Assembly (NCBI RefSeq): GCF_003790525.1
Contig: NZ_CP033635.1
Strand: one strand, 5' to 3'
Source of the DNA: Escherichia coli
Lineage (GTDB): Bacteria > Pseudomonadota > Gammaproteobacteria > Enterobacterales > Enterobacteriaceae
Length of the DNA stretch: 64,000 bases
In this document: positions 1-64,000 of the stretch, in pieces
How positions within the stretch are numbered: the first letter of the stretch is position 1
Layout: every line of letters begins with the position of its first letter
Program-made: the position numbers and the translations under genes
The notes under the pieces: generated by a model
The model's database searches: none
Told to the model about the DNA's origin: nothing
Seen by the model: only the letters and a program-made list of their open reading frames with translations

Positions 1-1
1 C

Positions 2-174
2 GCACTGGATATTCTGATTGCGTGGCTACAGGACAATATCGACTGCGAATCGGGAATTATCTTTGACAACGATGAGGATAGAACGGATTCGGCAGCACTG
101 TTGCCCTGTATCGAACAGGCCAGGGAGGATATCCGTATCCTGCGCCAGTTGCAGCTTCTGCAACAGAACCGGTG
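2..174 (+). CDS. 3' end of an island gene (start lies outside the window); acidic C-terminal tail, function unknown
   Basis: Frame 2 is open from the window edge to TGA at 172..174 (…ALDILIAWLQDNIDCESGIIFDNDEDRTDSAALLPCIEQAREDIRILRQLQLLQQNR*); a hairpin terminator follows. Confidence 0.45.
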
Positions 175-203
175 AGTCTTACTCACCAGACTTCATTCCA
201 CTG

Positions 204-236
204 ACGCCAGCCTGAACAGGGCTGGCGTTTTCATTT
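204..236 (+). terminator. Rho-independent terminator-like hairpin after the upstream island gene
   Basis: 9-bp perfect stem acgccagcc / ggctggcgt with 7-nt loop, followed by a T-rich tail (ttttcattt). Confidence 0.55.
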
Positions 237-259
237 ATCTGCAAAAAGGAATATCGATT

Positions 260-1126
260 ATGTCTGAAATCACAGCCCCCCGTCCGGAAGTGGTCAACGG
301 GCATACGGACGTTATCGGCTCAACCAGCATCCGCCACATTCTGGCTGTACGAAAGAGTGCGCTGCTGCAAATCGACACACTTATCCGGCAACTGGCAGAA
401 ATCTCGGTGCTGACGGAAAGCATCGGAGGTAAAACTGCACTGGACTGGGCCATGAAACAGGATTTTCGCTGCGGTTGCTGGCTGATGGAAAAACCGGAAA
501 CCGCAATGAAAGCCATCACCCGCAACCTTGACCGCGAAATCTGGCGTGATCTGATGCAACGTTCAGGGATGCTGTCATTAATGGATGCACAAGCCCGTGA
601 TACATGGTACCGGTCACTGGAGTACGATAATTTTCCGGAAATCAGCGAAGCAAATATCCTGAGCACGTTTGAACAACTGCACCAGAACAAAGATGAAGTG
701 TTTGAGCGAGGGGTGCTCAACGTTTTCAGAGGACTGAGCTGGAATTACAAAACCAATTCACCCTGCAAATTTGGCAGTAAAATTATCGTCAACAATCTGG
801 TGAGGTGGGACCGGTGGGGGTTTCATCTTATCACCGGACAACAGGCCGATCGACTTGCCGATCTGGAAAGAATGCTGCACCTGTTCAGCGGCAAACCGAT
901 CCCCGACAACCGGGAAAACATCACCATTCATCTGGATGATCACATCCAGTCTGTTCAGGGTAAAGAGGACTATGAAGATGAGATGTTCAGCATCAGATAC
1001 TTTAAGAAGGGCTCCGCGCACATCACGTTCAGGAAACCAGAGCTGGTTGACAGGCTTAATGATATTATTGCCAGACACTACCCGGAAGCCCTGGCAAGCA
1101 CAGTGAACAAAAGCCGCAAGGCATAA
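260..1126 (+). CDS. Hypothetical 288-aa island protein, function unknown (possibly DUF4942-like; unverified)
   Basis: Uninterrupted 867-nt ORF with AAGGAA ribosome-binding site 7 nt upstream of ATG; soluble-looking protein with no transmembrane segment or recognisable catalytic motif; sits between the upstream terminator and the ParDE module. Confidence 0.75.
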   Translation: MSEITAPRPEVVNGHTDVIGSTSIRHILAVRKSALLQIDTLIRQLAEISVLTESIGGKTALDWAMKQDFRCGCWLMEKPETAMKAITRNLDREIWRDLMQRSGMLSLMDAQARDTWYRSLEYDNFPEISEANILSTFEQLHQNKDEVFERGVLNVFRGLSWNYKTNSPCKFGSKIIVNNLVRWDRWGFHLITGQQADRLADLERMLHLFSGKPIPDNRENITIHLDDHIQSVQGKEDYEDEMFSIRYFKKGSAHITFRKPELVDRLNDIIARHYPEALASTVNKSRKA

Positions 1127-1165
1127 AAGAGGTATTTTACAATTCGCGAATATTAACTATTATTA

Positions 1166-1181
1166 ATTGATAGTAATCAAT
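1166..1181. promoter_or_regulatory. Palindromic putative operator in the parDE promoter region
   Basis: ATTGAT-agta-ATCAAT inverted repeat about 17 bp upstream of the parD start, next to a TATTAAT -10-like hexamer (1161..1167). Confidence 0.35.
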
Positions 1182-1197
1182 CGGCGAGAAAATAACC

Positions 1198-1461
1198 ATG
1201 CCTACCAGTGTATCCCTCAGTCCTTACTTTGAAACGTTTATCCGCGAACAAATAGAAAGTGGTCGGTACAACAATACAAGTGAAGTCATTCGTGCCGGAC
1301 TTCGTGCTCTGGAAGAACGGGAACAGCAGATAAAGCTTGAATCACTCCAGAGCGCCGTGGCCGCAGGCATCAACAGCGGTGAAAGTAAAAGTGCTGAAGA
1401 GGTATTCGGGCGACTGACGCACAAATACAAAAAGATGGCAGAAGGTGAACAGCCAATATGA
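1198..1461 (+). CDS. parD: Type II antitoxin, ParD family (ribbon-helix-helix)
   Basis: 87-aa protein MPTSVSLSPYFETFIREQIESGRYNNTSEVIRAGLRALEEREQQI… typical of ParD antitoxins; stop overlaps the next start (ATGA). Confidence 0.85.
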   Translation: MPTSVSLSPYFETFIREQIESGRYNNTSEVIRAGLRALEEREQQIKLESLQSAVAAGINSGESKSAEEVFGRLTHKYKKMAEGEQPI

Positions 1462-1784
1462 AACTGACTGTTTCACCATTAGCAGAACACGATCTTGAAG
1501 CTATAGGTGACTGGATCGCTCAGGATAATCCTGTCCGTGCAATCAGTTTTACCGAAGAGCTTTACCAACAATGTCTGTTGATAGCCGAATCGCCAGTACT
1601 CTACAGAGAAAGACCCGAGTTAGGGGCTGGGATCAGAGGTTGTTCGTATGGTCGTTACCTTCTGCTGTTCAGGGTACTGGATACTGAAGTTCGTATCGAA
1701 CGTATCGTTCATGGTTCCCGGGATATCAACAGGGTACTTGCAGAGCCAGACGACAAACCATCAGATCATTTCTGGCAGCCATAA
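1458..1784 (+). CDS. parE: Type II toxin, ParE/RelE superfamily
   Basis: 108-aa protein; 4-bp overlap with parD; size, basic C-terminal half and gene order fit a ParE toxin. Confidence 0.8.
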   Translation: MKLTVSPLAEHDLEAIGDWIAQDNPVRAISFTEELYQQCLLIAESPVLYRERPELGAGIRGCSYGRYLLLFRVLDTEVRIERIVHGSRDINRVLAEPDDKPSDHFWQP

Positions 1785-2031
1785 ACAAAATCTGTGCGTT
1801 AACGCTCCCTAACACAGGTAGCCAGGTATTTTATAAATCTCTGTATTTTGTTGTCACTTCGATTCCGCGATTCAGCATATCGAACCAGACAAAATGATTA
1901 CAACAAACCACAAGAAAGAGGGATTATAGCGTCAAAAGAATTCGAATTGCACATGGGGGCCTCATTGGTGGCCTCAAAAAGAACAAGGATAAAACAGTCG
2001 ATACAAAACAATTGGTTATATAACCAGTTTC

Positions 2032-2050
2032 ATTCCGAGTCCGGGCACCA
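2032..2050 (+). other. tRNA-Phe 3'-terminal 19-nt remnant (att core direct repeat, attR side); not a functional tRNA
   Basis: ATTCCGAGTCCGGGCACCA matches the acceptor/T-arm 3' end of E. coli tRNA-Phe including CCA; the 57 nt upstream (1975..2031) do not resemble the tRNA body. Confidence 0.8.
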
Positions 2051-2062
2051 AATTCATATAAA

Positions 2063-2088
2063 CGGACCTCCACGGAGGTCCGTTTTTC
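2063..2088 (+). terminator. Native pheU rho-independent terminator retained downstream of the tRNA remnant
   Basis: Stem cggacctc / gaggtccg with 4-nt loop followed by TTTTT, 12 nt after the CCA. Confidence 0.65.
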
Positions 2089-2666
2089 GTTTCAGGACGC
2101 CACAATTTAAGCGTTCTCCCTAAAAATCATTTCTACCGAACTCAACCAGATTCTCCCCACAACACCAGCATTTTGCGGGTATATCCCAATTCGGGGAAAT
2201 GTGTTCCTGAGCGATAGCACTGACTGACGTGAAATGTCGTGCGGCCCCGTGATGCTGTTGAACGTCAAATGACGTCATCAGGAGCGTAACGCATCCATAA
2301 AGCACAACATCGGTCTGAACGCCGACTGATAAGATTTTCTGAATGAGAACAAAGAGAAATGTATCGGTCCACTTGCTCATGCAAAGACTAACAATCCATT
2401 AAAATAGTAAGCGCTCCGGACAACTTTCCATGGATTATTTTCTGCACATTTTTCTTTGGCAAAGATGATGAATTTTGATGGTAAGGAAAATTACTTCTGG
2501 TTCTCAGTAAAATCCTTTCGTAATACTATGTAATCAAGAAGTTTATGGCGGGTAAAAATAACGTCTTGCATTCACCAATAATATGTAAATAAACCCATCT
2601 ATAGATGGAAAAAATAGATTATGGCAATTATCATTGCATCATTCCCTTTTCGAATGAGTTTCTATT

Positions 2667-4205
2667 ATGCAACAACCTGTAGTTCGCGTTGGCGAATGGC
2701 TTGTTACTCCGTCCATAAACCAAATTAGCCGCAATGGGCGTCAACTTACCCTTGAGCCGAGATTAATCGATCTTCTGGTTTTCTTTGCTCAACACAGTGG
2801 CGAAGTACTTAGCAGGGATGAACTTATCGATAATGTCTGGAAGAGAAGTATTGTCACCAATCACGTTGTGACGCAGAGTATCTCAGAACTACGTAAGTCA
2901 TTAAAAGATAATGATGAAGATAGTCCTGTCTATATCGCTACTGTACCAAAGCGCGGCTATAAATTAATGGTGCCGGTTATCTGGTACAGCGAAGAAGAGG
3001 GAGAGGAAATAATGCTATCTTCGCCTCCCCCTATACCAGAGGCGGTTCCTGCCACAGATTCTCCCTCCCACAGTCTTAACATTCAAAACACCACAGCGCC
3101 ACCTGAACAATCCCCAGTTAAAAGCAAACGATTCACTACCTTTTGGGTATGGTTTTTTTTCCTGTTGTCGTTAGGTATCTGTGTCGCACTGGTAGCGTTT
3201 TCAAGTCTTGAAACACGTCTTCCTATGAGCAAATCGCGTATTTTGCTCAATCCACGCGATATTGACATTAATATGGTTAATAAGAGTTGTAACAGCTGGA
3301 GTTCCCCGTATCAGCTCTCTTACGCGATAGGCGTGGGTGATTTGGTGGCGACATCACTTAACACCTTCTCCACCTTTATGGTGCATGACAAAATCAACTA
3401 CAACATTGATGAACCGAGCAGTTCCGGTAAAACATTATCTATTGCGTTTGTTAATCAGCGCCAATACCGTGCTCAACAATGCTTTATGTCGGTAAAATTG
3501 GTAGACAATGCAGATGGTTCAACCATGCTGGATAAACGTTATGTCATCACTAACGGTAATCAGCTGGCGATTCAAAATGATTTACTCCAGAGTTTATCAA
3601 AAGCGTTAAACCAACCGTGGCCACAACGAATGCAGGAGACGCTCCAGCAAATTTTGCCGCATCGTGGTGCGTTATTAACTAATTTTTATCAGGCTCATGA
3701 TTATTTACTGCATGGCGATGATAAATCATTGAATCGTGCCAGTGAATTATTAGGTGAGATTGTTCAATCATCCCCAGAATTTACCTACGCGAGAGCAGAA
3801 AAAGCATTAGTTGATATCGTGCGCCATTCTCAACATCCTTTAGATGAAAAACAATTAGCAGCACTGAATACAGAAATAGATAACATTGTTACACTGCCGG
3901 AATTGAATAACCTGTCCATTATATATCAAATAAAAGCGGTCAGTGCTCTGGTAAAAGGTAAAACAGATGAGTCTTACCAGGCGATAAATACTGGCATTGA
4001 TCTTGAAATGTCCTGGCTAAATTATGTGTTGCTTGGCAAGGTTTATGAAATGAAGGGGATGAACCGGGAAGCAGCTGATGCATATCTCACCGCCTTTAAT
4101 TTACGCCCAGGGGCAAACACCCTTTACTGGATTGAAAATGGTATATTCCAGACTTCTGTTCCTTATGTTGTACCTTATCTCGACAAATTTCTCGCTTCAG
4201 AATAA
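2667..4205 (+). CDS. cadC: CadC, membrane-integrated ToxR-like transcriptional activator of cadBA
   Basis: 512-aa ORF with N-terminal winged-helix DNA-binding domain, one transmembrane segment and periplasmic sensor domain; upstream of cadBA. Confidence 0.93.
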   Translation: MQQPVVRVGEWLVTPSINQISRNGRQLTLEPRLIDLLVFFAQHSGEVLSRDELIDNVWKRSIVTNHVVTQSISELRKSLKDNDEDSPVYIATVPKRGYKLMVPVIWYSEEEGEEIMLSSPPPIPEAVPATDSPSHSLNIQNTTAPPEQSPVKSKRFTTFWVWFFFLLSLGICVALVAFSSLETRLPMSKSRILLNPRDIDINMVNKSCNSWSSPYQLSYAIGVGDLVATSLNTFSTFMVHDKINYNIDEPSSSGKTLSIAFVNQRQYRAQQCFMSVKLVDNADGSTMLDKRYVITNGNQLAIQNDLLQSLSKALNQPWPQRMQETLQQILPHRGALLTNFYQAHDYLLHGDDKSLNRASELLGEIVQSSPEFTYARAEKALVDIVRHSQHPLDEKQLAALNTEIDNIVTLPELNNLSIIYQIKAVSALVKGKTDESYQAINTGIDLEMSWLNYVLLGKVYEMKGMNREAADAYLTAFNLRPGANTLYWIENGIFQTSVPYVVPYLDKFLASE

Positions 4206-4570
4206 GTAACTCCCGGGTTGATTTATGCTCGGGAATATTTGTTGTTGAGTTTTTGTATGTTCCTGTTGGTATAATATGTTGCGGCAATTTATTTGCCGCA
4301 TAATTTTTATTACATAAATTTAACCAGAAAATATTCCGTAATCCATTGTAAACATTGAATGTTTATCTTTTCATGATATCAACTTGCGATCCTGATGTGT
4401 TAATAAAAAACCTCAAGTTCTCACTTACAGAAACTTTTGTGTTATTTCACCTAATCTTTAGGATTAATCCTTTTTTCGTGAGTATTCTTAGCGCCAGTTT
4501 GGTCTGGTCAGGAAATAGTTATACATCATGACCCGGACTCCAAATTCAAAAATGAAATTAGGAGAAGAGC
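4206..4570 (+). promoter_or_regulatory. cadBA promoter region (Pcad) with CadC-binding sites expected
   Basis: 365-bp AT-rich spacer between cadC and cadB; individual binding sites not mapped from sequence. Confidence 0.4.
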
Positions 4571-5905
4571 ATGAGTTCTGCCAAGAAGATCGGGCTATTT
4601 GCCTGTACCGGTGTGGTTGCCGGTAATATGATGGGGAGCGGTATTGCATTATTACCTGCGAACCTAGCAAGTATCGGTGGTATTGCTATCTGGGGTTGGA
4701 TTATCTCTATTATTGGTGCAATGTCGCTGGCGTATGTATATGCCCGACTGGCAACAAAAAACCCGCAACAAGGTGGCCCAATTGCTTATGCCGGAGAAAT
4801 TTCCCCTGCATTTGGTTTTCAGACAGGTGTTCTTTATTACCATGCTAACTGGATTGGTAACCTGGCGATTGGTATTACCGCTGTATCTTATCTTTCCACC
4901 TTCTTCCCAGTATTAAATGATCCTGTTCCGGCGGGTATCGCCTGTATTGCTATCGTCTGGGTATTTACCTTTGTAAATATGCTCGGCGGTACCTGGGTAA
5001 GCCGTTTAACCACTATTGGTCTGGTGCTGGTTCTTATTCCTGTGGTAATGACAGCTATTGTTGGCTGGCATTGGTTTGATGCTGCGACTTATGCTGCTAA
5101 CTGGAATACTGCGGATACCACCGATGGTCATGCGATCATTAAAAGTATTCTGCTCTGCCTGTGGGCCTTCGTGGGTGTTGAATCCGCAGCTGTAAGTACT
5201 GGTATGGTTAAAAACCCGAAACGTACCGTTCCGCTGGCAACCATGCTGGGTACTGGTTTAGCAGGTATTGTTTACATCGCTGCGACTCAGGTGCTTTCCG
5301 GTATGTATCCGTCTTCTGTAATGGCAGCTTCCGGTGCTCCGTTTGCAATCAGTGCTTCAACTATCCTCGGTAACTGGGCTGCGCCGCTGGTTTCTGCATT
5401 CACCGCCTTTGCGTGCCTGACTTCTCTGGGCTCCTGGATGATGTTGGTAGGCCAGGCAGGTGTACGTGCCGCTAACGACGGTAACTTCCCGAAAGTTTAT
5501 GGTGAAGTCGACAGCAACGGTATTCCGAAAAAAGGTCTGCTGCTGGCTGCAGTGAAAATGACTGCCCTGATGATCCTCATCACTCTGATGAACTCTGCCG
5601 GTGGTAAAGCATCTGACCTGTTCGGTGAACTGACCGGTATCGCAGTACTGCTGACTATGCTGCCGTACTTCTACTCTTGCGTTGACCTGATTCGTTTTGA
5701 AGGCGTTAACATCCGCAACTTTGTCAGCCTGATCTGTTCTGTACTGGGTTGCGTGTTCTGCTTCATCGCGCTGATGGGCGCAAGCTCCTTCGAGCTGGCA
5801 GGTACCTTCATCGTCAGCCTGATTATCCTGATGTTCTACGCTCGCAAAATGCACGAGCGCCAGAGCCACTCAATGGATAACCACACAGCGTCTAACGCAC
5901 ATTAA
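4571..5905 (+). CDS. cadB: Lysine:cadaverine antiporter
   Basis: 444-aa polytopic APC-family transporter; conserved position between cadC and cadA. Confidence 0.95.
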   Translation: MSSAKKIGLFACTGVVAGNMMGSGIALLPANLASIGGIAIWGWIISIIGAMSLAYVYARLATKNPQQGGPIAYAGEISPAFGFQTGVLYYHANWIGNLAIGITAVSYLSTFFPVLNDPVPAGIACIAIVWVFTFVNMLGGTWVSRLTTIGLVLVLIPVVMTAIVGWHWFDAATYAANWNTADTTDGHAIIKSILLCLWAFVGVESAAVSTGMVKNPKRTVPLATMLGTGLAGIVYIAATQVLSGMYPSSVMAASGAPFAISASTILGNWAAPLVSAFTAFACLTSLGSWMMLVGQAGVRAANDGNFPKVYGEVDSNGIPKKGLLLAAVKMTALMILITLMNSAGGKASDLFGELTGIAVLLTMLPYFYSCVDLIRFEGVNIRNFVSLICSVLGCVFCFIALMGASSFELAGTFIVSLIILMFYARKMHERQSHSMDNHTASNAH

Positions 5906-5984
5906 TTAAAAGTATTTTCCGAGGCTCCTCCTTTCATTTTGTCCCATGTGTTGGGAGGGGCCTTTTTTACCTGGAGATATGACT

Positions 5985-8132
5985 ATGAACGTTATTGCAA
6001 TATTGAATCACATGGGGGTTTATTTTAAAGAAGAACCCATCCGTGAACTTCATCGCGCGCTTGAACGTCTGAACTTCCAGATTGTTTACCCGAACGACCG
6101 TGACGACTTATTAAAACTGATCGAAAACAATGCGCGTCTGTGCGGCGTTATTTTTGACTGGGATAAATATAATCTCGAGCTGTGCGAAGAAATTAGCAAA
6201 ATGAACGAGAACCTGCCGTTGTACGCGTTCGCTAATACGTATTCCACTCTCGATGTAAGCCTGAATGACCTGCGTTTACAGATTAGCTTCTTTGAATATG
6301 CGCTGGGTGCTGCTGAAGATATTGCTAATAAGATCAAGCAGACCACTGACGAATATATCAACACTATTCTGCCTCCGCTGACTAAAGCACTGTTTAAATA
6401 TGTTCGTGAAGGTAAATATACTTTCTGTACTCCTGGTCACATGGGCGGTACTGCATTCCAGAAAAGCCCGGTAGGTAGCCTGTTCTATGATTTCTTTGGT
6501 CCGAATACCATGAAATCTGATATTTCCATTTCAGTATCTGAACTGGGTTCTCTGCTGGATCACAGTGGTCCACACAAAGAAGCAGAACAGTATATCGCTC
6601 GCGTCTTTAACGCAGACCGCAGCTACATGGTGACCAACGGTACTTCCACTGCGAACAAAATTGTTGGCATGTACTCTGCTCCGGCAGGCAGCACCATTCT
6701 GATTGACCGTAACTGCCACAAATCGCTGACCCACCTGATGATGATGAGCGATGTTACGCCAATCTATTTCCGCCCGACCCGTAACGCTTACGGTATTCTT
6801 GGTGGTATCCCACAGAGTGAATTCCAGCACGCTACCATTGCTAAGCGCGTGAAAGAAACACCAAACGCAACCTGGCCGGTACATGCTGTAATTACCAACT
6901 CTACCTATGATGGTCTGCTGTACAACACCGACTTCATCAAGAAAACACTGGATGTGAAATCCATCCACTTTGACTCCGCGTGGGTGCCTTACACCAACTT
7001 CTCACCGATTTACGAAGGTAAATGCGGTATGAGCGGTGGCCGTGTAGAAGGGAAAGTGATTTACGAAACCCAGTCCACTCACAAACTGCTGGCGGCGTTC
7101 TCTCAGGCTTCCATGATCCACGTTAAAGGTGACGTAAACGAAGAAACCTTTAACGAAGCCTACATGATGCACACCACCACTTCTCCGCACTACGGTATCG
7201 TGGCGTCCACTGAAACCGCTGCGGCGATGATGAAAGGCAATGCAGGTAAACGTCTGATCAACGGTTCCATTGAACGTGCGATCAAATTCCGTAAAGAGAT
7301 CAAACGTCTGAGAACGGAATCTGATGGCTGGTTCTTTGATGTATGGCAGCCGGATCATATCGATACGACTGAATGCTGGCCGCTGCGTTCTGACAGCACC
7401 TGGCACGGCTTCAAAAACATCGATAACGAGCACATGTATCTTGACCCGATCAAAGTCACCCTGCTGACTCCGGGGATGGAAAAAGACGGCACCATGAGCG
7501 ACTTTGGTATTCCGGCCAGCATCGTGGCGAAATACCTCGACGAACATGGCATCGTTGTTGAGAAAACCGGTCCGTATAACCTGCTGTTCCTGTTCAGCAT
7601 CGGTATCGATAAGACCAAAGCACTGAGCCTGCTGCGTGCTCTGACTGACTTCAAACGTGCGTTCGACCTGAACCTGCGTGTGAAAAACATGCTGCCGTCT
7701 CTGTATCGTGAAGATCCTGAATTCTATGAAAACATGCGTATTCAGGAACTGGCTCAGAATATCCACAAACTGATTGTTCACCACAATCTGCCGGATCTGA
7801 TGTACCGCGCATTTGAAGTGCTGCCGACGATGGTAATGACTCCGTATGCTGCATTCCAGAAAGAGCTGCACGGTATGACCGAAGAAGTTTACCTCGACGA
7901 AATGGTAGGTCGTATTAACGCCAATATGATCCTTCCGTATCCGCCGGGAGTTCCTCTGGTAATGCCGGGTGAAATGATCACCGAAGAAAGCCGTCCGGTT
8001 CTGGAGTTCCTGCAGATGCTGTGTGAAATCGGCGCTCACTATCCGGGCTTTGAAACCGATATTCACGGTGCATACCGTCAGGCTGATGGCCGCTATACCG
8101 TTAAGGTATTGAAAGAAGAAAGCAAAAAATAA
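5985..8132 (+). CDS. cadA: Inducible lysine decarboxylase
   Basis: 715 aa from MNVIAILNHMGVYF…; PLP-dependent fold-type I decarboxylase with wing, core and C-terminal domains; ORF-track ORF trimmed to the recognised start. Confidence 0.95.
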   Translation: MNVIAILNHMGVYFKEEPIRELHRALERLNFQIVYPNDRDDLLKLIENNARLCGVIFDWDKYNLELCEEISKMNENLPLYAFANTYSTLDVSLNDLRLQISFFEYALGAAEDIANKIKQTTDEYINTILPPLTKALFKYVREGKYTFCTPGHMGGTAFQKSPVGSLFYDFFGPNTMKSDISISVSELGSLLDHSGPHKEAEQYIARVFNADRSYMVTNGTSTANKIVGMYSAPAGSTILIDRNCHKSLTHLMMMSDVTPIYFRPTRNAYGILGGIPQSEFQHATIAKRVKETPNATWPVHAVITNSTYDGLLYNTDFIKKTLDVKSIHFDSAWVPYTNFSPIYEGKCGMSGGRVEGKVIYETQSTHKLLAAFSQASMIHVKGDVNEETFNEAYMMHTTTSPHYGIVASTETAAAMMKGNAGKRLINGSIERAIKFRKEIKRLRTESDGWFFDVWQPDHIDTTECWPLRSDSTWHGFKNIDNEHMYLDPIKVTLLTPGMEKDGTMSDFGIPASIVAKYLDEHGIVVEKTGPYNLLFLFSIGIDKTKALSLLRALTDFKRAFDLNLRVKNMLPSLYREDPEFYENMRIQELAQNIHKLIVHHNLPDLMYRAFEVLPTMVMTPYAAFQKELHGMTEEVYLDEMVGRINANMILPYPPGVPLVMPGEMITEESRPVLEFLQMLCEIGAHYPGFETDIHGAYRQADGRYTVKVLKEESKK

Positions 8133-8145
8133 TTAGCTCGTACAA

Positions 8146-8173
8146 GGGAAGTGGCTTGCCACTTCCCTTTTTT
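8146..8173 (+). terminator. cadBA operon rho-independent terminator
   Basis: Stem gggaagtggc / ccacttccc with loop ttg, followed by TTTTTT. Confidence 0.7.
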
Positions 8174-8190
8174 GCTCATAAGGAGAACAC

Positions 8191-9648
8191 ATGAAAACAC
8201 CCTCACAGCCGCGCGCGATATACTATATCGTGGCGATCCAAATCTGGGAGTACTTCAGTTTTTACGGCATGCGTGCCTTACTCATTCTCTATCTCACCCA
8301 TCAGCTTGGTTTTGATGATAACCATGCCATCAGCCTGTTCAGCGCATATGCTTCTCTGGTTTACGTTACCCCTATTCTCGGCGGCTGGCTTGCCGACCGC
8401 CTGCTCGGCAACCGCACTGCAGTGATTGCCGGCGCGCTGTTAATGACCCTTGGCCATGTGGTGCTGGGCATTGATACAAATTCAACCTTTAGCCTGTATC
8501 TGGCGCTGGCAATCATTATTTGTGGCTACGGTTTATTCAAATCAAACATCAGCTGTTTGCTTGGCGAGCTCTACGACGAGAACGATCATCGACGTGATGG
8601 CGGTTTTTCGCTGCTGTATGCTGCGGGCAATATCGGTTCTATCGCAGCCCCCATCGCCTGCGGCCTGGCTGCTCAGTGGTATGGATGGCATGTTGGCTTT
8701 GCCCTTGCGGGAGGCGGCATGTTTATCGGTTTGTTGATTTTCTTAAGTGGTCATCGTCATTTCCAGTCCACGCGTAGTATGGATAAAAAAGCGCTCACTA
8801 GCGTCAAATTTGCCTTACCAGTATGGACCTGGTTAGTGGTGATGCTCTGTTTAGCCCCAGTATTTTTTACCCTGCTGCTGGAGAACGACTGGTCCGGATA
8901 TTTGCTGGCGATCGTTTGCCTCATTGCCGCACAAATCATTGCCCGCATGATGATCAAATTCCCCGAACACCGCCGTGCTCTTTGGCAAATTGTATTGTTG
9001 ATGTTTGTCGGGACGTTGTTCTGGGTACTGGCACAACAGGGCGGCAGTACCATCAGCTTGTTTATCGATCGCTTTGTGAATCGTCAGGCATTCAATATTG
9101 AAGTACCTACAGCACTATTCCAGTCGGTGAATGCTATTGCGGTGATGCTCGCTGGGGTTGTTCTGGCCTGGCTGGCGTCGCCAGAAAGCCGCGGCAATTC
9201 AGCATTGCGCGTCTGGCTGAAGTTTGCCTTTGGCTTACTGCTGATGGCTTGTGGCTTTATGTTGCTGGCATTTGATGCCCGACATGCAGCGGCTGGCGGT
9301 CAAGCGTCAATGGGCGTGATGATATCCGGGCTGGCGCTAATGGGCTTTGCTGAACTCTTTATTGACCCAGTGGCGATTGCGCAAATCACGCGTCTGAAAA
9401 TGTCTGGCGTATTAACCGGTATTTATATGCTGGCAACAGGCGCGGTCGCCAACTGGCTGGCAGGCGTCGTGGCACAGCAGACGACAGAGTCGCAAATTAG
9501 CGGTATGGCAATTGCCGCTTACCAGCGATTCTTTTCTCAGATGGGAGAGTGGACGTTGGCTTGTGTCGCGATCATCGTGGTATTGGCCTTTGCTACCCGT
9601 TTTCTGTTTAGCACGCCGACGAATATGATACAGGAGAGCAACGATTAA
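8191..9648 (+). CDS. dtpC: Proton-dependent dipeptide/tripeptide permease (POT family)
   Basis: 485-aa MFS/POT transporter; matches E. coli DtpC (YjdL) in sequence and position. Confidence 0.92.
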
Positions 9649-9884
9649 CTGTCGTAAAAACAATTGGTTATGAATAAATTAACTTTCAGTTTATCACACT
9701 AGTAAATCGAGATTAATAAGTCATTTAAACCATTTTTATGGTTATTTATTAGTGATATCAACTTGAGGTAAGCGTTAGTTTCGATAAGATAAACTGAGTT
9801 ATTAATAGTCGAGGCAGATAATACAGTGTACCGATCTGTCTCTTTATCTACGCTAAATTGAAAGCTGGATTTAGAGGAACCAAA

Positions 9885-11402
9885 ATGTCTGAACGAGAAA
9901 CACGGGGAGCCAATGAGGCTATTGATTTTAACGATGAACTGAGAAATCGCCGCGAAAAACTGGCGGCACTACGTCAGCAAGGTGTGGCGTTTCCCAATGA
10001 TTTTCGCCGCGACCATACCTCTGACCAGTTGCACGACGAGTTTGATGCGAAGGATAACCAGGAACTGGAATCCTTAAACATTGAAGTCTCGGTTGCTGGC
10101 CGAATGATGACCCGTCGTATTATGGGGAAAGCCTCCTTTGTAACGTTGCAGGATGTCGGTGGCCGTATTCAACTGTACGTTGCAAGAGATAGCCTGCCAG
10201 AAGGTGTTTATAACGATCAGTTTAAAAAATGGGATCTGGGTGACATTATCGGTGCCCGCGGTACGCTGTTTAAGACGCAAACGGGTGAGCTTTCCATTCA
10301 CTGTACTGAGCTGCGCCTGCTGACTAAAGCACTACGTCCTTTACCAGATAAATTCCATGGTCTGCAGGATCAGGAAGTCCGTTATCGTCAACGTTATCTG
10401 GACCTCATCGCTAACGATAAATCCCGTCAAACGTTTGTTGTCCGTTCAAAAATTCTGGCCGCTATCCGTCAGTTCATGGTCGCGCGCGGCTTTATGGAAG
10501 TAGAAACCCCGATGATGCAGGTAATTCCAGGTGGGGCATCTGCTCGCCCGTTTATTACCCATCATAACGCTCTGGATTTAGATATGTACCTGCGTATCGC
10601 GCCGGAGCTGTATCTGAAACGTCTGGTTGTAGGCGGTTTTGAACGGGTATTCGAAATCAACCGTAACTTCCGTAATGAAGGTATTTCTGTTCGCCATAAT
10701 CCTGAGTTCACAATGATGGAACTCTACATGGCATATGCGGATTACCATGATTTGATTGAACTGACGGAGTCACTGTTCCGCACCCTGGCACAAGAGGTAC
10801 TGGGTACCACTAAAGTCACTTATGGCGAGCATGTGTTTGATTTCGGCAAACCGTTTGAAAAACTCACCATGCGCGAAGCAATCAAAAAATATCGTCCAGA
10901 AACCGATATGGCGGATCTGGATAATTTTGATGCTGCTAAAGCATTAGCTGAATCTATCGGAATTACGGTAGAGAAAAGCTGGGGGCTGGGACGTATTGTC
11001 ACAGAGATCTTTGATGAAGTGGCAGAAGCACATCTGATTCAGCCAACCTTTATTACGGAATATCCGGCAGAAGTGTCCCCGCTGGCGCGCCGTAATGATG
11101 TTAACCCGGAAATCACCGACCGTTTTGAATTCTTCATCGGTGGTCGTGAAATTGGTAATGGTTTTAGCGAATTAAACGACGCAGAAGATCAGGCTGAACG
11201 TTTCCAGGAACAGGTTAACGCTAAAGCTGCAGGTGACGACGAAGCCATGTTCTATGACGAAGATTACGTGACTGCGCTGGAATATGGTCTGCCGCCAACC
11301 GCTGGTCTGGGTATTGGTATCGACCGAATGATTATGCTGTTTACTAACAGCCATACTATTCGCGACGTTATTCTCTTCCCGGCGATGCGCCCACAGAAAT
11401 AA
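9885..11402 (+). CDS. lysU: Lysyl-tRNA synthetase, inducible isoform
   Basis: 505 aa from MSERETRG…; class II aaRS motifs; located next to the cad locus as for lysU. Confidence 0.93.
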
Positions 11403-11415
11403 ATTTCACTTAAAT

Positions 11416-11445
11416 GAACGAAGCAGTCAGGCGACTGCTTCGTTC
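11416..11445. terminator. Hairpin between convergent lysU and ghoT (possible bidirectional terminator)
   Basis: 13-bp stem gaacgaagcagtc / gactgcttcgttc with 4-nt loop; no clear U-tract on the plus strand. Confidence 0.4.
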
Positions 11446-11520
11446 GTCGTTCCGCAAATCCAGTTTTGAGGAGAGACGCTTCGTTTCAAGATAACCAGCG
11501 GGTCCACTCAACTACAACTC

Positions 11521-11694
11521 CTAAAAGAGAGAAAAAAGTAATGCCACAGGTAAACTCATTGGCCAGGTTATTCCGACCAGGAATGCGCTAAGTAAACGAA
11601 TATGTGTTTTCTCATGTGAGATAAACCAGATAATGACAAAGGATATGTTCACACCAATCACATAAAAAATTAATATTTTAGAGAATAGTGCCAT
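11521..11694 (-). CDS. ghoT: Type V toxin GhoT, small membrane-lytic peptide (57 aa)
   Basis: Below the ORF-track size cut-off; the reverse complement reads MALFSKILIFYVIGVNISFVIIWFISHEKTHIRLLSAFLVGITWPMSLPVALLFSLF*, matching GhoT as I recall it. Confidence 0.85.
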   Translation of the reverse strand: MALFSKILIFYVIGVNISFVIIWFISHEKTHIRLLSAFLVGITWPMSLPVALLFSLF

Positions 11695-11721
11695 TTTTTA
11701 TGTTCTTCTTATCCTTCCTGG

Positions 11722-12018
11722 CTACTTGTAAAACTGACGGAAATAGTCATCAACGGTCATAATGTTGAGGTCAAAATCAATATCCGGTAAGTCTAAGCAT
11801 TTAAGCCTGATTAAATCTTCGATTTCACTTGCGGCTAACGATGTCGTTATTGCGAAGGAATTTTCATTCAATTGTCGTGGTATCCCATATTCATCAGCCA
11901 CGATAGAGGAGAAATTCATATCATACATCAATGATCTTAACCTTAAGAACACTGAGGAATAAGATGATGGATAATCAAAAGAAACAACATAAGTATTGAA
12001 CTTGTTTTTACCTTCCAT
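11722..12018 (-). CDS. ghoS: Type V antitoxin GhoS (sequence-specific endoribonuclease)
   Basis: 98 aa from MEGKNKFNTYVVSFDYPSSY…; immediately upstream of ghoT on the same strand. Confidence 0.85.
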   Translation of the reverse strand: MEGKNKFNTYVVSFDYPSSYSSVFLRLRSLMYDMNFSSIVADEYGIPRQLNENSFAITTSLAASEIEDLIRLKCLDLPDIDFDLNIMTVDDYFRQFYK

Positions 12019-12245
12019 AATATGACTCCTATCAATATTGAACACTCTGGGGACGCAAAACTTATTAACCCCGATCGATGATTCTCATATAGGAGATATT
12101 CTTTTTTTTTGCTCAGTAAAGGGGATGACTTGGGACAAAAAAACGCTCTCTCTGACCATTCTTTGTGCATCCCCCTACCCTTCAGATACTCTCCTGCATC
12201 CCCCCGCGGAGAGCATGAAAAATATTGTGACTCTGTACTCTCCCA

Positions 12246-12518
12246 TCAACTGCGAATATCATCATACTCCCGCGTTTTATCAAATTCGTGTTTCGCAAAT
12301 GGGCATAGTGGGATAATTTTTCGTTTTTCCCGACGCATTTTTTCCACGACTTTCGCAACCAGCTGTTTACCAATCCCTTGCCCTTTCAGGCTTTCATCGA
12401 CATCGGTATGTTCGATAATCGCTAAATTCTCTCCGGTCGGCACAAAGACAATTTCAGCGATTTGCTTGCCCTGTTCGTCATTAATGTAAAATTTATTGTG
12501 GCCTTCGCGTATTTCCAT
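12246..12518 (-). CDS. yjdJ: Small GNAT-like acetyltransferase-fold protein
   Basis: 90-aa ORF matching E. coli YjdJ by sequence and position. Confidence 0.8.
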
Positions 12519-12529
12519 TTTACCCTCGC

Positions 12530-12760
12530 TTATTTATGACGGTATTTCAGCGCGCCGCTCGGGCACGTATCAATCACTTTAACCACAGTGGCGACGTCGA
12601 CTTCATCCGGCATGATCCACGGCTTTCGTTTGAGATTAAATAACTTGCCGTTGCCACGTACGCAATTGCCAGAATGCTGACATATCGCAGTGTTAAAATA
12701 GACATCGATATTTTCGCCGGTATAACAGCGATAACCCCCGTCCAGTAGCGCCTGATCCAT
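12530..12760 (-). CDS. yjdI: Small cysteine-rich protein (putative Fe-S/zinc cluster binding)
   Basis: 76-aa ORF with CxxC…C…C pattern; matches E. coli YjdI. Confidence 0.8.
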
Positions 12761-12940
12761 GACCTTCCCTCTCTCATCAGTATGGTTTTCACTATAAGCA
12801 TAGCCCCGGAATCTTCATACAGCACTGGCAGTTTCCGTTGCCAGAGTCTCTTCCCCTATATAGCCAATCATTCTTACTCCCTTTGAATTACCCGCCTCAT
12901 CAGAGATAATGCTTAAGAAATTTGTCACACAAGGAAGCTG

Positions 12941-14572
12941 ATGAGACATTCATTGCCCTACCGTATGTTACGCAAACGTCCGATGAAATTGAGTACCACT
13001 GTGATCTTAATGGTCAGCGCGGTACTGTTCTCGGTGCTATTGGTGGTGCATCTGATTTACTTCTCGCAAATCAGTGATATGACGCGAGACGGGCTAGCTA
13101 ACAAGGCACTGGCAGTAGCGCGTACCCTCGCCGACTCGCCGGAAATCCGGCAGGGCTTGCAGAAAAAACCGCAGGAGAGCGGCATCCAGGCCATCGCGGA
13201 AGCCGTGCGCAAACGCAACGATCTGCTATTTATTGTCGTTACCGATATGCAAAGTCTTCGCTACTCGCATCCTGAAGCCCAGCGTATTGGTCAGCCATTT
13301 AAAGGTGATGACATCCTTAAAGCGCTGAATGGCGAAGAAAATGTCGCTATCAATCGCGGTTTTCTGGCGCAGGCTTTACGCGTATTTACCCCCATCTACG
13401 ATGAAAATCATAAACAAATTGGCGTGGTGGCGATCGGCCTTGAGTTAAGTCGCGTGACCCAACAGATCAATGACAGTCGCTGGAGCATCATCTGGTCGGT
13501 ATTATTTGGCATGCTGGTCGGGCTGATTGGCACCTGCATTCTGGTTAAGGTACTGAAAAAAATCCTTTTCGGCCTGGAACCCTACGAAATCTCCACGCTG
13601 TTTGAGCAACGCCAGGCCATGTTGCAGTCTATCAAAGAAGGCGTCGTTGCCGTGGACGATCGCGGCGAAGTCACGCTGATCAACGATGCCGCACAAGAAT
13701 TGCTGAATTACCGTAAGTCGCAGGACGATGAGAAGCTGTCGACGCTAAGCCACGCGTGGTCACAGGTAGTAGATGTCTCGGAAGTGTTACGCGACGGTAC
13801 CCCGCGCCGCGACGAAGAGATTACGATTAAAGACCGGCTATTACTGATCAACACCGTTCCGGTGCGCAGTAATGGCGTTATCATCGGTGCCATTTCAACC
13901 TTCAGGGACAAAACTGAAGTACGTAAACTGATGCAGCGACTCGATGGTCTGGTCAACTATGCTGACGCACTTCGTGAACGATCCCACGAATTTATGAATA
14001 AATTGCACGTGATTCTCGGATTATTGCATCTGAAGAGTTATAAGCAGTTGGAAGATTACATTCTCAAAACAGCCAATAACTATCAGGAAGAGATTGGCTC
14101 TCTGCTGGGTAAGATCAAATCTCCGGTTATCGCTGGTTTTTTAATCAGCAAGATTAACCGCGCGACCGATTTAGGCCATACGCTGATTTTAAACAGTGAA
14201 AGCCAGCTGCCAGACAGCGGTAGTGAGGATCAGGTCGCGACGCTGATTACCACGTTGGGAAATCTGATAGAAAACGCGCTGGAGGCATTAGGGCCGGAAC
14301 CCGGAGGCGAAATTAGCGTAACATTGCACTACCGTCACGGCTGGCTGCACTGTGAAGTTAACGATGATGGACCGGGGATCGCACCCGACAAAATCGATCA
14401 CATTTTTGACAAAGGTGTCTCGACAAAAGGAAGCGAGCGAGGCGTCGGTTTAGCACTTGTCAAACAACAGGTAGAAAATCTCGGCGGCAGCATCGCCGTG
14501 GAATCGGAACCCGGGATTTTCACACAATTTTTTGTCCAGATACCCTGGGACGGGGAGAGGTCGAACAGATGA
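12941..14572 (+). CDS. dcuS: C4-dicarboxylate sensor histidine kinase
   Basis: 543 aa; two transmembrane segments flanking a periplasmic PAS-type sensor domain, cytoplasmic PAS and HisKA/HATPase domains. Confidence 0.95.
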   Translation: MRHSLPYRMLRKRPMKLSTTVILMVSAVLFSVLLVVHLIYFSQISDMTRDGLANKALAVARTLADSPEIRQGLQKKPQESGIQAIAEAVRKRNDLLFIVVTDMQSLRYSHPEAQRIGQPFKGDDILKALNGEENVAINRGFLAQALRVFTPIYDENHKQIGVVAIGLELSRVTQQINDSRWSIIWSVLFGMLVGLIGTCILVKVLKKILFGLEPYEISTLFEQRQAMLQSIKEGVVAVDDRGEVTLINDAAQELLNYRKSQDDEKLSTLSHAWSQVVDVSEVLRDGTPRRDEEITIKDRLLLINTVPVRSNGVIIGAISTFRDKTEVRKLMQRLDGLVNYADALRERSHEFMNKLHVILGLLHLKSYKQLEDYILKTANNYQEEIGSLLGKIKSPVIAGFLISKINRATDLGHTLILNSESQLPDSGSEDQVATLITTLGNLIENALEALGPEPGGEISVTLHYRHGWLHCEVNDDGPGIAPDKIDHIFDKGVSTKGSERGVGLALVKQQVENLGGSIAVESEPGIFTQFFVQIPWDGERSNR

Positions 14573-15288
14573 TCAATGTATTAATTATCGATGACGACGC
14601 AATGGTCGCGGAGCTGAATCGCCGATACGTGGCACAAATCCCGGGCTTTCAATGCTGTGGAACGGCTTCGACGCTGGAGAAAGCCAAAGAGATTATTTTC
14701 AACAGCGACACGCCTATCGACCTGATATTGCTAGATATCTATATGCAAAAAGAGAACGGGCTCGATTTACTGCCTGTCCTGCATAACGCGCGTTGCAAAA
14801 GTGATGTGATTGTCATCTCCTCCGCTGCCGATGCAGCAACCATTAAAGATTCGCTGCATTACGGTGTTGTGGATTACCTGATCAAACCCTTCCAGGCTTC
14901 CCGCTTTGAAGAGGCGCTCACCGGCTGGCGGCAAAAGAAAATGGCGCTGGAAAAACATCAGTATTATGACCAGGCCGAGCTTGATCAGCTAATCCACGGC
15001 AGCAGCTCCAACGAGCAGGATCCTCGTCGCTTGCCAAAAGGCTTAACGCCGCAGACGTTACGCACGCTGTGCCAGTGGATTGACGCGCATCAGGACTATG
15101 AGTTTTCAACCGACGAGCTGGCTAACGAGGTTAACATCTCGCGTGTTTCATGCCGTAAATACCTCATCTGGCTGGTCAACTGCCACATCTTGTTCACCAG
15201 TATCCATTATGGCGTCACGGGGCGTCCGGTTTACCGTTACCGTATTCAGGCAGAACACTACTCACTGCTGAAACAATATTGCCAATAA
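14569..15288 (+). CDS. dcuR: Response regulator of DcuS (CitB family)
   Basis: 239 aa; receiver domain plus C-terminal HTH domain; 4-bp overlap with dcuS. Confidence 0.95.
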   Translation: MINVLIIDDDAMVAELNRRYVAQIPGFQCCGTASTLEKAKEIIFNSDTPIDLILLDIYMQKENGLDLLPVLHNARCKSDVIVISSAADAATIKDSLHYGVVDYLIKPFQASRFEEALTGWRQKKMALEKHQYYDQAELDQLIHGSSSNEQDPRRLPKGLTPQTLRTLCQWIDAHQDYEFSTDELANEVNISRVSCRKYLIWLVNCHILFTSIHYGVTGRPVYRYRIQAEHYSLLKQYCQ

Positions 15289-15858
15289 CGGATCGCTGGT
15301 TATCTGTAAGTAATAATTATTACCGTAATGCAAAATATCCCTGGCACAAGTTACATCGTTCATCAGTAAAACTTGTGCCAGATCAAATATAATTATCCCT
15401 CCATCATCGTTAAAAATTAATATCTCTTCAGATGAACGGTGTTTTTAATTTCAAAACGCTAACAAAAGTTAATTAACTATTATGTCACCCACATTATGTG
15501 TATTTTTACCCACAAATGGGTAGATCAGATTAATCTATAAACCTAATGATATCTGCCCTGAGAACAAAAAACAGACCGATAAATATCAATAAGATAACAG
15601 CAAACAAAACATTAACATCTGCGCTGTACAAACTATAAACCCATCGCCAGAGAGTCTTTCTCTCTGAAAAAGCCGCTTATCACAGTGCATAAATTTGCCG
15701 CTGCTTTAATCAGCCAATATTCACTGTGAGGTATTTGCTCAAGCCGGTAACGACCAAACGGATATTTAGTCAGGCTCTGAAAACAGTTCATACAAAACAG
15801 AACGTGACTGTGATCTATTCAGCAAAAATTTAAATAGGATTATCGCGAGGGTTCACAC

Positions 15859-17199
15859 ATGTTATTTACTATCCAACTTATCATAATACTGATATGTCTG
15901 TTTTATGGTGCCAGAAAGGGGGGTATCGCGCTGGGTTTATTAGGCGGTATCGGTCTGGTCATTCTGGTCTTCGTCTTCCACCTTCAGCCAGGTAAACCAC
16001 CGGTTGATGTCATGCTGGTTATCATTGCGGTGGTGGCAGCATCGGCGACCTTGCAAGCTTCGGGCGGTCTTGATGTCATGCTGCAAATTGCCGAGAAGCT
16101 GCTGCGCCGCAACCCGAAATATGTCTCAATTGTCGCGCCGTTTGTGACCTGTACGCTGACCATTCTTTGCGGTACGGGTCATGTGGTTTACACCATTCTG
16201 CCGATCATCTACGACGTTGCTATTAAGAACAACATCCGTCCGGAACGTCCGATGGCGGCAAGTTCTATCGGTGCACAGATGGGGATTATCGCCAGTCCGG
16301 TGTCGGTTGCGGTCGTATCTTTGGTTGCGATGCTGGGTAATGTCACCTTTGATGGTCGCCATCTTGAGTTCCTCGACCTGCTGGCAATCACCATTCCATC
16401 GACGTTAATCGGTATCCTGGCGATCGGTATCTTCAGTTGGTTCCGCGGTAAAGATCTGGATAAAGACGAAGAGTTCCAGAAATTCATCTCCGTACCGGAA
16501 AACCGTGAGTATGTTTACGGTGATACCGCGACGCTGCTCGATAAAAAACTGCCGAAAAGCAACTGGCTGGCAATGTGGATCTTCCTCGGGGCAATCGCTG
16601 TAGTCGCCCTTCTTGGTGCTGATTCGGACCTGCGTCCATCCTTCGGCGGCAAACCGCTGTCGATGGTACTGGTTATTCAGATGTTTATGCTGCTGACCGG
16701 GGCGCTGATTATTATCCTGACCAAAACCAATCCCGCGTCTATCTCAAAAAACGAAGTCTTCCGTTCCGGTATGATCGCCATCGTGGCGGTGTACGGTATC
16801 GCATGGATGGCTGAAACCATGTTCGGTGCGCATATGTCTGAAATTCAGGGCGTACTGGGTGAAATGGTGAAAGAGTATCCGTGGGCCTATGCCATTGTTC
16901 TGCTGCTGGTTTCCAAGTTTGTAAACTCTCAGGCTGCGGCGCTGGCGGCGATTGTTCCGGTCGCGCTGGCGATCGGCGTTGATCCGGCATACATCGTGGC
17001 TTCAGCACCGGCTTGCTACGGTTATTACATCCTGCCGACTTATCCGAGCGATCTGGCAGCGATTCAGTTTGACCGTTCCGGCACCACCCACATCGGTCGC
17101 TTCGTCATCAACCACAGCTTTATTCTGCCGGGGTTGATTGGTGTGAGCGTATCGTGCGTCTTCGGCTGGATCTTCGCCGCGATGTACGGGTTCTTATAA
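15859..17199 (+). CDS. dcuB: Anaerobic C4-dicarboxylate antiporter
   Basis: 446-aa polytopic Dcu-family transporter. Confidence 0.95.
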
Positions 17200-17276
17200 A
17201 TGCACTTTGCGTGCCGCCCGTGACTACGCGGCACGCCATTTTCGAATAACAAATACAGAGTTACAGGCTGGAAGCT

Positions 17277-18923
17277 ATGTCAAACAAACCCTTTATCTAC
17301 CAGGCACCTTTCCCGATGGGGAAAGACAATACCGAATACTATCTACTCACTTCCGATTACGTTAGCGTTGCCGACTTCGACGGTGAAACCATCCTGAAAG
17401 TGGAACCAGAAGCCCTGACTCTGCTGGCGCAGCAAGCCTTTCACGATGCTTCTTTCATGCTCCGCCCGGCACACCAGAAACAGGTTGCGGCTATTCTTCA
17501 CGATCCAGAAGCCAGCGAAAACGACAAGTACGTGGCGCTGCAATTCTTAAGAAACTCCGAAATCGCCGCCAAAGGCGTGCTGCCGACCTGCCAGGATACC
17601 GGCACCGCGATCATCGTCGGTAAAAAAGGTCAGCGCGTGTGGACCGGTGGCGGTGATGAAGAAGCGCTGTCGAAAGGCGTCTATAACACCTATATCGAAG
17701 ATAACCTGCGCTATTCACAGAACGCACCGCTGGACATGTATAAAGAGGTCAACACCGGCACGAACCTGCCTGCGCAAATCGACCTGTACGCGGTAGATGG
17801 CGATGAGTACAAATTCCTCTGTGTCTCTAAAGGCGGCGGCTCTGCCAACAAAACGTATCTCTACCAGGAAACCAAAGCCCTGCTGACGCCCGGCAAACTG
17901 AAAAACTTCCTCGTCGAGAAAATGCGTACCCTCGGTACTGCAGCCTGCCCGCCGTACCATATCGCGTTTGTGATTGGCGGTACGTCTGCGGAAACCAACC
18001 TGAAAACCGTCAAGTTAGCAAGCGCTCACTATTACGATGAACTGCCGACGGAAGGGAACGAACATGGTCAGGCGTTCCGCGATATCCAGCTGGAACAGGA
18101 ACTGCTGGAAGAGGCCCAGAAACTCGGTCTTGGCGCGCAGTTTGGCGGTAAATACTTCGCGCACGACATCCGCGTTATCCGTCTGCCACGTCACGGCGCA
18201 TCCTGCCCGGTAGGCATGGGCGTCTCCTGCTCCGCTGACCGTAACATTAAAGCGAAAATCAACCGCGAAGGTATCTGGATCGAAAAACTGGAACACAATC
18301 CAGGCCAGTACATTCCGGAAGAACTGCGCAAGGCCGGTGAAGGCGAAGCGGTGAAAGTTGACCTTAACCGCCCGATGAAAGAGATCCTCGCCCAGCTTTC
18401 GCAATACCCGGTATCCACCCGCTTGTCGCTCACCGGCACCATTATCGTGGGTCGCGATATTGCACACGCCAAGCTGAAAGAGCTGATTGACGCCGGTAAA
18501 GAACTGCCGCAGTACATCAAAGATCACCCGATCTACTACGCGGGTCCGGCGAAAACCCCTGCCGGTTATCCATCAGGTTCACTTGGCCCAACCACCGCAG
18601 GTCGTATGGACTCCTACGTGGATCTGCTGCAATCCCACGGCGGCAGCATGATCATGCTGGCGAAAGGTAACCGCAGTCAGCAGGTTACTGACGCGTGCCA
18701 TAAACACGGCGGCTTCTACCTCGGTAGCATCGGCGGTCCGGCGGCGGTACTGGCGCAGCAGAGCATCAAGCATTTGGAATGCGTCGCTTATCCGGAGCTG
18801 GGTATGGAAGCTATCTGGAAAATCGAAGTAGAAGATTTCCCGGCGTTTATCCTGGTCGATGACAAAGGTAACGACTTCTTCCAGCAAATCGTCAACAAAC
18901 AGTGCGCGAACTGCACTAAGTAA
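17277..18923 (+). CDS. fumB: Class I fumarate hydratase (anaerobic, Fe-S dependent)
   Basis: 548 aa; located downstream of dcuB as in the dcuB-fumB operon. Confidence 0.95.
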
Positions 18924-18939
18924 CCTCTTCGGCCCAGCG

Positions 18940-18959
18940 CCTGGCAGCATGCTGCCAGG
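18940..18959. terminator. Perfect 20-bp palindrome downstream of fumB (putative terminator hairpin)
   Basis: cctggcagcatgctgccagg is its own reverse complement; a weak T-run follows further downstream. Confidence 0.35.
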
Positions 18960-19045
18960 TGATCCCCCTGGGCCACCTCTTTTGCGATTGTAATTTCACG
19001 CTTACTGGTCAATAGTCAGTATTTTCCCTGACTTGCGAACTCACC

Positions 19046-19675
19046 ATGACCCGCACACTCAAGCCGTTAATTCTTAACACCGGCGCACTGGCGCTAACGT
19101 TAATCCTGATTTATACCGGCATTTCGGCCCATGACAAACTCACCTGGCTGATGGAAGTGACACCGGTGATTATTGTCGTGCCGCTACTGCTTGCCACCGC
19201 TAAACGTTATCCGTTAACGCCGCTGCTCTATACGCTCATTTTCTTTCACGCCATCATCCTGATGGTCGGCGGGCAATACACCTACGCGAAAGTCCCCGTT
19301 GGTTTTGAGGTGCAGGAATGGCTGGGGTTGAGCCGTAATCCGTATGACAAGCTGGGGCATTTTTTCCAGGGGCTGGTGCCTGCACTGGTGGCGCGAGAAA
19401 TTCTCGTTCGCGGGATGTACGTTCGCGGACGTAAGATGGTGGCGTTTCTGGTCTGCTGCGTGGCGCTGGCGATAAGCGCGATGTATGAGTTAATCGAGTG
19501 GTGGGCAGCGCTGGCAATGGGCCAGGGAGCGGATGATTTTCTCGGCACCCAGGGCGACCAATGGGACACGCAATCCGATATGTTCTGCGCGCTGCTTGGC
19601 GCATTAACGACGGTGACACTCCTCGCCGGAACACACTGTCGCCAACTACGGCGCTATGGTTTGATAACCGGATAA
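19046..19675 (+). CDS. yjdF: Inner-membrane protein YjdF (DUF2238)
   Basis: 209-aa hydrophobic ORF matching E. coli YjdF. Confidence 0.88.
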   Translation: MTRTLKPLILNTGALALTLILIYTGISAHDKLTWLMEVTPVIIVVPLLLATAKRYPLTPLLYTLIFFHAIILMVGGQYTYAKVPVGFEVQEWLGLSRNPYDKLGHFFQGLVPALVAREILVRGMYVRGRKMVAFLVCCVALAISAMYELIEWWAALAMGQGADDFLGTQGDQWDTQSDMFCALLGALTTVTLLAGTHCRQLRRYGLITG

Positions 19676-19691
19676 CAACGTGCGCTTTGTT

Positions 19692-19729
19692 GATGCCGGA
19701 TGCGGCGTGAATTCCTTATCCGGTCTACA
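19692..19729. repeat. REP (repetitive extragenic palindromic) element
   Basis: gatgccggatgcggcgtgaattccttatccggtctaca shows the canonical REP palindrome. Confidence 0.75.
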
Positions 19730-19763
19730 AAATTTGCAAATCCAAAGCATTGTATTAAGAAGT

Positions 19764-19796
19764 GGCCTGATAAACATAACACATCAGGCCATTTTC
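19764..19796. terminator. Hairpin between convergent yjdF and melB
   Basis: Stem ggcctgat / atcaggcc with 11-nt loop, then attttc. Confidence 0.5.
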
Positions 19797-19813
19797 GTTA
19801 GCTATTGTCCACG

Positions 19814-21235
19814 TCAGGCTTTCACATCACTCACTGCACCGACCGGAATATCAGCATGAACAGGCTCGGGCGGTACTTTGCGATATTTATCCAGCAGATG
19901 GATCTGGATCCTGCGCAGCGTGTCACCATTGAGGCGATAGAAACGGAAGTAGAGAATCAGCGTTACCATGAAAAACAGAGTGGGTAGAGCAATCATAATA
20001 AACTGCATACCTAATAGGGCTTGCGTAGACTGTTCAACATTCGGTACATAGCCAATCATCCCTAACACAACCGCAATGAAAAAAGCCGCAAAGGCTGAAC
20101 CGCCCTTCACCACCATAGTCTGCACGGAGTAAGCGATGCTTTCACAGCGTACGTGCAGTTTATATTCACCGTAATCAACGGTATCTGCCACCATGATGAC
20201 CTGTAATACCCAGAAAAGCGCCGTTCCCACATTCAGCAAAATACCCGCAATCACAATGAGGACGACGTTGTGATAGCTCATTAATGCCATTAACAGGAGA
20301 ACACCACAGCTTAACACCGGAAGAATAGATGCTCCGGCCCATAAAATGCGTCGGGATAATGATTTAACTAAGCGTGGGAAGAATACTAACGTCACCAGGT
20401 TAGCAGCTCCCGCATACGACAGATAATAGGGGAACAAATCCGCATCACCGATAACATATGAGAAATAATAGATAGCAAAGCCGGTAATAATATTGCTGGC
20501 TACATTATAAGCAAGAGCCATACCCAAGAGGCATGAAAGCTGATCGTTTTTATAAATAAGCGCAACGATGGCTTTAAGTGTCAGATGGCTTCCTTCAGCA
20601 GACGGCTGATTGTCTGACGAAAAGACTTCATGCACATTGCGCAGAGTGATGATGGTTGAAACAATAAAAAAGGCGATCAGTACCAGAGTGAACATCTGAA
20701 AGCCAAATCCCCGATCGCCACCGCCGACATAATTAACAAATGGTAGCGTCACACCTGCCGTAACAAAGCCCGCCAGACTGGCAAAAAAACGCGGATAAGG
20801 AACCAGTTGTTCGCGCTCACGTTTATCGAGCGTTATGGTTGGAACCAGCGACCAGAAGGGAATATCCATAATGGTGTAAGTCATGCCCCAGAGGATGTAG
20901 GTCACGCAAACAAAGACAATCTGAGTAGTACCTTCAAACAGATGCGCACTAAAGAGGAGAAATAAGATTACAGAGTTTGCCAACGTACCGATCAGGATCC
21001 AGGGTTTGAACTTACCCCATCGCGATCGCGTAGCATTTACAATCCATCCCATAATCGGATCGTTAATAGCATCCCAGATCCTCGCCACCAGAAACAAAGT
21101 ACCGACCAAACCCACAGACAGTCCGACGACATCGGTGTAGTAATACATGAGATACATATACACAATGCCGATCGCAAAATCCTTCCCGAACGCTCCAAAT
21201 CCATAACTGAGTTTTGTAGTCATTGAAATGCTCAT
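19814..21235 (-). CDS. melB: Melibiose:cation symporter
   Basis: 473 aa from [20 protein letters not shown]…; GPH-family transporter. Confidence 0.95.
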
Positions 21236-21337
21236 AGGGTATCGGGTCGCTGTTACCAACGCCCGCCTTCTGTTATTGGTATCGTCAGAGGTGTGCGCCG
21301 GAATAAATCCCCCGGCGCAGTAGCGTTTAGTCGCGTT

Positions 21338-22693
21338 TTAACGGTGCAACCAGCCTGGCAGCCAGTCGCCGTGGGCGGCAATCAGGTCGTCAACAAGAGC
21401 ATATATTTCGTCAATGCCCAGCACGGCGGCAGTATGCGGGTCCATCATCGCGGCGTGGTAAACACGGTCGCGATTTTCCGTAAGAATAGCTTCGGTCAGC
21501 AGCGTCTGTACGTTGATGTTGGTTTGCATCAGGGCGGCCAGATGCGAAGGTAGCGTACCGACTTTGGTCGGCTGAATGCCATTAGCATCAACCAGACAGG
21601 CTACTTCCACGCAACATCCTTGTGGCAGGTTATCAATCAATCCATCGTTACGGACGTTGCCGTAAATCACACTCGGCTCGCCAGTCCAGATAGCGTTCAT
21701 GATTGTGCTGGCATATTCCCGTGACGGTTTAATATCAATCCGGGAGGCGTTCTTATACTCCTCCAGCTCTTTATGCCAGTTTGCCAATTGTTCGACGCAG
21801 CGTTTCGGGTACTCATCCAGCGGTACTTTATAACGCTCAATCAAATCCTCACGACCAGGCTTAATAAACCACGGTGTGTATTCAGCAAAATGTTCTGACG
21901 ATTCCGTGACGAAGTAGCCCAGCTTTTTGAACATTTCATAACGCACAATATTCTGGCAGCGAGTATTGCCATGAATATTCGGCTTCGGTGCCTGCCCTGC
22001 GTCATACGCTGCCAGCAGTTCCGGGTAGAGATTCACGTAACTGCCGTCGGCGGTTTTGCGCTCCAGTTCCAGGTAAAACGCCATATGGTTGATACCTGCG
22101 CAACGGTAACGCAGCGTAGCCGGGTCGATATTGAGGTCACGCGCCAGCTCTTCCGCCGTTCCCTGCACCGAATGGCACAGCCCTACCTGTTTGATATGCG
22201 GATAGCGGGCATACATCGCCCAGGTATTCATCGCCATTGGGTTAACGTAGTTGAGCATGGTGGCATCGGGGCAGACTTCCGTCATGTCCTCGCAAATTTG
22301 CCACAGATGCGGAATGGTACGTAGCGCGCGCATAATACCGCCCGGCCCCAACGTATCGGCAATGGTTTGTTCCAGACCATGCCGCTTACAGACCTCGAAA
22401 TCAGTCACCGTGCAAGGTTCATAACCGCCAATCTGAAATGCCACCACCACAAAATCGGCATCCTGTAAGGCTTCTTTCTGTTGGGTGTGGCAGGTGATTT
22501 TGCCGCTGGCCCCTGCTGAATCCATCAGCTTACGCACCACAATGTGCGACTCTTCCAGGCGGGTGGGATCGATATCCATCAGGGCAATATGCGCCGTTTT
22601 CAGCGCCTCACGATGGAACACATCACCAAGAATATTTTTAACGAAAATCGTCGAACCAGCGCCGATAAATGTAATTTTAGGTGCAGACATCAT
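21338..22693 (-). CDS. melA: Alpha-galactosidase (NAD/Mn-dependent, GH4)
   Basis: 451 aa; N-terminal Rossmann GxGS motif (IGAGSTIF). Confidence 0.95.
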   Translation of the reverse strand: MMSAPKITFIGAGSTIFVKNILGDVFHREALKTAHIALMDIDPTRLEESHIVVRKLMDSAGASGKITCHTQQKEALQDADFVVVAFQIGGYEPCTVTDFEVCKRHGLEQTIADTLGPGGIMRALRTIPHLWQICEDMTEVCPDATMLNYVNPMAMNTWAMYARYPHIKQVGLCHSVQGTAEELARDLNIDPATLRYRCAGINHMAFYLELERKTADGSYVNLYPELLAAYDAGQAPKPNIHGNTRCQNIVRYEMFKKLGYFVTESSEHFAEYTPWFIKPGREDLIERYKVPLDEYPKRCVEQLANWHKELEEYKNASRIDIKPSREYASTIMNAIWTGEPSVIYGNVRNDGLIDNLPQGCCVEVACLVDANGIQPTKVGTLPSHLAALMQTNINVQTLLTEAILTENRDRVYHAAMMDPHTAAVLGIDEIYALVDDLIAAHGDWLPGWLHR

Positions 22694-22771
22694 GCAGATC
22701 TCCTGGCTTGCTTGAATGACTTCATCATGGCAGGCGAATCTGCAGAAAACCTCCGGCTTCCAGGTTGAGCA

Positions 22772-22827
22772 TTCCCATAAACTCAGATCCTGCGTGAAGT
22801 ATCAGTAAATCTGAGTTTATGGGAATA
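22772..22827. promoter_or_regulatory. Inverted repeat in the melR/melAB divergent control region (probable MelR operator pair)
   Basis: attcccataaactcag (22772..22787) and its reverse complement ctgagtttatgggaat (22812..22827), separated by 24 bp. Confidence 0.5.
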
Positions 22828-22975
22828 AATTAGCTAAAAAGCAGAGTTTTCGGCCTCAGAATGCTCGGACGGTCCCCTCGCCCCTCTGGGAAGAGAGTGA
22901 AAACCGTGCTCCCACTCGCAGTCAACCTCCCTCACTCCTGCCATAATTCTGATATTCCAGGAAAGAGAGTCATCC

Positions 22976-23884
22976 ATGAATACAGATACGTTTATGTGCA
23001 GCAGCGACGAAAAGCAGACCCGTAGCCCACTGTCGCTGTATTCAGAATACCAGCGGATGGAAATTGAGTTTCGCGCACCACATATCATGCCCACCAGCCA
23101 CTGGCATGGTCAGGTCGAAGTGAATGTGCCTTTCGATGGCGATGTGGAATACCTGATCAACAATGAAAAAGTGAATATCAATCAGGGTCATATCACGCTG
23201 TTCTGGGCCTGCACACCGCACCAACTAACAGATACCGGAACCTGTCAGAGCATGGCGATTTTTAATCTGCCGATGCATCTGTTTCTCTCCTGGCCGCTGG
23301 ATAAAGACCTGATTAACCACGTTACTCACGGCATGGTGATCAAATCACTGGCGACACAGCAACTTAGCCCGTTTGAAGTGCGCCGCTGGCAGCAGGAATT
23401 GAACAGTCCGAACGAGCAAATTCGCCAGCTCGCCATTGATGAAATTGGCCTGATGCTCAAGCGATTTAGCCTCTCTGGCTGGGAACCGATTCTGGTCAAT
23501 AAAACCTCGCGCACACACAAAAACAGCGTCTCGCGCCATGCGCAATTTTATGTCAGCCAGATGCTGGGCTTTATTGCCGAAAACTATGATCAGGCGCTGA
23601 CCATCAACGATGTGGCTGAGCACGTCAAACTTAACGCCAACTATGCAATGGGGATATTCCAGCGGGTCATGCAATTGACAATGAAACAGTACATTACCGC
23701 GATGCGCATCAACCACGTTCGCGCGTTACTGAGCGATACCGATAAAAGTATTCTCGATATTGCCCTGACGGCAGGCTTTCGTTCGAGTAGCCGTTTTTAC
23801 AGCACGTTCGGCAAATATGTCGGCATGTCGCCGCAACAATACCGCAAACTTAGCCAACAACGCCGCCAGGTGTTTCCCGGCTAA
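22976..23884 (+). CDS. melR: AraC-family melibiose operon activator
   Basis: 302 aa; C-terminal AraC-type HTH; divergent from melAB. Confidence 0.95.
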   Translation: MNTDTFMCSSDEKQTRSPLSLYSEYQRMEIEFRAPHIMPTSHWHGQVEVNVPFDGDVEYLINNEKVNINQGHITLFWACTPHQLTDTGTCQSMAIFNLPMHLFLSWPLDKDLINHVTHGMVIKSLATQQLSPFEVRRWQQELNSPNEQIRQLAIDEIGLMLKRFSLSGWEPILVNKTSRTHKNSVSRHAQFYVSQMLGFIAENYDQALTINDVAEHVKLNANYAMGIFQRVMQLTMKQYITAMRINHVRALLSDTDKSILDIALTAGFRSSSRFYSTFGKYVGMSPQQYRKLSQQRRQVFPG

Positions 23885-24082
23885 AGACGATATCAGTATC
23901 AGCCAAAAAAATAGTTTAGCCGTCGATAATAAGCAGTGAAAATAATTTAAAATAATCACATAACGTATTGTTTATAAAAATAAATATTTCAAAAATGTTT
24001 GTTTTTCACGCGCTTTACAGCCCGAAAAGGCCGGAAGATACTTGCCCGCAACGAAGATTCCTTCATAACCGGGTAAGCAATG

Positions 24083-26350
24083 ATGAAAGTATTAATTGTT
24101 GAAAGCGAGTTTCTCCATCAAGACACCTGGGTCGGTAACGCCGTTGAGCGTCTGGCAGATGCTTTAAGCCAGCAAAATGTTATCGTGATTAAATCCACCT
24201 CCTTTGATGATGGTTTTGCCATTCTCTCTTCAAACGAAGCCATTGACTGCCTGATGTTCAGCTACCAAATGGAACATCCGGACGAACATCAAAACGTCAG
24301 ACAATTGATCGGTAAGCTTCATGAGCGCCAACAAAACGTGCCGGTCTTCCTGTTGGGTGATCGGGAAAAAGCCCTCGCCGCAATGGACCGGGATCTGCTG
24401 GAGCTTGTCGATGAATTCGCCTGGATACTGGAAGATACCGCCGACTTTATCGCCGGACGCGCCGTTGCCGCGATGACCCGCTACCGCCAGCAGCTGTTGC
24501 CGCCACTGTTCAGCGCGCTGATGAAATATAGCGACATCCATGAATATTCCTGGGCAGCGCCAGGCCACCAGGGCGGCGTTGGTTTTACTAAAACACCCGC
24601 CGGACGTTTCTACCATGACTACTATGGTGAAAACCTGTTCCGCACCGACATGGGCATCGAACGCACTTCCCTCGGTTCTTTGCTTGACCATACTGGCGCA
24701 TTTGGCGAAAGCGAAAAATATGCCGCACGCGTATTTGGTGCCGATCGCTCCTGGTCGGTAGTCGTCGGTACTTCCGGCTCTAACCGCACCATCATGCAGG
24801 CTTGCATGACCGATAACGATGTCGTGGTCGTTGACCGTAACTGCCATAAATCCATCGAACAAGGCTTGATGCTGACAGGCGCGAAACCGGTCTACATGGT
24901 GCCAAGCCGCAACCGCTACGGCATTATCGGGCCAATCTATCCGCAGGAAATGCAACCTGAAACCTTGCAGAAGAAAATCAATGAAAGCCCGCTGACTAAA
25001 GACAAAGCCGGGCAAAAACCGTCTTACTGCGTGGTGACCAACTGCACCTATGACGGCGTGTGTTATAACGCTAAAGAAGCACAGGATCTGCTGGAAAAAA
25101 CCTCCGATCGTCTGCACTTTGACGAAGCCTGGTACGGCTATGCACGTTTCAACCCGATCTATGCCGATCACTATGCCATGCGCGGCGAACCTGGCGATCA
25201 CAACGGTCCTACCGTTTTCGCCACCCACTCCACCCACAAACTGCTGAATGCGCTGTCACAGGCCTCTTATATTCATGTACGTGAAGGTCGTGGGGCGATT
25301 AACTTCTCCCGCTTCAACCAGGCCTACATGATGCATGCCACCACCTCCCCGCTGTATGCCATCTGCGCATCCAACGACGTGGCGGTGTCGATGATGGACG
25401 GCAACAGCGGCCTGTCACTGACCCAGGAAGTGATCGACGAAGCGGTTGATTTCCGTCAGGCGATGGCGCGGCTATATAAAGAGTTCACCGCTGACGGTAG
25501 CTGGTTCTTCAAACCGTGGAACAAAGAAGTCGTCACCGACCCACAAACCGGCAAAACCTATGACTTTGCTGACGCACCAACCAAACTGCTGACCACCGTT
25601 CAGGACTGCTGGGTCATGCATCCGGGCGAAAGCTGGCACGGCTTCAAAGATATTCCGGATAACTGGAGTATGCTCGACCCGATTAAAGTCAGCATCCTTG
25701 CTCCGGGAATGGGTGAAGATGGTGAACTGGAAGAAACCGGTGTTCCGGCGGCGCTGGTCACAGCCTGGCTTGGTCGCCACGGCATTGTGCCTACCCGTAC
25801 CACTGACTTCCAGATTATGTTCCTGTTCTCTATGGGCGTGACCCGTGGGAAATGGGGAACTCTGGTTAACACCCTTTGCTCCTTCAAACGCCACTATGAT
25901 GCCAACACACCGCTGGCGCAGGTGATGCCGGAACTTGTTGAACAATATCCTGACACTTACGCGAACATGGGGATTCACGATCTGGGTGACACCATGTTTG
26001 CCTGGCTGAAAGAAAACAACCCTGGCGCACGGTTGAATGAAGCCTATTCCGGCCTACCGGTGGCGGAAATCACCCCGCGTGAAGCGTACAACGCGATTGT
26101 CGACAACAATGTCGAACTGGTATCCATTGAAAATCTGCCAGGACGTATCGCGGCAAACTCAGTTATCCCGTATCCGCCAGGAATCCCGATGCTGCTGTCT
26201 GGTGAAAACTTCGGCGATAAAAACAGTCCGCAAGTAAGTTATTTACGCTCGCTGCAATCCTGGGACCATCATTTCCCTGGATTTGAACACGAAACAGAAG
26301 GGACAGAAATTATTGACGGTATTTACCACGTTATGTGTGTGAAAGCGTAA
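24083..26350 (+). CDS. adiA: Acid-inducible (biodegradative) arginine decarboxylase
   Basis: 755 aa from MKVLIVESEF…; paralogous architecture to CadA. Confidence 0.95.
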   Translation: MKVLIVESEFLHQDTWVGNAVERLADALSQQNVIVIKSTSFDDGFAILSSNEAIDCLMFSYQMEHPDEHQNVRQLIGKLHERQQNVPVFLLGDREKALAAMDRDLLELVDEFAWILEDTADFIAGRAVAAMTRYRQQLLPPLFSALMKYSDIHEYSWAAPGHQGGVGFTKTPAGRFYHDYYGENLFRTDMGIERTSLGSLLDHTGAFGESEKYAARVFGADRSWSVVVGTSGSNRTIMQACMTDNDVVVVDRNCHKSIEQGLMLTGAKPVYMVPSRNRYGIIGPIYPQEMQPETLQKKINESPLTKDKAGQKPSYCVVTNCTYDGVCYNAKEAQDLLEKTSDRLHFDEAWYGYARFNPIYADHYAMRGEPGDHNGPTVFATHSTHKLLNALSQASYIHVREGRGAINFSRFNQAYMMHATTSPLYAICASNDVAVSMMDGNSGLSLTQEVIDEAVDFRQAMARLYKEFTADGSWFFKPWNKEVVTDPQTGKTYDFADAPTKLLTTVQDCWVMHPGESWHGFKDIPDNWSMLDPIKVSILAPGMGEDGELEETGVPAALVTAWLGRHGIVPTRTTDFQIMFLFSMGVTRGKWGTLVNTLCSFKRHYDANTPLAQVMPELVEQYPDTYANMGIHDLGDTMFAWLKENNPGARLNEAYSGLPVAEITPREAYNAIVDNNVELVSIENLPGRIAANSVIPYPPGIPMLLSGENFGDKNSPQVSYLRSLQSWDHHFPGFEHETEGTEIIDGIYHVMCVKA

Positions 26351-26467
26351 CCACTATTCCGCTGAAGGCGTAATTGTTAAATAACATTACGCCGCCTAGC
26401 TTGAGGCCTTTTAAGTATGGCAACGTTTTCATAAAAATTGCTGCAAACAAAAAATGTCATACTTTTT

Positions 26468-26494
26468 GCGCGGTCCCACCCCGCGCTTTTTTTT
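26468..26494 (+). terminator. Rho-independent terminator downstream of adiA
   Basis: Stem gcgcgg / ccgcgc with 7-nt loop followed by TTTTTTTT. Confidence 0.6.
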
Positions 26495-26685
26495 GCCTGT
26501 TATTTATCCTTTTTTTAGCCTGTAAAAAAATATGTACATGAGAAATTACTATAAAAATTTGTAATATTAGTAAAACTCGTTATTTTTATGCATGTTTATA
26601 TTCATCATACAATTATATAACCATTTCCCGGTATCGCTTCGCTTTAGCGAGAACTGGTCTTTTATTCGCACTCAGGAGTACATGT

Positions 26686-27447
26686 ATGAGGATTTGCAGC
26701 GACCAACCTTGTATTGTTTTATTGACTGAAAAAGATGTCTGGATAAGGGTGAATGGGAAAGAACCTATTAGCCTTAAAGCTAACCACATGGCGTTATTAA
26801 ATTGTGAAAATAATATTATCGACGTCTCCTCTCTTAATAACACTTTGGTTGCTCATATTAGTCACGACATCATCAAAGATTACCTCCGGTTTCTGAATAA
26901 AGATCTCTCGCAAATACCAGTATGGCAACGTAGCGCTACGCCCATCCTCACCCTGCCATGCCTGACGCCAGACGTCTTTCGCGTTGCCGCGCAACATAGC
27001 ATGATGCCCGCTGAAACTGAGTCAGAAAAGGAACGAACACGTGCATTATTATTCACTGTGCTATCCCGTTTTCTCGACAGTAAAAAATTCCTTTCATTAA
27101 TGATGTATATGTTACGTAATTGTGTAAGTGACAGCGTTTATCAAATTATTGAAAGCGATATCCACAAAGACTGGAATCTTAGTATGGTAGCCAGTTGTTT
27201 ATGTCTTAGCCCAAGTCTGTTAAAGAAAAAGCTGAAAAGCGAAAACACCAGTTATAGCCAAATAATCACCACCTGCCGCATGCGTTATGCCGTAAATGAA
27301 TTAATGATGGACGGTAAAAATATCTCTCAGGTATCACAGTCCTGCGGCTACAACAGTACGTCGTACTTTATTTCTGTCTTTAAAGACTTCTACGGTATGA
27401 CGCCGCTGCATTATGTTAGTCAGCACAGAGAACGCACTGTCGCCTGA
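26686..27447 (+). CDS. adiY: AraC-family regulator of the arginine-dependent acid resistance genes
   Basis: 253 aa; C-terminal AraC HTH; between adiA and adiC. Confidence 0.93.
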   Translation: MRICSDQPCIVLLTEKDVWIRVNGKEPISLKANHMALLNCENNIIDVSSLNNTLVAHISHDIIKDYLRFLNKDLSQIPVWQRSATPILTLPCLTPDVFRVAAQHSMMPAETESEKERTRALLFTVLSRFLDSKKFLSLMMYMLRNCVSDSVYQIIESDIHKDWNLSMVASCLCLSPSLLKKKLKSENTSYSQIITTCRMRYAVNELMMDGKNISQVSQSCGYNSTSYFISVFKDFYGMTPLHYVSQHRERTVA

Positions 27448-27583
27448 TTTTTAACCTTAACGAAGAGCTATATTAATAACGGCATCAGCGATAACCCGGC
27501 CGATAATAATTCAACTATCGAATGCAGGCGTATGATATGACGTAATTTATTGTCACGAAGCTCGCCTTCGCAGGAGTTTAATT

Positions 27584-28921
27584 ATGTCTTCGGATGCTGA
27601 TGCTCACAAAGTGGGCTTAATCCCCGTCACCCTGATGGTGTCGGGGAATATTATGGGGTCAGGTGTTTTTCTGTTACCTGCAAACCTGGCCTCCACTGGC
27701 GGGATTGCCATTTATGGATGGTTGGTGACGATTATCGGTGCGCTGGGGCTCTCGATGGTATACGCCAAAATGTCGTTCCTCGACCCAAGTCCTGGTGGTT
27801 CTTACGCTTACGCCCGCCGCTGCTTTGGCCCGTTTCTCGGTTATCAAACCAACGTCCTCTACTGGCTGGCCTGCTGGATCGGCAATATCGCCATGGTGGT
27901 CATTGGCGTAGGATATTTAAGTTACTTCTTCCCGATTCTGAAAGATCCACTGGTATTAACCATCACCTGCGTCGTGGTGCTGTGGATCTTCGTCCTGCTG
28001 AACATTGTCGGTCCGAAAATGATCACCCGCGTGCAGGCCGTTGCCACCGTGCTGGCGCTGATCCCCATCGTCGGGATTGCCGTATTTGGCTGGTTCTGGT
28101 TCCGTGGTGAAACCTATATGGCGGCATGGAACGTCAGCGGCCTGGGCACCTTCGGCGCGATTCAAAGTACCCTTAACGTTACGCTGTGGTCGTTCATCGG
28201 TGTGGAAAGTGCCTCCGTTGCCGCAGGTGTGGTGAAAAACCCGAAACGCAACGTCCCTATCGCCACCATTGGTGGGGTATTGATTGCCGCCGTTTGCTAT
28301 GTGCTCTCCACCACCGCGATTATGGGGATGATCCCTAATGCCGCACTGCGCGTTTCTGCCTCGCCATTCGGTGATGCCGCACGGATGGCGTTGGGTGACA
28401 CCGCCGGGGCCATTGTTTCCTTCTGCGCAGCTGCGGGTTGCTTAGGTTCACTGGGCGGCTGGACGTTGCTGGCGGGTCAAACGGCGAAAGCCGCTGCCGA
28501 TGACGGACTGTTCCCACCGATTTTTGCCCGTGTAAATAAAGCGGGCACGCCAGTGGCGGGGCTGATTATCGTCGGTATTTTGATGACCATCTTCCAGCTC
28601 AGTAGCATTTCGCCAAACGCGACTAAAGAGTTCGGTCTGGTGTCTTCCGTGTCGGTCATCTTTACACTGGTGCCATATCTTTACACCTGTGCGGCGTTAC
28701 TGCTGCTCGGCCACGGTCACTTTGGTAAAGCACGCCCGGCATATCTGGCAGTGACTACCATTGCCTTCCTCTACTGCATCTGGGCCGTGGTGGGGTCCGG
28801 GGCGAAAGAGGTTATGTGGTCATTTGTCACCCTAATGGTCATCACCGCCATGTATGCGCTGAATTACAACCGGCTGCATAAAAACCCGTATCCCTTAGAT
28901 GCACCAATAAGCAAAGATTAA
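27584..28921 (+). CDS. adiC: Arginine:agmatine antiporter
   Basis: 445-aa APC-family transporter, paralogous to CadB. Confidence 0.95.
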
Positions 28922-28946
28922 TTCCCCTTAATCAAGCACACATAAA

Positions 28947-28981
28947 AGCCAACCTTAAGAACTTAAGGTTGGCTTAATTTT
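28947..28981 (+). terminator. adiC rho-independent terminator
   Basis: 13-bp stem agccaaccttaag / cttaaggttggct with 2-nt loop, followed by taatttt. Confidence 0.6.
28962..28978 (+). promoter_or_regulatory. PmrA (BasR) box in the eptA promoter
   Basis: CTTAAG-gttgg-CTTAAT: two hexamer half-sites with 5-bp spacing, about 45 bp upstream of the eptA start; overlaps the right arm of the adiC terminator. Confidence 0.55.
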
Positions 28982-29024
28982 GCTTTGCGAGCATATGCGC
29001 ACTTTGTTCGATGGAAACACCGTG

Positions 29025-30668
29025 ATGTTGAAGCGCCTACTAAAAAGACCCTCTTTGAATTTACTCGCCTGGCTATTGTTAGCCGCTTTTTATATCTCTA
29101 TCTGCCTGAATATTGCCTTTTTTAAACAGGTGTTGCAGGCGCTGCCGCTGGACTCGCTGCATAACGTACTGGTTTTCTTGTCGATGCCGGTCGTCGCCTT
29201 CAGCGTGATTAATATTGTCCTGACACTAAGCTCTTTCTTGTGGCTTAATCGACCGCTGGCCTGCCTGTTTATTCTGGTCGGCGCAGCTGCACAATATTTC
29301 ATAATGACTTACGGCATCGTCATCGACCGCTCGATGATTGCCAATATTATTGATACCACTCCGGCAGAAAGTTATGCGTTGATGACACCGCAAATGTTAT
29401 TAACGCTGGGATTCAGCGGCGTGCTTGCTGCGCTGATTGCCTGCTGGATTAAAATCAAACCAGCCACCTCGCGCCTGCGCAGTGTTCTTTTCCGTGGAGC
29501 CAATATTCTGGTTTCTGTACTGCTGATTTTGCTGGTCGCCGCACTGTTTTATAAAGACTACGCCTCGTTGTTTCGCAATAACAAAGAGCTGGTGAAATCC
29601 TTAAGCCCCTCTAACAGCATTGTTGCCAGCTGGTCATGGTACTCCCATCAGCGACTGGCAAATCTGCCGCTGGTGCGAATTGGTGAAGACGCGCACCGCA
29701 ACCCGTTAATGCAGAACGAGACACGTAAAAATTTGACCATCCTGATTGTCGGCGAAACCTCGCGGGCGGAGAACTTCTCCCTCAACGGCTACCCGCGTGA
29801 AACTAACCCGCGGCTGGCAAAAGATAACGTGGTCTATTTTCCTAATACCGCATCTTGCGGCACGGCAACGGCAGTTTCAGTACCGTGCATGTTCTCGGAT
29901 ATGCCGCGTGAGCACTACAAAGAAGAGCTGGCACAGCACCAGGAAGGCGTGCTGGATATCATTCAGCGAGCGGGCATCAACGTGCTGTGGAATGACAACG
30001 ATGGCGGCTGTAAAGGCGTTTGCGATCGCGTACCTCACCAGAACGTCACCGCGCTGAACCTGCCTGGTCAGTGCATCAACGGCGAGTGCTATGATGAAGT
30101 ACTGTTCCACGGGCTGGAAGATTACATCAATAACCTGCAGGGTGATGGCGTGATTGTCTTACACACCATCGGCAGCCACGGCCCGACCTATTACAACCGC
30201 TATCCGCCGCAGTTCAGGAAATTTACCCCAACCTGCGACACTAACGAGATCCAGACCTGTACCCAAGAGCAACTGGTGAACACTTACGACAACACGCTGG
30301 TTTACGTCGACTATATTGTTGATAAAGCGATTAATCTGCTGAAAGAACATCAGGATAAATTTACCACCAGCCTGGTTTATCTTTCTGACCACGGTGAATC
30401 GTTAGGTGAAAATGGCATCTATCTGCACGGTCTGCCTTATGCCATCGCCCCGGATAGCCAAAAACAGGTGCCGATGCTGCTGTGGCTGTCGGAGGATTAT
30501 CAAAAACGGTATCAGGTTGACCAGAACTGCCTGCAAAAACAGGCGCAAACGCAACACTATTCACAAGACAATTTATTCTCAACCTTATTGGGCCTGACTG
30601 GCGTTGAGACGAAGTATTACCAGGCTGCGGATGATATTCTGCAAACTTGCAGGAGAGTGAGTGAATGA
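29025..30668 (+). CDS. eptA: Lipid A phosphoethanolamine transferase
   Basis: 547 aa from [12 protein letters not shown]…; N-terminal transmembrane domain plus periplasmic sulfatase-like domain. Confidence 0.93.
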
Positions 30669-31333
30669 AAATTCTGATTGTTGAAGACGATACGCTGTTA
30701 TTGCAGGGATTGATTCTGGCGGCGCAAACCGAAGGCTACGCGTGCGATGGCGTGACAACCGCGCGGATGGCGGAACAAAGCCTTGAGGCCGGTCATTACA
30801 GCCTGGTGGTACTGGATTTAGGGTTACCCGACGAAGATGGACTGCATTTTCTCGCCCGTATCCGGCAGAAAAAATACACCCTGCCGGTACTGATCCTCAC
30901 CGCTCGCGATACGCTGACCGACAAAATCGCCGGGCTGGATGTCGGTGCCGATGACTATCTGGTGAAGCCTTTTGCGCTGGAAGAGTTACACGCCCGTATC
31001 CGCGCCCTGCTACGACGCCATAATAATCAGGGCGAAAGTGAGCTGATTGTTGGCAATCTGACGCTGAATATGGGTCGCCGTCAGGTATGGATGGGCGGTG
31101 AAGAGTTGATTCTGACGCCCAAAGAATATGCTCTGCTGTCACGGTTAATGCTCAAAGCAGGCAGTCCGGTGCATCGGGAAATTCTCTACAACGACATCTA
31201 TAACTGGGACAATGAACCCTCGACCAACACCCTGGAAGTGCATATCCACAATCTGCGCGACAAAGTGGGCAAAGCCCGTATCCGCACCGTGCGCGGATTT
31301 GGCTATATGCTGGTCGCAAATGAGGAAAACTAA
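30665..31333 (+). CDS. basR: Response regulator BasR (PmrA), OmpR family
   Basis: 222 aa; receiver plus winged-helix domains; 4-bp overlap with eptA. Confidence 0.95.
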
Positions 31334-31342
31334 TTGAATCTG

Positions 31343-32434
31343 ATGCGTTTTCTGCGCCGACCAATATCGCTGCGCCAACGGCTGATATTGACCATCGGGG
31401 CCATTTTGTTGGTGTTTGAGCTGATCAGCGTCTTCTGGCTATGGCATGAAAGTACCGAGCAGATTCAGCTGTTTGAGCAGGCGCTACGCGACAATCGCAA
31501 CAACGATCGCCACATCATGCGTGAGATCCGCGAGGCGGTCGCCAGCCTGATTGTCCCCGGCGTCTTTATGGTCAGCCTGACGCTATTTATCTGCTATCAG
31601 GCGGTACGCCGCATCACCCGCCCGCTGGCGGAGCTGCAAAAAGAGCTGGAAGCGCGCACCGCCGACAACTTAACGCCCATTGCCATTCACAGCGCCACCC
31701 TCGAAATCGAAGCGGTGGTTTCAGCGTTAAACGATCTGGTCAGTCGCCTGACCAGCACGCTGGATAACGAAAGGTTGTTTACCGCTGACGTCGCGCACGA
31801 ACTGCGAACGCCACTGGCGGGGGTGCGTTTGCATCTGGAACTGCTGGCGAAAACGCATCACATTGATGTAGCACCGTTAGTGGCTCGACTTGATCAGATG
31901 ATGGAGAGTGTCTCCCAGCTGCTGCAACTGGCGCGTGCCGGACAGTCATTTTCTTCCGGGAATTATCAACATGTAAAACTGCTGGAAGATGTCATTCTCC
32001 CCTCGTATGACGAACTCAGTACCATGCTCGACCAGCGACAGCAAACCCTGCTATTGCCAGAGAGCGCCGCCGACATCACCGTTCAGGGTGATGCAACCCT
32101 GCTGCGGATGTTATTGCGAAACCTGGTAGAAAACGCCCATCGTTACAGCCCGCAAGGCAGCAACATTATGATTAAGCTGCAAGAAGATGGCGGAGCAGTC
32201 ATGGCCGTTGAAGATGAAGGACCGGGTATTGATGAGAGTAAATGCGGGGAGTTGAGTAAAGCGTTTGTACGTATGGACAGCCGTTATGGCGGGATTGGTC
32301 TGGGGTTAAGTATTGTCAGCCGCATTACACAGTTGCATCACGGGCAGTTTTTCCTGCAAAACCGGCAAGAGACTTCCGGCACGCGGGCCTGGGTACGGCT
32401 GAAGAAAGATCAGTACGTGGTAAACCAGATATAA
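31343..32434 (+). CDS. basS: Sensor histidine kinase BasS (PmrB)
   Basis: 363 aa from MRFLRRPISLRQRL…; transmembrane, HAMP, HisKA and HATPase domains. Confidence 0.93.
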   Translation: MRFLRRPISLRQRLILTIGAILLVFELISVFWLWHESTEQIQLFEQALRDNRNNDRHIMREIREAVASLIVPGVFMVSLTLFICYQAVRRITRPLAELQKELEARTADNLTPIAIHSATLEIEAVVSALNDLVSRLTSTLDNERLFTADVAHELRTPLAGVRLHLELLAKTHHIDVAPLVARLDQMMESVSQLLQLARAGQSFSSGNYQHVKLLEDVILPSYDELSTMLDQRQQTLLLPESAADITVQGDATLLRMLLRNLVENAHRYSPQGSNIMIKLQEDGGAVMAVEDEGPGIDESKCGELSKAFVRMDSRYGGIGLGLSIVSRITQLHHGQFFLQNRQETSGTRAWVRLKKDQYVVNQI

Positions 32435-32499
32435 AGAAAGCTGCTGACCACCAGCACGCTGAACACGGTAGTTAAACTTTCATAAACACGGTTTTTCAT
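32410..32499 (-). CDS. pmrR: 29-aa membrane peptide PmrR, convergent with and overlapping the basS 3' end
   Basis: Below the ORF-track cut-off; the reverse complement reads MKNRVYESLTTVFSVLVVSSFLYIWFTTY*; its last 25 nt overlap the basS coding end. Confidence 0.7.
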   Translation of the reverse strand: MKNRVYESLTTVFSVLVVSSFLYIWFTTY

Positions 32500-32569
32500 T
32501 GCACTCTCCTCCGTTAACCTGGAGGAGAGTATGCGCGTCAGAGATTAAGTGAACCTTAAGAGTTCAATT

Positions 32570-32598
32570 GGCCTGATAAGACAGCGTCACATCAGGCC
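32570..32598. repeat. REP-like palindrome downstream of proP (probable terminator hairpin)
   Basis: ggcctgataag…cacatcaggcc palindrome. Confidence 0.55.
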
Positions 32599-32610
32599 AT
32601 CCGTTTCAGC

Positions 32611-34113
32611 TTATTCATCAATTCGCGGATGTTGCTGCACCAGGCGGGTACGTTTCGCCTGCAAATCGGCAATCTCGTGGTCAATATCATCGATTTTCTG
32701 CTCGATATTATCGTAATGCTCGACGAGAATTTCCTTCGCTTCCTGTATATCTGACGCCGCCGGTGTCGCACCTTTCAACGGACGATTTGCCGTCTCTTTC
32801 ATGGTTACGCCGGTGATTAAACCAACCACCGCCACTACCATCAGGTAATAGGCAGGCATCATCAGATTCTGCGAGCTTTCGACCAGCCAGGCCGCCAGTG
32901 TTGGCGTCAGACCGGCAACCAGCACCGAAATATTAAATGCCGCCGCCAGCGCGCTGTAACGGATATGCGTCGGGAACATCGCTGGCAAGGTAGAAGCCAT
33001 AACGCCCGTAAAGCAGTTAAGGATCACCGCCAGCATCAGTAACCCGGCAAAAATCAGGCCGATGACGTTACTGTTAATCAGAATAAACGCCGGGATCGCC
33101 AACACAAACAGTGCAACACTACCAAGTAGCACAAACGGACGACGGCCAAAACGGTCACTCAGCAAGCCCATCACCGGCTGGACAAACAGCATACCGATCA
33201 TAATGGCGATAATAATCAGCACCCCGTGGTCTTCGGAGTAATGCAGGTTATGCGACAAATAACTCGGCATATAGGTCAGCAACATGTAGTAAGTCACGTT
33301 GGTGGCAATTACCAGACCAATACATGTCAACAGGCTGCGCCAGTATTTAGTGGCAATCTCTTTAAACGAGACTTTCGGGCCATCCTGCAAACCTTCGCGG
33401 TCGCCCTGTTCCAGTTTATCAACATGCTGCTGGAACGCCGGAGTCTCTTCCAGCGCATGGCGCAGGTAAAGCCCGATAATCCCTAACGGCAGAGCGATAA
33501 AGAACGGAATACGCCAGCCCCAGTCGAGGAAGTTCTCTTCGCCGACAATGGTCGAAATTAACACCACCACGCCAGCACCCAGCACAAACCCGGCAATAGA
33601 ACCGAAGTCCAGCCAGCTGCCCATAAATCCACGTTTACGGTCAGGGGAGTATTCCGCAACAAATATCGACGCCCCGGTATATTCACCGCCGACCGAGAAA
33701 CCTTGTGCCATCTTACAGATCAACAGCAGAATCGGTGCCCAAATACCAATCGTGTCGTAGGACGGTATTAAGCCAATACAGAACGTACTGATCGACATAA
33801 TCACAATAGTGATAGCGAGGATCTTCTGGCGACCATATTTATCGCCCAACATACCAAAGAAGAGCCCGCCAAGCGGTCGAATCAGAAAGGGAACGGAGAA
33901 AGTGGCAAGTGCAGCAACCATCTGCACGCTGGGGTCAGCCCCCGGGAAAAAAACTTTACCTAATGCGTAAGCAACAAAACCATAAACACCAAAATCGAAC
34001 CATTCCATTGCATTACCCAGTGATGCTGCGGTAATGGCTTTACGCAGTTTACCGTCATCAATAATAGTGACATCACGAAGGGTAATCGGTTTTACTTTTT
34101 TCCTTTTCAGCAT
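32611..34113 (-). CDS. proP: Proline/glycine betaine:H+ symporter (osmosensing MFS)
   Basis: 500 aa from MLKRKKVKPITLRD…; 12 transmembrane segments plus C-terminal coiled-coil tail. Confidence 0.95.
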   Translation of the reverse strand: MLKRKKVKPITLRDVTIIDDGKLRKAITAASLGNAMEWFDFGVYGFVAYALGKVFFPGADPSVQMVAALATFSVPFLIRPLGGLFFGMLGDKYGRQKILAITIVIMSISTFCIGLIPSYDTIGIWAPILLLICKMAQGFSVGGEYTGASIFVAEYSPDRKRGFMGSWLDFGSIAGFVLGAGVVVLISTIVGEENFLDWGWRIPFFIALPLGIIGLYLRHALEETPAFQQHVDKLEQGDREGLQDGPKVSFKEIATKYWRSLLTCIGLVIATNVTYYMLLTYMPSYLSHNLHYSEDHGVLIIIAIMIGMLFVQPVMGLLSDRFGRRPFVLLGSVALFVLAIPAFILINSNVIGLIFAGLLMLAVILNCFTGVMASTLPAMFPTHIRYSALAAAFNISVLVAGLTPTLAAWLVESSQNLMMPAYYLMVVAVVGLITGVTMKETANRPLKGATPAASDIQEAKEILVEHYDNIEQKIDDIDHEIADLQAKRTRLVQQHPRIDE

Positions 34114-34376
34114 AGCTTTCCTCGCAGAGTTGGCCCATTTCCGCAAACGCCAGAAAAATCAGCGCGACGGCCGCAAAAGGGGAGCGGGAATTGCAGGATG
34201 CAATCTCTGTAACAAGCGTAGCGGGTTTGCTTACACCCTCCGGTTAAGGAATGTACAATCAAACCAGTTGACGCCTGAATTGGGCAGTTAATGACCTTTT
34301 TACCCTACCAGTGTTTAAATTTGTGATCAACTTCACACATGTATTTCGTTTAGGACTCATTGGTGTAACTGATTAT

Positions 34377-35255
34377 TTACACCAAATTTACAGAGAAGAT
34401 TTCCTCGACCATTGCCCCCGCCAGACGCTGCGCTGAACAGAGTCGTGGCATCCCCAGCGCGACAGTTTGCCAGCGTTGGGTCACTGACCAGCAAACGGGT
34501 TGTTTATCTGCCGTGGTCCACTTTCCCAGCCAACTTAAAAAATCAGCATGATCCCCGCCCGTCGAAACGGTCGAAGAGGCAAACCACTGATGGTAATAGT
34601 GACGCGTGGTCGGGGCCGCATTGATACTCTCTGCCAGATGTTGTGTCGCTTTCACGCGCAAATCACCCAGCAACAACGCCACCGCTTGCGGGCTTCCCAG
34701 ACGGCAGGCATCGCCAAATGCCCCCCAGCGCAACTCCTCCAGAACGATAAAACAGCGCCCAGGCAACGACCAGGCGTTATACGCCCCAGCACGCCAGCGG
34801 GTAAAAATTTGCTCGCTCTGTTCACCCGCCTGCACCAGTAGGCCTCGTTGCGTTAACGCCTTTTCCTTCCAGCGACAACGGGCTGAAAACCACTCATACA
34901 AGGCGGCAATTTGCTGGGGGAGCTCAGGGAAAGCAGAGTGCTGGCGGTGATCCATTTTTTGCAGCAGCGCCAGATGTTGCGCGATCTGCGTCAGCGCCAG
35001 ATGACCGGGATCCAGCATCGACGCCAGTTTTTCCACCAATGTCAGACGCAGGCTAAGCGGCGCATTTAACATCCCGCTGTTCGTCCATGCCTGAAGCTGC
35101 ACACGCGCAAGAAGTTCCTGCATCAGTCGTTCACGAAACTGCTGCTGATGGGCTTGTGGATGGCGGGCATCATCGCCCTGCGCCAGATCCACTAAAAAGC
35201 GCGGATGAACCGACTCCAGCACGCGACCGGGGCCGTCCAGTAACGTCTTGGTCAA
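34377..35255 (-). CDS. yjcZ: YjcZ, partner protein of dynamin-like CrfC
   Basis: 292-aa ORF; 4-bp overlap with upstream crfC. Confidence 0.85.
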   Translation of the reverse strand: MTKTLLDGPGRVLESVHPRFLVDLAQGDDARHPQAHQQQFRERLMQELLARVQLQAWTNSGMLNAPLSLRLTLVEKLASMLDPGHLALTQIAQHLALLQKMDHRQHSAFPELPQQIAALYEWFSARCRWKEKALTQRGLLVQAGEQSEQIFTRWRAGAYNAWSLPGRCFIVLEELRWGAFGDACRLGSPQAVALLLGDLRVKATQHLAESINAAPTTRHYYHQWFASSTVSTGGDHADFLSWLGKWTTADKQPVCWSVTQRWQTVALGMPRLCSAQRLAGAMVEEIFSVNLV

Positions 35256-37480
35256 TATCGTTCTGCCGTGAAAAGTGTTTGAATATCATCGCGTAACAGC
35301 TGAGCGTCGGTGTAAATCCAGCTGTGAGTCATCACAGCCTGCTGCAATTGCTGCTGCATCAGCCTGACCACCGATTCATTTTGTTGACGCAGAGCCAGGC
35401 TTTCGCGTAAACGCGTCTGTAATTCCGTCAAACATGAAGCGAACTCAGCGAAAAAAGTATTCATGCCTGCCGTAACAGATTCATCGACCTGCTCTGCCAG
35501 AACTTTAGCCATTTGTTGGCAATAAAGATCGACTTCTGCGCTTAATGCTCGTTGCAACACACTGTAATCAACCGTCTCTGTCGGGGATTTCTCATTTCCC
35601 CGTCCCCAGTCGGGCTGATTCAACCAGCGCGAAAAAGTCTCACGCACAACGCCTAAACGCGTGCTCTGCTCGTCCATTGCGTCCTGGCGCGAAATGACTT
35701 CACTGAACAGCTGGCGAGTGTTGAAGTGGGGAACTGCGCTGTGAAAAACAGGAAAATGAAACCCAGGACGAAACCCTGACTCGCTCAATTCCATTTTGAC
35801 TTGTTGCTCAATGGGCCGAATAACATCGGTTAACACCCGGCAAAGGGTGGATTCAAGCTCGGCAAAACGCAGCGTAAAGTCGCGACTGATGGTGTTCTGC
35901 GCCGTCTGTAACAGTGTCTCACAGCAGGTACGAATCTCGCTTAATGACCCCGAATCATCCTGAAACAACGCGGCTAACTGGGCATTCACCGCATCTTGCT
36001 GTTGACGCAGAAAGAGGTTGGCGGAGGTCAGGGCCAGCTCGATTTCATGTTTAATCTCGCCGCTCACCTGAGCCTGATTGAGTTGAAATAGCTGCAAACT
36101 TTCTTCGATCTGGTGGATATTTTGCCGCAATTGTTCACAAGCGACGTTTAACCCGTGCGCACGAAAATCCAGGTATTCCCGCGCCTGCTGCGCGTAATTC
36201 AACAGTTTATGCGCGGCAGATCGCAGAGCATACAACGAGGCGTTAGCGTAAGCGGCATGAAGCAACGCCTGAATTGGCTTGGCGAACAGCGAATCTTCCC
36301 ACAACTGATCGGCAGCATGACGAATATGTTCGAGGTTCGCCAGGTCGGCATGACGCCAGCGCCTGCCGAGCGCGGCATGGGCAAAATCTTCCACCCAGCG
36401 TTGTTGCTCTGGCGCGGGTAACTTACCGCTGTTGGCTAACTCATTACGCGCCCGATTCGCCAGGTAGCCCCACATCGACGACACTGGAAATATCTGCTGT
36501 GGCGTAATACAGCCTTTCATCAGCGTCCCGGAAATCAGTGCCCGCACCTGGTCGGCGTCGTCACTGTTACGATCCTGTTGATCGAACTTATTGACCAGCA
36601 CATACAACGGCACCGATTGCCCCACCGCCAAAATCGCCTCACGGACCTCTTCATCGGAGATCGATTTCAGTTGCGTATAATCCAGCACCGCCAGTACCGC
36701 CGAGGCGCGTGCCAGCTGCTGGTTAAGCATTTTTTGCAGATGCGGTTGCCCGGCTTCATTTGGCCCGGGGGTATCCAGTAACGTCAATTGGCCGGGATAA
36801 CTCTCCAGCCCCGCCAGATGGACAAACTCCACTTCAATCACGGGAATATGCTCAATGGCGGCGTAAGCAGAAAAAGGAAAATCGACGTCCAGCGCCTTCG
36901 CCAGTCGCACCAAATCATTCAAACTTTTCAGACAATGAAAAATAGGCTGGGCACCCAGATAATATTTTTCGAAAGCGACGCCATTTTCGATCCGCTGCAT
37001 AAGCGCACGCATATCTTTATCTATTTCCAGCACATCGGTCAGATGCTTAATATCGCAATCACGCAGGCGCTGTTGTAATTTTTGAATTAAACAATCGATT
37101 GGCGCGACATGTGAAAAATGCAGTACCGGTTCTTTTTGCCCGGGCGTATGGCGAATAAGCGTCGGCAGCGCAGTCATTGGGCGATTGCGATTAGGCAGAA
37201 CCTCCGTACCAACAATGGCATTAATGGTGGTTGATTTCCCTGCTTTCATGGTACCGACAATCGCCAGCACCATTTCCAGTCGGGAAATTTTACGCAACTC
37301 ATTATTCAGCATCGCGTGACGTTCGGCGATATTAGGCTGACTCCAGGGTAAAGCCAGTTGTGGCGCATCGTCTCCGGGTACAGAGAGAGGCATTTTTTCC
37401 AGTAACTGCAACTGTTGGCGAGAAAGCTGTAACAGGCGTTCAGCCTCCTGACTTAACTCATACAGGGTCTGTGTGTACAT
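35252..37480 (-). CDS. crfC: Dynamin-like large GTPase (clamp-binding sister replication fork colocalization protein)
   Basis: 742 aa; P-loop GTIKAGKST and dynamin-type G domain near the N-terminus. Confidence 0.88.
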   Translation of the reverse strand: MYTQTLYELSQEAERLLQLSRQQLQLLEKMPLSVPGDDAPQLALPWSQPNIAERHAMLNNELRKISRLEMVLAIVGTMKAGKSTTINAIVGTEVLPNRNRPMTALPTLIRHTPGQKEPVLHFSHVAPIDCLIQKLQQRLRDCDIKHLTDVLEIDKDMRALMQRIENGVAFEKYYLGAQPIFHCLKSLNDLVRLAKALDVDFPFSAYAAIEHIPVIEVEFVHLAGLESYPGQLTLLDTPGPNEAGQPHLQKMLNQQLARASAVLAVLDYTQLKSISDEEVREAILAVGQSVPLYVLVNKFDQQDRNSDDADQVRALISGTLMKGCITPQQIFPVSSMWGYLANRARNELANSGKLPAPEQQRWVEDFAHAALGRRWRHADLANLEHIRHAADQLWEDSLFAKPIQALLHAAYANASLYALRSAAHKLLNYAQQAREYLDFRAHGLNVACEQLRQNIHQIEESLQLFQLNQAQVSGEIKHEIELALTSANLFLRQQQDAVNAQLAALFQDDSGSLSEIRTCCETLLQTAQNTISRDFTLRFAELESTLCRVLTDVIRPIEQQVKMELSESGFRPGFHFPVFHSAVPHFNTRQLFSEVISRQDAMDEQSTRLGVVRETFSRWLNQPDWGRGNEKSPTETVDYSVLQRALSAEVDLYCQQMAKVLAEQVDESVTAGMNTFFAEFASCLTELQTRLRESLALRQQNESVVRLMQQQLQQAVMTHSWIYTDAQLLRDDIQTLFTAERY

Positions 37481-37882
37481 AGAAAATTCTTCCTTAAAGC
37501 AAATTTTATTACTTTTATTTAGCCAGATTGCTTTTGAGTTCTGTTTTCGGCTTTTATAATTACTGCAAGAAATAATTTTATATTTAGAGTGTTATTTTTT
37601 ATTAGAATAAATAACGTCTTCCGATACGTTTAAAACGTCAGAAAGATAAAAAATATCATTTGAATTAAAAAAAGAACAAGTAGAGCATTAACCTTATCTT
37701 AAATAATAAATGGAGGCAAAAAGATTATTTTCTTTTTGCGTTTCCTTTCAAATGAAAACGATCGTCGTCTAAAATCAGCAGTACCCCCGACAAACTCAGG
37801 GATTTTGTGTATAATTGCGGCCTTTTTCGGCAATCTGCCGTTTTTTGGCGCTTTTGCCCTGCTGACTTTTGAGGAAATCCAC

Positions 37883-38218
37883 ATGTCATTACCACACTGC
37901 CCAAAATGCAACTCCGAATACACCTACGAAGATAACGGCATGTACATCTGCCCGGAATGTGCCTACGAATGGAACGACGCAGAACCTGCACAGGAAAGCG
38001 ACGAGCTGATCGTTAAAGATGCTAACGGCAATCTGCTGGCTGACGGCGACAGCGTTACCATCATTAAAGATCTGAAGGTGAAAGGTAGCTCTTCGATGCT
38101 GAAAATTGGCACCAAAGTGAAAAACATCCGCCTGGTTGAAGGCGACCATAACATCGATTGCAAAATCGACGGTTTTGGTCCGATGAAACTGAAATCTGAG
38201 TTTGTGAAAAAGAACTGA
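37883..38218 (+). CDS. phnA: Zinc-ribbon protein PhnA (YjdM)
   Basis: 111 aa from [30 protein letters not shown]…; two CxxC pairs. Confidence 0.92.
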
Positions 38219-38237
38219 TTGTATTGTGATCGGTAAG

Positions 38238-38312
38238 CCGGATAAGGCGCTCGCGCCGCATCCGGCAACGATGCCGACTGCCTGATGCGACGCTGACCGC
38301 GTCTTATCAGGC
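38238..38312. repeat. BIME: two REP elements in inverted orientation
   Basis: gccggataaggcgctcgcgccgcatccggca and gcctgatgcgacgctgaccgcgtcttatcaggc. Confidence 0.8.
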
Positions 38313-38377
38313 TTCCCTCTCATCTGTATAAATTTCGAACTACACTTAACTGGCTTCTCTTAACTGAGGTCACCATC

Positions 38378-38821
38378 ATGCCGTTAAGTCCCTACCTCTC
38401 TTTTGCCGGTAACTGTGCCGACGCAATTGCTTATTATCAACGTACGTTGGGCGCTGAACTGCTCTATAAAATCAGCTTCGGCGAAATGCCAAAATCAGCG
38501 CAGGATAGCGCCGAGAACTGCCCTTCCGGAATGCAATTTCCCGATACCGCCATCGCTCATGCCAACGTGCGCATTGCAGGAAGCGACATCATGATGAGCG
38601 ATGCTATACCGTCAGGAAAAGCCAGCTACTCCGGCTTTACGCTGGTGCTCGATTCGCAACAGGTCGAAGAAGGAAAACGCTGGTTTGACAACCTTGCCGC
38701 TAACGGAAAAATCGAAATGGCCTGGCAGGAAACTTTCTGGGCGCATGGCTTCGGCAAAGTCACCGATAAATTTGGCGTACCGTGGATGATTAATGTCGTC
38801 AAACAACAACCAACGCACTAA
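38378..38821 (+). CDS. yjdN: Glyoxalase/bleomycin-resistance-fold protein YjdN (PhnB)
   Basis: 147-aa ORF matching E. coli YjdN/PhnB. Confidence 0.9.
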   Translation: MPLSPYLSFAGNCADAIAYYQRTLGAELLYKISFGEMPKSAQDSAENCPSGMQFPDTAIAHANVRIAGSDIMMSDAIPSGKASYSGFTLVLDSQQVEEGKRWFDNLAANGKIEMAWQETFWAHGFGKVTDKFGVPWMINVVKQQPTH

Positions 38822-38849
38822 CCCGCCGGGAGGGCCGCCCTCCCGCACT

Positions 38850-38925
38850 GTCATCGAAATCTCGTTAACTCTTCATCCGTTAGTCACTTTTAGTTAACAA
38901 AATCGTCACAATAATCCGCCACGAT
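38850..38925 (+). promoter_or_regulatory. phnC promoter region with probable PhoB boxes
   Basis: Repeated TTAGTCAC / TCGTCAC heptamers with about 11-bp periodicity upstream of phnC; exact box limits not resolved. Confidence 0.35.
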
Positions 38926-38953
38926 GGAGCCACTTTTTTAGGGAGGCTGCATC

Positions 38954-39742
38954 ATGCAAACGATTATCCGTGTCGAGAAGCTCGCCAAAACCTTCAATCA
39001 GCATCAGGCGCTGCATGCGGTTGATCTGAACATTCATCACGGTGAAATGGTGGCTCTGCTTGGGCCGTCGGGTTCCGGCAAATCCACCCTTTTACGTCAC
39101 TTAAGCGGTTTGATTACCGGCGATAAATCTGCCGGTAGCCATATCGAGCTGCTGGGCCGCACAGTCCAGCGCGAAGGCCGCCTGGCCCGCGATATCCGCA
39201 AAAGCCGCGCCAACACCGGCTACATCTTCCAACAATTCAACCTGGTGAATCGCCTGAGCGTACTGGAGAACGTGCTGATTGGCGCGCTCGGCAGCACGCC
39301 GTTCTGGCGCACCTGTTTTAGCTGGTTCACCCGCGAGCAGAAACAGCGCGCGTTACAGGCGCTGACCCGCGTTGGCATGGTGCATTTTGCCCATCAGCGC
39401 GTTTCCACCCTCTCCGGCGGCCAGCAGCAGCGTGTGGCGATTGCCCGCGCGCTGATGCAGCAGGCGAAGGTGATTCTGGCCGATGAACCCATCGCCTCGC
39501 TGGACCCGGAATCGGCGCGCATCGTGATGGACACCCTGCGCGACATTAACCAGAACGACGGCATTACCGTGGTCGTCACGCTGCATCAGGTGGATTACGC
39601 CCTGCGCTACTGCGAACGCATCGTCGCCCTGCGCCAGGGGCACGTCTTCTACGACGGCAGCAGCCAACAGTTTGATAACGAACGTTTTGACCATCTCTAC
39701 CGCAGCATTAACCGCGTCGAAGAGAACGCGAAAGCTGCCTGA
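38954..39742 (+). CDS. phnC: Phosphonate ABC transporter ATP-binding protein
   Basis: 262 aa; Walker [10 protein letters not shown] and ABC signature LSGGQQQR. Confidence 0.95.
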
Positions 39743-39766
39743 CATCCCCATCATTGAGGAAAACGA

Positions 39767-40783
39767 ATGAACGCTAAGATAATTGCCTCGCTGGCCTTCA
39801 CCAGCATGTTCAGCCTCAGCACCCTGTTAAGCCCGGCGCACGCCGAAGAGCAGGAAAAGGCGCTGAATTTCGGCATTATTTCAACGGAATCACAGCAAAA
39901 CCTGAAACCGCAATGGACGCCGTTCTTACAGGATATGGAGAAGAAGCTGGGCGTAAAGGTCAACGCCTTCTTTGCCCCGGACTACGCGGGCATTATCCAG
40001 GGGATGCGCTTCAATAAAGTGGATATCGCCTGGTACGGCAACCTGTCGGCGATGGAAGCGGTGGATCGCGCCAACGGTCAGGTCTTCGCCCAGACAGTCG
40101 CGGCGGATGGATCGCCAGGTTACTGGAGCGTGTTGATCGTCAACAAAGACAGCCCGATCAACAACCTGAACGATCTGCTGGCGAAGCGTAAAGATCTCAC
40201 CTTTGGCAATGGCGATCCTAACTCCACCTCTGGCTTCCTCGTCCCCGGTTACTACGTCTTTGCCAAAAACAATATCTCCGCCAGCGACTTCAAGCGCACC
40301 GTCAACGCCGGGCATGAAACCAATGCGCTGGCCGTCGCCAACAAGCAAGTGGATGTGGCGACCAACAATACCGAAAACCTCGACAAGCTGAAAACCTCCG
40401 CACCAGAGAAGCTCAAAGAACTGAAGGTGATCTGGAAATCGCCGCTGATCCCAGGCGATCCGATCGTCTGGCGCAAAAATCTTTCCGAAACTACCAAAGA
40501 CAAGATCTACGACTTCTTTATGAATTACGGCAAGACGCCGGAAGAGAAAGCGGTGCTGGAACGCCTGGGCTGGGCCCCGTTCCGCGCCTCCAGCGACCTG
40601 CAACTGGTGCCGATTCGCCAGCTCGCACTGTTTAAAGAGATGCAGGGCGTGAAAAGCAATAAAGGGCTGAATGAGCAGGACAAGCTGGCGAAAACCACCG
40701 CGATTCAGGCGCAGCTGGATGACCTGGACCGCCTGAACAACGCGTTAAGCGCGATGAGTTCGGTAAGTAAAGCGGTGCAGTAA
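39767..40783 (+). CDS. phnD: Phosphonate ABC transporter periplasmic binding protein
   Basis: 338 aa with N-terminal signal peptide. Confidence 0.95.
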
Positions 40784-40847
40784 TGGTTTTCTCCCTCTCC
40801 CCGAAGGGGCGAGGGAACCGATCGAGCACACAATCACGGAGCCAAAC

Positions 40848-41627
40848 ATGCAAACCATCACCATCGCCCCACCCAAGCGCAGCTGGTTCTCGCTTCTGAG
40901 CTGGGCCATTGTTCTCGCCGTGTTGGTCGTCTCGTGGCAGGGCGCGGAAATGGCCCCGCTTACGCTGATCAAAGACGGCGGCAACATGGCGACGTTCGCT
41001 GCCGACTTCTTCCCGCCCGATTTCAGCCAGTGGCAGGATTACCTCACCGAAATGGCCGTCACGCTGCAAATCGCCGTCTGGGGCACCGCGCTGGCGGTGG
41101 TTCTCTCCATCCCCTTCGGTCTGATGAGCGCCGAAAACCTGGTGCCGTGGTGGGTTTACCAGCCCGTACGCCGCCTGATGGACGCCTGCCGCGCCATTAA
41201 CGAAATGGTCTTCGCCATGCTGTTCGTGGTCGCCGTCGGCCTTGGCCCGTTCGCTGGCGTGCTGGCGCTGTTTATCCACACCACCGGCGTGCTCTCCAAG
41301 CTGCTTTCCGAAGCGGTAGAAGCGATCGAACCCGGCCCGGTGGAGGGCATTCGCGCCACCGGTGCCAACAAGCTGGAAGAGATCCTCTACGGCGTGCTGC
41401 CACAGGTGATGCCGCTGCTGATCTCCTACTCCCTCTATCGTTTCGAATCCAACGTCCGCTCGGCGACCGTCGTCGGCATGGTCGGTGCAGGCGGGATCGG
41501 CGTCACCCTGTGGGAAGCGATTCGCGGTTTCCAGTTCCAGCAAACCTGCGCCCTGATGGTGCTGATTATCGTCACGGTCAGCCTGCTGGATTTCCTCTCT
41601 CAACGGTTGCGTAAGCACTTTATCTGA
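40848..41627 (+). CDS. phnE: Phosphonate ABC transporter permease (intact)
   Basis: 259-aa uninterrupted ORF; the K-12 allele carries a frameshifting 8-bp duplication. Confidence 0.92.
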
Positions 41628-41647
41628 TAAGCGAGGCATTGATATCT

Positions 41648-42373
41648 ATGCACTTGTCTACACATCCGACCAGCTACCCAACACGCTATCAGGAGATAGC
41701 CGCAAAACTTGAGCAGGAGCTTCGTCAACACTACCGCTGCGGCGACTATCTTCCCGCCGAGCAGCAACTGGCGGCGCGCTTTGAGGTGAACCGCCACACC
41801 CTGCGCCGCGCCATCGACCAACTGGTGGAAAAAGGTTGGGTACAGCGCCGTCAGGGCGTCGGCGTGCTGGTGCTGATGCGCCCGTTCGATTACCCGCTCA
41901 ACGCCCAGGCGCGTTTTAGCCAGAACCTGCTGGACCAAGGCAGCCATCCCACCAGCGAAAAATTGCTATCGGTGCTGCGCCCCGCCTCCGGTCACGTCGC
42001 TGACGCATTGGGGATTACCGAGGGCGAGAACGTTATCCACCTGCGCACCCTGCGTCGGGTCAACGGCGTCGCGCTCTGTTTAATCGACCACTACTTTGCG
42101 GACCTCGCCCTCTGGCCGACGCTGCAACGCTTCGACAGCGGCTCGCTGCACGATTTTCTGCGCGAGCAAACCGGAATTGCGCTGCGCCGCAGCCAGACGC
42201 GGATCAGCGCCCGCCGCGCCCAGGCCAAAGAGTGCCAGCGTCTTGAAATCCCGAATATGTCGCCGCTGCTGTGCGTGCGCACCCTTAACCACCGTGACGG
42301 TGAAAGCAGCCCGGCGGAGTACTCCGTCAGCCTGACGCGCGCCGACATGATTGAATTCACTATGGAGCACTGA
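41648..42373 (+). CDS. phnF: GntR-family repressor of the phn operon
   Basis: 241 aa from MHLSTHPTSY…; N-terminal GntR HTH, UTRA-type C-terminal domain. Confidence 0.93.
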   Translation: MHLSTHPTSYPTRYQEIAAKLEQELRQHYRCGDYLPAEQQLAARFEVNRHTLRRAIDQLVEKGWVQRRQGVGVLVLMRPFDYPLNAQARFSQNLLDQGSHPTSEKLLSVLRPASGHVADALGITEGENVIHLRTLRRVNGVALCLIDHYFADLALWPTLQRFDSGSLHDFLREQTGIALRRSQTRISARRAQAKECQRLEIPNMSPLLCVRTLNHRDGESSPAEYSVSLTRADMIEFTMEH

Positions 42374-42826
42374 ATGCACGCAGATACCGCGACCCGCCAG
42401 CACTGGATGTCCGTACTGGCGCACAGCCAACCGACTGAGCTGGCAGCCCGCCTGAACGCGCTGAACATCACCGCCGACTATGAAGTAATCCGCGCCGCTG
42501 AAACCGGCCTGGTGCAGATTCAGGCGCGGATGGGTGGCACCGGCGAACGCTTTTTTGCTGGCGACGCCACGCTCACCCGCGCCGCCGTACGCCTGACTGA
42601 CGGCACGCTCGGCTACAGCTGGGTGCTGGGGCGCGACAAACAGCACGCCGAACGCTGCGCGCTGATCGACGCGCTGATGCAGCAAACCCGCCATTTTCAA
42701 AACTTATCAGAAACTCTTATTGCCCCGCTGAACGCTGACCGTATGGCACGCATTGCCGCACGCCAGGCCGAAGTAAACGCCAGCCGGGTCGACTTCTTTA
42801 CGATGGTTCGCGGAGATAACGCATGA
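42374..42826 (+). CDS. phnG: C-P lyase core complex subunit
   Basis: 150 aa; conserved operon position. Confidence 0.93.
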
Positions 42827-43407
42827 CCCTGGAAACCGCTTTTATGCTTCCCGTGCAGGATGCCCAGCACAGTTTTCGTCGCCTGTTAAAGGCCATGAGC
42901 GAGCCGGGCGTGATTGTCGCCCTGCATCAGCTCAAACGCGGCTGGCAGCCGCTGAATATCGCCACCACCAGCGTGCTGCTGACGCTGGCCGATAACGACA
43001 CGCCGGTGTGGCTTTCTGCGCCATTAAGTAACGATATCGTCAGCCAGAGCCTGCGTTTTCATACCAACGCGCCGCTGGTCAATCAGCCGGAACTGGCGAC
43101 CTTCGCGGTAACGGATGAGGCGATTTCCAGCGAACAGCTTAACGCCCTTTCCAGCGGCACCGCTGTTGCGCCAGAAGCGGGCGCGACGCTGATTTTACAG
43201 GTCGTCAGCCTGAGCGGCGGGCGCATGCTGCGCCTTACTGGCGCGGGTATTGCCGAAGAACGAATGATCGCCCCGCAGCTGCCGGAGTGCATTCTGCACG
43301 AACTTACCGAGCGCCCGCACCCGTTCCCGCTCGGCATCGACCTGATCCTGACCTGCGGCGAGCGCCTGCTGGCTATCCCGCGAACCACTCATGTGGAGGT
43401 GTGCTGA
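42823..43407 (+). CDS. phnH: C-P lyase core complex subunit
   Basis: 194 aa; 4-bp overlap with phnG. Confidence 0.93.
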
Positions 43408-44471
43408 TGTACGTTGCCGTGAAAGGGGGCGAGAAGGCGATCGACGCCGCCCACGCCCTGCAAGAGAGCCGACGCCGGGGCAATACCGATTTGCCTGAAC
43501 TGAGCGTCGCCCAGATTGAACAGCAGCTTAATCTTGCAGTAGATCGCGTGATGACCGAAGGCGGCATTGCCGACCGCGAACTGGCGGCGCTGGCGCTGAA
43601 ACAGGCCAGCGGCGATAACGTCGAAGCGATTTTCCTGCTACGCGCCTACCGCACCACGCTGGCGAAGCTTGCGGTGAGCGAGCCGCTCGACACCACGGAG
43701 ATGCGTCTCGAACGGCGTATTTCAGCGGTTTATAAAGATATTCCCGGCGGCCAGCTGCTTGGCCCAACCTACGACTACACCCATCGCCTGCTCGATTTCA
43801 CCCTGCTGGCAAACGGCGAAGCGCCGACGCTGACCACAGCCGACAGCGAACAACAGCCGTCGCCGCACGTTTTCAGCCTGCTGGCGCGTCAGGGGCTGGC
43901 GAAGTTTGAAGAAGATAGCGGCGCACAGCCGGACGACATCACCCGCACGCCGCCGGTTTACCCCTGCTCACGCTCCTCCCGCCTGCAACAATTAATGCGC
44001 GGCGACGAAGGCTATTTGCTGGCGCTGGCCTACTCCACCCAGCGTGGTTACGGACGCAATCATCCGTTCGCAGGCGAAATCCGCAGCGGCTATATCGACG
44101 TGTCGATTGTGCCGGAAGAGCTGGGATTTGCGGTGAACGTCGGCGAACTGCTGATGACCGAATGTGAAATGGTCAACGGTTTTATCGACCCGCCGGATGA
44201 GCCGCCGCACTTCACGCGCGGCTACGGGCTGGTGTTCGGCATGAGCGAGCGCAAAGCGATGGCGATGGCGCTGGTTGACCGCGCTCTACAAGCCCCGGAG
44301 TACGGCGAGCACGCGACAGGCCCGGCGCAGGATGAAGAGTTCGTGCTGGCGCATGCCGACAACGTCGAAGCCGCAGGCTTTGTCTCGCACCTTAAACTCC
44401 CGCACTACGTCGATTTCCAGGCCGAACTGGAGCTACTCAAACGTCTGCAACAGGAGCGGAACCATGGCTAA
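43407..44471 (+). CDS. phnI: C-P lyase subunit PhnI (ribose 1-methylphosphonate 5-triphosphate synthase component)
   Basis: 354 aa from [13 protein letters not shown]…; start overlaps the phnH stop (TGATG). Confidence 0.93.
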   Translation: MYVAVKGGEKAIDAAHALQESRRRGNTDLPELSVAQIEQQLNLAVDRVMTEGGIADRELAALALKQASGDNVEAIFLLRAYRTTLAKLAVSEPLDTTEMRLERRISAVYKDIPGGQLLGPTYDYTHRLLDFTLLANGEAPTLTTADSEQQPSPHVFSLLARQGLAKFEEDSGAQPDDITRTPPVYPCSRSSRLQQLMRGDEGYLLALAYSTQRGYGRNHPFAGEIRSGYIDVSIVPEELGFAVNVGELLMTECEMVNGFIDPPDEPPHFTRGYGLVFGMSERKAMAMALVDRALQAPEYGEHATGPAQDEEFVLAHADNVEAAGFVSHLKLPHYVDFQAELELLKRLQQERNHG

Positions 44472-45309
44472 TCTGAGCGGCTACAACTTTGCCTACCTCG
44501 ACGAGCAGACCAAACGCATGATCCGCCGCGCCATCTTAAAAGCGGTGGCGATCCCCGGTTATCAGGTGCCGTTTGGCGGGCGCGAGATGCCGATGCCGTA
44601 CGGCTGGGGAACTGGTGGTATCCAGCTTACCGCCAGCGTGATTGGCGAAAGCGACGTGTTGAAGGTGATTGACCAGGGTGCGGATGACACCACCAACGCG
44701 GTGTCGATCCGTAACTTCTTTAAGCGCGTGACCGGGGTAAACACCACTGAACGTACGGACGATGCGACGCTTATCCAGACGCGCCACCGCATCCCCGAAA
44801 CGCCGCTGACCGAAGATCAGATCATTATTTTCCAGGTGCCGATCCCCGAACCGCTGCGCTTTATCGAGCCGCGCGAAACGGAGACCCGCACCATGCACGC
44901 GCTGGAGGAGTACGGCGTGATGCAGGTGAAACTGTATGAAGATATCGCCCGCTTCGGTCATATCGCCACCACCTACGCCTATCCGGTGAAGGTAAACGGG
45001 CGCTACGTAATGGACCCGTCGCCGATCCCGAAATTCGATAACCCAAAAATGGACATGATGCCCGCCCTGCAACTGTTCGGCGCGGGGCGCGAGAAGCGCA
45101 TCTATGCGGTGCCGCCGTTTACCCGCGTGGAAAGCCTCGATTTCGACGATCACCCGTTCACCGTTCAGCAGTGGAATGAGCCATGCGCCATCTGCGGATC
45201 GACCCACAGCTATCTCGACGAAGTGGTACTGGATGACGCCGGAAACCGCATGTTTGTCTGCTCCGATACCAATTATTGCCGCCAACAGAGCGAGGCAAAA
45301 AACCAATGA
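44464..45309 (+). CDS. phnJ: C-P lyase catalytic subunit PhnJ (radical SAM-like, Cys cluster)
   Basis: 281 aa from MANLSGYNFAYLDEQTKRMIRRAILKAVAIPGYQ…; C-terminal CxxCGS…C…C motif. Confidence 0.93.
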   Translation: MANLSGYNFAYLDEQTKRMIRRAILKAVAIPGYQVPFGGREMPMPYGWGTGGIQLTASVIGESDVLKVIDQGADDTTNAVSIRNFFKRVTGVNTTERTDDATLIQTRHRIPETPLTEDQIIIFQVPIPEPLRFIEPRETETRTMHALEEYGVMQVKLYEDIARFGHIATTYAYPVKVNGRYVMDPSPIPKFDNPKMDMMPALQLFGAGREKRIYAVPPFTRVESLDFDDHPFTVQQWNEPCAICGSTHSYLDEVVLDDAGNRMFVCSDTNYCRQQSEAKNQ

Positions 45310-46064
45310 ATCAACCGTTACTTTCGGTCAATAACCTGACCCACCTTTACGCGCCGGGCAAAGGCTTTAGCGATGTCTCTTTTGATTTATGGCCGGGGGA
45401 AGTGCTGGGCATCGTCGGGGAATCCGGCTCCGGGAAGACCACGCTGCTGAAGTCGATCTCCGCGCGCCTGACGCCGCAGCAGGGGGAGATTCGCTATGAA
45501 AACCGCTCCCTCTATGGCATGAGCGAAGCCGACCGCCGCCGTTTACTGCGCACCGAATGGGGCGTGGTACATCAGCATCCGCTCGACGGCCTGCGCCGCC
45601 AGGTATCGGCAGGCGGCAATATCGGCGAGCGGCTGATGGCGACCGGGGCGCGTCATTACGGCGACATCCGCGCCACCGCGCAGAAGTGGCTGGAAGAGGT
45701 GGAGATTCCCGCTAACCGGATCGACGACCTGCCGACCACCTTTTCCGGCGGCATGCAGCAGCGTTTGCAGATTGCCCGCAACCTGGTGACGCATCCGAAG
45801 CTGGTGTTTATGGACGAGCCAACCGGCGGGCTGGATGTGTCGGTGCAGGCGCGCCTGCTCGACCTGCTGCGCGGCCTGGTGGTGGAGCTGAACCTGGCGG
45901 TGGTGATTGTCACCCACGATTTAGGCGTCGCCCGCCTGCTGGCGGACCGTTTGCTGGTGATGAAGCAGGGGCAGGTGGTGGAGAGTGGGTTAACCGACCG
46001 CGTGCTCGACGACCCGCATCATCCGTATACCCAGCTGCTGGTGTCATCGGTTTTGCAGAATTGA
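45306..46064 (+). CDS. phnK: C-P lyase-associated ABC-type ATPase
   Basis: 252 aa; Walker [10 protein letters not shown]. Confidence 0.93.
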
Positions 46065-46070
46065 GCCGGT

Positions 46071-46154
46071 GCCGGATGCGGCGTAAACGCCTTATCTGGC
46101 CTACAAATGCGCTCCCCGTAGGTCGGATAAGACGCGTCAGCGTCGCATCCGACA
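46071..46154. repeat. BIME (two REP elements) inside the phn operon, between phnK and phnL
   Basis: gccggatgcggcgtaaacgccttatctggcctaca and gtaggtcggataagacgcgtcagcgtcgcatccgac. Confidence 0.8.
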
Positions 46155-46174
46155 CCCGAACCACGAGGCGAAAA

Positions 46175-46855
46175 ATGATTAACGTACAAAACGTCAGTAA
46201 AACCTTCATCCTGCATCAGCAAAACGGCGTACGCCTGCCCGTCTTACAACGTGCCTCGCTCACCGTCAACGCAGGCGAATGCGTGGTGCTCCACGGTCAC
46301 TCCGGCAGCGGCAAATCAACCCTGCTGCGCTCGCTGTACGCCAACTATCTACCCGACGAAGGTCAAATCCAGATCAAACACGGTGACGAGTGGGTAGACC
46401 TGGTCACCGCGCCAGCGCGCAAAGTGGTGGAAATCCGCAAAACCACCGTCGGCTGGGTGAGCCAGTTTCTGCGCGTCATCCCGCGTATCTCAGCACTGGA
46501 AGTGGTGATGCAGCCGCTGCTCGATACCGGCGTTCCGCGTGAAGCCTGCGCCGCTAAAGCCGCGCGTCTTCTCACCCGCCTGAACGTGCCGGAACGCCTG
46601 TGGCACCTGGCACCATCGACATTTTCCGGTGGCGAACAGCAGCGCGTCAACATCGCCCGCGGCTTTATCGTCGACTACCCCATTCTGCTGCTTGACGAAC
46701 CTACCGCCTCGCTGGACGCCAAAAACAGCGCCGCGGTGGTGGAACTGATTCGCGAAGCCAAAACCCGTGGCGCAGCCATCGTAGGCATCTTCCATGACGA
46801 AGCTGTACGTAATGACGTCGCCGACCGCCTGCACCCAATGGGAGCCTCTTCATGA
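46175..46855 (+). CDS. phnL: C-P lyase-associated ABC-type ATPase
   Basis: 226 aa from [11 protein letters not shown]…; Walker [10 protein letters not shown]. Confidence 0.93.
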
Positions 46856-47988
46856 TTATCAATAACGTTAAGCTGGTGCTGGAAAACGAGGTGGTGCACG
46901 GTTCGCTGGAGGTGCAGGATGGCGAAATCCGCGCCTTTGCCGAAAGCCAGAGCCGCCTGCCAGAAGCGATGGATGGCGAAGGCGGCTGGCTGCTGCCGGG
47001 GCTGATTGAGCTGCATACCGATAATCTGGATAAATTCTTCACCCCGCGCCCGAAGGTTGACTGGCCCGCCCACTCGGCGATGAGTAGCCACGACGCGCTG
47101 ATGGTGGCGAGCGGCATCACCACCGTGCTGGACGCGGTGGCGATTGGCGACGTGCGCGACGGCGGCGATCGGCTGGAGAATCTGGAGAAGATGATCAACG
47201 CCATCGAAGAGACGCAGAAACGCGGCGTCAACCGCGCCGAGCACCGTCTGCATCTGCGCTGCGAACTGCCGCATCACACCACGCTGCCGCTGTTTGAAAA
47301 ACTGGTGCAGCGCGAACCGGTGACGCTGGTGTCGCTGATGGATCACTCGCCGGGCCAGCGCCAGTTCGCCAATCGCGAGAAGTATCGCGAATATTATCAG
47401 GGCAAATATTCCCTCACCGATGCGCAGATGCAGCAGTACGAAGAGGAACAGCTGGCGCTTGCCGCACGCTGGTCACAGCCTAATCGCGAAACTATCGCCG
47501 CAATGTGCCGCGCGCGACACATTGCCCTCGCCAGCCACGATGACGCCACGCACGCCCACGTTGCCGAATCCCACCAGCTTGGCAGCGTGATCGCCGAATT
47601 TCCCACCACGTTCGAAGCGGCAGAAGCCTCGCGCAAGCATGGCATGAACGTGCTGATGGGCGCGCCGAATATCGTGCGCGGCGGTTCGCACTCCGGCAAC
47701 GTGGCGGCCAGTGAACTGGCGCAGCTTGGCCTGCTGGATATCCTCTCTTCCGACTACTACCCCGCCAGCCTGCTCGATGCGGCATTTCGCGTCGCCGATG
47801 ACGAGAGCAACCGCTTTACGCTGCCGCAGGCGGTGAAGCTGGTGACTAAAAATCCGGCGCAGGCGCTTAATCTTCAGGATCGCGGGGTGATTGGCGAGGG
47901 CAAACGCGCCGACCTGGTGCTGGCGCATCGCAAGGGCAACCACATTCATATCGACCACGTCTGGCGTCAGGGTAAAAGGGTGTTCTGA
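46852..47988 (+). CDS. phnM: Amidohydrolase-family RPnTP diphosphatase
   Basis: 378 aa; metal-dependent hydrolase fold (HTD motif). Confidence 0.93.
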
Positions 47989-48545
47989 TGACGGGAAAAC
48001 TGATTTGGTTAATGGGGGCCTCTGGCTCCGGAAAAGACAGTCTGTTGACGGAACTCCGCCAGCGGGAACAAACTCAGCTACTGGTAGCGCATCGCTACAT
48101 CACGCGCGCCGCCAGCGCCGGAAGTGAAAACCATATCGCCCTGAGCGAGCAGGAGTTTTTTACCCGCGCGGGGCAGAACCTTCTGGCCTTAAGCTGGCAC
48201 GCTAACGGTCTGTATTATGGCGTCGGCGTCGAGATTGACCTCTGGCTGCACGCTGGATTTGACGTGGTGGTCAACGGCTCACGCGCCCATCTGCCGCAGG
48301 CGCGGGCGCGCTATCAATCGGCGCTGCTGCCCGTTTGTTTACAGGTTTCGCCAGAGATCCTGCGCCAGCGCCTGGAAAACCGTGGTCGTGAAAATGCCAG
48401 TGAAATTAACGCCCGGCTGGCGCGCGCTGCCCGCTATACTCCTCAGGATTGTCTTACGCTCAATAATGACGGCAGCCTGCGCCAGTCGGTCGACAAGCTG
48501 CTGACGCTGATTCATCAGAAGGAGAAACACCATGCCTGCTTGTGA
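47988..48545 (+). CDS. phnN: Ribose 1,5-bisphosphate phosphokinase
   Basis: 185 aa; P-loop GASGSGKDS. Confidence 0.93.
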
Positions 48546-48966
48546 GCTTCGCCCGGCTACGCAGTACGACACCGACGCAGTTTACGCGCTGATTTGTGAG
48601 CTAAAACAGGCGGAGTTTGACCACCACGCGTTTCGCGTGGGGTTTAACGCCAATCTGCGCGATCCGAACATGCGCTACCATCTGGCGCTGCTGGATGGCG
48701 AAGTTGTCGGCATGATCGGCCTGCATTTGCAGTTTCATCTGCATCATGTCAACTGGATCGGCGAAATTCAGGAACTGGTGGTGATGCCGCAGGCGCGCGG
48801 TCTGAATGTCGGCAGCAAATTACTGGCATGGGCAGAAGAAGAAGCCCGCCAGGCCGGGGCCGAAATGACTGAGCTTTCCACCAACGTGAAGCGCCACGAC
48901 GCGCACCGTTTCTATCTGCGCGAAGGCTACGAGCAGAGCCACTTCCGCTTCACCAAGGCGCTGTAA
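48532..48966 (+). CDS. phnO: Aminoalkylphosphonate N-acetyltransferase (GNAT)
   Basis: 144 aa; 14-bp overlap with phnN. Confidence 0.93.
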
Positions 48967-48967
48967 C

Positions 48968-49726
48968 ATGAGCCTGACCCTCACGCTCACCGGCACCGGC
49001 GGCGCACAGGGCGTTCCGGCATGGGGCTGCGAGTGCGCGGCCTGCGCCAGAGCACGACGCTCGCCGCAGTATCGCCGCCAGCCATGCAGCGGCGTAGTAA
49101 AGTTTAACGACGCAATCACCCTGATCGACGCCGGGCTGCACGATCTCGCCGATCGCTGGTCGCCAGGATCGTTCCAGCAGTTTTTGCTGACGCATTATCA
49201 TATGGATCACGTCCAGGGGCTGTTTCCGCTGCGCTGGGGCGTGGGCGATCAGATCCCGGTCTACGGCCCGCCGGATGAACAGGGCTGCGACGATCTGTTT
49301 AAACATCCGGGCCTGCTTGATTTCAGCCACACGATGGAACCGTTTGTGGTGTTTGATTTACAAGGGTTACAGGTCACGCCCCTGCCGCTCAACCACTCAA
49401 AACTGACCTTCGGTTATCTGCTGGAAACGGCACACAGCCGGGTGGCGTGGCTGTCTGACACCGCTGGCTTGCCGGAAAAAACGCTGAAATTTTTACGCAA
49501 TAATCAGCCGCAGGTAATGGTGATTGATTGCAGCCACCCGCCGCGCGAGGATGCACCGCGTAATCACTGTGATTTAAATACCGTGCTTGCGCTGAATCAG
49601 GTTATCCGCTCGCCACGGGTGATTCTGACCCATATCAACCACCAGTTTGATGCGTGGCTGATGGAAAACGCACTGCCGTCGGGGTTTGAGGCGGGGTTTG
49701 ATGGGATGGAGATTGGGGTGGCGTGA
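48968..49726 (+). CDS. phnP: Metallo-beta-lactamase-fold phosphodiesterase
   Basis: 252 aa; HxHxDH motif ([10 protein letters not shown]). Confidence 0.93.
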
Positions 49727-49760
49727 TGGGTGAGGGGCGATGCCTGCTCTAAACTCAACA

Positions 49761-50090
49761 TCAACGCCCATACTCATCTTCCATTCTCCGCTCTTCATCT
49801 TCTAGCTGCCGACGCTCCTGATCCAGCTGGCGCTGGCGATCGTCCAGCTGCCTGCGGCGATCTTCAAACTGGCGGCGGCGATCGTCATATTGTCTGCGCC
49901 GATCGTCGTTCACTTCACGCTGCCAGCCGTCGTCGCGCGAATCTTCATAGTCTCGCCCACGGTCAGGGTTATAAGCGGCGTTAATCGCCTGCTGAATATT
50001 GCCAATGGTGTCATCGATAATATCGGCCTGGGCCGGAACGGTGGACAGCGTGAACAGGGTGAATAAAAGAAATAGCGGAAAGCGTTTCAT
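49761..50090 (-). CDS. yjdP: Secreted low-complexity protein with RRRQ-type repeats
   Basis: 109 aa; N-terminal signal peptide (MKRFPLFLLFTLFTLSTVPAQA) followed by repeated DDRRRQ(Y/F/L)(D/E) units. Confidence 0.85.
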   Translation of the reverse strand: MKRFPLFLLFTLFTLSTVPAQADIIDDTIGNIQQAINAAYNPDRGRDYEDSRDDGWQREVNDDRRRQYDDRRRQFEDRRRQLDDRQRQLDQERRQLEDEERRMEDEYGR

Positions 50091-50158
50091 TAGCCAACCT
50101 CAAAAAGAAACTCTATCCACATTAGTCATTACTCATCCATGCAAGTAGTGGATGAATC

Positions 50159-50608
50159 TCAATTTCTCCGCTGCTCTATTGCCGTAATCGCCTCCACGCG
50201 TTGTTGATGACGACCGCCTTCGTACTGTGCGCCCAGCCACGCATCGACAATCATTTTTGCCAGTTCGAGGCCAACCACTCGTGAACCAAAAGCCAGCACG
50301 TTGGTATCGTTATGCTGCCGCGAAAGTTGCGCGGAATAAGGTTCGCTACAAACGACGGCGCGAATTCCGGCAAACTTGTTCGCCGCTATCGAAATACCGA
50401 CGCCAGTGCCACAAATCAAAATCCCGCCATCAGCCTCTCCGCCAGCAACGACCAGTGCGACTTGACTGGCGTAATGCGGATAATCAGTACGCTCTGACGA
50501 CCAGGTTCCTTTATCAATCACTTCAACGCCACGCTCAACTAAATGTGCCACTATTTCATGTTTTAAAATGAAACCGACATGATCACAGCCAAATGCAATC
50601 TTTTTCAT
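50159..50608 (-). CDS. rpiB: Ribose-5-phosphate / allose-6-phosphate isomerase B
   Basis: 149 aa; RpiB/LacAB fold (GCDHVG…CGTGVG). Confidence 0.95.
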   Translation of the reverse strand: MKKIAFGCDHVGFILKHEIVAHLVERGVEVIDKGTWSSERTDYPHYASQVALVVAGGEADGGILICGTGVGISIAANKFAGIRAVVCSEPYSAQLSRQHNDTNVLAFGSRVVGLELAKMIVDAWLGAQYEGGRHQQRVEAITAIEQRRN

Positions 50609-50966
50609 TCATCTTCCCCGCCCGCGCAAAACTTCACAATCAAAAAACATTTGTGATGTAAATGAATTAAAAACACCCAAAATCGATGAAACCCGCCTTC
50701 CCTATCTGTTTTACAGAGTTACATCTGGCAGCGCAATAGCGTTAAAGACACTCACTATCCAGCAACATCTATCATCCAATAAACCAGAAAAACAAATAAC
50801 ATCATGTTTTTAAAGTGATTAAATGAAATGAAATTTTAAGCCACTCTCCATTATTCACAACAAAACAAACTTTATAAATTTTATTTTTTTGTGAAGTTGC
50901 CAGCATCTTTTCTGTTCTTGCTGTGGTGATATAGTGGCGTCTTCAATTCAAGGACAAGAGAACGTG

Positions 50967-51857
50967 ATGAGCCAGTCAGAGTTTGATTCAGCGCTTCCGA
51001 ACGGTATCGGGTTAGCGCCTTACCTGCGAATGAAGCAGGAAGGAATGACAGAAAACGAAAGCCGCATCGTGGAGTGGTTACTCAAACCCGGTAACCTGAG
51101 TTGTGCACCCGCAATTAAAGATGTCGCAGAAGCTCTGGCGGTATCTGAAGCGATGATCGTTAAGGTATCAAAGCTGCTGGGGTTTAGCGGCTTTCGTAAC
51201 TTACGCAGTGCGCTGGAAGATTATTTTTCTCAGTCAGAACAAGTATTGCCTTCCGAGTTGGCTTTTGATGAAGCGCCGCAGGATGTGGTGAATAAGGTAT
51301 TTAACATCACTTTACGCACCATTATGGAAGGTCAGTCGATCGTCAACGTTGATGAGATCCACCGTGCCGCCCGCTTTTTCTATCAGGCCAGACAGCGGGA
51401 TTTGTACGGTGCCGGAGGATCAAATGCTATCTGTGCTGATGTACAGCACAAGTTTTTACGCATTGGCGTACGCTGCCAGGCCTATCCGGACGCTCACATC
51501 ATGATGATGTCTGCTTCGTTGTTACAGGAAGGAGATGTGGTGCTGGTGGTGACCCATTCCGGGCGAACCAGTGATGTAAAAGCGGCTGTAGAACTGGCAA
51601 AAAAGAACGGGGCAAAGATTATTTGTATAACGCATAGCTACCATTCACCGATAGCGAAGCTGGCCGATTATATTATTTGCTCACCGGCCCCGGAAACACC
51701 GTTATTAGGTCGTAATGCCTCGGCAAGAATATTACAACTAACTTTGCTGGACGCGTTTTTTGTCTCTGTCGCCCAGCTCAACATTGAACAAGCTAATATT
51801 AATATGCAAAAAACCGGCGCAATTGTTGATTTCTTCTCACCAGGCGCGCTGAAATAA
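50967..51857 (+). CDS. rpiR: RpiR/AlsR transcriptional repressor (HTH plus SIS domain)
   Basis: 296 aa from MSQSEFDSALPNGIG…; divergent from rpiB, upstream of the als genes. Confidence 0.92.
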   Translation: MSQSEFDSALPNGIGLAPYLRMKQEGMTENESRIVEWLLKPGNLSCAPAIKDVAEALAVSEAMIVKVSKLLGFSGFRNLRSALEDYFSQSEQVLPSELAFDEAPQDVVNKVFNITLRTIMEGQSIVNVDEIHRAARFFYQARQRDLYGAGGSNAICADVQHKFLRIGVRCQAYPDAHIMMMSASLLQEGDVVLVVTHSGRTSDVKAAVELAKKNGAKIICITHSYHSPIAKLADYIICSPAPETPLLGRNASARILQLTLLDAFFVSVAQLNIEQANINMQKTGAIVDFFSPGALK

Positions 51858-51915
51858 GAAAAAGGTAATTCCGCCATCGCGGAGTTACCTCTCCCCTTAC
51901 CGTGAGAACATGATT

Positions 51916-52851
51916 ATGAATAAATATCTGAAATATTTCAGTGGCACACTCGTGGGCTTAATGTTGTCAACCAGCGCTTTTGCTGCCGCCGAATATGCTG
52001 TCGTATTGAAAACACTCTCCAACCCATTTTGGGTAGATATGAAAAAAGGCATTGAAGATGAAGCAAAAACGCTGGGCGTCAGCGTTGATATTTTTGCCTC
52101 TCCTTCAGAAGGCGATTTTCAATCTCAATTGCAGTTATTTGAAGATCTCAGTAATAAAAATTACAAAGGTATCGCCTTCGCGCCATTATCCTCAGTAAAT
52201 CTGGTCATGCCTGTCGCCCGCGCATGGAAAAAAGGCATTTATCTGGTCAATCTCGATGAAAAAATCGACATGGATAATCTGAAAAAAGCTGGCGGTAATG
52301 TGGAAGGTTTTGTCACCACCGATAATGTTGCCGTCGGGGCGAAAGGCGCGTCATTCATTATTGACAAGCTGGGTGCCGAAGGGGGTGAAGTCGCAATCAT
52401 TGAGGGTAAAGCCGGTAACGCCTCCGGTGAAGCGCGTCGTAATGGTGCCACCGAAGCCTTCAAAAAAGCAAGCCAGATCAAGCTTGTCGCCAGCCAGCCT
52501 GCCGACTGGGACCGTATTAAAGCACTGGATGTCGCCACTAACGTGTTGCAACGTAATCCGAATATTAAAGCGATCTATTGCGCGAATGACACGATGGCAA
52601 TGGGTGTTGCTCAGGCAGTCGCAAACGCCGGAAAAACGGGCAAAGTGTTGGTCGTCGGTACTGACGGCATTCCGGAAGCCCGCAAAATGGTGGAAACCGG
52701 ACAAATGACCGCGACGGTTGCCCAGAACCCGGCGGATATCGGTGCAACGGGTCTGAAGCTGATGGTTGACGCTGAGAAATCCGGCAAGGTTATCCCGCTG
52801 GATAAAGCACCGGAATTTAAACTGGTCGATTCAATCCTGGTCACTCAATAA
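51916..52851 (+). CDS. alsB: D-allose ABC transporter periplasmic binding protein
   Basis: 311 aa from MNKYLKYFSG… with signal peptide. Confidence 0.95.
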   Translation: MNKYLKYFSGTLVGLMLSTSAFAAAEYAVVLKTLSNPFWVDMKKGIEDEAKTLGVSVDIFASPSEGDFQSQLQLFEDLSNKNYKGIAFAPLSSVNLVMPVARAWKKGIYLVNLDEKIDMDNLKKAGGNVEGFVTTDNVAVGAKGASFIIDKLGAEGGEVAIIEGKAGNASGEARRNGATEAFKKASQIKLVASQPADWDRIKALDVATNVLQRNPNIKAIYCANDTMAMGVAQAVANAGKTGKVLVVGTDGIPEARKMVETGQMTATVAQNPADIGATGLKLMVDAEKSGKVIPLDKAPEFKLVDSILVTQ

Positions 52852-52860
52852 AACTGAATG

Positions 52861-52945
52861 ATGCCGGATGGTGATGCTAATGAAGTGTCTTATCCGGCCA
52901 ACAAAATAACCTGAACGTAGACCTGATAAACGTAGCCCATCAGGC
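52861..52945. repeat. BIME (two REP-like palindromes) between alsB and alsA
   Basis: atgccggatggtgatg…cttatccggcc and gacctgataaacgtagcccatcaggc. Confidence 0.7.
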
Positions 52946-52978
52946 AATAATACGATATTTCGTGCAGAGAGGTTATTT

Positions 52979-54511
52979 ATGGCCACGCCATATATATCGA
53001 TGGCGGGGATCGGCAAGTCCTTTGGTCCGGTTCACGCATTAAAGTCGGTTAATTTAACGGTTTATCCTGGTGAAATACATGCATTACTAGGAGAAAATGG
53101 TGCAGGTAAATCTACGCTAATGAAAGTGTTATCCGGAATACATGAGCCGACCAAAGGCACCATTACCATTAATAACATCAACTATAACAAACTGGATCAT
53201 AAATTAGCGGCACAACTCGGTATCGGGATTATTTATCAGGAACTCAGCGTTATTGATGAATTAACCGTACTGGAAAATTTATATATTGGTCGTCATCTGA
53301 CGAAAAAAATCTGCGGTGTCAATATTATCGACTGGCGAGAAATGCGTGTCCGCGCCGCCATGATGTTATTACGCGTGGGCTTGAAAGTTGATTTAGATGA
53401 GAAAGTGGCGAACTTATCTATCAGCCACAAGCAGATGCTGGAAATTGCCAAAACGCTGATGCTCGACGCCAAAGTCATCATCATGGATGAACCCACCTCC
53501 TCACTCACCAATAAAGAGGTGGACTATCTGTTTCTGATCATGAATCAGTTGCGTAAGGAGGGTACGGCTATCGTCTATATCTCGCATAAATTGGCGGAAA
53601 TTCGCCGTATTTGCGACCGCTATACGGTGATGAAAGACGGCAGCAGCGTTTGCAGCGGCATGGTGAGCGATGTGTCAAATGACGATATCGTCCGTCTGAT
53701 GGTAGGCCGCGAACTGCAAAACCGTTTTAACGCGATGAAGGAGAATGTCAGCAACCTTGCGCACGAAACGGTTTTTGAGGTGCGGAACGTCACCAGCCGT
53801 GACAGAAAAAAGGTCCGGGATATCTCATTTAGCGTCTGCCGGGGAGAAATATTAGGCTTTGCCGGACTGGTCGGTTCCGGACGTACTGAACTGATGAACT
53901 GCCTGTTTGGCGTTGATAAACGCGCTGGCGGAGAAATCCGTCTTAATGACAAAGATATCTCTCCACGCTCACCCCTGGATGCCGTGAAAAAAGGGATGGC
54001 TTACATCACTGAAAGCCGCCGGGATAACGGTTTTTTCCCCAACTTTTCCATCGCTCAGAACATGGCGATCAGCCGCAGTCTGAAAGACGGCGGCTATAAA
54101 GGCGCGATGGGCTTGTTTCATGAAGTTGACGAGCAACGTACCGCTGAAAATCAACGCGAACTGCTGGCGCTGAAATGTCATTCGATAAACCAGAATATCA
54201 CCGAACTCTCCGGGGGGAATCAGCAGAAAGTCCTGATCTCCAAATGGCTGTGCTGTTGCCCGGAAGTGATCATTTTCGATGAACCTACCCGCGGCATCGA
54301 CGTTGGCGCGAAAGCCGAAATTTACAAAGTGATGCGCCAACTGGCGGACGACGGAAAAGTCATCCTGATGGTGTCATCTGAACTACCTGAAATTATCACC
54401 GTCTGCGACCGCATCGCCGTGTTCTGCGAAGGACGACTGACGCAAATCCTGACGAATCGCGATGACATGAGCGAAGAGGAGATTATGGCATGGGCTTTAC
54501 CACAAGAGTAA
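52979..54511 (+). CDS. alsA: D-allose ABC transporter ATP-binding protein (duplicated ABC domains)
   Basis: 510 aa; two Walker A motifs (GENGAGKST, GLVGSGRTE). Confidence 0.95.
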   Translation: MATPYISMAGIGKSFGPVHALKSVNLTVYPGEIHALLGENGAGKSTLMKVLSGIHEPTKGTITINNINYNKLDHKLAAQLGIGIIYQELSVIDELTVLENLYIGRHLTKKICGVNIIDWREMRVRAAMMLLRVGLKVDLDEKVANLSISHKQMLEIAKTLMLDAKVIIMDEPTSSLTNKEVDYLFLIMNQLRKEGTAIVYISHKLAEIRRICDRYTVMKDGSSVCSGMVSDVSNDDIVRLMVGRELQNRFNAMKENVSNLAHETVFEVRNVTSRDRKKVRDISFSVCRGEILGFAGLVGSGRTELMNCLFGVDKRAGGEIRLNDKDISPRSPLDAVKKGMAYITESRRDNGFFPNFSIAQNMAISRSLKDGGYKGAMGLFHEVDEQRTAENQRELLALKCHSINQNITELSGGNQQKVLISKWLCCCPEVIIFDEPTRGIDVGAKAEIYKVMRQLADDGKVILMVSSELPEIITVCDRIAVFCEGRLTQILTNRDDMSEEEIMAWALPQE

Positions 54512-55470
54512 AAAGCGAAGCGAGCGAGAAGAAACCGTTCAACTTTGCGCTGTTCTGGGATAAATACGGCACCTTTTTTATCCTGGCGATCATCGTCGCC
54601 ATCTTTGGTTCGCTGTCACCAGAATATTTTCTGACCACCAATAATATTACCCAGATTTTTGTGCAAAGCTCCGTGACGGTATTGATCGGCATGGGCGAGT
54701 TTTTCGCTATCCTGGTCGCTGGTATCGACCTCTCGGTTGGCGCGATTCTGGCGCTTTCCGGTATGGTGACCGCCAAACTGATGTTGGCAGGTGTTGACCC
54801 GTTTCTCGCGGCGCTGATTGGCGGTGTACTGGTTGGCGGCGCACTGGGGGCGATCAACGGCTGCCTGGTCAACTGGACGGGGCTACACCCATTTATTATC
54901 ACCCTTGGTACCAACGCCATTTTCCGTGGGATCACGCTGGTGATCTCCGATGCCAACTCGGTATACGGCTTCTCATTTGACTTCGTGAACTTCTTTGCCG
55001 CCAGCGTAATTGGGATACCTGTTCCCGTTATCTTCTCGCTAATTGTCGCGCTCATCCTTTGGTTTCTGACAACGCGTATGCGGCTCGGACTCAACATCTA
55101 CGCACTGGGCGGCAACAAAAACTCGGCGTTCTATTCCGGGATTGACGTGAAATTCCACATCCTGGTGGTGTTTATCATCTCCGGTGTTTGTGCAGGTCTG
55201 GCAGGCGTCGTCTCAACTGCACGACTCGGTGCCGCAGAACCGCTTGCCGGTATGGGTTTTGAAACCTATGCCATTGCCAGCGCCATCATTGGCGGCACCA
55301 GTTTCTTCGGCGGCAAGGGGCGCATTTTCTCTGTGGTGATTGGCGGGTTGATCATCGGCACCATCAACAACGGTCTGAATATTTTGCAGGTACAAACCTA
55401 TTACCAACTGGTGGTGATGGGCGGATTAATTATCGCGGCTGTCGCCCTTGACCGTCTTATCAGTAAGTAA
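54490..55470 (+). CDS. alsC: D-allose ABC transporter permease
   Basis: 326-aa polytopic membrane protein; 22-bp overlap with alsA. Confidence 0.95.
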   Translation: MGFTTRVKSEASEKKPFNFALFWDKYGTFFILAIIVAIFGSLSPEYFLTTNNITQIFVQSSVTVLIGMGEFFAILVAGIDLSVGAILALSGMVTAKLMLAGVDPFLAALIGGVLVGGALGAINGCLVNWTGLHPFIITLGTNAIFRGITLVISDANSVYGFSFDFVNFFAASVIGIPVPVIFSLIVALILWFLTTRMRLGLNIYALGGNKNSAFYSGIDVKFHILVVFIISGVCAGLAGVVSTARLGAAEPLAGMGFETYAIASAIIGGTSFFGGKGRIFSVVIGGLIIGTINNGLNILQVQTYYQLVVMGGLIIAAVALDRLISK

Positions 55471-55480
55471 GGAATTGAAC

Positions 55481-57089
<1,609 letters not shown>

Positions 57090-57361
57090 GTAAAGCGTTG
57101 GCACCGTAACGCAATGTCCCGCTGTGCCAACGACAAGTACAATATATATAATAAACACATAAAACAGCTCATATTATTTTCAGCAATGATAGTTCTACTG
57201 TAATTTCCCCTCTTCAGCACAAATGCCTAATAAAATGGCGCGTTCCGCTCACACTTCCACTTATTAAAATCGCAAATTCCCAATTATGATAACGCCAGCT
57301 TCAAATGACGTATTTTGCATGGATTACATATTTACGACATAAATGATAAATGGAGATTTAT

Positions 57362-59347
57362 ATGAATAACTCTCGGTTATTCCGTTTGAGCAGGATTGTT
57401 ATTGCGTTAACTGCCGCCAGCGGCATGATGGTAAATACCGCTAACGCAACAGATGAAGCGAAAGCCGCCACTCAATATACCCAACAGGTTAATCAGAATT
57501 ACGCCAAATCATTACCGTTTAGCGATCGTCAGGATTTTGACGATGCTCAGCGTGGATTTATCGCTCCGCTGCTGGATGAAGGTATTCTGCGCGATGCTAA
57601 TGGCAAACCATATTATCGCGGAGAAGATTATAAATTTGATATCAATGCGCCCGCGCCCGAAACCGTTAACCCAAGCCTGTGGCGTCAGTCGCAGATCAAC
57701 GGCATTTCTGGCCTGTTTAAAGTCACCGACCGCATGTATCAGGTGCGCAGCCAGGATATCTCGAACATCACCTTCATTGAAGGCGATACGGGCATCATCG
57801 TCATTGACCCGCTGGTGACGCCAAATGCAGCAAAAGCCAGCCTTGATCTCTATTTCAAACACCGCCCACAAAAACCGATTGTGGCCGTTATCTACACCCA
57901 CAGCCACACTGACCACTATGGCGGCGTAAAAGGTATTGTCTCAGAAGCCGATGTAAAAGCAGGCAAAGTGCAGATCATCGCCCCGGCAGGCTTTATGGAC
58001 GAAGCCATCAGTGAAAACGTGCTGGCGGGTAATATCATGAGTCGCCGTGCATTTTACTCTTACGGCCTGCTACTCCCGCATAATGCACAGGGAGATATCG
58101 GCAACGGGCTGGGTGTTACGCTTACTACCGGCGGCCCGACAATTATCGCGCCGACGCGATCTATCACCAAGACAGGAGAGAAACTCAATATCGACGGGCT
58201 GGATTTCGAATTCCTGATGGCTCCAGGCAGCGAAGCGCCGTCTGAAATGCACCTCTATATTCCGGCGTTGAAAGCCCTGTGCACAGCGGAAAACAGCACC
58301 CATACCCTGCATAACTTCTACACCCTGCGTGGCGCGAAAACCCGTGATACCGCGAAGTGGACCGATTACCTGAATGAAACGCTGGATAAGTGGGGATCAC
58401 AAGCAGAAGTGCTGTTTATGCCACATACCTGGCCAGTATGGGGTAATCAACATATCAATGATTATATTGGAAAATATCGCGACACCATTAAGTATATTCA
58501 CGACCAGACCCTGCACCTGGCGAACCAGGGTTACACCATGAATGAAATCGGCAACATGATTCATCTGCCGGAAACGCTGGATAAAAACTGGGCCAGCCGT
58601 GGCTATTATGGCTCCGTCAGTCATAACGCTCGCGCGGTATATAACTTTTACCTCGGCTACTACGACGGTAACCCAGCAAACCTGAATCCGTATGGCCAGG
58701 TCGATATGGGTAAACGTTATGTCAAAGCGCTGGGAGGTTCCGCACATGCTATCAATCTGGCGCGTGAAGCCTATAACCAGGGCGACTACCGCTGGGCCTC
58801 TGAACTGCTGAAACAGGTGATTGCTGCCAATCCGGGAGACCAGGTGGCGAAAAACCTACAGGCCGATACCTTCGAACAATTGGGTTATCAGGCCGAATCA
58901 GCCACCTGGCGCGGCTTCTACCTGACGGGAGCGAAAGAACTGCGTGAGGGCGCGAAGAAAATCGAACACGCCAGCACCGCCTCTCCTGACACCATCAAGG
59001 GTATGACCGTCGAGATGCTGCTTGATTACATGGCTGTTCGTCTGAACAGTGAGAAAGCCGCGGGCAAATCCATCAGCCTGAACTTCAATCTCTCTGACAA
59101 CGATAACCTGAACCTCTCACTCAACAATAGCGTATTGAACTACCGTAAAGTACTGCAACCGAAGGTAGACGCATCGTTTTACATGAGCCGCAGCGATCTG
59201 CACGACGTGCTGGTCGGACAAGCCAAAATGGCGGATCTGGTAAAGGCGAAGAAAGCCAAAATTATTGGCAATGGCGCAAAACTGGAAGAAATTATTGCCT
59301 GTCTGGATAATTTCGATTTGTGGGTGAATATCGTAACCCCAAATTAA
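57362..59347 (+). CDS. yjcS: Metallo-beta-lactamase-type alkyl/aryl sulfatase homologue
   Basis: 661 aa from MNNSRLFRL…; signal peptide, HSHTDH motif and C-terminal SCP2-like region. Confidence 0.9.
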
Positions 59348-59355
59348 TGCCACTC

Positions 59356-59394
59356 GCTTTTGGGGGCGCTGAAGCCCCCAAAAGCATTTATTTT
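59356..59394 (+). terminator. yjcS rho-independent terminator
   Basis: 11-bp stem gcttttggggg / cccccaaaagc with 8-nt loop, followed by a T-rich tail. Confidence 0.7.
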
Positions 59395-59555
59395 AAAAAT
59401 ATATACAGACAATTAATAAATAAAATATATAAGTTATGAATGCGGTGGCTGAATAAAGCTATTTTTATTCATCGAGAAAATAGCCATACTGACGCCTTCA
59501 ATGGATATTGATATTCACTACAGATATTGTTCGCAGCAGACAGGATGTATTTAAT

Positions 59556-59831
59556 ATGCCAACAGTTCTCTCTCGCATGGCGATGCAACTCAAAAAAACA
59601 GCCTGGATAATTCCCGTCTTCATGGTTTCGGGATGCTCATTATCTCCGGCAATCCCGGTGATCGGCGCTTATTATCCCAGCTGGTTTTTCTGCGCCATTG
59701 CCAGCCTTATTTTGACGCTCATCACGAGGCGAATTATTCAGAGGGCAAATATCAATCTGGCATTTGTCGGAATTATTTATACCGCCCTTTTTGCTCTCTA
59801 CGCCATGCTGTTCTGGCTGGCATTTTTCTAA
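59556..59831 (+). CDS. ytcA: Small lipoprotein/membrane protein upstream of mdtN
   Basis: 91 aa from MPTVLSRMAMQLKK…; lipobox-like VSGCS and a C-terminal hydrophobic helix. Confidence 0.8.
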   Translation: MPTVLSRMAMQLKKTAWIIPVFMVSGCSLSPAIPVIGAYYPSWFFCAIASLILTLITRRIIQRANINLAFVGIIYTALFALYAMLFWLAFF

Positions 59832-59849
59832 TCTATTTGAGACGCGCTC

Positions 59850-60881
59850 ATGGAAAGTACGCCGAAAAAAGCTCCTCGCAGTAAATTCCCTGCTCTGTTA
59901 GTGGTTGCGTTGGCGCTGGTTGCCCTTGTTTTCGTTATCTGGCGCGTAGACAGTGCGCCATCAACTAATGACGCCTACGCGTCAGCAGATACCATTGATG
60001 TGGTGCCGGAAGTCAGCGGTCGCATTGTAGAACTGGCGGTCACCGACAACCAGGCGGTGAAACAGGGCGATTTGCTGTTCCGCATCGACCCGCGCCCGTA
60101 CGAAGCCAATCTGGCGAAAGCCGAAGCCTCCCTCGCGGCGCTGGATAAGCAAATTATGCTCACCCAACGTAGCGTTGACGCGCAACAGTTTGGTGCCGAC
60201 TCGGTTAATGCCACGGTAGAAAAAGCCCGTGCCGCCGCGAAACAGGCCACAGATACATTACGCCGCACCGAGCCATTACTGAAAGAAGGTTTTGTCTCAG
60301 CGGAAGACGTTGACCGTGCAAGAACTGCGCAGCGCGCCGCAGAAGCCGATCTTAATGCCGTATTGTTGCAGGCGCAGTCAGCCGCCAGTGCCGTCAGCGG
60401 CGTCGATGCGCTGGTCGCCCAACGTGCGGCGGTCGAAGCGGATATTGCCCTGACCAAACTGCATCTGGAAATGGCGACCGTTCGCGCGCCGTTTGATGGC
60501 CGGGTCATTTCCCTCAAAACCTCCGTCGGACAATTTGCTTCTGCCATGCGCCCTATTTTTACCCTAATCGACACTCGTCACTGGTACGTGATCGCCAACT
60601 TCCGCGAAACCGATCTGAAAAATATTCGCTCAGGTACACCCGCAACGATTCGCCTGATGAGCGACAGCGGCAAAACCTTCGAGGGTAAAGTGGATTCGAT
60701 TGGCTACGGCGTGCTACCGGATGACGGCGGCCTGGTGCTGGGCGGCCTGCCGAAAGTGTCTCGTTCTATTAACTGGGTCCGCGTTGCCCAGCGTTTTCCG
60801 GTCAAAATCATGGTTGAAAAACCTGACCCGGAAATGTTCCGCATCGGCGCTTCGGCAGTCGCTAATCTTGAGCCACAATAA
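59850..60881 (+). CDS. mdtN: Multidrug efflux membrane fusion protein (EmrA-like)
   Basis: 343 aa; N-terminal membrane anchor and coiled-coil/HlyD-like domains. Confidence 0.92.
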   Translation: MESTPKKAPRSKFPALLVVALALVALVFVIWRVDSAPSTNDAYASADTIDVVPEVSGRIVELAVTDNQAVKQGDLLFRIDPRPYEANLAKAEASLAALDKQIMLTQRSVDAQQFGADSVNATVEKARAAAKQATDTLRRTEPLLKEGFVSAEDVDRARTAQRAAEADLNAVLLQAQSAASAVSGVDALVAQRAAVEADIALTKLHLEMATVRAPFDGRVISLKTSVGQFASAMRPIFTLIDTRHWYVIANFRETDLKNIRSGTPATIRLMSDSGKTFEGKVDSIGYGVLPDDGGLVLGGLPKVSRSINWVRVAQRFPVKIMVEKPDPEMFRIGASAVANLEPQ

Positions 60882-62932
60882 TGAGCGCGCTCAACTCCCT
60901 GCCATTACCGGTGGTCAGGCTGCTGGCGTTCTTTCATGAAGAGTTAAGCGAGCGGCGGCCAGGTCGTGTGCCGCAGACCGTGCAACTCTGGGTAGGCTGC
61001 CTGCTGGTGATTCTGATCTCGATGACCTTCGAGATCCCCTTTGTGGCGTTATCGCTGGCGGTGCTGTTTTACGGTATTCAGTCCAACGCGTTTTACACCA
61101 AATTTGTCGCGATCTTGTTTGTGGTTGCCACGGTGCTGGAGATCGGCAGCCTGTTTTTGATCTACAAATGGTCATACGGCGAACCGTTGATCCGATTGAT
61201 CATCGCAGGGCCGATCCTGATGGGATGTATGTTTTTGATGCGCACCCATCGGCTGGGACTGGTCTTTTTCGCTGTCGCCATTGTCGCCATTTACGGGCAA
61301 ACCTTCCCCGCCATGCTCGACTATCCGGAAGTGGTCGTGCGCTTAACGCTGTGGTGTATCGTTGTTGGCCTCTATCCAACCTTGCTGATGACGTTAATCG
61401 GCGTGCTGTGGTTTCCCAGCCGCGCTATCACGCAGATGCATCAGGCGCTTAATGATCGGCTTGATGATGCCATTAGCCACCTGACGAACAGCCTCACACC
61501 GCTACCCGAAACGCGGATTGAAAGAGAGGCGCTGGCGCTGCAAAAACTCAATGTCTTTTGCCTCGCGGACGATGCCGACTGGCGTACTCAGAGCGCATGG
61601 TGGCAAAGCTGTGTGGCAACGGTAACCTACATTTACTCGACGCTGAATCGCTACGATCCCACCTCTTTTGCTGATTCTCAGGCAATTATTGAATTCCGGC
61701 AAAAATTAGCCTCAGAAATCAACAAGCTGCAGCATGCCATTGCCGAAGGTCAGTGCTGGCAAAGCGACTGGCGGATCACTGAAAGTCAAGCGATGGCGGC
61801 ACGGGAATGTAACCTGGAGAATATCTGCCAGACATTGTTGCAACTGGGTCAGATGGACCCGAATACGCCGCCAACGCCCGCCACCAAACCGCCATCAATG
61901 GTCGCCGACGCTTTTACCAATCCAGACTATATGCGCTACGCGGTAAAAACGCTGCTCGCCTGTTTGATCTGTTACACCTTCTACAGCGGCGTGGACTGGG
62001 AAGGCATTCACACCTGTATGCTGACCTGCGTGATCGTCGCTAATCCAAATGTCGGTTCGTCGTACCAGAAGATGGTGCTGCGTTTTGGCGGGGCCTTTTG
62101 CGGTGCGATTCTGGCGCTGTTATTCACGCTACTGGTCATGCCCTGGCTGGACAATATTGTCGAATTGCTGTTTGTGCTGGCACCGATTTTCCTGTTGGGC
62201 GCATGGATTGCCACCAGCTCTGAACGCTCTTCTTATATCGGCACACAGATGGTGGTCACCTTCGCGCTCGCCACGCTCGAAAATGTTTTTGGCCCGGTGT
62301 ACGACCTGGTGGAAATTCGCGATCGCGCCCTGGGTATCATCATTGGTACCGTGGTGTCCGCGGTGATTTACACCTTTGTCTGGCCTGAAAGTGAAGCGCG
62401 CACCCTGCCGCAAAAACTGGCTGGCGCGCTGGGTATGTTAAGTAAAGTAATGCGGATCCCACGCCAGCAGGAAGTCACGGCTCTGCGCACTTATCTGCAA
62501 ATTCGCATAGGTCTGCATGCGGCGTTTAATGCCTGTGAAGAGATGTGCCAACGCGTGGCGCTGGAGCGTCAACTGGACAGCGAAGAACGCGCCTTACTGA
62601 TTGAACGTTCGCAAACGGTTATTCGTCAGGGTCGCGATATTCTTCACGCCTGGGATGCAACCTGGAACTCGGCGCAGGCGCTGGATAACGCACTACAGCC
62701 GGACAGAGCTGGTCAGTTTGCCGACGCCCTGGAGAAATACGCTGCCGGTCTGGCAACCGCACTCAGTCGTTCTCCTCAAATAACGCTTGAAGAAACACCC
62801 GCCTCGCAGGCCATCCTGCCGACCTTATTAAAACAGGAGCAACACGTCTGCCAGCTTTTCGCCCGCTTGCCAGACTGGACAGCCCCGGCATTAACGCCCG
62901 CCACGGAACAGGCACAAGGAGCCACGCAATGA
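60881..62932 (+). CDS. mdtO: Multidrug efflux inner-membrane component (aromatic acid exporter family)
   Basis: 683 aa; two hydrophobic domains; start overlaps the mdtN stop. Confidence 0.92.
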   Translation: MSALNSLPLPVVRLLAFFHEELSERRPGRVPQTVQLWVGCLLVILISMTFEIPFVALSLAVLFYGIQSNAFYTKFVAILFVVATVLEIGSLFLIYKWSYGEPLIRLIIAGPILMGCMFLMRTHRLGLVFFAVAIVAIYGQTFPAMLDYPEVVVRLTLWCIVVGLYPTLLMTLIGVLWFPSRAITQMHQALNDRLDDAISHLTNSLTPLPETRIEREALALQKLNVFCLADDADWRTQSAWWQSCVATVTYIYSTLNRYDPTSFADSQAIIEFRQKLASEINKLQHAIAEGQCWQSDWRITESQAMAARECNLENICQTLLQLGQMDPNTPPTPATKPPSMVADAFTNPDYMRYAVKTLLACLICYTFYSGVDWEGIHTCMLTCVIVANPNVGSSYQKMVLRFGGAFCGAILALLFTLLVMPWLDNIVELLFVLAPIFLLGAWIATSSERSSYIGTQMVVTFALATLENVFGPVYDLVEIRDRALGIIIGTVVSAVIYTFVWPESEARTLPQKLAGALGMLSKVMRIPRQQEVTALRTYLQIRIGLHAAFNACEEMCQRVALERQLDSEERALLIERSQTVIRQGRDILHAWDATWNSAQALDNALQPDRAGQFADALEKYAAGLATALSRSPQITLEETPASQAILPTLLKQEQHVCQLFARLPDWTAPALTPATEQAQGATQ

Positions 62933-64000
62933 TCAATCGTCAACTTTCACGCCTGCTGTTGTGCAGCATTCTCGGCAGCACGACGCTGATTTCCGGCTGT
63001 GCCCTGGTACGTAAGGATTCTGCGCCTCATCAACAGCTCAAACCGGAACAAATCAAACTGGCCGATGATATTCATCTTGCCAGCTCCGGCTGGCCGCAGG
63101 CGCAGTGGTGGAAACAACTCAATGACCCGCAGTTGGATGCTTTGATCCAACGGACGCTAAGTGGTTCACACACCCTCGCCGAAGCGAAACTGCGGGAAGA
63201 AAAAGCGCAATCGCAGGCCGATTTGTTAGATGCCGGTTCACAGTTGCAGGTGGCAGCGTTAGGGATGCTTAACCGCCAACGCGTCTCGGCGAACGGCTTT
63301 TTAAGCCCTTATGCGATGGATGCGCCCGCACTGGGGATGGACGGGCCGTACTATACGGAAGCCACAGTAGGTTTGTTTGCCGGACTGGATCTCGATTTGT
63401 GGGGTGTGCATCGCTCAGCGGTTGCCGCCGCCATTGGCGCGCATAATGCAGCGCTGGCAGAAACCGCAGCAGTAGAGCTATCGCTGACCACGGGCGTAGC
63501 GCAGCTTTATTACAGTATGCAGGCCAGCTATCAGATGCTCGATCTGTTAGAACAAACACGCGATGTGATTGATTACGCGGTGAAAGCGCACCAAAGTAAA
63601 GTGGCGCACGGTCTGGAAGCGCAAGTGCCTTTCCACGGCGCGCGGGCGCAAATTCTGGCCGTCGATAAACAAATTGCCGCCGTCAAAGGGCAAATCACTG
63701 AAACGCGGGAATCTCTGCGCGCATTGATTGGCGCGGGCGCCAGCGATATGCCGGAGATCAAACCGGTGGCATTACCGCGAGTCCAGACCGGCATTCCGGC
63801 AACACTCTCTTATGAGTTGCTCGCCAGACGCCCGGATCTGCAAGCCATGCGCTGGTATGTTCAGGCGTCATTAGATCAGGTGGATTCCGCGCGGGCGCTG
63901 TTCTATCCGAGCTTTGATATCAAAGCGTTTTTCGGCCTGGATTCTATCCACCTGGATACCTTATTCAAAAAAACCAGTCGCCAGTTCAACTTTATCCCAG
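62929..64000 (+). CDS. mdtP: Outer-membrane efflux lipoprotein (TolC/OprM family); 5' partial, runs off the window end
   Basis: ATG overlaps the mdtO stop (ATGA); lipoprotein signal with LISGC lipobox; frame open to the window end. Confidence 0.88.
   Translation, partial: MINRQLSRLLLCSILGSTTLISGCALVRKDSAPHQQLKPEQIKLADDIHLASSGWPQAQWWKQLNDPQLDALIQRTLSGSHTLAEAKLREEKAQSQADLLDAGSQLQVAALGMLNRQRVSANGFLSPYAMDAPALGMDGPYYTEATVGLFAGLDLDLWGVHRSAVAAAIGAHNAALAETAAVELSLTTGVAQLYYSMQASYQMLDLLEQTRDVIDYAVKAHQSKVAHGLEAQVPFHGARAQILAVDKQIAAVKGQITETRESLRALIGAGASDMPEIKPVALPRVQTGIPATLSYELLARRPDLQAMRWYVQASLDQVDSARALFYPSFDIKAFFGLDSIHLDTLFKKTSRQFNFIP

What the first reader, a model, noticed from the sequence alone, without database searches (positions are those of the whole stretch)
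11416..12018. ghoST type V toxin-antitoxin pair; ghoT is invisible to the ORF track
The 57-aa GhoT membrane toxin (11521..11694, minus strand) falls below the ORF-track size cut-off but reads cleanly on the reverse strand, downstream of the 98-aa GhoS endoribonuclease antitoxin. It shows that small functional ORFs are missed by the 60-aa threshold. The hairpin at 11416..11445 lies between convergent lysU and ghoT.
Basis: partly seen in the sequence, partly recalled or inferred. Interest (0 to 1): 0.4.

Follow-up and report, generated by a model that had tools for sequence, protein, structure and literature searches.

The report
Known E. coli ghoST toxin-antitoxin pair
This stretch is the already well-described ghoS-ghoT toxin-antitoxin operon of the E. 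coli chromosome, with both proteins identical to the studied K-12 versions, so it is correct but ordinary.

Summary
The minus strand of 11521..11694 translates without stop or frameshift into a 57-aa protein identical to E. coli K-12 GhoT. 11722..12018 gives a 98-aa protein identical to the GhoS solved structure (PDB 2LLZ). Both pass their Pfam thresholds by a wide margin. The order dtpC-lysU> <ghoT-ghoS <yjdJ <yjdI dcuS> matches K-12.

It also over-extends ghoS to 107 aa from an upstream GTG.

The hairpin at 11416..11445 is a perfect 13-bp stem with a 4-nt loop (-25 kcal/mol, z about -5). It lies between convergent lysU and ghoT and is conserved across Escherichia species. Neither strand has a canonical U tract after it, so a terminator role is inferred, not shown.

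The locus is low in GC (0.35 against 0.51 for the window). It is present in about 97% of 5,426 complete E. coli genomes.

The type V mechanism, in which GhoS cleaves ghoT mRNA and MqsR cleaves the ghoS part, comes from the literature and applies here by sequence identity. The published asymmetry in GCU sites (3 in ghoS, 0 in ghoT) holds in this window.

Verdict: already known, low interest.

The parts
11722..12018 (-). ghoS (yjdK) coding sequence, 98 aa plus stop: the type V antitoxin, a Cas2-like endoribonuclease
   Evidence: Translation. 100% identical to PDB 2LLZ. PF11080 E=6.1e-41. RefSeq annotation of identical DNA. Residues L25, R28 and M31 sit at the positions cited in PMC4010927.
12026..12030 (-). 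Shine-Dalgarno AGGAG, with 7 nt between it and the ghoS ATG at 12018
   Evidence: Read directly from the sequence. Invariant in six Escherichia sequences. It supports the 98-aa ATG start over the 107-aa GTG start at 12045 that the ORF tool lists.
11695..11721 (-). 27-nt purine-rich ghoS-ghoT spacer (CCAGGAAGGATAAGAAGAACATAAAAA). The AGGA motifs lie 17 nt or more from the ghoT ATG, so ghoT has no well-placed SD.
   Evidence: The spacer varies between Escherichia species, while GGAAGGATAAGAAG is nearly invariant.
11521..11694 (-). ghoT (yjdO) coding sequence, 57 aa plus stop: a small two-helix inner-membrane toxin
   Evidence: Translation, identical to K-12 GhoT. PF10753 E=8.9e-26. GRAVY 1.50, with two hydrophobic segments either side of a polar HEKTH turn. 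F38 is present. Substitutions concentrate at third codon positions.
11403..11520 (-). 118-nt region between the ghoT and lysU stop codons: probable ghoST 3' UTR, and 3' UTR of lysU on the other strand
   Evidence: 13 of 118 columns vary across six Escherichia sequences, against 17 of 174 in ghoT. Alignment.
11416..11445 (.). Perfect 13-bp stem with a 4-nt loop. Probable 3'-end stem-loop (terminator or stabiliser) shared by convergent ghoST and lysU.
   Evidence: Not repeated elsewhere in the window. Neither strand passes the U-tract rule. Identical in K-12. In four other Escherichia lineages one A>G change leaves a U.G wobble in the ghoT-sense RNA but a C.A mismatch in the lysU-sense RNA.
12019..12248 (-). 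230-nt yjdJ-ghoS intergenic region, presumed to hold the ghoST promoter, which was not located
   Evidence: The only consensus promoter-like site on the - strand (12283..12255) lies inside yjdJ. A block covering roughly window 12085..12165 is conserved across Escherichia.

Best explanation
This is the chromosomal ghoS-ghoT (yjdK-yjdO) operon of Escherichia coli, the founding type V toxin-antitoxin system, in its normal place between lysU and yjdJ.

Shown here: both reading frames are intact, both proteins are identical to the experimentally studied K-12 proteins, and gene order, orientation and neighbours are those of K-12.

Taken from the literature and applied by identity:
- The two genes are co-transcribed, antitoxin first.
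- GhoS is a stable Cas2-like endoribonuclease. It neither binds GhoT nor represses the promoter. It cleaves the ghoT part of the mRNA, so little toxin is made.
- Under stress, the type II toxin MqsR, a GCU-specific RNase, preferentially cuts the ghoS part. That part has 3 GCU sites and ghoT has none. This enriches ghoT mRNA.
- GhoT, a 57-aa protein with two transmembrane helices, then damages the inner membrane, lowers ATP and slows growth (the 'ghost cell' and persister phenotypes).

Inferred here: the perfect 13-bp hairpin about 75 nt past the ghoT stop is the 3'-end stem-loop of the ghoST transcript, acting in termination and/or protection against 3' exonucleases. It probably also serves convergent lysU. 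Its lack of a good U tract on either strand makes it a non-canonical terminator.
For: Identity and annotation:
- DNA is 100% identical to E. coli strain 702/18, where the genes are annotated ghoT and ghoS.
- DNA is 98% identical to the K-12 locus. All ghoS and ghoT differences are synonymous.
- Pfam GhoT_OrtT scores 90.4 bits and GhoS 138.8 bits.
- GhoS is identical to PDB 2LLZ.
- Synteny with K-12 b4124-b4131. LysU is 503/505 identical.

Sequence features:
- GhoT hydropathy fits two transmembrane helices, and F38 is present.
- GCU sites number 3 in ghoS and 0 in ghoT, as stated in PMC4344625.
- ghoT evolves under purifying selection.
- The locus is present at 80% coverage or more in 5264 of 5426 complete E. 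coli genomes and in other Escherichia species.
- Hairpin statistics and conservation.

Mechanism statements come from PMC4344625, PMC4010927 and PMC5408214.
Against: Nothing argues against the identification. The limits are these:
- RNA cleavage, toxicity and co-transcription cannot be tested with sequence tools.
- The GCU asymmetry is not significant on its own. Zero GCU in ghoT occurs in 10.5% of mononucleotide shuffles.
- No canonical terminator was called on either strand.
- No promoter was located.
- The type V mechanism rests mainly on work from one group of laboratories, largely with overexpression. The primary papers (PMC3514572, PMC3620836) were not available to read.
Confidence: 0.97

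Rival explanations
1. The 57-codon ORF is a chance open frame in AT-rich DNA, and the stretch is only the 3' UTR of ghoS.
For: Short ORFs are abundant here: one search lists 75 ORFs of 20 aa or more in 4.5 kb. ghoT lacks a well-placed Shine-Dalgarno sequence.
Against: Pfam E=8.9e-26. Identity to the characterised toxin. Substitutions are biased to third codon positions and the frame is intact in six Escherichia lineages. Published start-codon and F38R mutants abolish toxicity of GhoT or its homologue OrtT (PMC4344625).
Confidence: 0.01
2. The genes are correctly identified, but 'toxin-antitoxin' overstates their physiology. GhoS would be a general Cas2-like RNase tuning several transcripts. 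GhoT would be a small membrane protein like its orphan paralogue OrtT. The pair would be a fixed core-genome module rather than an addiction or defence module.
For: GhoS overproduction lowers about 20 other transcripts (PMC4010927). The locus is chromosomal and nearly universal in E. coli, with only 3 of 5372 places on plasmids. There is no match in PADLOC defence models. The homologue OrtT works without any antitoxin.
Against: The literature reports that GhoS neutralises GhoT and cleaves its mRNA. The low GC (0.35 against 0.51) and the restriction of close relatives to Escherichia fit an acquired module. The tight antitoxin-toxin gene order is typical of TA operons.
Confidence: 0.1
3. The hairpin at 11416..11445 serves lysU only, as its terminator or 3' stabiliser, and ghoST transcripts end elsewhere. 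Alternatively it has no role in transcript ends.
For: It begins only 14 nt after the lysU stop but 75 nt after the ghoT stop. The terminator scan called nothing on either strand.
Against: In lysU sense the stem is followed by GUCGUUCC, with no U tract. In ghoT sense the tail is AUUUAAGUGAAAUUUAUUU, which is closer to a terminator tail. The A>G variant in other Escherichia keeps pairing only in the ghoT-sense RNA. This is a single substitution, so the evidence is weak.
Confidence: 0.25

Closest known systems
GhoT/GhoS type V toxin-antitoxin system of E. coli K-12 (b4559/b4128; Wang et al. 2012, Nat Chem Biol 8:855, cited in PMC4344625)
   Same: Both proteins are 100% identical. Gene order, 27-nt spacer, flanking genes and 3' hairpin are the same. 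Operon DNA is 98% identical.
   Different: Only synonymous and intergenic substitutions: 4 in ghoS, 3 in ghoT, and about 16 differences including indels in the intergenic regions. This is a strain-level allele, identical to strain 702/18.
OrtT (YdcX), orphan toxin homologous to GhoT
   Same: Same Pfam family PF10753, same 57-aa length, two predicted transmembrane helices, conserved F38, and 63% identity to GhoT according to PMC4344625.
   Different: OrtT has no adjacent antitoxin, is not neutralised by GhoS, and its mRNA carries two GCU sites. The window protein is GhoT itself, sits next to ghoS, and has no GCU site.
Cas2 endoribonucleases of CRISPR-Cas systems
   Same: The literature describes GhoS as a structural homologue of Cas2 with shared catalytic residues, including R28 (PMC4010927).
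   Different: There is no CRISPR array or cas gene beside it. Its Pfam family is GhoS, not Cas2. The structural comparison was not repeated here.
Bidirectional intrinsic terminators between convergent genes
   Same: A single strong symmetric stem-loop in the short gap between two convergent genes.
   Different: There is no U tract of 5 or more U in 8 nt on either side. No 3'-end data for this site were found.

Membership tests
GhoT toxin (Pfam PF10753 Toxin_GhoT_OrtT) | Sequence match above the curated family threshold | tested here: met
   90.4 bits against a cut-off of 22.1, E=8.9e-26, covering profile positions 1-55 of 55.
GhoT toxin (Pfam PF10753 Toxin_GhoT_OrtT) | Identity to the experimentally characterised K-12 GhoT, including F38, which is needed for toxicity | tested here: met
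   57/57 identical. F38 is present. The F38R effect is cited in PMC4344625.
GhoT toxin (Pfam PF10753 Toxin_GhoT_OrtT) | Small, very hydrophobic protein with two membrane-spanning segments | tested here: met
   GRAVY 1.50. Hydrophobic windows cover residues 1-26 and 32-57, separated by HEKTH. This was a Kyte-Doolittle scan only, not a dedicated transmembrane predictor.
GhoT toxin (Pfam PF10753 Toxin_GhoT_OrtT) | Membrane damage and growth arrest when produced | not testable with these tools
   Known for the identical K-12 protein from the literature.
GhoS antitoxin (Pfam PF11080) | Sequence match above the curated family threshold, and identity to the solved structure | tested here: met
   138.8 bits against a cut-off of 21. 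98/98 identical to PDB 2LLZ chain A.
GhoS antitoxin (Pfam PF11080) | Endoribonuclease activity specific for ghoT mRNA, with catalytic R28 | not testable with these tools
   R28 is present. The activity is known only from the literature.
Type V toxin-antitoxin system | Antitoxin and toxin genes adjacent on one strand, antitoxin first, forming one transcription unit | tested here: met
   ghoS 11722..12018 and ghoT 11521..11694 are both on the - strand with a 27-nt gap and no terminator-like site between them. Co-transcription itself was not tested.
Type V toxin-antitoxin system | A protein antitoxin that acts by cleaving toxin mRNA rather than by binding the toxin | not testable with these tools
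   Literature only (PMC4344625).
Type V toxin-antitoxin system | Control by MqsR: GCU sites in ghoS but none in ghoT | tested here: met
   3 GCU in ghoS and 0 in ghoT, matching PMC4344625. Not significant alone: P(0)=0.105 in shuffles.
Rho-independent (intrinsic) terminator, for the hairpin | Stable G+C-containing stem-loop | tested here: met
   13 perfect pairs (7 G-C), 4-nt loop, -24 to -25 kcal/mol, z about -4.6 to -5.
Rho-independent (intrinsic) terminator, for the hairpin | U-rich tract immediately 3' of the stem | tested here: not met
   No terminator-like sites on either strand. The tails are AUUUAAGU in ghoT sense (4 U of 8) and GUCGUUCC in lysU sense (3 U of 8).
Rho-independent (intrinsic) terminator, for the hairpin | Mapped RNA 3' ends at the site | not testable with these tools
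   The supplements of one Term-seq re-analysis (PMC12207403) do not mention ghoT or lysU.
REP or other dispersed palindromic repeat, for the hairpin | Multiple copies in the genome | tested here: not met
   Within the 64-kb window the arm sequence occurs only at the hairpin itself. The two 2-mismatch hits are within chance expectation. The whole genome was not tested.

The most novel reading that the evidence does not exclude
The conserved 118-nt 3' region, with its perfect hairpin, may be a strand-asymmetric RNA element. In ghoT sense it would protect the ghoT 3' fragment from exonucleases after MqsR has cut the ghoS part. That would make the hairpin part of the toxin-activation switch rather than a plain terminator. 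The purine-rich spacer may also pair with ghoT codons 17-20 to limit toxin translation.
Probability: 0.12. Interest if true: 0.3.

Novelty: already known. Interest (0 to 1): 0.06.

Why it matters
It matters little for biology. The locus is a textbook example, present in nearly every E. coli genome and annotated by standard pipelines.

Its practical value is as a positive control for the scan. A functional 57-aa gene is lost at a 60-aa ORF cut-off. The 'first start after a stop' rule mis-starts ghoS at a GTG 27 nt upstream of the real ATG. Both are useful calibration points for how the ORF track should be read.

Tried and rejected
- NCBIfam HMMs: no model matches GhoT or GhoS, so PGAP must name them by another rule. 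This is not evidence against the identification.
- PADLOC defence models: no hit.
- Rfam on 11300..12400 with permissive E-values: only a meaningless eukaryotic lncRNA hit, at 17 bits against a gathering score of 80. There is no known sRNA or riboswitch here.
- Promoter scan: no convincing ghoST promoter. The one minus-strand hit lies inside yjdJ. The alignment of upstream regions shows a conserved block but no clear -35/-10.
- Terminator scan: none called.
- 11-nt inverted repeat spanning the ghoT start (11660-11670 / 11693-11703). It is absent from the minimum-free-energy fold. Folds of the initiation region are no more stable than shuffles (z -0.4 to -1.7). The consensus fold shows no compensatory changes. 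I rejected it as evidence of a regulatory structure.
- Primary papers (PubMed 22941047, PMC3514572, PMC3620836) are not held, so mechanism statements rest on secondary citations.
- Term-seq supplements of PMC12207403 do not mention ghoT or lysU.
- The genome-contig scan with the GhoS protein found only close Escherichia relatives. It says nothing about distant homologues.

Full report
**What is there**

I read window 11200..12400 and listed all ORFs of 20 aa or more.

- The minus strand of 11521..11694 is an uninterrupted ATG-to-TAG frame. It encodes 57 aa, MALFSKILIFYVIGVNISFVIIWFISHEKTHIRLLSAFLVGITWPMSLPVALLFSLF.
- Upstream of it on the same strand, after a 27-nt spacer, 11722..12018 encodes 98 aa.
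- At the default 60-aa cut-off the ORF list for this region omits the 57-aa frame. It also reports ghoS as a 107-aa ORF starting at a GTG at 12045.
- The real ghoS start is the ATG at 12018. An AGGAG lies 7 nt upstream of it (12026..12030) and is invariant across Escherichia. The solved structure also begins at this methionine.

**Identity**

- The 901 bases 11300..12200 are 100% identical to E. coli strain 702/18. There RefSeq annotates 'type V toxin-antitoxin system toxin GhoT' and 'endoribonuclease antitoxin GhoS' at exactly these positions.
- Gene order is dtpC, lysU (+), then ghoT, ghoS, yjdJ, yjdI (-), then dcuS, dcuR (+). This matches K-12 MG1655 b4124-b4131.
- The neighbour labelled lysS by PGAP is lysU: 503/505 identical to K-12 LysU at the syntenic position.
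- Against K-12, the operon and its flanking intergenic DNA are 98% identical. The differences in ghoS (4) and ghoT (3) are all synonymous. GhoT is 57/57 identical to K-12 and GhoS is 98/98 identical to PDB 2LLZ.
- Pfam gives PF10753 Toxin_GhoT_OrtT at 90.4 bits (cut-off 22.1) and PF11080 GhoS at 138.8 bits (cut-off 21).

**Is ghoT really coding?**

ORF length alone is unconvincing in 35% GC DNA, so I looked at substitutions across six Escherichia sequences. These were the window, K-12, E. whittamii, two unnamed Escherichia species and a divergent E. coli.

- The frame is intact in all six.
- 11 of 17 variable sites fall at third codon positions.
- 10 variable codons are purely synonymous.
- The 5 amino-acid changes are conservative: A/T, L/V, K/R, V/F and T/I.
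- The protein is extremely hydrophobic (GRAVY 1.50). Two hydrophobic stretches lie either side of a polar HEKTH turn, consistent with the two transmembrane helices described for the family (PMC4344625).

**Mechanism**

None of the biochemistry can be tested here. It transfers by sequence identity from published work.

- GhoS is an antitoxin that does not bind the toxin or regulate transcription. It cleaves ghoT mRNA. GhoT is a membrane-lytic toxin (PMC4344625).
- GhoS is a Cas2 structural homologue with R28 as its key residue. It also lowers about 20 other transcripts (PMC4010927).
- MqsR activates GhoT by preferentially cleaving the ghoS part of the ghoS-ghoT mRNA (PMC5408214).
- One sequence-level prediction could be checked and holds. 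The MqsR site GCU occurs 3 times in ghoS and never in ghoT, as stated in PMC4344625. By shuffling, zero sites in ghoT has P of about 0.1, so this agrees with the model but is not independent proof.
- ghoT has no well-spaced Shine-Dalgarno sequence. The nearest AGGA ends 17 nt from the ATG. Low basal translation of the toxin would fit this, but that is inference.

**The hairpin**

- 11416..11445 is a perfect 13-bp inverted repeat with a 4-nt loop.
- It folds at -25.4 kcal/mol in lysU sense and -24.3 in ghoT sense. z is -4.95 and -4.60, with 0 of 200 shuffles as stable.
- It is not a dispersed repeat within the window, and Rfam has nothing here.
- It is identical in K-12.
- In four other Escherichia lineages a single A>G change converts one pair to a U.G wobble in ghoT-sense RNA, but to a C.A mismatch in lysU-sense RNA. 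This is a weak hint that the ghoT-sense structure is the one maintained.
- The consensus terminator scan calls nothing on either strand. The tail is AUUUAAGU in ghoT sense and GUCGUUCC in lysU sense.
- My reading is that it is the 3'-end stem-loop of ghoST and possibly also of lysU, but a non-canonical one. I put about 0.6 on a role for ghoST, alone or bidirectional, about 0.15 on lysU only, and about 0.25 on no role in 3'-end formation. I found no 3'-end mapping data for the site.

**Population and evolutionary context**

- The locus is present at 80% coverage or more in 5264 of 5426 complete E. coli genomes, almost always as a single chromosomal copy.
- One genome that lacks it (KFu022) has an IS1 next to yjdJ. 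The region toward tRNA-Phe has been deleted, removing ghoST, lysU and dtpC.
- GC content is 0.35 in both genes and 0.39 across 11403..12248, against 0.51 for the window. This suggests an anciently acquired islet.
- A scan of one genome per species found close GhoS relatives only in Escherichia. That method finds close relatives only.

**Things tried that led nowhere**

- No promoter could be placed.
- An 11-nt inverted repeat spanning the ghoT start codon is not part of the predicted fold. Folds of the initiation region are no better than shuffled controls and show no covariation.
- NCBIfam and PADLOC have no models matching either protein.
- The primary GhoST papers were not available.

**Verdict**

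This is the known ghoST type V toxin-antitoxin operon with wild-type proteins. Its only residual value is methodological: it shows the effect of the small-ORF cut-off and of the ORF tool's start-codon rule. A minor open question about the 3' hairpin remains. Interest is low.

Noticed in passing
window 11722..12045 (-): The mechanical ORF list reports ghoS as 107 aa from a GTG at 12045. The real start is the ATG at 12018, 7 nt after an AGGAG. So the ORF track over-extends this gene as well as missing ghoT.
   Followed up: yes
window 9885..11402 (+); L001 1586..3103: RefSeq/PGAP names this gene lysS in strain 702/18. By synteny and 503/505 identity it is lysU, the second, inducible lysyl-tRNA synthetase of K-12.
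   Followed up: yes
L003 (E. coli KFu022) 2555..4381: This strain lacks ghoST, lysU and dtpC. An IS1A sits directly beside yjdJ, and next to it are a broken integrase gene and tRNA-Phe, dicD and dsbD. This indicates an IS1-associated deletion that removed the region.
   Followed up: partly
L008 (Bacillus sanguinis BML-BC004, contig of 306 nt): A 306-bp contig in a Bacillus assembly encodes GhoS residues 44-98 at 100% identity to E. coli. This is almost certainly E. coli contamination of that assembly.
   Followed up: no
window 11660..11670 and 11693..11703: An 11-nt perfect A/U-only inverted repeat pairs the 9 nt before the ghoT ATG plus its first 2 bases with codons 9-12. It is not in the predicted minimum-energy fold, is only partly conserved in other Escherichia, and the folds are not significant.
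   Followed up: yes
window 11700..11720 and 11636..11646 (-): The consensus fold pairs the purine-rich spacer GGAAGGAUA with UAUCCUUUG in ghoT codons 17-20 in all six Escherichia sequences. That could mask the only SD-like motif. There is no compensatory change and no significant stability.
   Followed up: partly
window 12166..12175 and 12195..12204: A direct repeat TGCATCCCCC occurs twice, 29 nt apart, in the yjdJ-ghoS intergenic region. One copy differs in K-12 (GATGTGATGCA), so it is probably not a conserved binding site.
   Followed up: partly
L004 (Escherichia sp. MOD1-EC7003), about 45 nt upstream of ghoS: A 53-nt insertion lies in the ghoS upstream region relative to all other Escherichia sequences aligned (columns 206-258).
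   Followed up: no
window 9650..9949: The dtpC-lysU intergenic region is very AT-rich, at GC 0.33. This is typical of a heavily regulated promoter region. It was not examined.
   Followed up: no
window 32403..32568 (-) and 38236..38313 (+): Rfam matches above the gathering score elsewhere in the window: sRNA STnc630 (183 bits) and naRNA4/CssrE (87.5 bits). Neither is related to this finding.
   Followed up: no
E. coli genome search: 3 of 5372 matching places are on plasmids, and a few genomes carry two copies of the ghoST region. These were not inspected.
   Followed up: no

What the first reader, a model, noticed from the sequence alone, without database searches (positions are those of the whole stretch)
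22694..22975. Long inverted repeat in the melR/melAB divergent control region
The 16-bp sequence attcccataaactcag (22772..22787) recurs as its exact reverse complement at 22812..22827. This is consistent with paired MelR operator sites arranged symmetrically between the divergent promoters.
Basis: partly seen in the sequence, partly recalled or inferred. Interest (0 to 1): 0.25.

Follow-up and report, generated by a model that had tools for sequence, protein, structure and literature searches.

The report
MelR binding sites 1 and 2
The inverted repeat is the well-known pair of identical 18-bp MelR binding sites (site 1 and site 2) upstream of the E. coli melibiose operon promoter, so it is real and functional but already fully described.

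Summary
The repeat is real. It is 18 bp, not 16, and lies one base left of the reported coordinates: 22771-22788 and 22809-22826, with 20 bp between the arms. It is the longest perfect inverted repeat in the window and far beyond chance.

It lies in the 282-bp spacer between melA (-) and melR (+). This spacer aligns without gaps to E. coli K-12, and both arms are identical to K-12.

Samarasinghe et al. 2008 give the melR -10 hexamer (CATAAT), site 2 at -174.5 from the melR start, an 18-bp consensus shared by sites 1 and 2 with G at positions 5 and 13, and a CRP site between them. By these anchors the arms are MelR site 2 (-62.5 from the melAB start) and site 1 (-100.5).

Comparison of E. coli alleles and six enterobacterial genera shows both sites, their inverted orientation and 38-39 bp spacing retained. 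The sequence between them drifts freely. Arm substitutions are never compensated, which fits protein sites and not a hairpin.

One detail is off: the pair is not centred between the two promoters. Verdict: already known, low interest.

The parts
22771..22788 (-). MelR site 2. The 18-bp consensus ATCTGAGTTTATGGGAAT reads on the - strand, towards melAB. Centre is -62.5 from melAB +1 and -174.5 from melR +1.
   Evidence: Exact arm of the inverted repeat. Identical to K-12. The centre matches the published -174.5.
22809..22826 (+). MelR site 1. The same 18-mer reads on the + strand, towards melR. Centre is -100.5 from melAB +1.
   Evidence: The paper states that the consensus is found at both site 1 and site 2.
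22788..22809 (.). CRP1, the weak 22-bp CRP site between MelR sites 1 and 2. Centre is 22798.5, i.e. -81.5. On the melAB strand it reads TTTACTGATACTTCACGCAGGA, with 6/10 core matches and G7 and C16 present. It has two substitutions relative to K-12.
   Evidence: The paper places CRP1 between site 1 and site 2 and inactivates it at positions 7 and 16. Its low affinity and MelR dependence are stated in PMC1635313 and PMC2395238.
22829..22846 (-). MelR site 1'. Centre is -120.5. CTCTGCTTTTTAGCTAAT matches the consensus at 11/18 when read on the - strand. Orientation is inferred from sequence only.
   Evidence: One of the four best consensus matches in the spacer. The block CTCTGCTTTT is conserved in six genera. 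The paper lists site 1' adjacent to site 1.
22751..22768 (.). Expected position of MelR site 2' (-42.5, overlapping the melAB -35 region). This is the weak site that is occupied only with melibiose.
   Evidence: Its existence and role come from PMC2377442. The -42.5 coordinate is from my memory of Wade 2001 and Grainger 2003 and was not verified here. The match to the consensus is poor: 7/18 on the + strand by hand count, and it is absent from the >=9/18 hits listed. Only 2 of its 18 columns vary among E. coli alleles.
22947..22964 (+). MelR site R, the autoregulatory operator overlapping melR +1. TTCTGATATTCCAGGAAA matches the consensus at 11/18, with G5 and a non-consensus A13.
   Evidence: The paper describes a consensus G at position 5, a non-consensus A at position 13, overlap with the transcript start, and orientation opposite to site 2.
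22902..22923 (.). CRP2, the CRP site centred 41.5 bp upstream of melR +1. It reads AACCGTGCTCCCACTCGCAGTC (cGTGc-N6-TCgCA, with G7 and C16).
   Evidence: The paper places CRP2 41 bp upstream of the melR start. The sequence was read directly. Only 4 of 22 columns vary among E. coli alleles.
22942..22954 (+). melR promoter -10 hexamer CATAAT (22942-22947) and inferred transcript start at 22954.
   Evidence: The hexamer sequence is given in PMC2377442 and found in the sequence. The start is inferred from the standard 7-nt hexamer-to-start distance. It agrees with site 2 lying at -174.5.
22717..22729 (-). melAB promoter -10 hexamer CATGAT (22729 to 22724 on the - strand) and inferred transcript start at 22717.
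   Evidence: The melR start is 237 bp upstream of the melAB start, so 22954 - 237 = 22717. A CATGAT hexamer lies at -12 to -7. This placement is inferred.
22976..23884 (+). melR, encoding a 302-aa AraC-family regulator.
   Evidence: NCBIfam NF007693, 634.6 bits. 301/302 residues identical to K-12 MelR, with N222 and R273 present.
21338..22693 (-). melA, alpha-galactosidase, 451 aa.
   Evidence: NCBIfam NF011657, 735.9 bits. Annotated as melA in SMS-3-5.
19814..21235 (-). melB, melibiose:sodium symporter, 473 aa as annotated.
   Evidence: NCBIfam NF007749, 901.8 bits. Annotated coordinates were transferred from L001.

Best explanation
The two arms are MelR binding sites 1 and 2 of the E. coli melibiose regulatory region.

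Shown by the cited paper for K-12:
- Each 18-bp arm is a complete, asymmetric target for one MelR monomer, whose two helix-turn-helix motifs contact G5 and G13.
- The two sites are identical and face each other across a weak CRP site.
- Without melibiose, MelR occupies sites 1', 1, 2 and R. This complex represses the melR promoter.
- With melibiose and cAMP-CRP, CRP binds between sites 1 and 2 and MelR also fills site 2', which overlaps the melAB -35 region. Together they activate melAB transcription.

Shown here: the sequence identity, the positions, and the conservation of the sites.

Inferred: that MelR actually binds these sites in this particular strain, based on 100% identity of the sites and a near-identical MelR.
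For: 1. Flanking genes are melR, melA and melB.
2. The spacer is 282 bp, as in K-12. It aligns without gaps at 95.4% identity, and both arms are identical to K-12.
3. Three independent anchors from PMC2377442 fit to the base:
   - the melR -10 CATAAT at 22942-22947 gives +1 = 22954;
   - site 2 at -174.5 gives 22779.5, the centre of the left arm;
   - CRP2 at -41.5 gives 22912.5, where a cGTGc-N6-TCgCA motif sits.
4. The arm sequence has G5 and G13, as stated for the consensus found at sites 1 and 2.
5. A blind scan with the 18-mer puts the four best spacer hits at -62.5, -100.5, -120.5 and -238.5. Site R shows G5 and A13 exactly as published.
6. Among 10 E. coli alleles the arms vary in 5 of 36 columns, against 48 of 140 in the rest of the variable core (p=0.024).
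7. In the species-representative genome scan, all 15 enterobacterial hits lie in the melR-melA spacer. The partner arm matches at 14-18 of 18 in inverted orientation, 38-39 bp away. G5 and G13 are kept in 16/16, while the inter-arm DNA is unconserved.
8. MelR in the window keeps N222 and R273.
Against: - No binding experiment exists for this strain.
- The primary mapping papers (Webster 1989, Caswell 1992, Belyaeva 2000, Wade 2001, Grainger 2003) were not held. The literature anchor is therefore one later paper from the same laboratory, plus my memory for the -42.5 and -120.5 values.
- The cross-genus set was ascertained by requiring one perfect arm, so it overstates conservation of that arm.
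- The E. coli conservation contrast is modest (p=0.024, 10 alleles that are not phylogenetically independent).
Confidence: 0.96

Rival explanations
1. The repeat works as a nucleic-acid structure. This would be a DNA cruciform in supercoiled DNA or an RNA hairpin (attenuator or terminator), not two protein sites.
For: As single-stranded DNA the 68-nt segment folds into an 18-bp stem. The energy is -17.8 kcal/mol and the z-score -8.4 against shuffles.
Against: - The repeat lies upstream of both inferred transcript starts (22717 leftward, 22954 rightward), so neither mel promoter transcribes it.
- No terminator-like site was found.
- The only Rfam matches are eukaryotic miRNA hairpin models at 19-29 bits, against gathering scores of 80-107.
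- None of the five arm substitutions in E. coli alleles, nor any in other genera, is compensated. Arm-to-arm complementarity falls to 14-17/18 while the match to the protein-contact positions is kept.
- Any perfect 18-bp palindrome folds well by construction.
Confidence: 0.02
2. The dyad is the operator of a different, dimeric palindrome-binding regulator, and MelR binding is incidental.
For: Perfect dyad symmetry is typical of dimeric repressor operators. No other evidence was found.
Against: - The half-sites are 18 bp each and 38 bp apart centre to centre, too far for a single dimer.
- The sequence carries the MelR consensus features published from mutational and Fe-BABE work.
- The 18-mer occurs in enterobacterial genomes only next to melR and melA.
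Confidence: 0.01
3. The repeat is a chance feature or a non-functional relic, such as a mobile-element terminal repeat or a duplication scar.
For: None beyond the formal possibility.
Against: - The expected number by chance is about 4e-5 per window.
- Only two copies exist in the window.
- The spacer is present in 5400 of 5426 complete E. coli genomes.
- The arrangement is retained across six genera.
Confidence: 0.01

Closest known systems
MelR sites 1 and 2 (with CRP1) of the E. coli K-12 melR-melAB regulatory region (Busby laboratory; Samarasinghe et al. 2008, PMC2377442, and papers cited there)
   Same: - Same genes and the same 282-bp spacer length.
- Both 18-bp sites are identical in sequence.
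- Same 38-bp centre-to-centre spacing and the same positions relative to both promoters.
- Same site R and CRP2.
- MelR is 301/302 identical.
   Different: - The spacer carries 13 substitutions relative to K-12.
- Two fall in CRP1; one of them (C to A at position 8) brings the left half closer to TGTGA.
- Two fall in site 1'.
- One is adjacent to the melAB start.
- None touches sites 1, 2 or R.
AraC sites araI1/I2 and araO2 at araC-araBAD
   Same: - The regulator is from the same AraC/XylS family.
- The targets are asymmetric, about 17-18 bp, each bound by one monomer through two helix-turn-helix motifs.
- The regulator gene is divergent and autoregulated through distant sites.
- CRP is a co-activator (parallel drawn in PMC2377442).
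   Different: - AraC uses two sites in the same orientation and a 210-bp repression loop.
- MelR uses four bound molecules in a 'repression complex', with sites 1 and 2 inverted around a CRP site.
- No loop was seen by AFM.
CytR-CRP nucleoprotein complex at deoP2
   Same: CRP occupies a site only through cooperative protein-protein contacts with a specific regulator bound next to it (PMC1635313).
   Different: - At deoP2, CytR is a repressor sandwiched between two CRP dimers.
- At mel, one CRP dimer is sandwiched between MelR activator molecules.

Membership tests
MelR sites 1/2 of the mel regulatory region | Located in the spacer between divergent melR and melAB | tested here: met
   NCBIfam equivalogs for MelR and MelB and a subfamily model for MelA flank the 282-bp spacer. 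RefSeq annotation agrees.
MelR sites 1/2 of the mel regulatory region | Two identical 18-bp sites carrying the MelR consensus, with G at position 5 and G at position 13 | tested here: met
   Both arms read ATCTGAGTTTATGGGAAT with G5 and G13. They are identical to K-12. The features are as stated in PMC2377442.
MelR sites 1/2 of the mel regulatory region | Site 2 centred at -174.5 from the melR start, which equals -62.5 from the melAB start 237 bp away | tested here: met
   CATAAT at 22942-22947 gives +1 = 22954, and the arm centre is 22779.5. The transcript start itself is inferred from hexamer spacing and was not measured.
MelR sites 1/2 of the mel regulatory region | A CRP site lies between the two sites | tested here: met
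   The dyad-centred 22-mer has 6/10 core matches with G7 and C16, the two positions the paper mutates to inactivate the site. It is weak, as the literature states.
MelR sites 1/2 of the mel regulatory region | Accompanied by the auxiliary sites 1', 2' and R | tested here: inconclusive
   Site R (11/18, G5, A13) and site 1' (11/18) are found at the expected centres. Site 2' has no convincing sequence match, consistent with it being a weak site. Its coordinate rests on my memory of papers not held here.
MelR sites 1/2 of the mel regulatory region | Cognate MelR with DNA-contact residues N222 and R273 | tested here: met
   Window MelR is 301/302 identical to K-12, with N222 and R273 present.
MelR sites 1/2 of the mel regulatory region | Physical occupation by MelR (footprint, gel shift or ChIP) | not testable with these tools
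   Shown for K-12 DNA in PMC2377442. Inferred for this strain from sequence identity.
Intrinsic terminator or regulatory RNA hairpin | Transcribed, G+C-rich stem followed by a T-run, or a match to a curated RNA family, with pairing kept by compensatory change | tested here: not met
   No terminator-like site. Rfam gives only sub-threshold miRNA hairpin hits. The repeat lies upstream of both inferred starts. None of the arm substitutions is compensated.
Repetitive or mobile-element inverted repeats (REP, MITE, IS ends) | Many dispersed copies in the genome, not tied to one locus | tested here: not met
   Only two 18/18 copies occur in the 64-kb window. Across species-representative genomes, every enterobacterial occurrence lies in the mel spacer.

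The most novel reading that the evidence does not exclude
The arms and their 38-39 bp spacing are fixed across Enterobacterales, but the DNA between them is not.

- A recognisable CRP core (G7 and C16, 5-6 of 10 matches) at the dyad centre is seen in every Escherichia allele and in Cedecea.
- It is at chance level (0-4 of 10) in the Citrobacter, Kluyvera, Pluralibacter, Serratia and MGYG-HGUT-00110 genomes.

The MelR-CRP-MelR 'enhanceosome' could therefore be a largely Escherichia-specific elaboration. Other genera may activate melAB with MelR alone, or with CRP held purely by protein contacts. Likewise, the B2-type E. coli alleles have 1-2 substitutions in site 2 and a rewritten inter-arm segment, so they might differ quantitatively in melibiose induction.
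Probability: 0.15. Interest if true: 0.3.

Novelty: already known. Interest (0 to 1): 0.05.

Why it matters
This adds nothing new to biology. The element is a textbook example of co-dependent activation (MelR plus CRP) and of AraC-family autoregulation through multiple distant sites.

Its value for the scan is as a positive control. A reader working from raw sequence alone correctly recognised a genuine, experimentally mapped pair of transcription-factor sites.

The comparative data gathered here are a small by-product. They show conservation of G5, G13 and the spacing, uncompensated arm changes, and lineage-specific loss of the perfect dyad. These fit the published two-helix-turn-helix contact model.

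Tried and rejected
- Primary papers. I tried to read Wade 2001 (PMC125794), Bourgerie 1997 (PMC146657), Caswell 1992 (PMC1133192), Kahramanoglou 2006 (PMC1447455), Elrobh 2013 and Grainger 2004. None is held. The supplement of PMC2377442 with primer sequences is not held either.
- A full-text search for the numeric positions (62.5, 100.5 and so on) returned only noise.
- Two other hits for 'MelR' plus 'inverted repeat' were irrelevant to the DNA sites.
- Strain AQ15, the weakest BLAST hit, is a heavily fragmented assembly and was dropped.
- A linear coordinate transfer of the whole window onto NC_010498.1 gave 8920 mismatches over 49.5 kb. I therefore claim only that the spacer is identical to SMS-3-5, not that the window is that strain.
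- The simple sigma-70 scan found no promoter. This is expected for activator-dependent promoters, so it was not used against the mapped promoters.
- Hairpin, terminator, Rfam-family and mobile-repeat readings were tested and rejected.
- I did not run the expensive protein-based scan of genome contigs. The cheaper 18-mer DNA scan gave enough cross-genus loci.

Full report
**Observation**

Reading the window and running the repeat finder confirm a perfect inverted repeat in the stated region. It is 18 bp, not 16, and lies one base to the left of the reported coordinates. The arms are 22771-22788 (ATTCCCATAAACTCAGAT) and 22809-22826 (ATCTGAGTTTATGGGAAT), separated by 20 bp and 38 bp centre to centre.

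An exhaustive scan shows it is the longest perfect inverted repeat with a loop of 60 or less in the 64-kb window. The next has 14-bp arms. In 60 first-order Markov resamples of the window the longest such repeat was 9-13 bp. The analytic expectation for 18 bp or more is about 4e-5 per window.

**Context**

- The ORFs on either side are melA (21338-22693, - strand, 451 aa) and melR (22976-23884, + strand, 302 aa).
- melB lies beyond melA and adiA beyond melR. All have strong NCBIfam matches.
- The spacer is 100% identical to E. coli SMS-3-5 and about two dozen other complete genomes. It is present in 5400 of 5426 complete E. coli genomes.
- K-12 MG1655 has a spacer of the same length. The two align without gaps at 95.4% identity, and both arms are identical to K-12.

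**Mapping onto the published sites**

The only detailed paper held in the library is Samarasinghe et al. 2008 (PMC2377442). It states the following:

- MelR binds 18-bp sites 1', 1, 2, 2' and R, and CRP binds between sites 1 and 2.
- The melR transcript starts 237 bp upstream of the melAB start, and site 2 is centred at -174.5 from the melR start.
[quoted passage not shown] These contact N222 and R273 of MelR.
- Site R has the consensus G at 5 and a non-consensus A at 13. It overlaps the melR start and is oriented opposite to site 2.
- The melR -10 hexamer is CATAAT, CRP2 lies 41 bp upstream of the melR start, and CRP sites are inactivated at positions 7 and 16.

In the window these statements fit as follows:

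- CATAAT is at 22942-22947, which places melR +1 at 22954.
- The left arm's centre, 22779.5, is exactly 174.5 bp upstream of that start.
- The arm read as ATCTGAGTTTATGGGAAT has G5 and G13.
- The 22-mer centred at -41.5 (22902-22923) reads cGTGc-N6-TCgCA, with G7 and C16.
- melAB +1 falls at 22717, with a CATGAT hexamer at -12 to -7.

A scan of the spacer with the 18-mer, using no prior positions, puts the four best hits at -62.5, -100.5, -120.5 and -238.5 relative to that melAB start. The -238.5 hit is TTCTGATATTCCAGGAAA on the + strand, with G5 and A13. This matches the paper's description of site R.

The arms are therefore MelR site 2 (22771-22788) and site 1 (22809-22826). The window's MelR differs from K-12's at one residue (T299V) and keeps N222 and R273.

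**Comparative evidence within E. coli**

The spacer is unusually polymorphic, falling to about 85% identity in B2-type strains. I aligned ten alleles.

- The arms vary in 5 of 36 columns, against 48 of 140 in the rest of the variable core (Fisher p=0.024).
- The 20 bp between the arms vary in 9 of 20 columns.
- The perfect dyad is allele-specific. E. coli B, ST131, O18:H1 and others carry one or two substitutions in one arm, and none is compensated in the other arm.

**Comparative evidence across genera**

One plain-DNA scan of the species-representative genome collection with the 18-mer gave 21 loci.

- Six are unrelated taxa with no mel genes, in line with the roughly 9 chance matches expected.
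- The 15 Enterobacterales hits are from Escherichia, Citrobacter, Kluyvera, Cedecea, Pluralibacter, Serratia and an unnamed Enterobacteriaceae genome. Each lies in the melR-melA spacer, or immediately upstream of melA where melR was not detected in the retrieved locus (three loci: L021, L025, L031).
- Given one perfect arm (the ascertainment), the partner arm is always present in inverted orientation. It matches at 14-18 of 18 and lies 38 bp (13 of 16) or 39 bp (3 of 16) away.
- Positions 1-7 and 12-16 are nearly invariant, and G5 and G13 are kept in 16 of 16. Positions 8, 11, 17 and 18 drift.
- The inter-arm DNA is not conserved between genera.

This is the pattern expected of two independently constrained protein sites with two major-groove contact blocks. 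It is not the pattern of a base-paired structure.

**Rivals**

- The segment folds well as single-stranded DNA (-17.8 kcal/mol), as any perfect palindrome must.
- It lies upstream of both inferred transcript starts.
- No terminator-like site is present.
- Rfam gives only sub-threshold eukaryotic miRNA hairpin matches.
- Arm changes are uncompensated.
- The 18-mer is not a dispersed repeat.

**Mechanism**

This part is established for K-12 and inferred here. Each arm binds one MelR monomer.

- Without melibiose, MelR fills sites 1', 1, 2 and R and represses melR through a four-molecule complex.
- With melibiose, CRP binds the weak site between sites 1 and 2 through contacts with MelR. MelR then fills site 2' at the -35 region, and melAB is activated.

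**Verdict**

Three corrections apply:

- The repeat is 18 bp and the coordinates were off by one.
- The pair is centred at -81.5 from melAB but -155.5 from melR, so it is not symmetric between the promoters.
- The sites are mainly activator sites and not simple operators.

The feature is already known and interest is low.

The only mildly novel lead concerns the CRP core at the dyad centre. It is recognisable in all Escherichia alleles (5-6 of 10 matches, with G7 and C16). It is at chance level in most other genera. This hints that CRP co-dependence at this promoter may be lineage-specific.

Noticed in passing
window 22740-22915; loci L003-L010: The mel spacer has two deeply diverged haplotypes within E. 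coli. The central ~180 bp is only about 75-85% identical between the K-12/SMS-3-5 type and the B2 type (ST131, O18:H1). The flanks are almost invariant: site R with the melR -10 on one side, the melAB -10 and leader on the other. Whole-spacer identity bands across 5400 genomes were: 25 at >=99%, 3807 at 95-99%, 556 at 90-95%, 1012 at 80-90%.
   Followed up: partly
window 22788-22809; loci L012-L031: The CRP1 22-mer between the arms keeps G7 and C16 and 5-6/10 core matches in every Escherichia allele examined. It scores 0-4/10 (null mean 2.5) in the Citrobacter, Kluyvera, Pluralibacter, Serratia and MGYG-HGUT-00110 genomes. The window allele has A at position 8 where K-12 has C, which is one match closer to TGTGA.
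   Followed up: partly
window 22952-22975; L001 3259: RefSeq/PGAP annotates melR in SMS-3-5 as 8 codons longer (WP_255773839.1). Searches show the same extension in three other genomes. The longer form starts at an ATA codon at 22952, 2 bp upstream of the inferred melR transcript start (22954). This is probably a wrong start call; K-12 and most genomes use the ATG at 22976.
   Followed up: partly
window 22708-22734 and 22937-22963: The -10/+1 regions of the two divergent promoters form an imperfect long-range inverted repeat (27 nt, 70%). Both carry CCTGCCAT(A/G)AT. The melR -10 is CATAAT and the melAB -10 is CATGAT.
   Followed up: no
window 22829-22846; loci L012-L031: Site 1' contains a block CTCTGCTTTT that is conserved across six genera. 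It fits consensus positions 1-10 when read in the same direction as site 2, which is inverted relative to the adjacent site 1. The paper that determined orientations experimentally (Grainger 2003) is not held, so this sequence-based orientation is unverified. Sites 1' and 2' also match each other in inverted orientation: 9/18 in the window and 11/18 in K-12, with null P(>=10) about 0.007.
   Followed up: partly
window 28946-28975: The second-longest perfect inverted repeat in the window is AAGCCAACCTTAAG / CTTAAGGTTGGCTT, with a 2-nt loop followed by AATTTTGCTTT. It lies just after the adiC stop and looks like an ordinary intrinsic terminator.
   Followed up: no
window 23870-23872 (MelR residue 299): Window MelR differs from K-12 MelR only by T299V, near the C-terminus and outside the named DNA-contact residues.
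   Followed up: no
window 1-49567 vs NC_010498.1: The spacer is 100% identical to SMS-3-5. A straight coordinate transfer of the window onto that genome nevertheless gave 8920 mismatches over 49.5 kb. The window therefore either has indels relative to SMS-3-5 or comes from another strain with the same mel allele.
   Followed up: no

Follow-up and report, generated by a model that had tools for sequence, protein, structure and literature searches.

The 144 nt that follow adiA in this stretch of Escherichia coli DNA (26351..26494) are very probably a 3′UTR in which hairpin 2 serves both as the sole terminator and as the 3′ module of a homologue of the small RNA (sRNA) AdiZ, with hairpin 1 placed on the mRNA side of the predicted cut. 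A preliminary description of the adiA–adiY spacer had proposed two successive terminators giving graded termination, or an unannotated short transcript between them. The two-terminator proposal was not borne out, since hairpin 1 lacks a U-tract and was not called by a terminator scan. The short transcript fared better in that an AdiZ homologue is encoded at 26408..26494 (54.5 bits), but such an RNA has already been published, and it ends in hairpin 2 rather than between the terminators. As for its origin, Salmonella AdiZ comes from RNase E cleavage of the adiA mRNA, not from a promoter of its own or from partial termination (PMC12746102).

Locus and annotation

Throughout, "the window" denotes the whole 64-kb stretch that was analyzed. 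Its open reading frames (ORFs) and the RefSeq annotation give the gene order melR, adiA, adiY, adiC (27584..28921), with the TAA stop codon of adiA at 26348..26350. The 451 bases around the spacer are 100% identical to E. coli SMS-3-5 (NC_010498.1), and the same region occurs in 5415 of 5426 complete E. coli genomes. The RefSeq records of K-12 and SMS-3-5 carry no annotated feature in the adiA–adiY interval. The predicted fold of the 3′UTR contains four helices, two of which were absent from the preliminary description, namely a 10-bp stem (26413..26422/26455..26464) and a weak mini-hairpin (26394..26407). The features discussed below are as follows:

24083..26350, + strand: adiA, encoding biodegradative arginine decarboxylase; parental mRNA (NC_010498.1 RefSeq annotation mapped on the window, ORF list)
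26351..26494, + strand: complete adiA 3′UTR, 144 nt, comprising hairpin 1, mini-hairpin, AdiZ stem-loop, and terminator (MFE fold)
26367..26393, + strand: hairpin 1, arms GGCGTAAT/ATTACGCC (RNA GGCGUAAU/AUUACGCC), with an 8-bp outer stem and a 3-bp inner GUU/AAC stem
26394..26407, + strand: mini-hairpin GCCU(AGCUUG)AGGC just before the U-run; weak, −4.7 kcal/mol, z −0.85, alone not significant
26408..26412, + strand: predicted RNase E site and AdiZ 5′ end, C-UUUU, by homology with Salmonella GUC/UUUUUUUU (cut at the slash), uncertain by a few nt
26408..26494, + strand: putative AdiZ sRNA of E. coli, with a length of ~87 nt (SMS-3-5) or 86 nt (K-12), from covariance model and fold
26413..26464, + strand: AdiZ stem-loop by predicted fold, 10-bp stem with arms AAGUAUGGCA (26413..26422) and UGUCAUACUU (26455..26464), 32-nt A/U-rich loop (26423..26454)
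26463..26494, + strand: putative Hfq-binding module and intrinsic terminator, consisting of UUUUU (26463..26467), GCGCGG-N7-CCGCGC (26468..26486), and U8 (26487..26494)
26686..27447, + strand: adiY, AraC/XylS activator of adiA; downstream gene (ORF list, RefSeq annotation)

Two ORFs, 26374..26541 (+, 55 aa, TTG start) and 26331..26450 (−, 39 aa), cross the hairpins and the terminator. We ruled out a small protein because 1-nt indels between K-12 and SMS-3-5, located in the hairpin-1 loop and in an A-run, shift the frame. Ribosome profiling of E. coli under acid stress reported new sORFs near kbp/csiR and the gadW 3′UTR, and none near adiA or adiY in the passages of that work that were searched.

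Several further observations concern the locus at large. Three matches to the adiA–adiY spacer fall on plasmid-typed records, as do matches to dmsA (7 places) and ptsG (5); the records in question are probably either replicons typed wrongly or large plasmids of chromosomal origin. Just 3′ of the terminator, at 26509..26519, SMS-3-5, other Escherichia species, and an albertii-like allele carry about 11 extra bases, CCTTTTTTTAG, which K-12 does not have. These bases form a T7/A7 inverted repeat, TTTTTTTA..TAAAAAAA (26510..26530), in the region upstream of adiY. Another, small inverted repeat, TCGCT..AGCGA at 26643..26661, precedes the adiY start codon by about 25–40 nt. Its loop is polymorphic (C/T) between SMS-3-5 and K-12, and the repeat may be a structure in the adiY 5′UTR.

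An E. coli homologue of AdiZ

AdiZ, formerly STnc1180, was described in Salmonella enterica by Kanda et al. (Nucleic Acids Res 2025; PMC12746102). In that organism, RNase E cuts the adiA 3′UTR to give an Hfq-dependent sRNA of ~90 nt on northern blot, which is induced together with adiA under acidic, anaerobic conditions, depends on the adiA promoter and on AdiY, and lacks an internal promoter (PMC12746102). The RNA is lost upon RNase E inactivation (rne-1) and reduced in Δhfq; its 5′ end lies 12 nt past the stop codon at an 8-U run, and deleting the 8 U lowers AdiZ (PMC12746102). Structure probing revealed a stem-loop with the stem A11–C18/G55–U64 and a 24-nt single-stranded region, and three seeds mediate repression of ptsG, pykF, and dmsA (PMC12746102). 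The same authors sorted adiZ homologues into Escherichia–Shigella, Citrobacter, and Salmonella clusters, built an E. coli ΔadiZ host, and remarked that normoxic interactome studies in E. coli had not captured AdiZ reads in significant number (PMC12746102). The literature searched yielded the Salmonella paper only, and no data from E. coli on AdiZ expression, processing, or adiA 3′/5′ ends. Accordingly, what we say of RNase E processing, Hfq dependence, and targets derives from the Salmonella literature only; the structures, conservation, and AdiZ homology were computed here.

We built a covariance model from 17 Salmonella and Citrobacter AdiZ sequences, with Escherichia excluded. The model returned a single match in the window, at 26408..26493 (+), with an E value of 3e-14 and over the full model length. 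The predicted fold of 26408..26494 runs from a 5′ U-run through the 10-bp stem, the 32-nt A/U-rich loop, and a U5 linker to the terminator and U8. This arrangement mirrors the probed Salmonella structure, with the stem of 26413..26464 matching Salmonella A11–C18/G55–U64. A scan against Rfam 15 at E ≤ 10 placed no family at its gathering threshold, the best scores being 22.9 for RprA (threshold 70) and 22.5 for ncS54 (threshold 43). We rejected these and the other sub-threshold matches (GP20-a among them) as driven by the terminator; AdiZ/STnc1180 is absent from Rfam 15.

The adiA loci were taken from one genome per species and their 3′UTRs were extracted and aligned. Across 25 Escherichia, Citrobacter, and Salmonella sequences, little or no variation affects UUGCUGCAA, UGUCAUAC, the U-run, GCGCGG..CCGCGC, or the U-tail. 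Within the AdiZ stem, the 3′ arm UGUCAUAC is invariant, and changes in the 5′ arm preserve pairing (G·U to A-U, bulges). The E. coli sequence C-UUUU-(G/A)AGUAUGGCA aligns with Salmonella C-UUUUUUUU-GAGGAUGGCA; because this U-run context aligns with the mapped Salmonella 5′ end, we infer that E. coli AdiZ begins near 26408..26412, give or take a few nt. An adiA-like gene of Citrobacter amalonaticus S646 (L019) has a different C-terminus, an unrelated downstream region, and no AdiZ or terminator module, and probably represents a decarboxylase paralogue, not the adi locus itself.

Selection appears to act on the entire UTR. Relative to SMS-3-5, the AdiZ part is 94–98% identical across Escherichia (97–98% in E. 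albertii and E. whittamii), and the upstream 58 nt are 85–97% identical in other Escherichia species. The four-fold degenerate sites of adiA are only 63–68% identical between SMS-3-5 and E. albertii, E. whittamii, and E1V33. UTR identity is thus well above that of the four-fold sites, and we conclude that the whole 144-nt UTR is under purifying selection.

Taken on homology and predicted fold, the spacer feature is the E. coli copy of the known AdiZ locus and not a new one. The E. coli and Salmonella RNAs have in common their location (adiA 3′UTR, same strand, upstream of adiY), a stem-loop followed by a terminator, a 5′ U-run, and a 3′ half made up of UUGCUGCAAA, UGUCAUAC, the U-run, GCGCGG..CCGCGC, and the U-tail. 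They differ in the sequence between stop codon and sRNA, which is 12 nt in Salmonella as against ~57 extra nt, hairpin 1 among them, in E. coli. The U-run at the putative cleavage site also differs, with 4 U in E. coli versus 8 U in Salmonella, and the site and efficiency of cleavage may differ as a consequence of the shorter run.

Other enterobacterial sRNAs processed by RNase E from 3′UTRs include CpxQ (from cpxP), SroC (from gltI), and NarS (from narK). The predicted E. coli AdiZ resembles this class in that the intrinsic terminator of the mRNA would double as the Hfq-binding 3′ end of the sRNA, RNase E would release it, and it would be co-regulated with its parental gene. Unlike the class in general, a conserved stable hairpin would be left on the adiA mRNA side of the cut.

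The terminator

Hairpin 2 was given exact coordinates in the preliminary description (26468..26494), including its tract of 8 T. Six G-C pairs enclose a 7-nt loop (−11.1 kcal/mol, z −3.29), and the 8 T follow directly 3′ of the stem (26487..26494). By its stem and U-tract, hairpin 2 is a canonical intrinsic terminator. A scan of 25800..27200 (1.4 kb) gave this hairpin as its one hit, against 1.1 expected from shuffles; since a single terminator-like match is no more than shuffles produce, the case for a real hairpin 2 is built on conservation. Its core does not vary among the 25 aligned sequences and is also kept in Yokenella, Kluyvera, and Hafnia.

The adiA terminator forms the 3′ end of AdiZ in Salmonella, where the Hfq-binding module (U-rich stretch plus terminator) was reported to be nearly perfectly conserved and the remainder of adiZ to be cluster-specific (PMC12746102). 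In our alignment, the U-rich stretch, the terminator hairpin, and the 3′ poly(U) of the putative Hfq-binding module all fall in invariant columns.

In Yokenella and Kluyvera, an ORF starting ATGATTTTAATGGTCAC (MILMVTKDEF...) begins about 15–25 nt after the adiA terminator. In Kosakonia, the same ORF directly follows adiA and the terminator is absent. E. coli differs in having a ~190-nt A/T-rich spacer before adiY.

Hairpin 1

Hairpin 1 is real, as had been proposed, and stable, although the span first given to it (26367..26395) was 2 nt too long. The predicted energy is −15.3 kcal/mol (z −3.75), and none of 200 shuffles folds as well. The bases immediately 3′ are GCCTAGCTTGAGG (RNA GCCUAGCUUGAGG), with no T-run or U-tract, and the terminator scan of 25800..27200 did not call the hairpin. 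Because the U-tract is absent, hairpin 1 does not qualify as an intrinsic terminator.

Of 5426 E. coli genomes, 5412 carry the hairpin, each at a single place, and the window holds no second copy when up to 3 mismatches are allowed. Its stem is the same in 7 Escherichia lineages, and even the E. coli allele that diverges most retains it unchanged; its loop differs between strains in sequence and by 1 nt in length. The adjoining mini-hairpin is likewise strain-variable, K-12 having GGCC-UUA-GGCC in its place. Outside Escherichia, C. amalonaticus and C. sedlakii fold a hairpin at the homologous place, after a shared CUAUUCCG and before GCCUGG, in which both partners differ in 2 of the 8 pairs (G-C to U-A, A-U to C-G) and another loop has taken the place of the first. 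This covariation reflects one phylogenetic split, is effectively one observation, and carries modest weight. Within that limit, the compensatory changes speak more for a structure in RNA (or in a single strand) than for a sequence to which protein binds. Non-homologous hairpins also fold right after the adiA stop codon in Yokenella and Kluyvera.

Salmonella and the C. freundii group have AdiZ and lack hairpin 1, so the hairpin is dispensable for AdiZ biogenesis. As it lies 5′ of the predicted cut, the adiA message would keep it as its 3′ end, and the most likely role of the hairpin is to cap the cleaved adiA mRNA. Stem-loops that stabilize mRNA from the 3′ side, such as REP hairpins, block PNPase and RNase II. 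Hairpin 1 resembles such elements in being stable, in lacking a U-tract, and in being sited to become the 3′ end of the upstream fragment. It differs from REP hairpins in being unrepeated, and its stabilizing role is one that we infer.

Alternative readings

Two stable hairpins in series could be tandem terminators that grade adiA termination before adiY, and the Salmonella study cites work in which the adiA terminator attenuates transcription of downstream genes (PMC12746102). Against this reading, GCCUAGCUUGAGG stands after hairpin 1 instead of a U-tract, the scan calls one terminator, and Salmonella and most Citrobacter keep the terminator without hairpin 1, which makes tandem termination highly improbable. 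The stem-loop, terminator, and U-tail would equally suit a primary sRNA, that is, an independent gene between the hairpins with its own promoter, and by eye a weak TTGTTA-17-TAGCTT can be found at 26375..26403. The −10 of this candidate is unconserved, however (K-12 has TGGCCT), and our scan of 25800..27200 found no promoter-like site on the + strand; its three consensus matches, all on the − strand, compare with a shuffle expectation of 3.3. With Salmonella AdiZ also absent when the adiA promoter is removed and dependent on RNase E (PMC12746102), an independent gene is very unlikely. A longer E. coli isoform of ~130–144 nt, cut near the stop codon and including hairpin 1, has in its favor the purifying selection on the upstream 58 nt (85–97% versus 63–68% at four-fold sites) and the shortness of the U-run at 26409..26412. 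Yet the Salmonella/Citrobacter model aligns at full length from 26408, and the context C-UUUU-(G/A)AG-UAUGGCA matches the mapped Salmonella 5′ end; we regard a longer isoform as unlikely, if worth keeping in mind.

Other readings concern hairpin 1 itself. It forms an inverted repeat that precedes the adiY start by about 290 bp, with a sequence invariant in Escherichia, and could be a DNA palindrome recognized by a regulator, of adiY for instance, rather than an RNA structure. We give this little credence: half-site spacing differs by 1 nt between strains, the site is a single copy with no related site in the window, and in Citrobacter both arms have changed such that pairing rather than sequence is kept and the center is replaced. 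Stem-loops after E. coli genes are often REP elements, which raises the prospect that hairpin 1 is a REP/BIME-like copy or a functionless, decaying remnant. Its occurrence at one place per genome, the lack of a second copy in the window, and conservation far above the neutral expectation leave this idea barely credible.

Proposed mechanism

Our preferred reading is thus that of a processed 3′UTR with a single terminator. Under this model, 26351..26494 would be the 3′UTR of an adiA mRNA induced by acid and anaerobiosis, and hairpin 2 with U8 would be its only intrinsic terminator as well as the Hfq-binding 3′ module of AdiZ. By analogy with Salmonella, RNase E would cut the adiA transcript at the U-run near 26408..26412 to yield an RNA of ~86 nt (26408..26494). 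Hfq would stabilize the released AdiZ, which would present seeds in the 32-nt A/U-rich loop and pair with the start regions of metabolic mRNAs. In this manner, AdiZ may couple arginine-dependent acid resistance with the metabolism of carbon and with respiration. Hairpin 1 would stay on the adiA mRNA, where it may shield the message from 3′-to-5′ exonucleases, keep the cleavage site clear of terminating ribosomes, or both.

Candidate seeds and target pairing

The ptsG seed of Salmonella AdiZ is not conserved in Escherichia (PMC12746102). We examined pairing in silico between AdiZ and the −60..+30 regions of E. coli ptsG, dmsA, and pykF, scoring 14-nt sliding windows against a random-segment background and counting exact complements. 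When full-length AdiZ was paired with 130-nt targets in RNAduplex, the duplexes were long, interrupted by many loops, and uninterpretable, and the sliding windows were used instead. K-12 AdiZ carries perfect complements of at least 9 nt to all three Salmonella targets (ptsG 9, dmsA 11, and pykF 9 nt). By chance, 3 × 90 nt should contain 0.076 sites reaching 9 nt or more and 0.004 reaching 11 nt or more (background rate from the masked window). The candidate seeds are:

26414..26420, + strand: candidate 5′ ptsG seed, K-12 allele UGAGUAUGG; 9 Watson–Crick pairs plus G·U extension to ptsG −24..−16
26424..26434, + strand: candidate dmsA loop seed CGUUUUCAUAA; complementary without mismatch over 11 nt to the region of the dmsA start codon
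26442..26450, + strand: candidate pykF loop seed UGCAAACAA; 9-nt perfect complement to pykF +17..+25

For ptsG, the segment −24..−16 (CCAUACUCA), which overlaps the Shine–Dalgarno sequence, complements nt 5–13 of K-12 AdiZ, and the predicted duplex with its G·U extension reaches −18.1 kcal/mol (empirical p 0.005, 400 random segments). The match depends on position 26413: among complete E. coli genomes, 3630 have G (K-12-like), whereas 1740, with SMS-3-5 in their number, have A. An A at this position cuts the ptsG match from 9 to 7 nt and turns a G·U pair of the AdiZ stem into A-U, giving a stronger internal stem. For dmsA, the segment −2..+9 (UUAUGAAAACG), which spans the start codon, complements AdiZ nt 17–27 in an Escherichia-specific part of the loop, and for pykF, the segment +17..+25 (UUGUUUGCA, codons 6–9) complements AdiZ nt 35–43. 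At 99% identity or above, the dmsA region is found in 5384 of 5423 genomes and the ptsG region in 5135 of 5424.

These predicted seeds are not those of Salmonella. The validated Salmonella ptsG seed is CCUGAGUAUU, for which Escherichia has UUUCAUAAAAA at the homologous position; the Escherichia-specific CGUUUUCAUAA stands in place of CCUGAGUAUU. Where Salmonella has the pykF seed GAGGAUGG, E. coli has GAGUAUGG or AAGUAUGG, and AdiZ of the L004 lineage carries CGUUUCCAU. A useful comparison is SgrS, a ptsG repressor, which shares with AdiZ the ptsG site CCCAUACUCAGGAG around the Shine–Dalgarno sequence. The K-12 allele UGAGUAUGG contains the GAGUAU core, whereas a third of E. coli genomes, SMS-3-5 among them, carry AAGUAUGG. 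SgrS and E. coli AdiZ differ in that their loci and regulation are unrelated and in that the AdiZ motif sits in the 5′ arm of a stem, not in a loop.

Collectively, the candidate seeds suggest conservation of targets with turnover of seeds. A joint reading, which we put forward as possible and somewhat short of probable, is that E. coli AdiZ keeps ptsG, dmsA, and pykF through different seeds, with G/A at 26413 tuning ptsG, and that hairpin 1 is a selected cap that uncouples AdiA output from sRNA release in Escherichia and C. amalonaticus/C. sedlakii, but not in Salmonella. Neither the seed-turnover nor the hairpin-1-cap reading was seen in the main text of the AdiZ paper (PMC12746102).

In Yokenella, Kluyvera, and some other Enterobacteriaceae, adiA 3′UTRs of 53–110 nt contain (U)CCUGAG(U/A), the core of the Salmonella ptsG/SgrS-like seed, adjoining the terminator. 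The ptsG seed together with the terminator may represent the ancestral AdiZ core, with Escherichia having lost the seed at that position.

Significance

The finding is mainly one of annotation, in that the RefSeq records of K-12 and SMS-3-5 and Rfam 15 are empty here, yet the locus encodes a homologue of a published sRNA. In Salmonella, that sRNA connects glucose uptake, glycolysis, and DMSO respiration with acid resistance of the arginine-dependent kind. Two modest new leads emerge, namely a conserved hairpin that would stay with the mRNA after cleavage and a set of re-wired candidate seeds. If the latter holds true, E. coli would show neatly how an sRNA can exchange its seeds and still hold on to its targets. 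If the former holds true, the adiA transcript would be a case of a 3′UTR with a dedicated hairpin that protects the mRNA once its tail is harvested as a regulator.

Follow-up and report, generated by a model that had tools for sequence, protein, structure and literature searches.

A palindrome between adiC and eptA in Escherichia coli contains the PmrA/BasR box of eptA and probably forms the terminator hairpin of adiC

Introduction

In Escherichia coli, 103 bp separate adiC, the gene for the arginine:agmatine antiporter, from eptA, the first gene of eptA-basR-basS, which raises the question whether a single palindrome in this gap can end the adiC transcript and at the same time carry the site through which eptA is activated. 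The genes following eptA encode the regulator that binds this site (BasR, or PmrA) and its sensor kinase (BasS). The promoter upstream of pmrCAB is activated by PmrA, which amounts to positive autoregulation, with co-transcription of the genes from the eptA promoter (PMC3531487), and lipid A modification is acid-responsive (PMC1804205). An initial annotation of the 64,000 nucleotides analysed here (the window) had proposed that the terminator of adiC and the PmrA box of eptA are physically superimposed. Here, we examine this proposal using sequence searches, RNA folding, comparison of eptA loci across species and the published literature.

Results

A perfect palindrome in the adiC-eptA gap

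The stretch tested is 100% identical to E. coli SMS-3-5, where adiC and eptA are annotated beneath the match, and K-12 carries an identical palindrome and box. An eptA start at the in-frame TTG at 28980, as given in the list of open reading frames, was rejected, the annotated ATG being at 29025. The features of the junction, in window coordinates, are the following:

27584-28921, plus strand: adiC coding sequence, stop codon TAA at 28919-28921 (open reading frame list and annotation under the match)
28946-28959, plus strand: left arm, AAGCCAACCTTAAG, which would provide the 5' side of the stem in the proposed adiC terminator
28955-28958, no strand assigned: third TTAA, 8 bp upstream of the TTAA of half-site 1, which falls at about -46 to -43 relative to the predicted eptA start
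28962-28975, plus strand: right arm, CTTAAGGTTGGCTT, which provides the 3' side of the stem and the larger part of the PmrA box
28962-28978, plus strand: PmrA/BasR box CTTAAG-GTTGG-CTTAAT (CTTAAGGTTGGCTTAAT), half-sites at 28962-28967 and 28973-28978, predicted to span -39 to -23
28974-28986, plus strand: T-rich tail TTAATTTTGCTTT, which follows the GC part of the stem and is also the spacer between box and -10 of eptA
28989-28994, plus strand: predicted -10 hexamer of eptA, GAGCAT, 10 nt after the box, conserved as nAnnAT
29001, plus strand: predicted transcription start of eptA (A), 7 nt past the -10 and giving a 24-nt leader, placed by promoter geometry
29025-30668, plus strand: eptA coding sequence, 547 aa (open reading frame list and annotation)
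30665-31333 and 31334-32434, plus strand: basR and basS

The palindrome begins 24 nt past the adiC stop codon and is a perfect inverted repeat with 14-bp arms and 2 nt between them. Its location and sequence had been annotated exactly, but the arms had been given as 13 bp, one pair fewer than the inverted-repeat search finds. It is the longest perfect palindrome in the window, and arms of at least 14 bp arose in none of 100 first-order Markov simulations. As RNA in a 74-nt context, the hairpin folds at -22.1 kcal/mol (z = -4.6), with no shuffled sequence folding as well.

A search of 28700-29200 against Rfam returned no match at the gathering score. The adiC 3' UTR likewise matched no family, and the idea that it contains a known sRNA was rejected on that result. 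A sub-threshold match to STnc630 (pmrR), with 24 bits against a cut-off of 55, starts at the eptA box and reflects promoter architecture common to pmrR and eptA. Other perfect palindromes in the window, with arms of 12-13 bp, lie at 2060-2085, 8144-8169, 11416-11445 and 59356-59385 and are probably intrinsic terminators. The two central bases of the adiC-eptA palindrome (28960-28961; compared over loci L001-L055) are AA in Escherichia and TT in Salmonella and C. amalonaticus; such a switch among adiC-linked species is expected for an unconstrained loop or symmetry centre.

The right arm lies within the PmrA/BasR box of eptA

The right arm and the three bases that follow it make up the box, which ends 46 nt before the eptA ATG and matches YTTAAK-N5-YTTAAK with zero mismatches. 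The window contains two such perfect matches, the other one at 32544-32560 on the minus strand, upstream of the known PmrA target pmrR. Matches with one mismatch number 8, compared to 3.1 expected. One of these, at 11799-11816, overlaps itself and matches on both strands (TTTAAGCCTGATTAAAT); since one-mismatch matches are found only modestly above chance, it is probably not functional.

Verified PmrA boxes of Salmonella read CTTAAG-N5-xTTAAT (PMC3973317), the box lies over the -35 element at pbgP, ugd and pmrCAB (PMC10570014), and the yjdB/pmrC instance contributes to a validated PmrA motif (PMC1525208). Footprinting of the Salmonella pmrC promoter is credited to Wosten and Groisman (1999) in the part of PMC1525208 that cites it. 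Activation of the gene is likewise taken from the literature, where both the PmrA dependence of pmrC/eptA and the autoregulation of pmrCAB are described (PMC8151780, PMC3531487, PMC1525208). The site at 28962-28978 combines the two half-sites, the N5 spacer, the placement over -35, a PmrA-dependent gene downstream and conservation among orthologs, and judged by its sequence it is the already described PmrA/BasR box of eptA (pmrC). The assignment in the initial annotation is borne out by the zero-mismatch match and by eptA being a known PmrA target (PMC3973317, PMC10570014, PMC1525208). Our literature search found neither site-level BasR data at eptA (box, ChIP-exo or genomic SELEX) nor a mapped eptA start site.

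The box had also been said to lie at the right distance from eptA, and this agrees with the promoter geometry, as exactly 10 nt separate it from the conserved nAnnAT hexamer, the same gap as at pmrR. Positions 2 and 5 of the hexamer are invariant (A53 and A56 in alignment A1), its last two columns are invariant within each clade, and T occupies position 6 in those sequences that were inspected visually. The predicted geometry falls within about 2 bp of that described for pbgP. An antisense promoter, reading into adiC from a PmrA box on the minus strand, was also considered and rejected: the second half-site on that strand is CTTTTA in E. coli and varies between species, and no -10-like hexamer is present there at the 10-nt gap.

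For comparison across species we fetched 60 eptA loci, one genome per species, from which 46 distinct Enterobacteriaceae sequences were aligned. The half-site cores are invariant in all 46, and Pantoea and Tatumella have the box too. Counted from the eptA ATG, it is located at -63 in Escherichia, Salmonella and Citrobacter and within 1-2 nt of this position in Klebsiella, Raoultella, Kluyvera, Enterobacter, Pantoea and Tatumella, and the distance stays constant regardless of the upstream gene, be it adiC, a CofD-family gene, DUF2238, or a divergent lplA, vsr or DUF347 gene. Three of the fetched loci (L059, L060 and L024) look like contaminated or mislabelled public assemblies: a 250-nt Comamonadaceae contig and a 230-nt Methylobacterium frigidaeris contig are 100% E. 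coli eptA or adiC-eptA, and a contig labelled Chryseobacterium sp. 18061 has an enterobacterial cofD-eptA locus.

A likely terminator hairpin downstream of adiC

A consensus terminator scan classes the palindrome as terminator-like, with 13 pairs, a loop of 4 and the tail AATTTTGCTT. As in intrinsic terminators, a stable stem-loop with a T-rich run behind it comes shortly after the stop codon of a gene in the same orientation, and an A-rich stretch precedes it. In contrast to the usual form, the stem is unusually long and AT-rich (G-C in 5 of the 13 pairs), the tail UUAAUUUUGCUUU satisfies the scan rule of 5 T in 8 and yet is broken by AA (UUAAUUUU), and the 3' arm and tail of this putative terminator double as activator site and spacer of the next promoter. 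In Escherichia, no other hairpin is found between the adiC stop and eptA, the remaining 3' UTR folding at 0 to -4.8 kcal/mol. From these features we infer that the hairpin is likely to terminate the adiC transcript, and predict its 3' ends to lie at about 28980-28986. None of adiC, eptA and basR is listed in the E. coli Term-seq supplement (PMC7815308), and the literature search found no mapped adiC 3' end.

To estimate conservation along the junction we calculated the mean majority fraction per column, separately for adiC-linked species and for genera in which eptA is linked to cofD. The flank upstream of the left arm reaches 0.43 in the former and 0.47 in the latter, the outer left arm (28946-28953) 0.79 versus 0.54, and the spacer after the box 0.93 versus 0.65, being T-rich in adiC-linked species and A-rich and variable in cofD-linked genera. 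In this alignment, conservation of the outer left arm and of the T-rich spacer is thus confined to adiC-linked species. Complementarity continues through the N5 spacer into half-site 2, none of which a protein half-site would need, and several substitutions in the arms are C-to-U changes that preserve a U.G pair in the plus-strand RNA. Covariation was not relied upon as proof of the hairpin: two pairs are changed on both sides, and 76.9% of cells pair, compared to 74.4% in shuffles, a weak signal because the box holds the right arm fixed. Some loci whose upstream gene is not adiC (L021, L024, L025, L042 and L047) have palindromes of 9-12 bp as well.

These comparisons bear on the possibility that the left arm has no function at all, its symmetry being a relic or a chance extension of the self-complementary half-site, so that the box alone matters. 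We consider this very improbable. The left arm is unchanged across Escherichia species, even though the adjoining 24 nt upstream differ at many positions, and its conservation lies far above that of the flank. Furthermore, 5374 of 5411 complete E. coli genomes (99.3%) share the 60 bp at 28940-28999 without any difference, the surrounding 601 bp being 95-99% identical in most E. coli genomes, and a perfect 14-bp palindrome is unexpected by chance. The weak covariation statistics would fit a functionless arm, as would the weak hairpin of Salmonella and the C. freundii group, which persists there without obvious harm.

The assignment of the palindrome as adiC terminator hence stands in part. The terminator-like scan, the stable fold and the conservation of outer arm and tail together with adiC speak for it; the interrupted U-tract and the AT-rich stem speak against it, and across species the claim is limited by the weakness of the hairpin in Salmonella and many Citrobacter.

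The box hairpin is weak in most lineages that carry a REP-like hairpin

Salmonella and some members of the C. freundii group have a GC-rich REP-like hairpin (-19 to -32 kcal/mol) after adiC, and there the box hairpin reaches only -1.6 to -3.6 kcal/mol; it is weak in most, not all, such lineages. Where no other hairpin is present, as in Escherichia and C. amalonaticus, the box hairpin folds at -13.5 to -20 kcal/mol. The strengths of the two hairpins are inversely related (Spearman -0.79, n = 27), a coefficient that is uncorrected for phylogeny and represents perhaps 5-7 independent lineages.

Salmonella and the Citrobacter freundii group have acquired GC-rich REP-like elements of two types, GCCCGATG...CATCGGGC and GGCCGGAT...ATCCGGCC, in the interval from adiC to the eptA box, and these insertions (L006, L007, L010-L018 and L051-L055) stretch the distance from the adiC stop to the box from about 40 to 68-84 nt. 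The E. coli palindrome resembles REP/BIME elements in being an intergenic palindrome at a gene's 3' end, with REP-like elements at the equivalent position in relatives. However, it is single-copy (median of one place per genome), lacks the GC-rich REP consensus and differs in sequence from the GCCGGATG- or GCCCGATG-type hairpins that Salmonella and Citrobacter carry at this position, and its classification as a REP/BIME element was rejected. Elsewhere in the window, positions 38236-38313 on the plus strand match Rfam naRNA4 (CssrE), a REP-derived nucleoid-associated RNA, with 87.5 bits.

REP-like hairpins are classically known as mRNA stabilisers, and that they functionally replace the box hairpin in other species suggests a further reading, in which the adiC RNA forms the hairpin without terminating at it. 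The structure would then protect the message from exonucleases or give rise to a stable 3' UTR fragment, with release occurring downstream or through Rho. The long AT-rich stem and the imperfect U-tract are in line with such a role, and the 3' UTR of the neighbouring adiA yields the sRNA AdiZ (bioRxiv 10.1101/2025.06.06.658255). Conversely, the T-rich tail is conserved along with the outer arm and passes the terminator scan, the adiC 3' UTR resembles no Rfam family, and transcription left unterminated would read straight through into eptA-basRS. Weighing these points, we regard a hairpin without termination as improbable and continue to favour a terminator.

An invariant third TTAA in the inner left arm

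The inner part of the left arm behaves differently from the outer part. Its TTAA at 28955-28958 (columns 18-21 of alignment A1) is invariant in all 46 distinct Enterobacteriaceae eptA promoter sequences. It is kept in Klebsiella, Raoultella, Kluyvera and Enterobacter, which have an unconserved outer arm, no stable hairpin and an A-rich spacer, and it persists in genera that have neither adiC nor the T-tract. In Pantoea and Tatumella the TTAA is not kept at that offset. Since the inner TTAA is invariant without adiC or a hairpin, part of the palindrome must be conserved for a reason other than termination; on this evidence, a termination-only reading of the palindrome is incomplete, the inner left arm lying outside its reach.

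No genus has the element at its pmrR promoter, and the corresponding position at E. coli arnB is TTAG (oligonucleotide in PMC10729948). A general requirement of PmrA boxes for an upstream TTAA was rejected on these two grounds, and the pattern points instead to a DNA-level role specific to the eptA promoter. The third TTAA might provide an UP-like contact for the RNA polymerase alpha subunit's C-terminal domain, a minor-groove contact for the upstream-shifted DNA-binding domain of PmrA seen by cryo-EM (PMC10570014), or an additional half-site for PmrA or for QseB/PreA.

The last of these options comes close to a reading in which the palindrome is mainly a DNA operator with both arms read by protein, be it PmrA or its paralogue QseB/PreA, bound in either orientation or via a third half-site, or another dimeric regulator. 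The RNA hairpin would in this case be a by-product, and adiC would be terminated otherwise, for example by Rho. Such an operator would account for a TTAA that is invariant in 46 sequences, including genera without a stable hairpin or T-tract. Moreover, PreA/QseB, acting independently of PmrA, activates pmrCAB (PMC2653508), CTTAAG is a self-complementary half-site, and in some Citrobacter (L005, L008 and L017) the minus strand also carries a perfect or near-perfect box. Yet the second half-site on the minus strand is not conserved: E. coli has CTTTTA there and E. albertii CTTATC, neither with the AA contacted by PmrA (PMC10570014), and at a half-site spacing of 8 bp two OmpR-family DNA-binding domains would clash. 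The outer arm, in addition, is conserved only in the adiC-linked clade, along with the T-rich tail, and decays where a REP hairpin is present. Finally, pmrR and arnB function with the box alone, without an upstream TTAA or palindrome (arnB oligonucleotide, PMC10729948). Taken together, this makes an operator read by protein on both arms unlikely in our view.

Discussion

The reading we favour, and hold to be probably correct as a whole, is that one palindrome works at two levels, as DNA box for eptA and as RNA hairpin for adiC. At the DNA level, phosphorylated BasR (PmrA) would bind 28962-28978, its direct-repeat half-sites arranged head to tail and replacing the -35 element, and would recruit sigma-70 RNA polymerase to the weak -10 GAGCAT, so that transcription of eptA-basRS starts near 29001. 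We infer this start position, like that of the adiC 3' ends, from comparison with other promoters and terminators. At the RNA level, the arms would pair in adiC transcripts to a hairpin of 12-14 bp and about -20 kcal/mol, followed by UUAAUUUUGCUUU, and this hairpin would act as intrinsic terminator or 3'-end stabiliser. The adiC RNA would consequently end inside the eptA core promoter, upstream of the -10, while the eptA mRNA would begin downstream of the hairpin and hence be free of it. The inner TTAA of the left arm would add a further DNA-level role at the eptA promoter. As terminator and box act on different molecules, they need not conflict. The physical superposition that motivated this analysis is confirmed for the sequence itself, in that the right arm belongs to the terminator-like hairpin and to the PmrA box alike.

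Comparison with other PmrA-activated promoters (pbgP/arnB, ugd, pmrC/eptA and pmrR) shows the same CTTAAG/xTTAAT direct repeat, with 5 bp between half-sites, over the -35 and followed by a weak -10. The eptA box is nearly identical to those of pmrR (CTTAAGGTTCACTTAAT) and E. coli arnB (CTTAAGGTTAAGTTAAT) (PMC3973317, PMC10570014, PMC10729948). In contrast to the other boxes, only the eptA copy has a conserved TTAA upstream of it; its full complementary arm in Escherichia makes it one half of a hairpin. The closest parallel lies in the same window at the proP-pmrR junction, where the end of the co-oriented gene proP, a hairpin (32570-32598) and a PmrA-dependent promoter (box at 32544-32560) likewise share a short gap. 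There, however, hairpin and box lie side by side with 9 nt between them and do not overlap. This adjacent layout is also seen at the adiC-eptA junction of Salmonella and many Citrobacter.

Our literature search found no paper that treats the adiC terminator together with the eptA box, and for this reason the overlap seems to be undescribed so far. It is a new instance of familiar elements packed together and involves no new mechanism or system. If the terminator shares the bases of the BasR box, transcription of an acid-resistance gene ends within the control region of a resistance operon, which affects the insulation or coupling of two acid-responsive systems. With shared bases, each polymerase transcribing adiC crosses the BasR box before release, which leaves room for interference or read-through; speculatively, coupling could proceed by eviction of BasR, by promoter occlusion or by leaky read-through. 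The adiC gene is induced by acid, anaerobiosis and arginine, and such coupling would link arginine-dependent acid resistance to lipid A modification. That the overlap amounts to a regulatory node, at which adiC induction modulates eptA-basRS and BasRS autoregulation, with the third TTAA as a separate, undescribed promoter element, appears doubtful to us. Otherwise, the arrangement is an ordinary case of signals packed densely into a short intergenic stretch of a bacterial genome, a matter of sequence economy. In practical terms, mutations or constructs of the "adiC terminator" and of the "eptA promoter" in E. coli are not independent if the bases are shared, and with the third TTAA the single PmrA promoter responsible for autoregulation gains a concrete architectural element.

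The neighbouring pmrR locus yielded further observations. It occupies 32403-32568 on the minus strand, with the box at 32544-32560 and the -10 CATACT at 32528-32533, is annotated in K-12 and was recovered as Rfam STnc630 with 183 bits, which served as an internal positive control. In nearly all genera a 10-nt gap separates its box from nAnACT, matching the gap at eptA. The hairpin after the proP stop, GGCCTGAT...ATCAGGCC at 32570-32598, is REP-like and of terminator type and lies 9 nt upstream of the pmrR box. The pmrR open reading frame (32410-32499) overlaps the 3' end of basS on the opposite strand. A leader hairpin, ACUCUCCUCC-N8-GGAGGAGAGU, buries the Shine-Dalgarno sequence just before the pmrR ATG (32499), and its arms co-vary between genera (ACTATCCTC/GAGGATAGT in Klebsiella). 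The primers used in PMC8004244 contain CTTAAGGTTCACTTAAT, the pmrR promoter box (window positions 32434-32610), and the effect described there may therefore involve pmrR rather than, or besides, pmrB mRNA stability.

Follow-up and report, generated by a model that had tools for sequence, protein, structure and literature searches.

The 3' end of basS (pmrB) in Escherichia coli is entered from the opposite strand by a reading frame of only 29 codons, and the question raised by this locus is whether such a short frame is a gene, what it encodes, and how it is expressed from the DNA that separates it from proP. The locus was analysed in a window of 64,000 nucleotides (contig NZ_CP033635.1 of assembly GCF_003790525.1), which is the whole stretch of DNA examined and to which all positions refer unless K-12 is named. 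Two kinds of evidence were combined: translation, membrane location, LpxT inhibition and phenotypes have been published and were taken from the literature, and the intact ORF, its family membership, the PmrA box, the Shine-Dalgarno sequence, the conservation across genera and the coding-type substitutions were observed here. The features of the locus are collected in Table 1.

Table 1 Positions of features at the pmrR locus in the window, with the end-points of published pmrB constructs
Feature	Position	Strand	Remarks
basS (pmrB)	31334..32434	+	last gene of eptA-basR-basS, convergent with pmrR
pmrR CDS	32410..32499	-	ORF, NF033224 match, RefSeq
pmrR/basS convergent overlap	32410..32434	both strands	25 nt, both stop codons included
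proP	32611..34113	-	directly upstream of pmrR, same strand
PmrA (BasR) box CTTAAGGTTCACTTAAT	32544..32560	-	exact YTTAAK-N5-YTTAAK
Second exact PmrA box	28962..28978	+	upstream of eptA, internal control for the motif search
-10-like hexamer CATACT	32528..32533	-	10 nt downstream of the PmrA box; cross-species conservation
Perfect 10-bp hairpin	32503..32530	-	5' arm ACTCTCCTCC 32530..32521, loop 32520..32513, 3' arm GGAGGAGAGT 32512..32503
REP-like imperfect palindrome TGGCCTGATAAGAC / GTCACATCAGGCCA	32569..32599	.	between the proP stop codon and the PmrA box
Rfam RF02052 'STnc630' match	32403..32568	-	183.4 bits, model positions 1-166 of 166
+86 construct	first base 32521 (loop)		no -10, no box; no colistin resistance (PMC8004244)
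+103 construct	first base 32538		-10 and full hairpin, no box; MIC 4 (PMC8004244)
+126 construct	first base 32560 = first base of box		-10, hairpin and box; MIC 16 (PMC8004244)

The minus-strand ORF begins with ATG, runs for 29 codons to a TGA stop and is translated in the ORF listing as MKNRVYESLTTVFSVLVVSSFLYIWFTTY. Its existence by itself is within chance, because 74 ORFs of at least 20 amino acids overlap the surrounding 5 kb. The peptide was matched by the NCBIfam equivalog NF033224 ("LpxT activity modulator PmrR") with 73.9 bits and E = 6.4e-21, against a curated cutoff of 30 bits, and residues 1-29 were aligned on model positions 1-29 of 29; a search of Pfam gave no family for the 29-aa peptide. 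RefSeq lists the genes of E. coli genomes in the order pmrB, pmrR, proP at this position and labels the middle one 'pmrR: LpxT activity modulator PmrR'. The 401 nt around pmrR were found in 5408 of the 5426 complete E. coli genomes, many with 100% identity, the exact peptide is deposited in public protein databases under the name PmrR, and the counterpart in K-12 MG1655 is b4703, "small regulatory membrane protein PmrR". The match to NF033224, the annotation of identical chromosomes, the exact PmrA box and the conservation of box and ORF at 54 of 80 pmrB loci (see below) together indicate that the ORF is not a random one. The N-terminus of the peptide, MKNRVYES, carries the charged residues K2, R4 and E7, and residues 9-26 (LTTVFSVLVVSSFLYIWF) are hydrophobic, uncharged and sufficient in length for one membrane span.

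A preliminary description of this DNA had claimed a 29-aa ORF on the minus strand over the end of basS, and its coordinates, length, strand and overlap all proved exact; its assignment to PmrR is borne out by the full-length family match and by the RefSeq pmrR gene at the same position. Re-translation gave an undisrupted frame preceded by a strong Shine-Dalgarno sequence, GGAGGAG, 6-8 nt ahead of the ATG, and the checks on translation that had been suggested (ribosome profiling or a tagged peptide) have been positive in published E. coli work (PMC11429745). It is therefore virtually certain that the locus is pmrR (b4703 in K-12), a PmrA/BasR-activated gene for a 29-residue single-span inner-membrane peptide, and nothing in the sequence counts against this identification. 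The gene agrees with pmrR of Salmonella enterica and of E. coli K-12 in the length of 29 amino acids, in its antisense position and in its PmrA-box promoter. Since it is annotated and the proposed tests of translation have already been published, pmrR is a known gene, and nothing new is reported on pmrR itself, whose role in lipid A remodelling and in polymyxin and bile resistance has been published along with its annotation.

[quoted passage not shown] Polymyxin resistance came back when lpxT was deleted on top of the box deletion, the defect was complemented by ectopic pmrR, and induction of arnT was unaffected by removal of the chromosomal box; the evidence for LpxT inhibition by PmrR in E. 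coli is thus of a genetic kind (PMC8129183). Ribo-RET reads at the PmrR start site rose 5-fold in low Mg2+ in E. coli, PmrR-6xHis of the K-12 allele was recovered in the membrane fraction, and the growth defect of a pmrR deletion was rescued by wild-type pmrR and not by an ATG-to-TAA mutant (PMC11429745). The growth defects caused in low Mg2+ by deletion and by overexpression of pmrR were independent of lpxT (PMC11429745), and LpxT may therefore not be the sole target of PmrR. According to the published mechanism, PmrB senses Fe3+ or mild acid, or PhoPQ input arrives through PmrD, and phospho-PmrA binds the box at 32560..32544 and activates a promoter without a -35 element. The peptide made then enters the membrane and inhibits LpxT, which adds a second phosphate at position 1 of lipid A, and this position is left free for the addition of phosphoethanolamine by EptA. 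The less negative surface raises resistance to polymyxin and lowers that to deoxycholate. For Salmonella, the decrease in surface charge is described as reducing Fe3+ binding and so exerting negative feedback on PmrB (Kato et al. 2012, as relayed in later papers). PmrR shares with MgrB, which inhibits PhoQ, and MgtS, which protects MgtA, a length below 50 amino acids, a single membrane span, the same stress network and action by binding a larger membrane protein (PMC11429745). It differs from both in sequence and in target, which is the enzyme LpxT and not a sensor kinase or a transporter.

A PmrA box had been predicted around 32500..32560 on the minus strand, and an exact match was located in this interval, with its first base 61 nt from the pmrR ATG. 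The 64-kb window contains 2 exact matches, against 0.07 expected from shuffles, and the other one precedes eptA, whose operon is known to be activated by PmrA. A consensus sigma-70 scan returned no promoter, which is expected since the activator site stands in for the -35 element. Downstream of the box, at a distance of 10 nt (11 nt in one sequence), lies a hexamer of the form NANACT, whose A at position 2 and T at position 6 occur without exception in the 52 distinct sequences from the survey described below. Judged from this conservation and from published deletions, the invariant A2 and T6 are probably the signature of a -10 element. The last three bases of CATACT are at the same time the first three bases of the 5' arm of a hairpin. 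By standard promoter geometry, PmrA-dependent transcription would start where the hairpin loop begins, at about 32521..32519, and a start near 32521 would give a leader of about 22 nt in which the Shine-Dalgarno sequence is predicted to be unpaired. An E. coli transcriptional reporter with the region just upstream of pmrR has been reported to give no response to low Mg2+ (PMC11429745). One terminator-like site, within the pmrR ORF (32456..32442, minus strand), came out of the sigma-70 scan as well and was attributed to chance, 0.4 such sites being expected per region; it was dismissed as a terminator because it would cut the mRNA before the pmrR stop codon.

Conservation was surveyed with a BasS scan in one genome per species, which yielded 80 pmrB loci at which the presence or absence of the small ORF was scored without bias; Salmonella was not among the sequences retrieved with the chosen peptide patterns. 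A PmrA box with at most one mismatch, followed after 58-63 nt by the ATG of a hydrophobic ORF of 28-33 amino acids, was present at 54 of the 80 loci in addition to the window, and the small ORF of these loci lay on the opposite strand, abutting or overlapping the 3' end of pmrB. The genera with both box and ORF include Escherichia, Citrobacter, Klebsiella, Raoultella, Kluyvera, Kosakonia, Phytobacter, Pseudocitrobacter, Trabulsiella, Yokenella and Pluralibacter. Common to the 52 distinct peptides are a polar N-terminal stretch, a membrane span and a [G/S/A]-F-x3-W motif with invariant F and W. Pairwise differences at the three codon positions amounted to 0.48/0.31/0.56, the pattern expected for coding sequence. 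NF033224 was passed only by peptides of the Escherichia/C. amalonaticus type, and those of Klebsiella, Raoultella, Kluyvera and Kosakonia reached 0-18 bits against the model.

As a separate observation, Klebsiella, Raoultella and Kluyvera have unannotated peptides at the equivalent position behind the same promoter layout. The peptides of these three genera and of Kosakonia stand in public databases as hypothetical or uncharacterised, and the one of Klebsiella, with 30 amino acids, reads MQKINFREYLAVATALVIIVAFFHQWVLTF. The Klebsiella homologues have apparently been missed by current annotation, in a genus in which polymyxin resistance is clinically important.

The convergent overlap comprises the last 7 codons and the stop of pmrR together with the last 7 codons and the stop of basS, and it had been proposed to couple the expression of the two genes. 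In the comparison of pmrB loci, the convergent arrangement itself was conserved, and the length of the overlap varied by genus between -7 and +57 nt, with 25 nt in Escherichia, 4 nt in both Citrobacter amalonaticus and Raoultella, 22 nt in Klebsiella, 57 nt in Pseudocitrobacter, and values of 0 to -7 nt for several others. An overlap of unconserved size argues against a conserved coupling device, so that coupling as a conserved feature found no support. The peptide keeps its C-terminal motif also where there is no overlap, which indicates that the constraint comes from PmrR and not from PmrB.

Between the PmrA box and the start codon lies the perfect 10-bp hairpin, whose 3' arm contains the pmrR Shine-Dalgarno sequence and whose fold was calculated at -23.4 kcal/mol (z-score -4.2). 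An equivalent helix was found in 51 of the 52 distinct sequences despite very different arms, for example ACTATCC/GGATAGT and ACTGCCC/GGGCAGT. RNAalifold on a MAFFT alignment, in which differences in loop length offset the arms, recovered 6 of at least 10 pairs only, and the helix was therefore specified manually and counted with controls. In this alignment, 83.1% of the cells of the 10-pair helix were paired, against 38-58% when the partners were slid, and the covariation score was 0.297, against at most 0.19 in the slid controls; 0 of 500 shuffles came up to 0.297. One pair of the helix (35-56) occurs as AU in 17, CG in 17, GC in 6 and GU in 6 sequences. The locus thus has a helix that sequesters the ribosome-binding site and shows compensatory changes, as would be expected of a fold-back of the IS10 type. 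In predicted folds, RNA starting at 32521 had an open Shine-Dalgarno sequence and little structure (z = +1.24), and in RNA starting from the PmrA box the Shine-Dalgarno sequence was part of an 11-bp helix (-31.6 kcal/mol). The asymmetry between the strands (G-U versus C-A) weakly favours the pmrR-sense RNA, with mean energies of -15.8 versus -14.3 kcal/mol, the pmrR-sense strand being more stable in 31 sequences and the other strand in 19, and it leaves the strand undecided. A role of the hairpin as a canonical intrinsic terminator of proP or basS was ruled out, since it is followed by a T-run on neither strand.

The hairpin may also be reached by transcription from upstream. The gene directly upstream is co-directional in nearly all loci; proP occupies this place in Escherichia and C. 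amalonaticus, and uvrB does so in most others (Klebsiella, Raoultella, Kluyvera, Kosakonia and other genera). The distance from its end to the PmrA box is often below 50 nt, too short for a separate terminator. The P2 promoter of proP is RpoS-dependent and active in stationary phase. Term-seq of K-12 grown in LB to OD 2.0 mapped an RNA 3' end at 4332116 on the plus strand (Adams et al. 2021, PMC7815308), which corresponds to the A of the pmrR ATG (window 32499), 4 nt past the 10-bp stem. Because this end lies past the stem, the published data mean that upstream transcripts with the whole helix exist and end there. A Rho-dependent termination region was mapped on the pmrR strand with its peak at 4332468 (Rho score 8.6, p = 2.7e-37; PMC7815308), at about 32147 of the window, which is inside antisense basS about 350 nt downstream. 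Intrinsic termination is the less likely origin of the mapped 3' end, as no T-run follows the hairpin on either strand; Rho termination with trimming back to the stem would more likely account for it. The sole locus without the hairpin was that of Pantoea sp. A4, where the upstream neighbour is a divergent class-III aminotransferase gene about 380 nt away; as a single natural control, it carries little weight.

These data led us to a tentative model, which we consider a serious possibility somewhat short of probable, in which the pmrR promoter is nested in the 3'-terminal hairpin of the upstream gene, read-through RNA is masked, PmrA-initiated RNA is translated, and the Klebsiella-type peptides are counterparts of PmrR. 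The -10 element and discriminator would form the 5' arm of the hairpin, and the Shine-Dalgarno sequence would lie in its 3' arm. Read-through RNA would carry the whole helix, at which it would end or to which it would be trimmed; it would remain untranslated and exposed to Rho-dependent termination inside antisense basS. PmrA-initiated RNA would start at the loop, would lack the masking arm and would be translated. If this model is true, the output of PmrR would be strictly PmrA-dependent despite constant traffic from upstream, and from the layout one would expect the 30-aa peptides left unannotated in Klebsiella and related genera to be counterparts of PmrR. Sharing of arms between hairpin and promoter suggests a compact way of tying a small regulatory peptide to its activator. 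The transposase mRNA of IS10/Tn10 reportedly undergoes fold-back inhibition that shields the gene from outside promoters. The likeness would consist in a masking arm upstream of the gene's own start, which for pmrR is the start placed by promoter geometry, so that only outside transcripts would be translationally silent. Unlike in IS10, the anti-Shine-Dalgarno arm of pmrR overlaps the -10/discriminator of an activator-dependent promoter, and the upstream mRNA has its mapped 3' end at this hairpin.

The same helix could instead lie within the PmrA-dependent pmrR mRNA and throttle or condition its translation, as a thermosensor or with the aid of an unfolding factor. Sequestration of the Shine-Dalgarno sequence and covariation of the helix would agree with such a device, but A2 and T6 of NANACT are invariant at a fixed distance from the PmrA box, and RNA from 32521 folds with the Shine-Dalgarno sequence open. 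Moreover, only 10-13 nt lie between box and arm, so that under standard sigma-70 geometry a PmrA-activated start cannot precede the 5' arm. We therefore regard a hairpin within the PmrA-dependent mRNA as unlikely. A further interpretation comes from work on pmrB plasmids, in which 103-126 bp of downstream DNA were needed for colistin resistance and the +86 and +126 constructs were about 315-fold apart in their level of pmrB mRNA; the authors explained the deletion series by a pmrB 3' UTR, and the 90-bp ORF and the 25-bp overlap are explicitly mentioned in their paper (PMC8004244). The region would then mainly be a 3' untranslated element of basS/pmrB that sets the pmrB mRNA level, with the antisense overlap as its functional point, and convergent transcription into basS is indeed real, as the Rho region on the pmrR strand inside basS attests (PMC7815308). 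However, when the end-points of the constructs were placed on the window by mapping their primers, the three critical ones fell on the loop, the -10 hexamer and the first base of the PmrA box. Removal of the chromosomal box alone gives the polymyxin phenotype with arnT induction intact, and ectopic pmrR complements this deletion (PMC8129183), neither of which speaks for a 3' UTR effect; nor do the overlap, which is zero or negative in many genera, and the basS strand, on which no T-run follows the hairpin. A 3' untranslated element as the main function of the region is thus quite improbable. What was published as a "pmrB 3'-UTR" effect on colistin resistance can be understood as a deletion analysis of the pmrR promoter, because the end-points coincide with promoter elements and because this agrees with the chromosomal box deletion (PMC8129183). 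The deletion series also fits the model of a promoter nested in the hairpin.

The locus is also filed in Rfam as an enterobacterial small RNA, which raises the possibility that it encodes a non-coding, Hfq-binding RNA (STnc630) and contains the 29-codon frame only incidentally. RF02052 is matched over its full length and far above the gathering threshold (183.4 bits against 55 bits), so that the covariance model is aligned end to end with the same DNA as the pmrR locus. A text search of the literature for STnc630 gave no match; its details are found in supplements of PMC2515195. The family goes back to Sittka et al. 2008, where STnc630 is the LT2 proP/basS intergenic region 4532473-4532638, with 27 reads in the Salmonella Hfq co-immunoprecipitation, compared with 1 read in the control, and with "nd" entered for the Northern (PMC2515195 supplement). 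According to the paper, candidate coordinates of this kind represent the whole intergenic region (PMC2515195), and no discrete non-coding RNA with defined ends was found behind the name. Since the bounds of STnc630 are simply those of the entire LT2 intergenic region, the family corresponds to pmrR plus its promoter and not to a demonstrated non-coding RNA. Within the match lie the PmrA box, the hairpin and the complete pmrR ORF, and the RF02052 consensus itself includes the PmrA box, the hairpin (as part of the consensus structure), the Shine-Dalgarno sequence and the beginning of the ORF. Against an incidental frame also stand the codon periodicity of the substitutions and the published translation, peptide detection and start-codon-dependent complementation (PMC11429745). 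A small RNA as the exclusive explanation is largely refuted by these facts and is very improbable, and an added role at the RNA level may exist beside the peptide. That a curated Rfam "sRNA" family is actually a promoter with a translated ORF, the pmrR CDS, matters for annotation pipelines.

Finally, the window was compared with K-12 over a 261-nt region, in which a single base differs: T at 32421, where K-12 has C. The site lies in the convergent overlap, and the T changes two proteins, with A27T in PmrR and Ala to Val in BasS. The PmrR of the window (T27) is therefore one residue apart from the experimentally tested K-12 peptide (A27). An exact match to a 57-nt probe centred on the site with the T allele was found in 215 of 5406 E. 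coli records, and the pmrR allele of the window is thus a minority allele.

The Shine-Dalgarno sequence of pmrR, the gene of a 29-codon membrane peptide, was found to pair with the -10/discriminator region of its PmrA-dependent promoter, forming a hairpin at window 32503..32533 (-) that is conserved and covarying at the related pmrB loci L003-L073. Because the masking arm lies in the promoter's own -10/discriminator region, a transcript from the PmrA-dependent promoter should be without it. A Term-seq 3' end at K-12 position 4332116 (window 32499) has been reported 4 nt past the hairpin stem (PMC7815308).

The end-points of a published truncation series of the 'pmrB 3'-UTR' (PMC8004244) were placed on window 32520..32560: +86 (bp downstream of pmrB) falls at the hairpin loop, +103 a few bases upstream of the -10 hexamer, and +126 on the base with which the PmrA box begins. 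The colistin-resistance steps reported for these constructs (none, MIC 4 and MIC 16, respectively) suggest that the series in effect dissected the pmrR promoter. An REP-like imperfect palindrome (TGGCCTGATAAGAC / GTCACATCAGGCCA) is also present at window 32569..32599, between the PmrA box and the proP stop codon.

The stretch at window 32403..32568 (-) gave a full-length match of 183.4 bits to Rfam RF02052 'STnc630'. This family, typed as an sRNA, actually consists of the PmrA box and hairpin together with the complete pmrR ORF. The boundaries of STnc630 are those of the full stretch between proP and basS in Salmonella LT2, where Hfq co-IP yielded 27 reads and the Northern result was listed as 'nd' (PMC2515195). 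Within the pmrR coding sequence, a terminator-like stem with a T-run (TGCTGGTGGTCAGCA GCTTTCTTTA; window 32442..32456 (-)) also forms a helix in the STnc630 consensus; the terminator-like element is probably incidental.

At loci L009-L063, from Klebsiella, Raoultella, Kluyvera, Kosakonia, Phytobacter, Pseudocitrobacter and further genera, the upstream gene is uvrB and not proP, and the PmrR position is taken by a peptide of some 30 aa whose PmrA-box spacing and hairpin are the same. These peptides score 0-18 bits against the NCBIfam PmrR cutoff of 30 and are named hypothetical or uncharacterised in public databases.

On the pmrR/proP strand, a Rho-dependent termination region (Rho score 8.6) has been mapped by DirectRNA-seq with and without bicyclomycin (PMC7815308). 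Since it lies inside antisense basS, antisense transcription enters basS and is curtailed by Rho. Where the two genes overlap, window 32421 carries T versus C in K-12, a change that is non-synonymous in both (A27T in PmrR, Ala to Val in BasS); over a 57-nt probe, no more than 215 of 5406 E. coli records match the window's allele exactly.

Positions of further features (window coordinates unless a locus is given)
Feature	Position	Strand	Basis
Rho-dependent termination region	~32147 (K-12 4332468 (+))	-	DirectRNA-seq
Example peptide at PmrR position, Klebsiella pneumoniae	L022:3550-3642	-	
naRNA4 (CssrE, nucleoid-associated non-coding RNA), Rfam RF02564	38236..38313	+	87.5 bits vs gathering score 59.5
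PmrA-box-like, one mismatch	11398..11414	-	motif search
PmrA-box-like, one mismatch	11799..11816	both	motif search
PmrA-box-like, one mismatch	37687..37703	-	motif search

The PmrA-box-like sites in the table may be due to chance, as the search allowing one mismatch returned 8 matches in the window against 3.1 expected.
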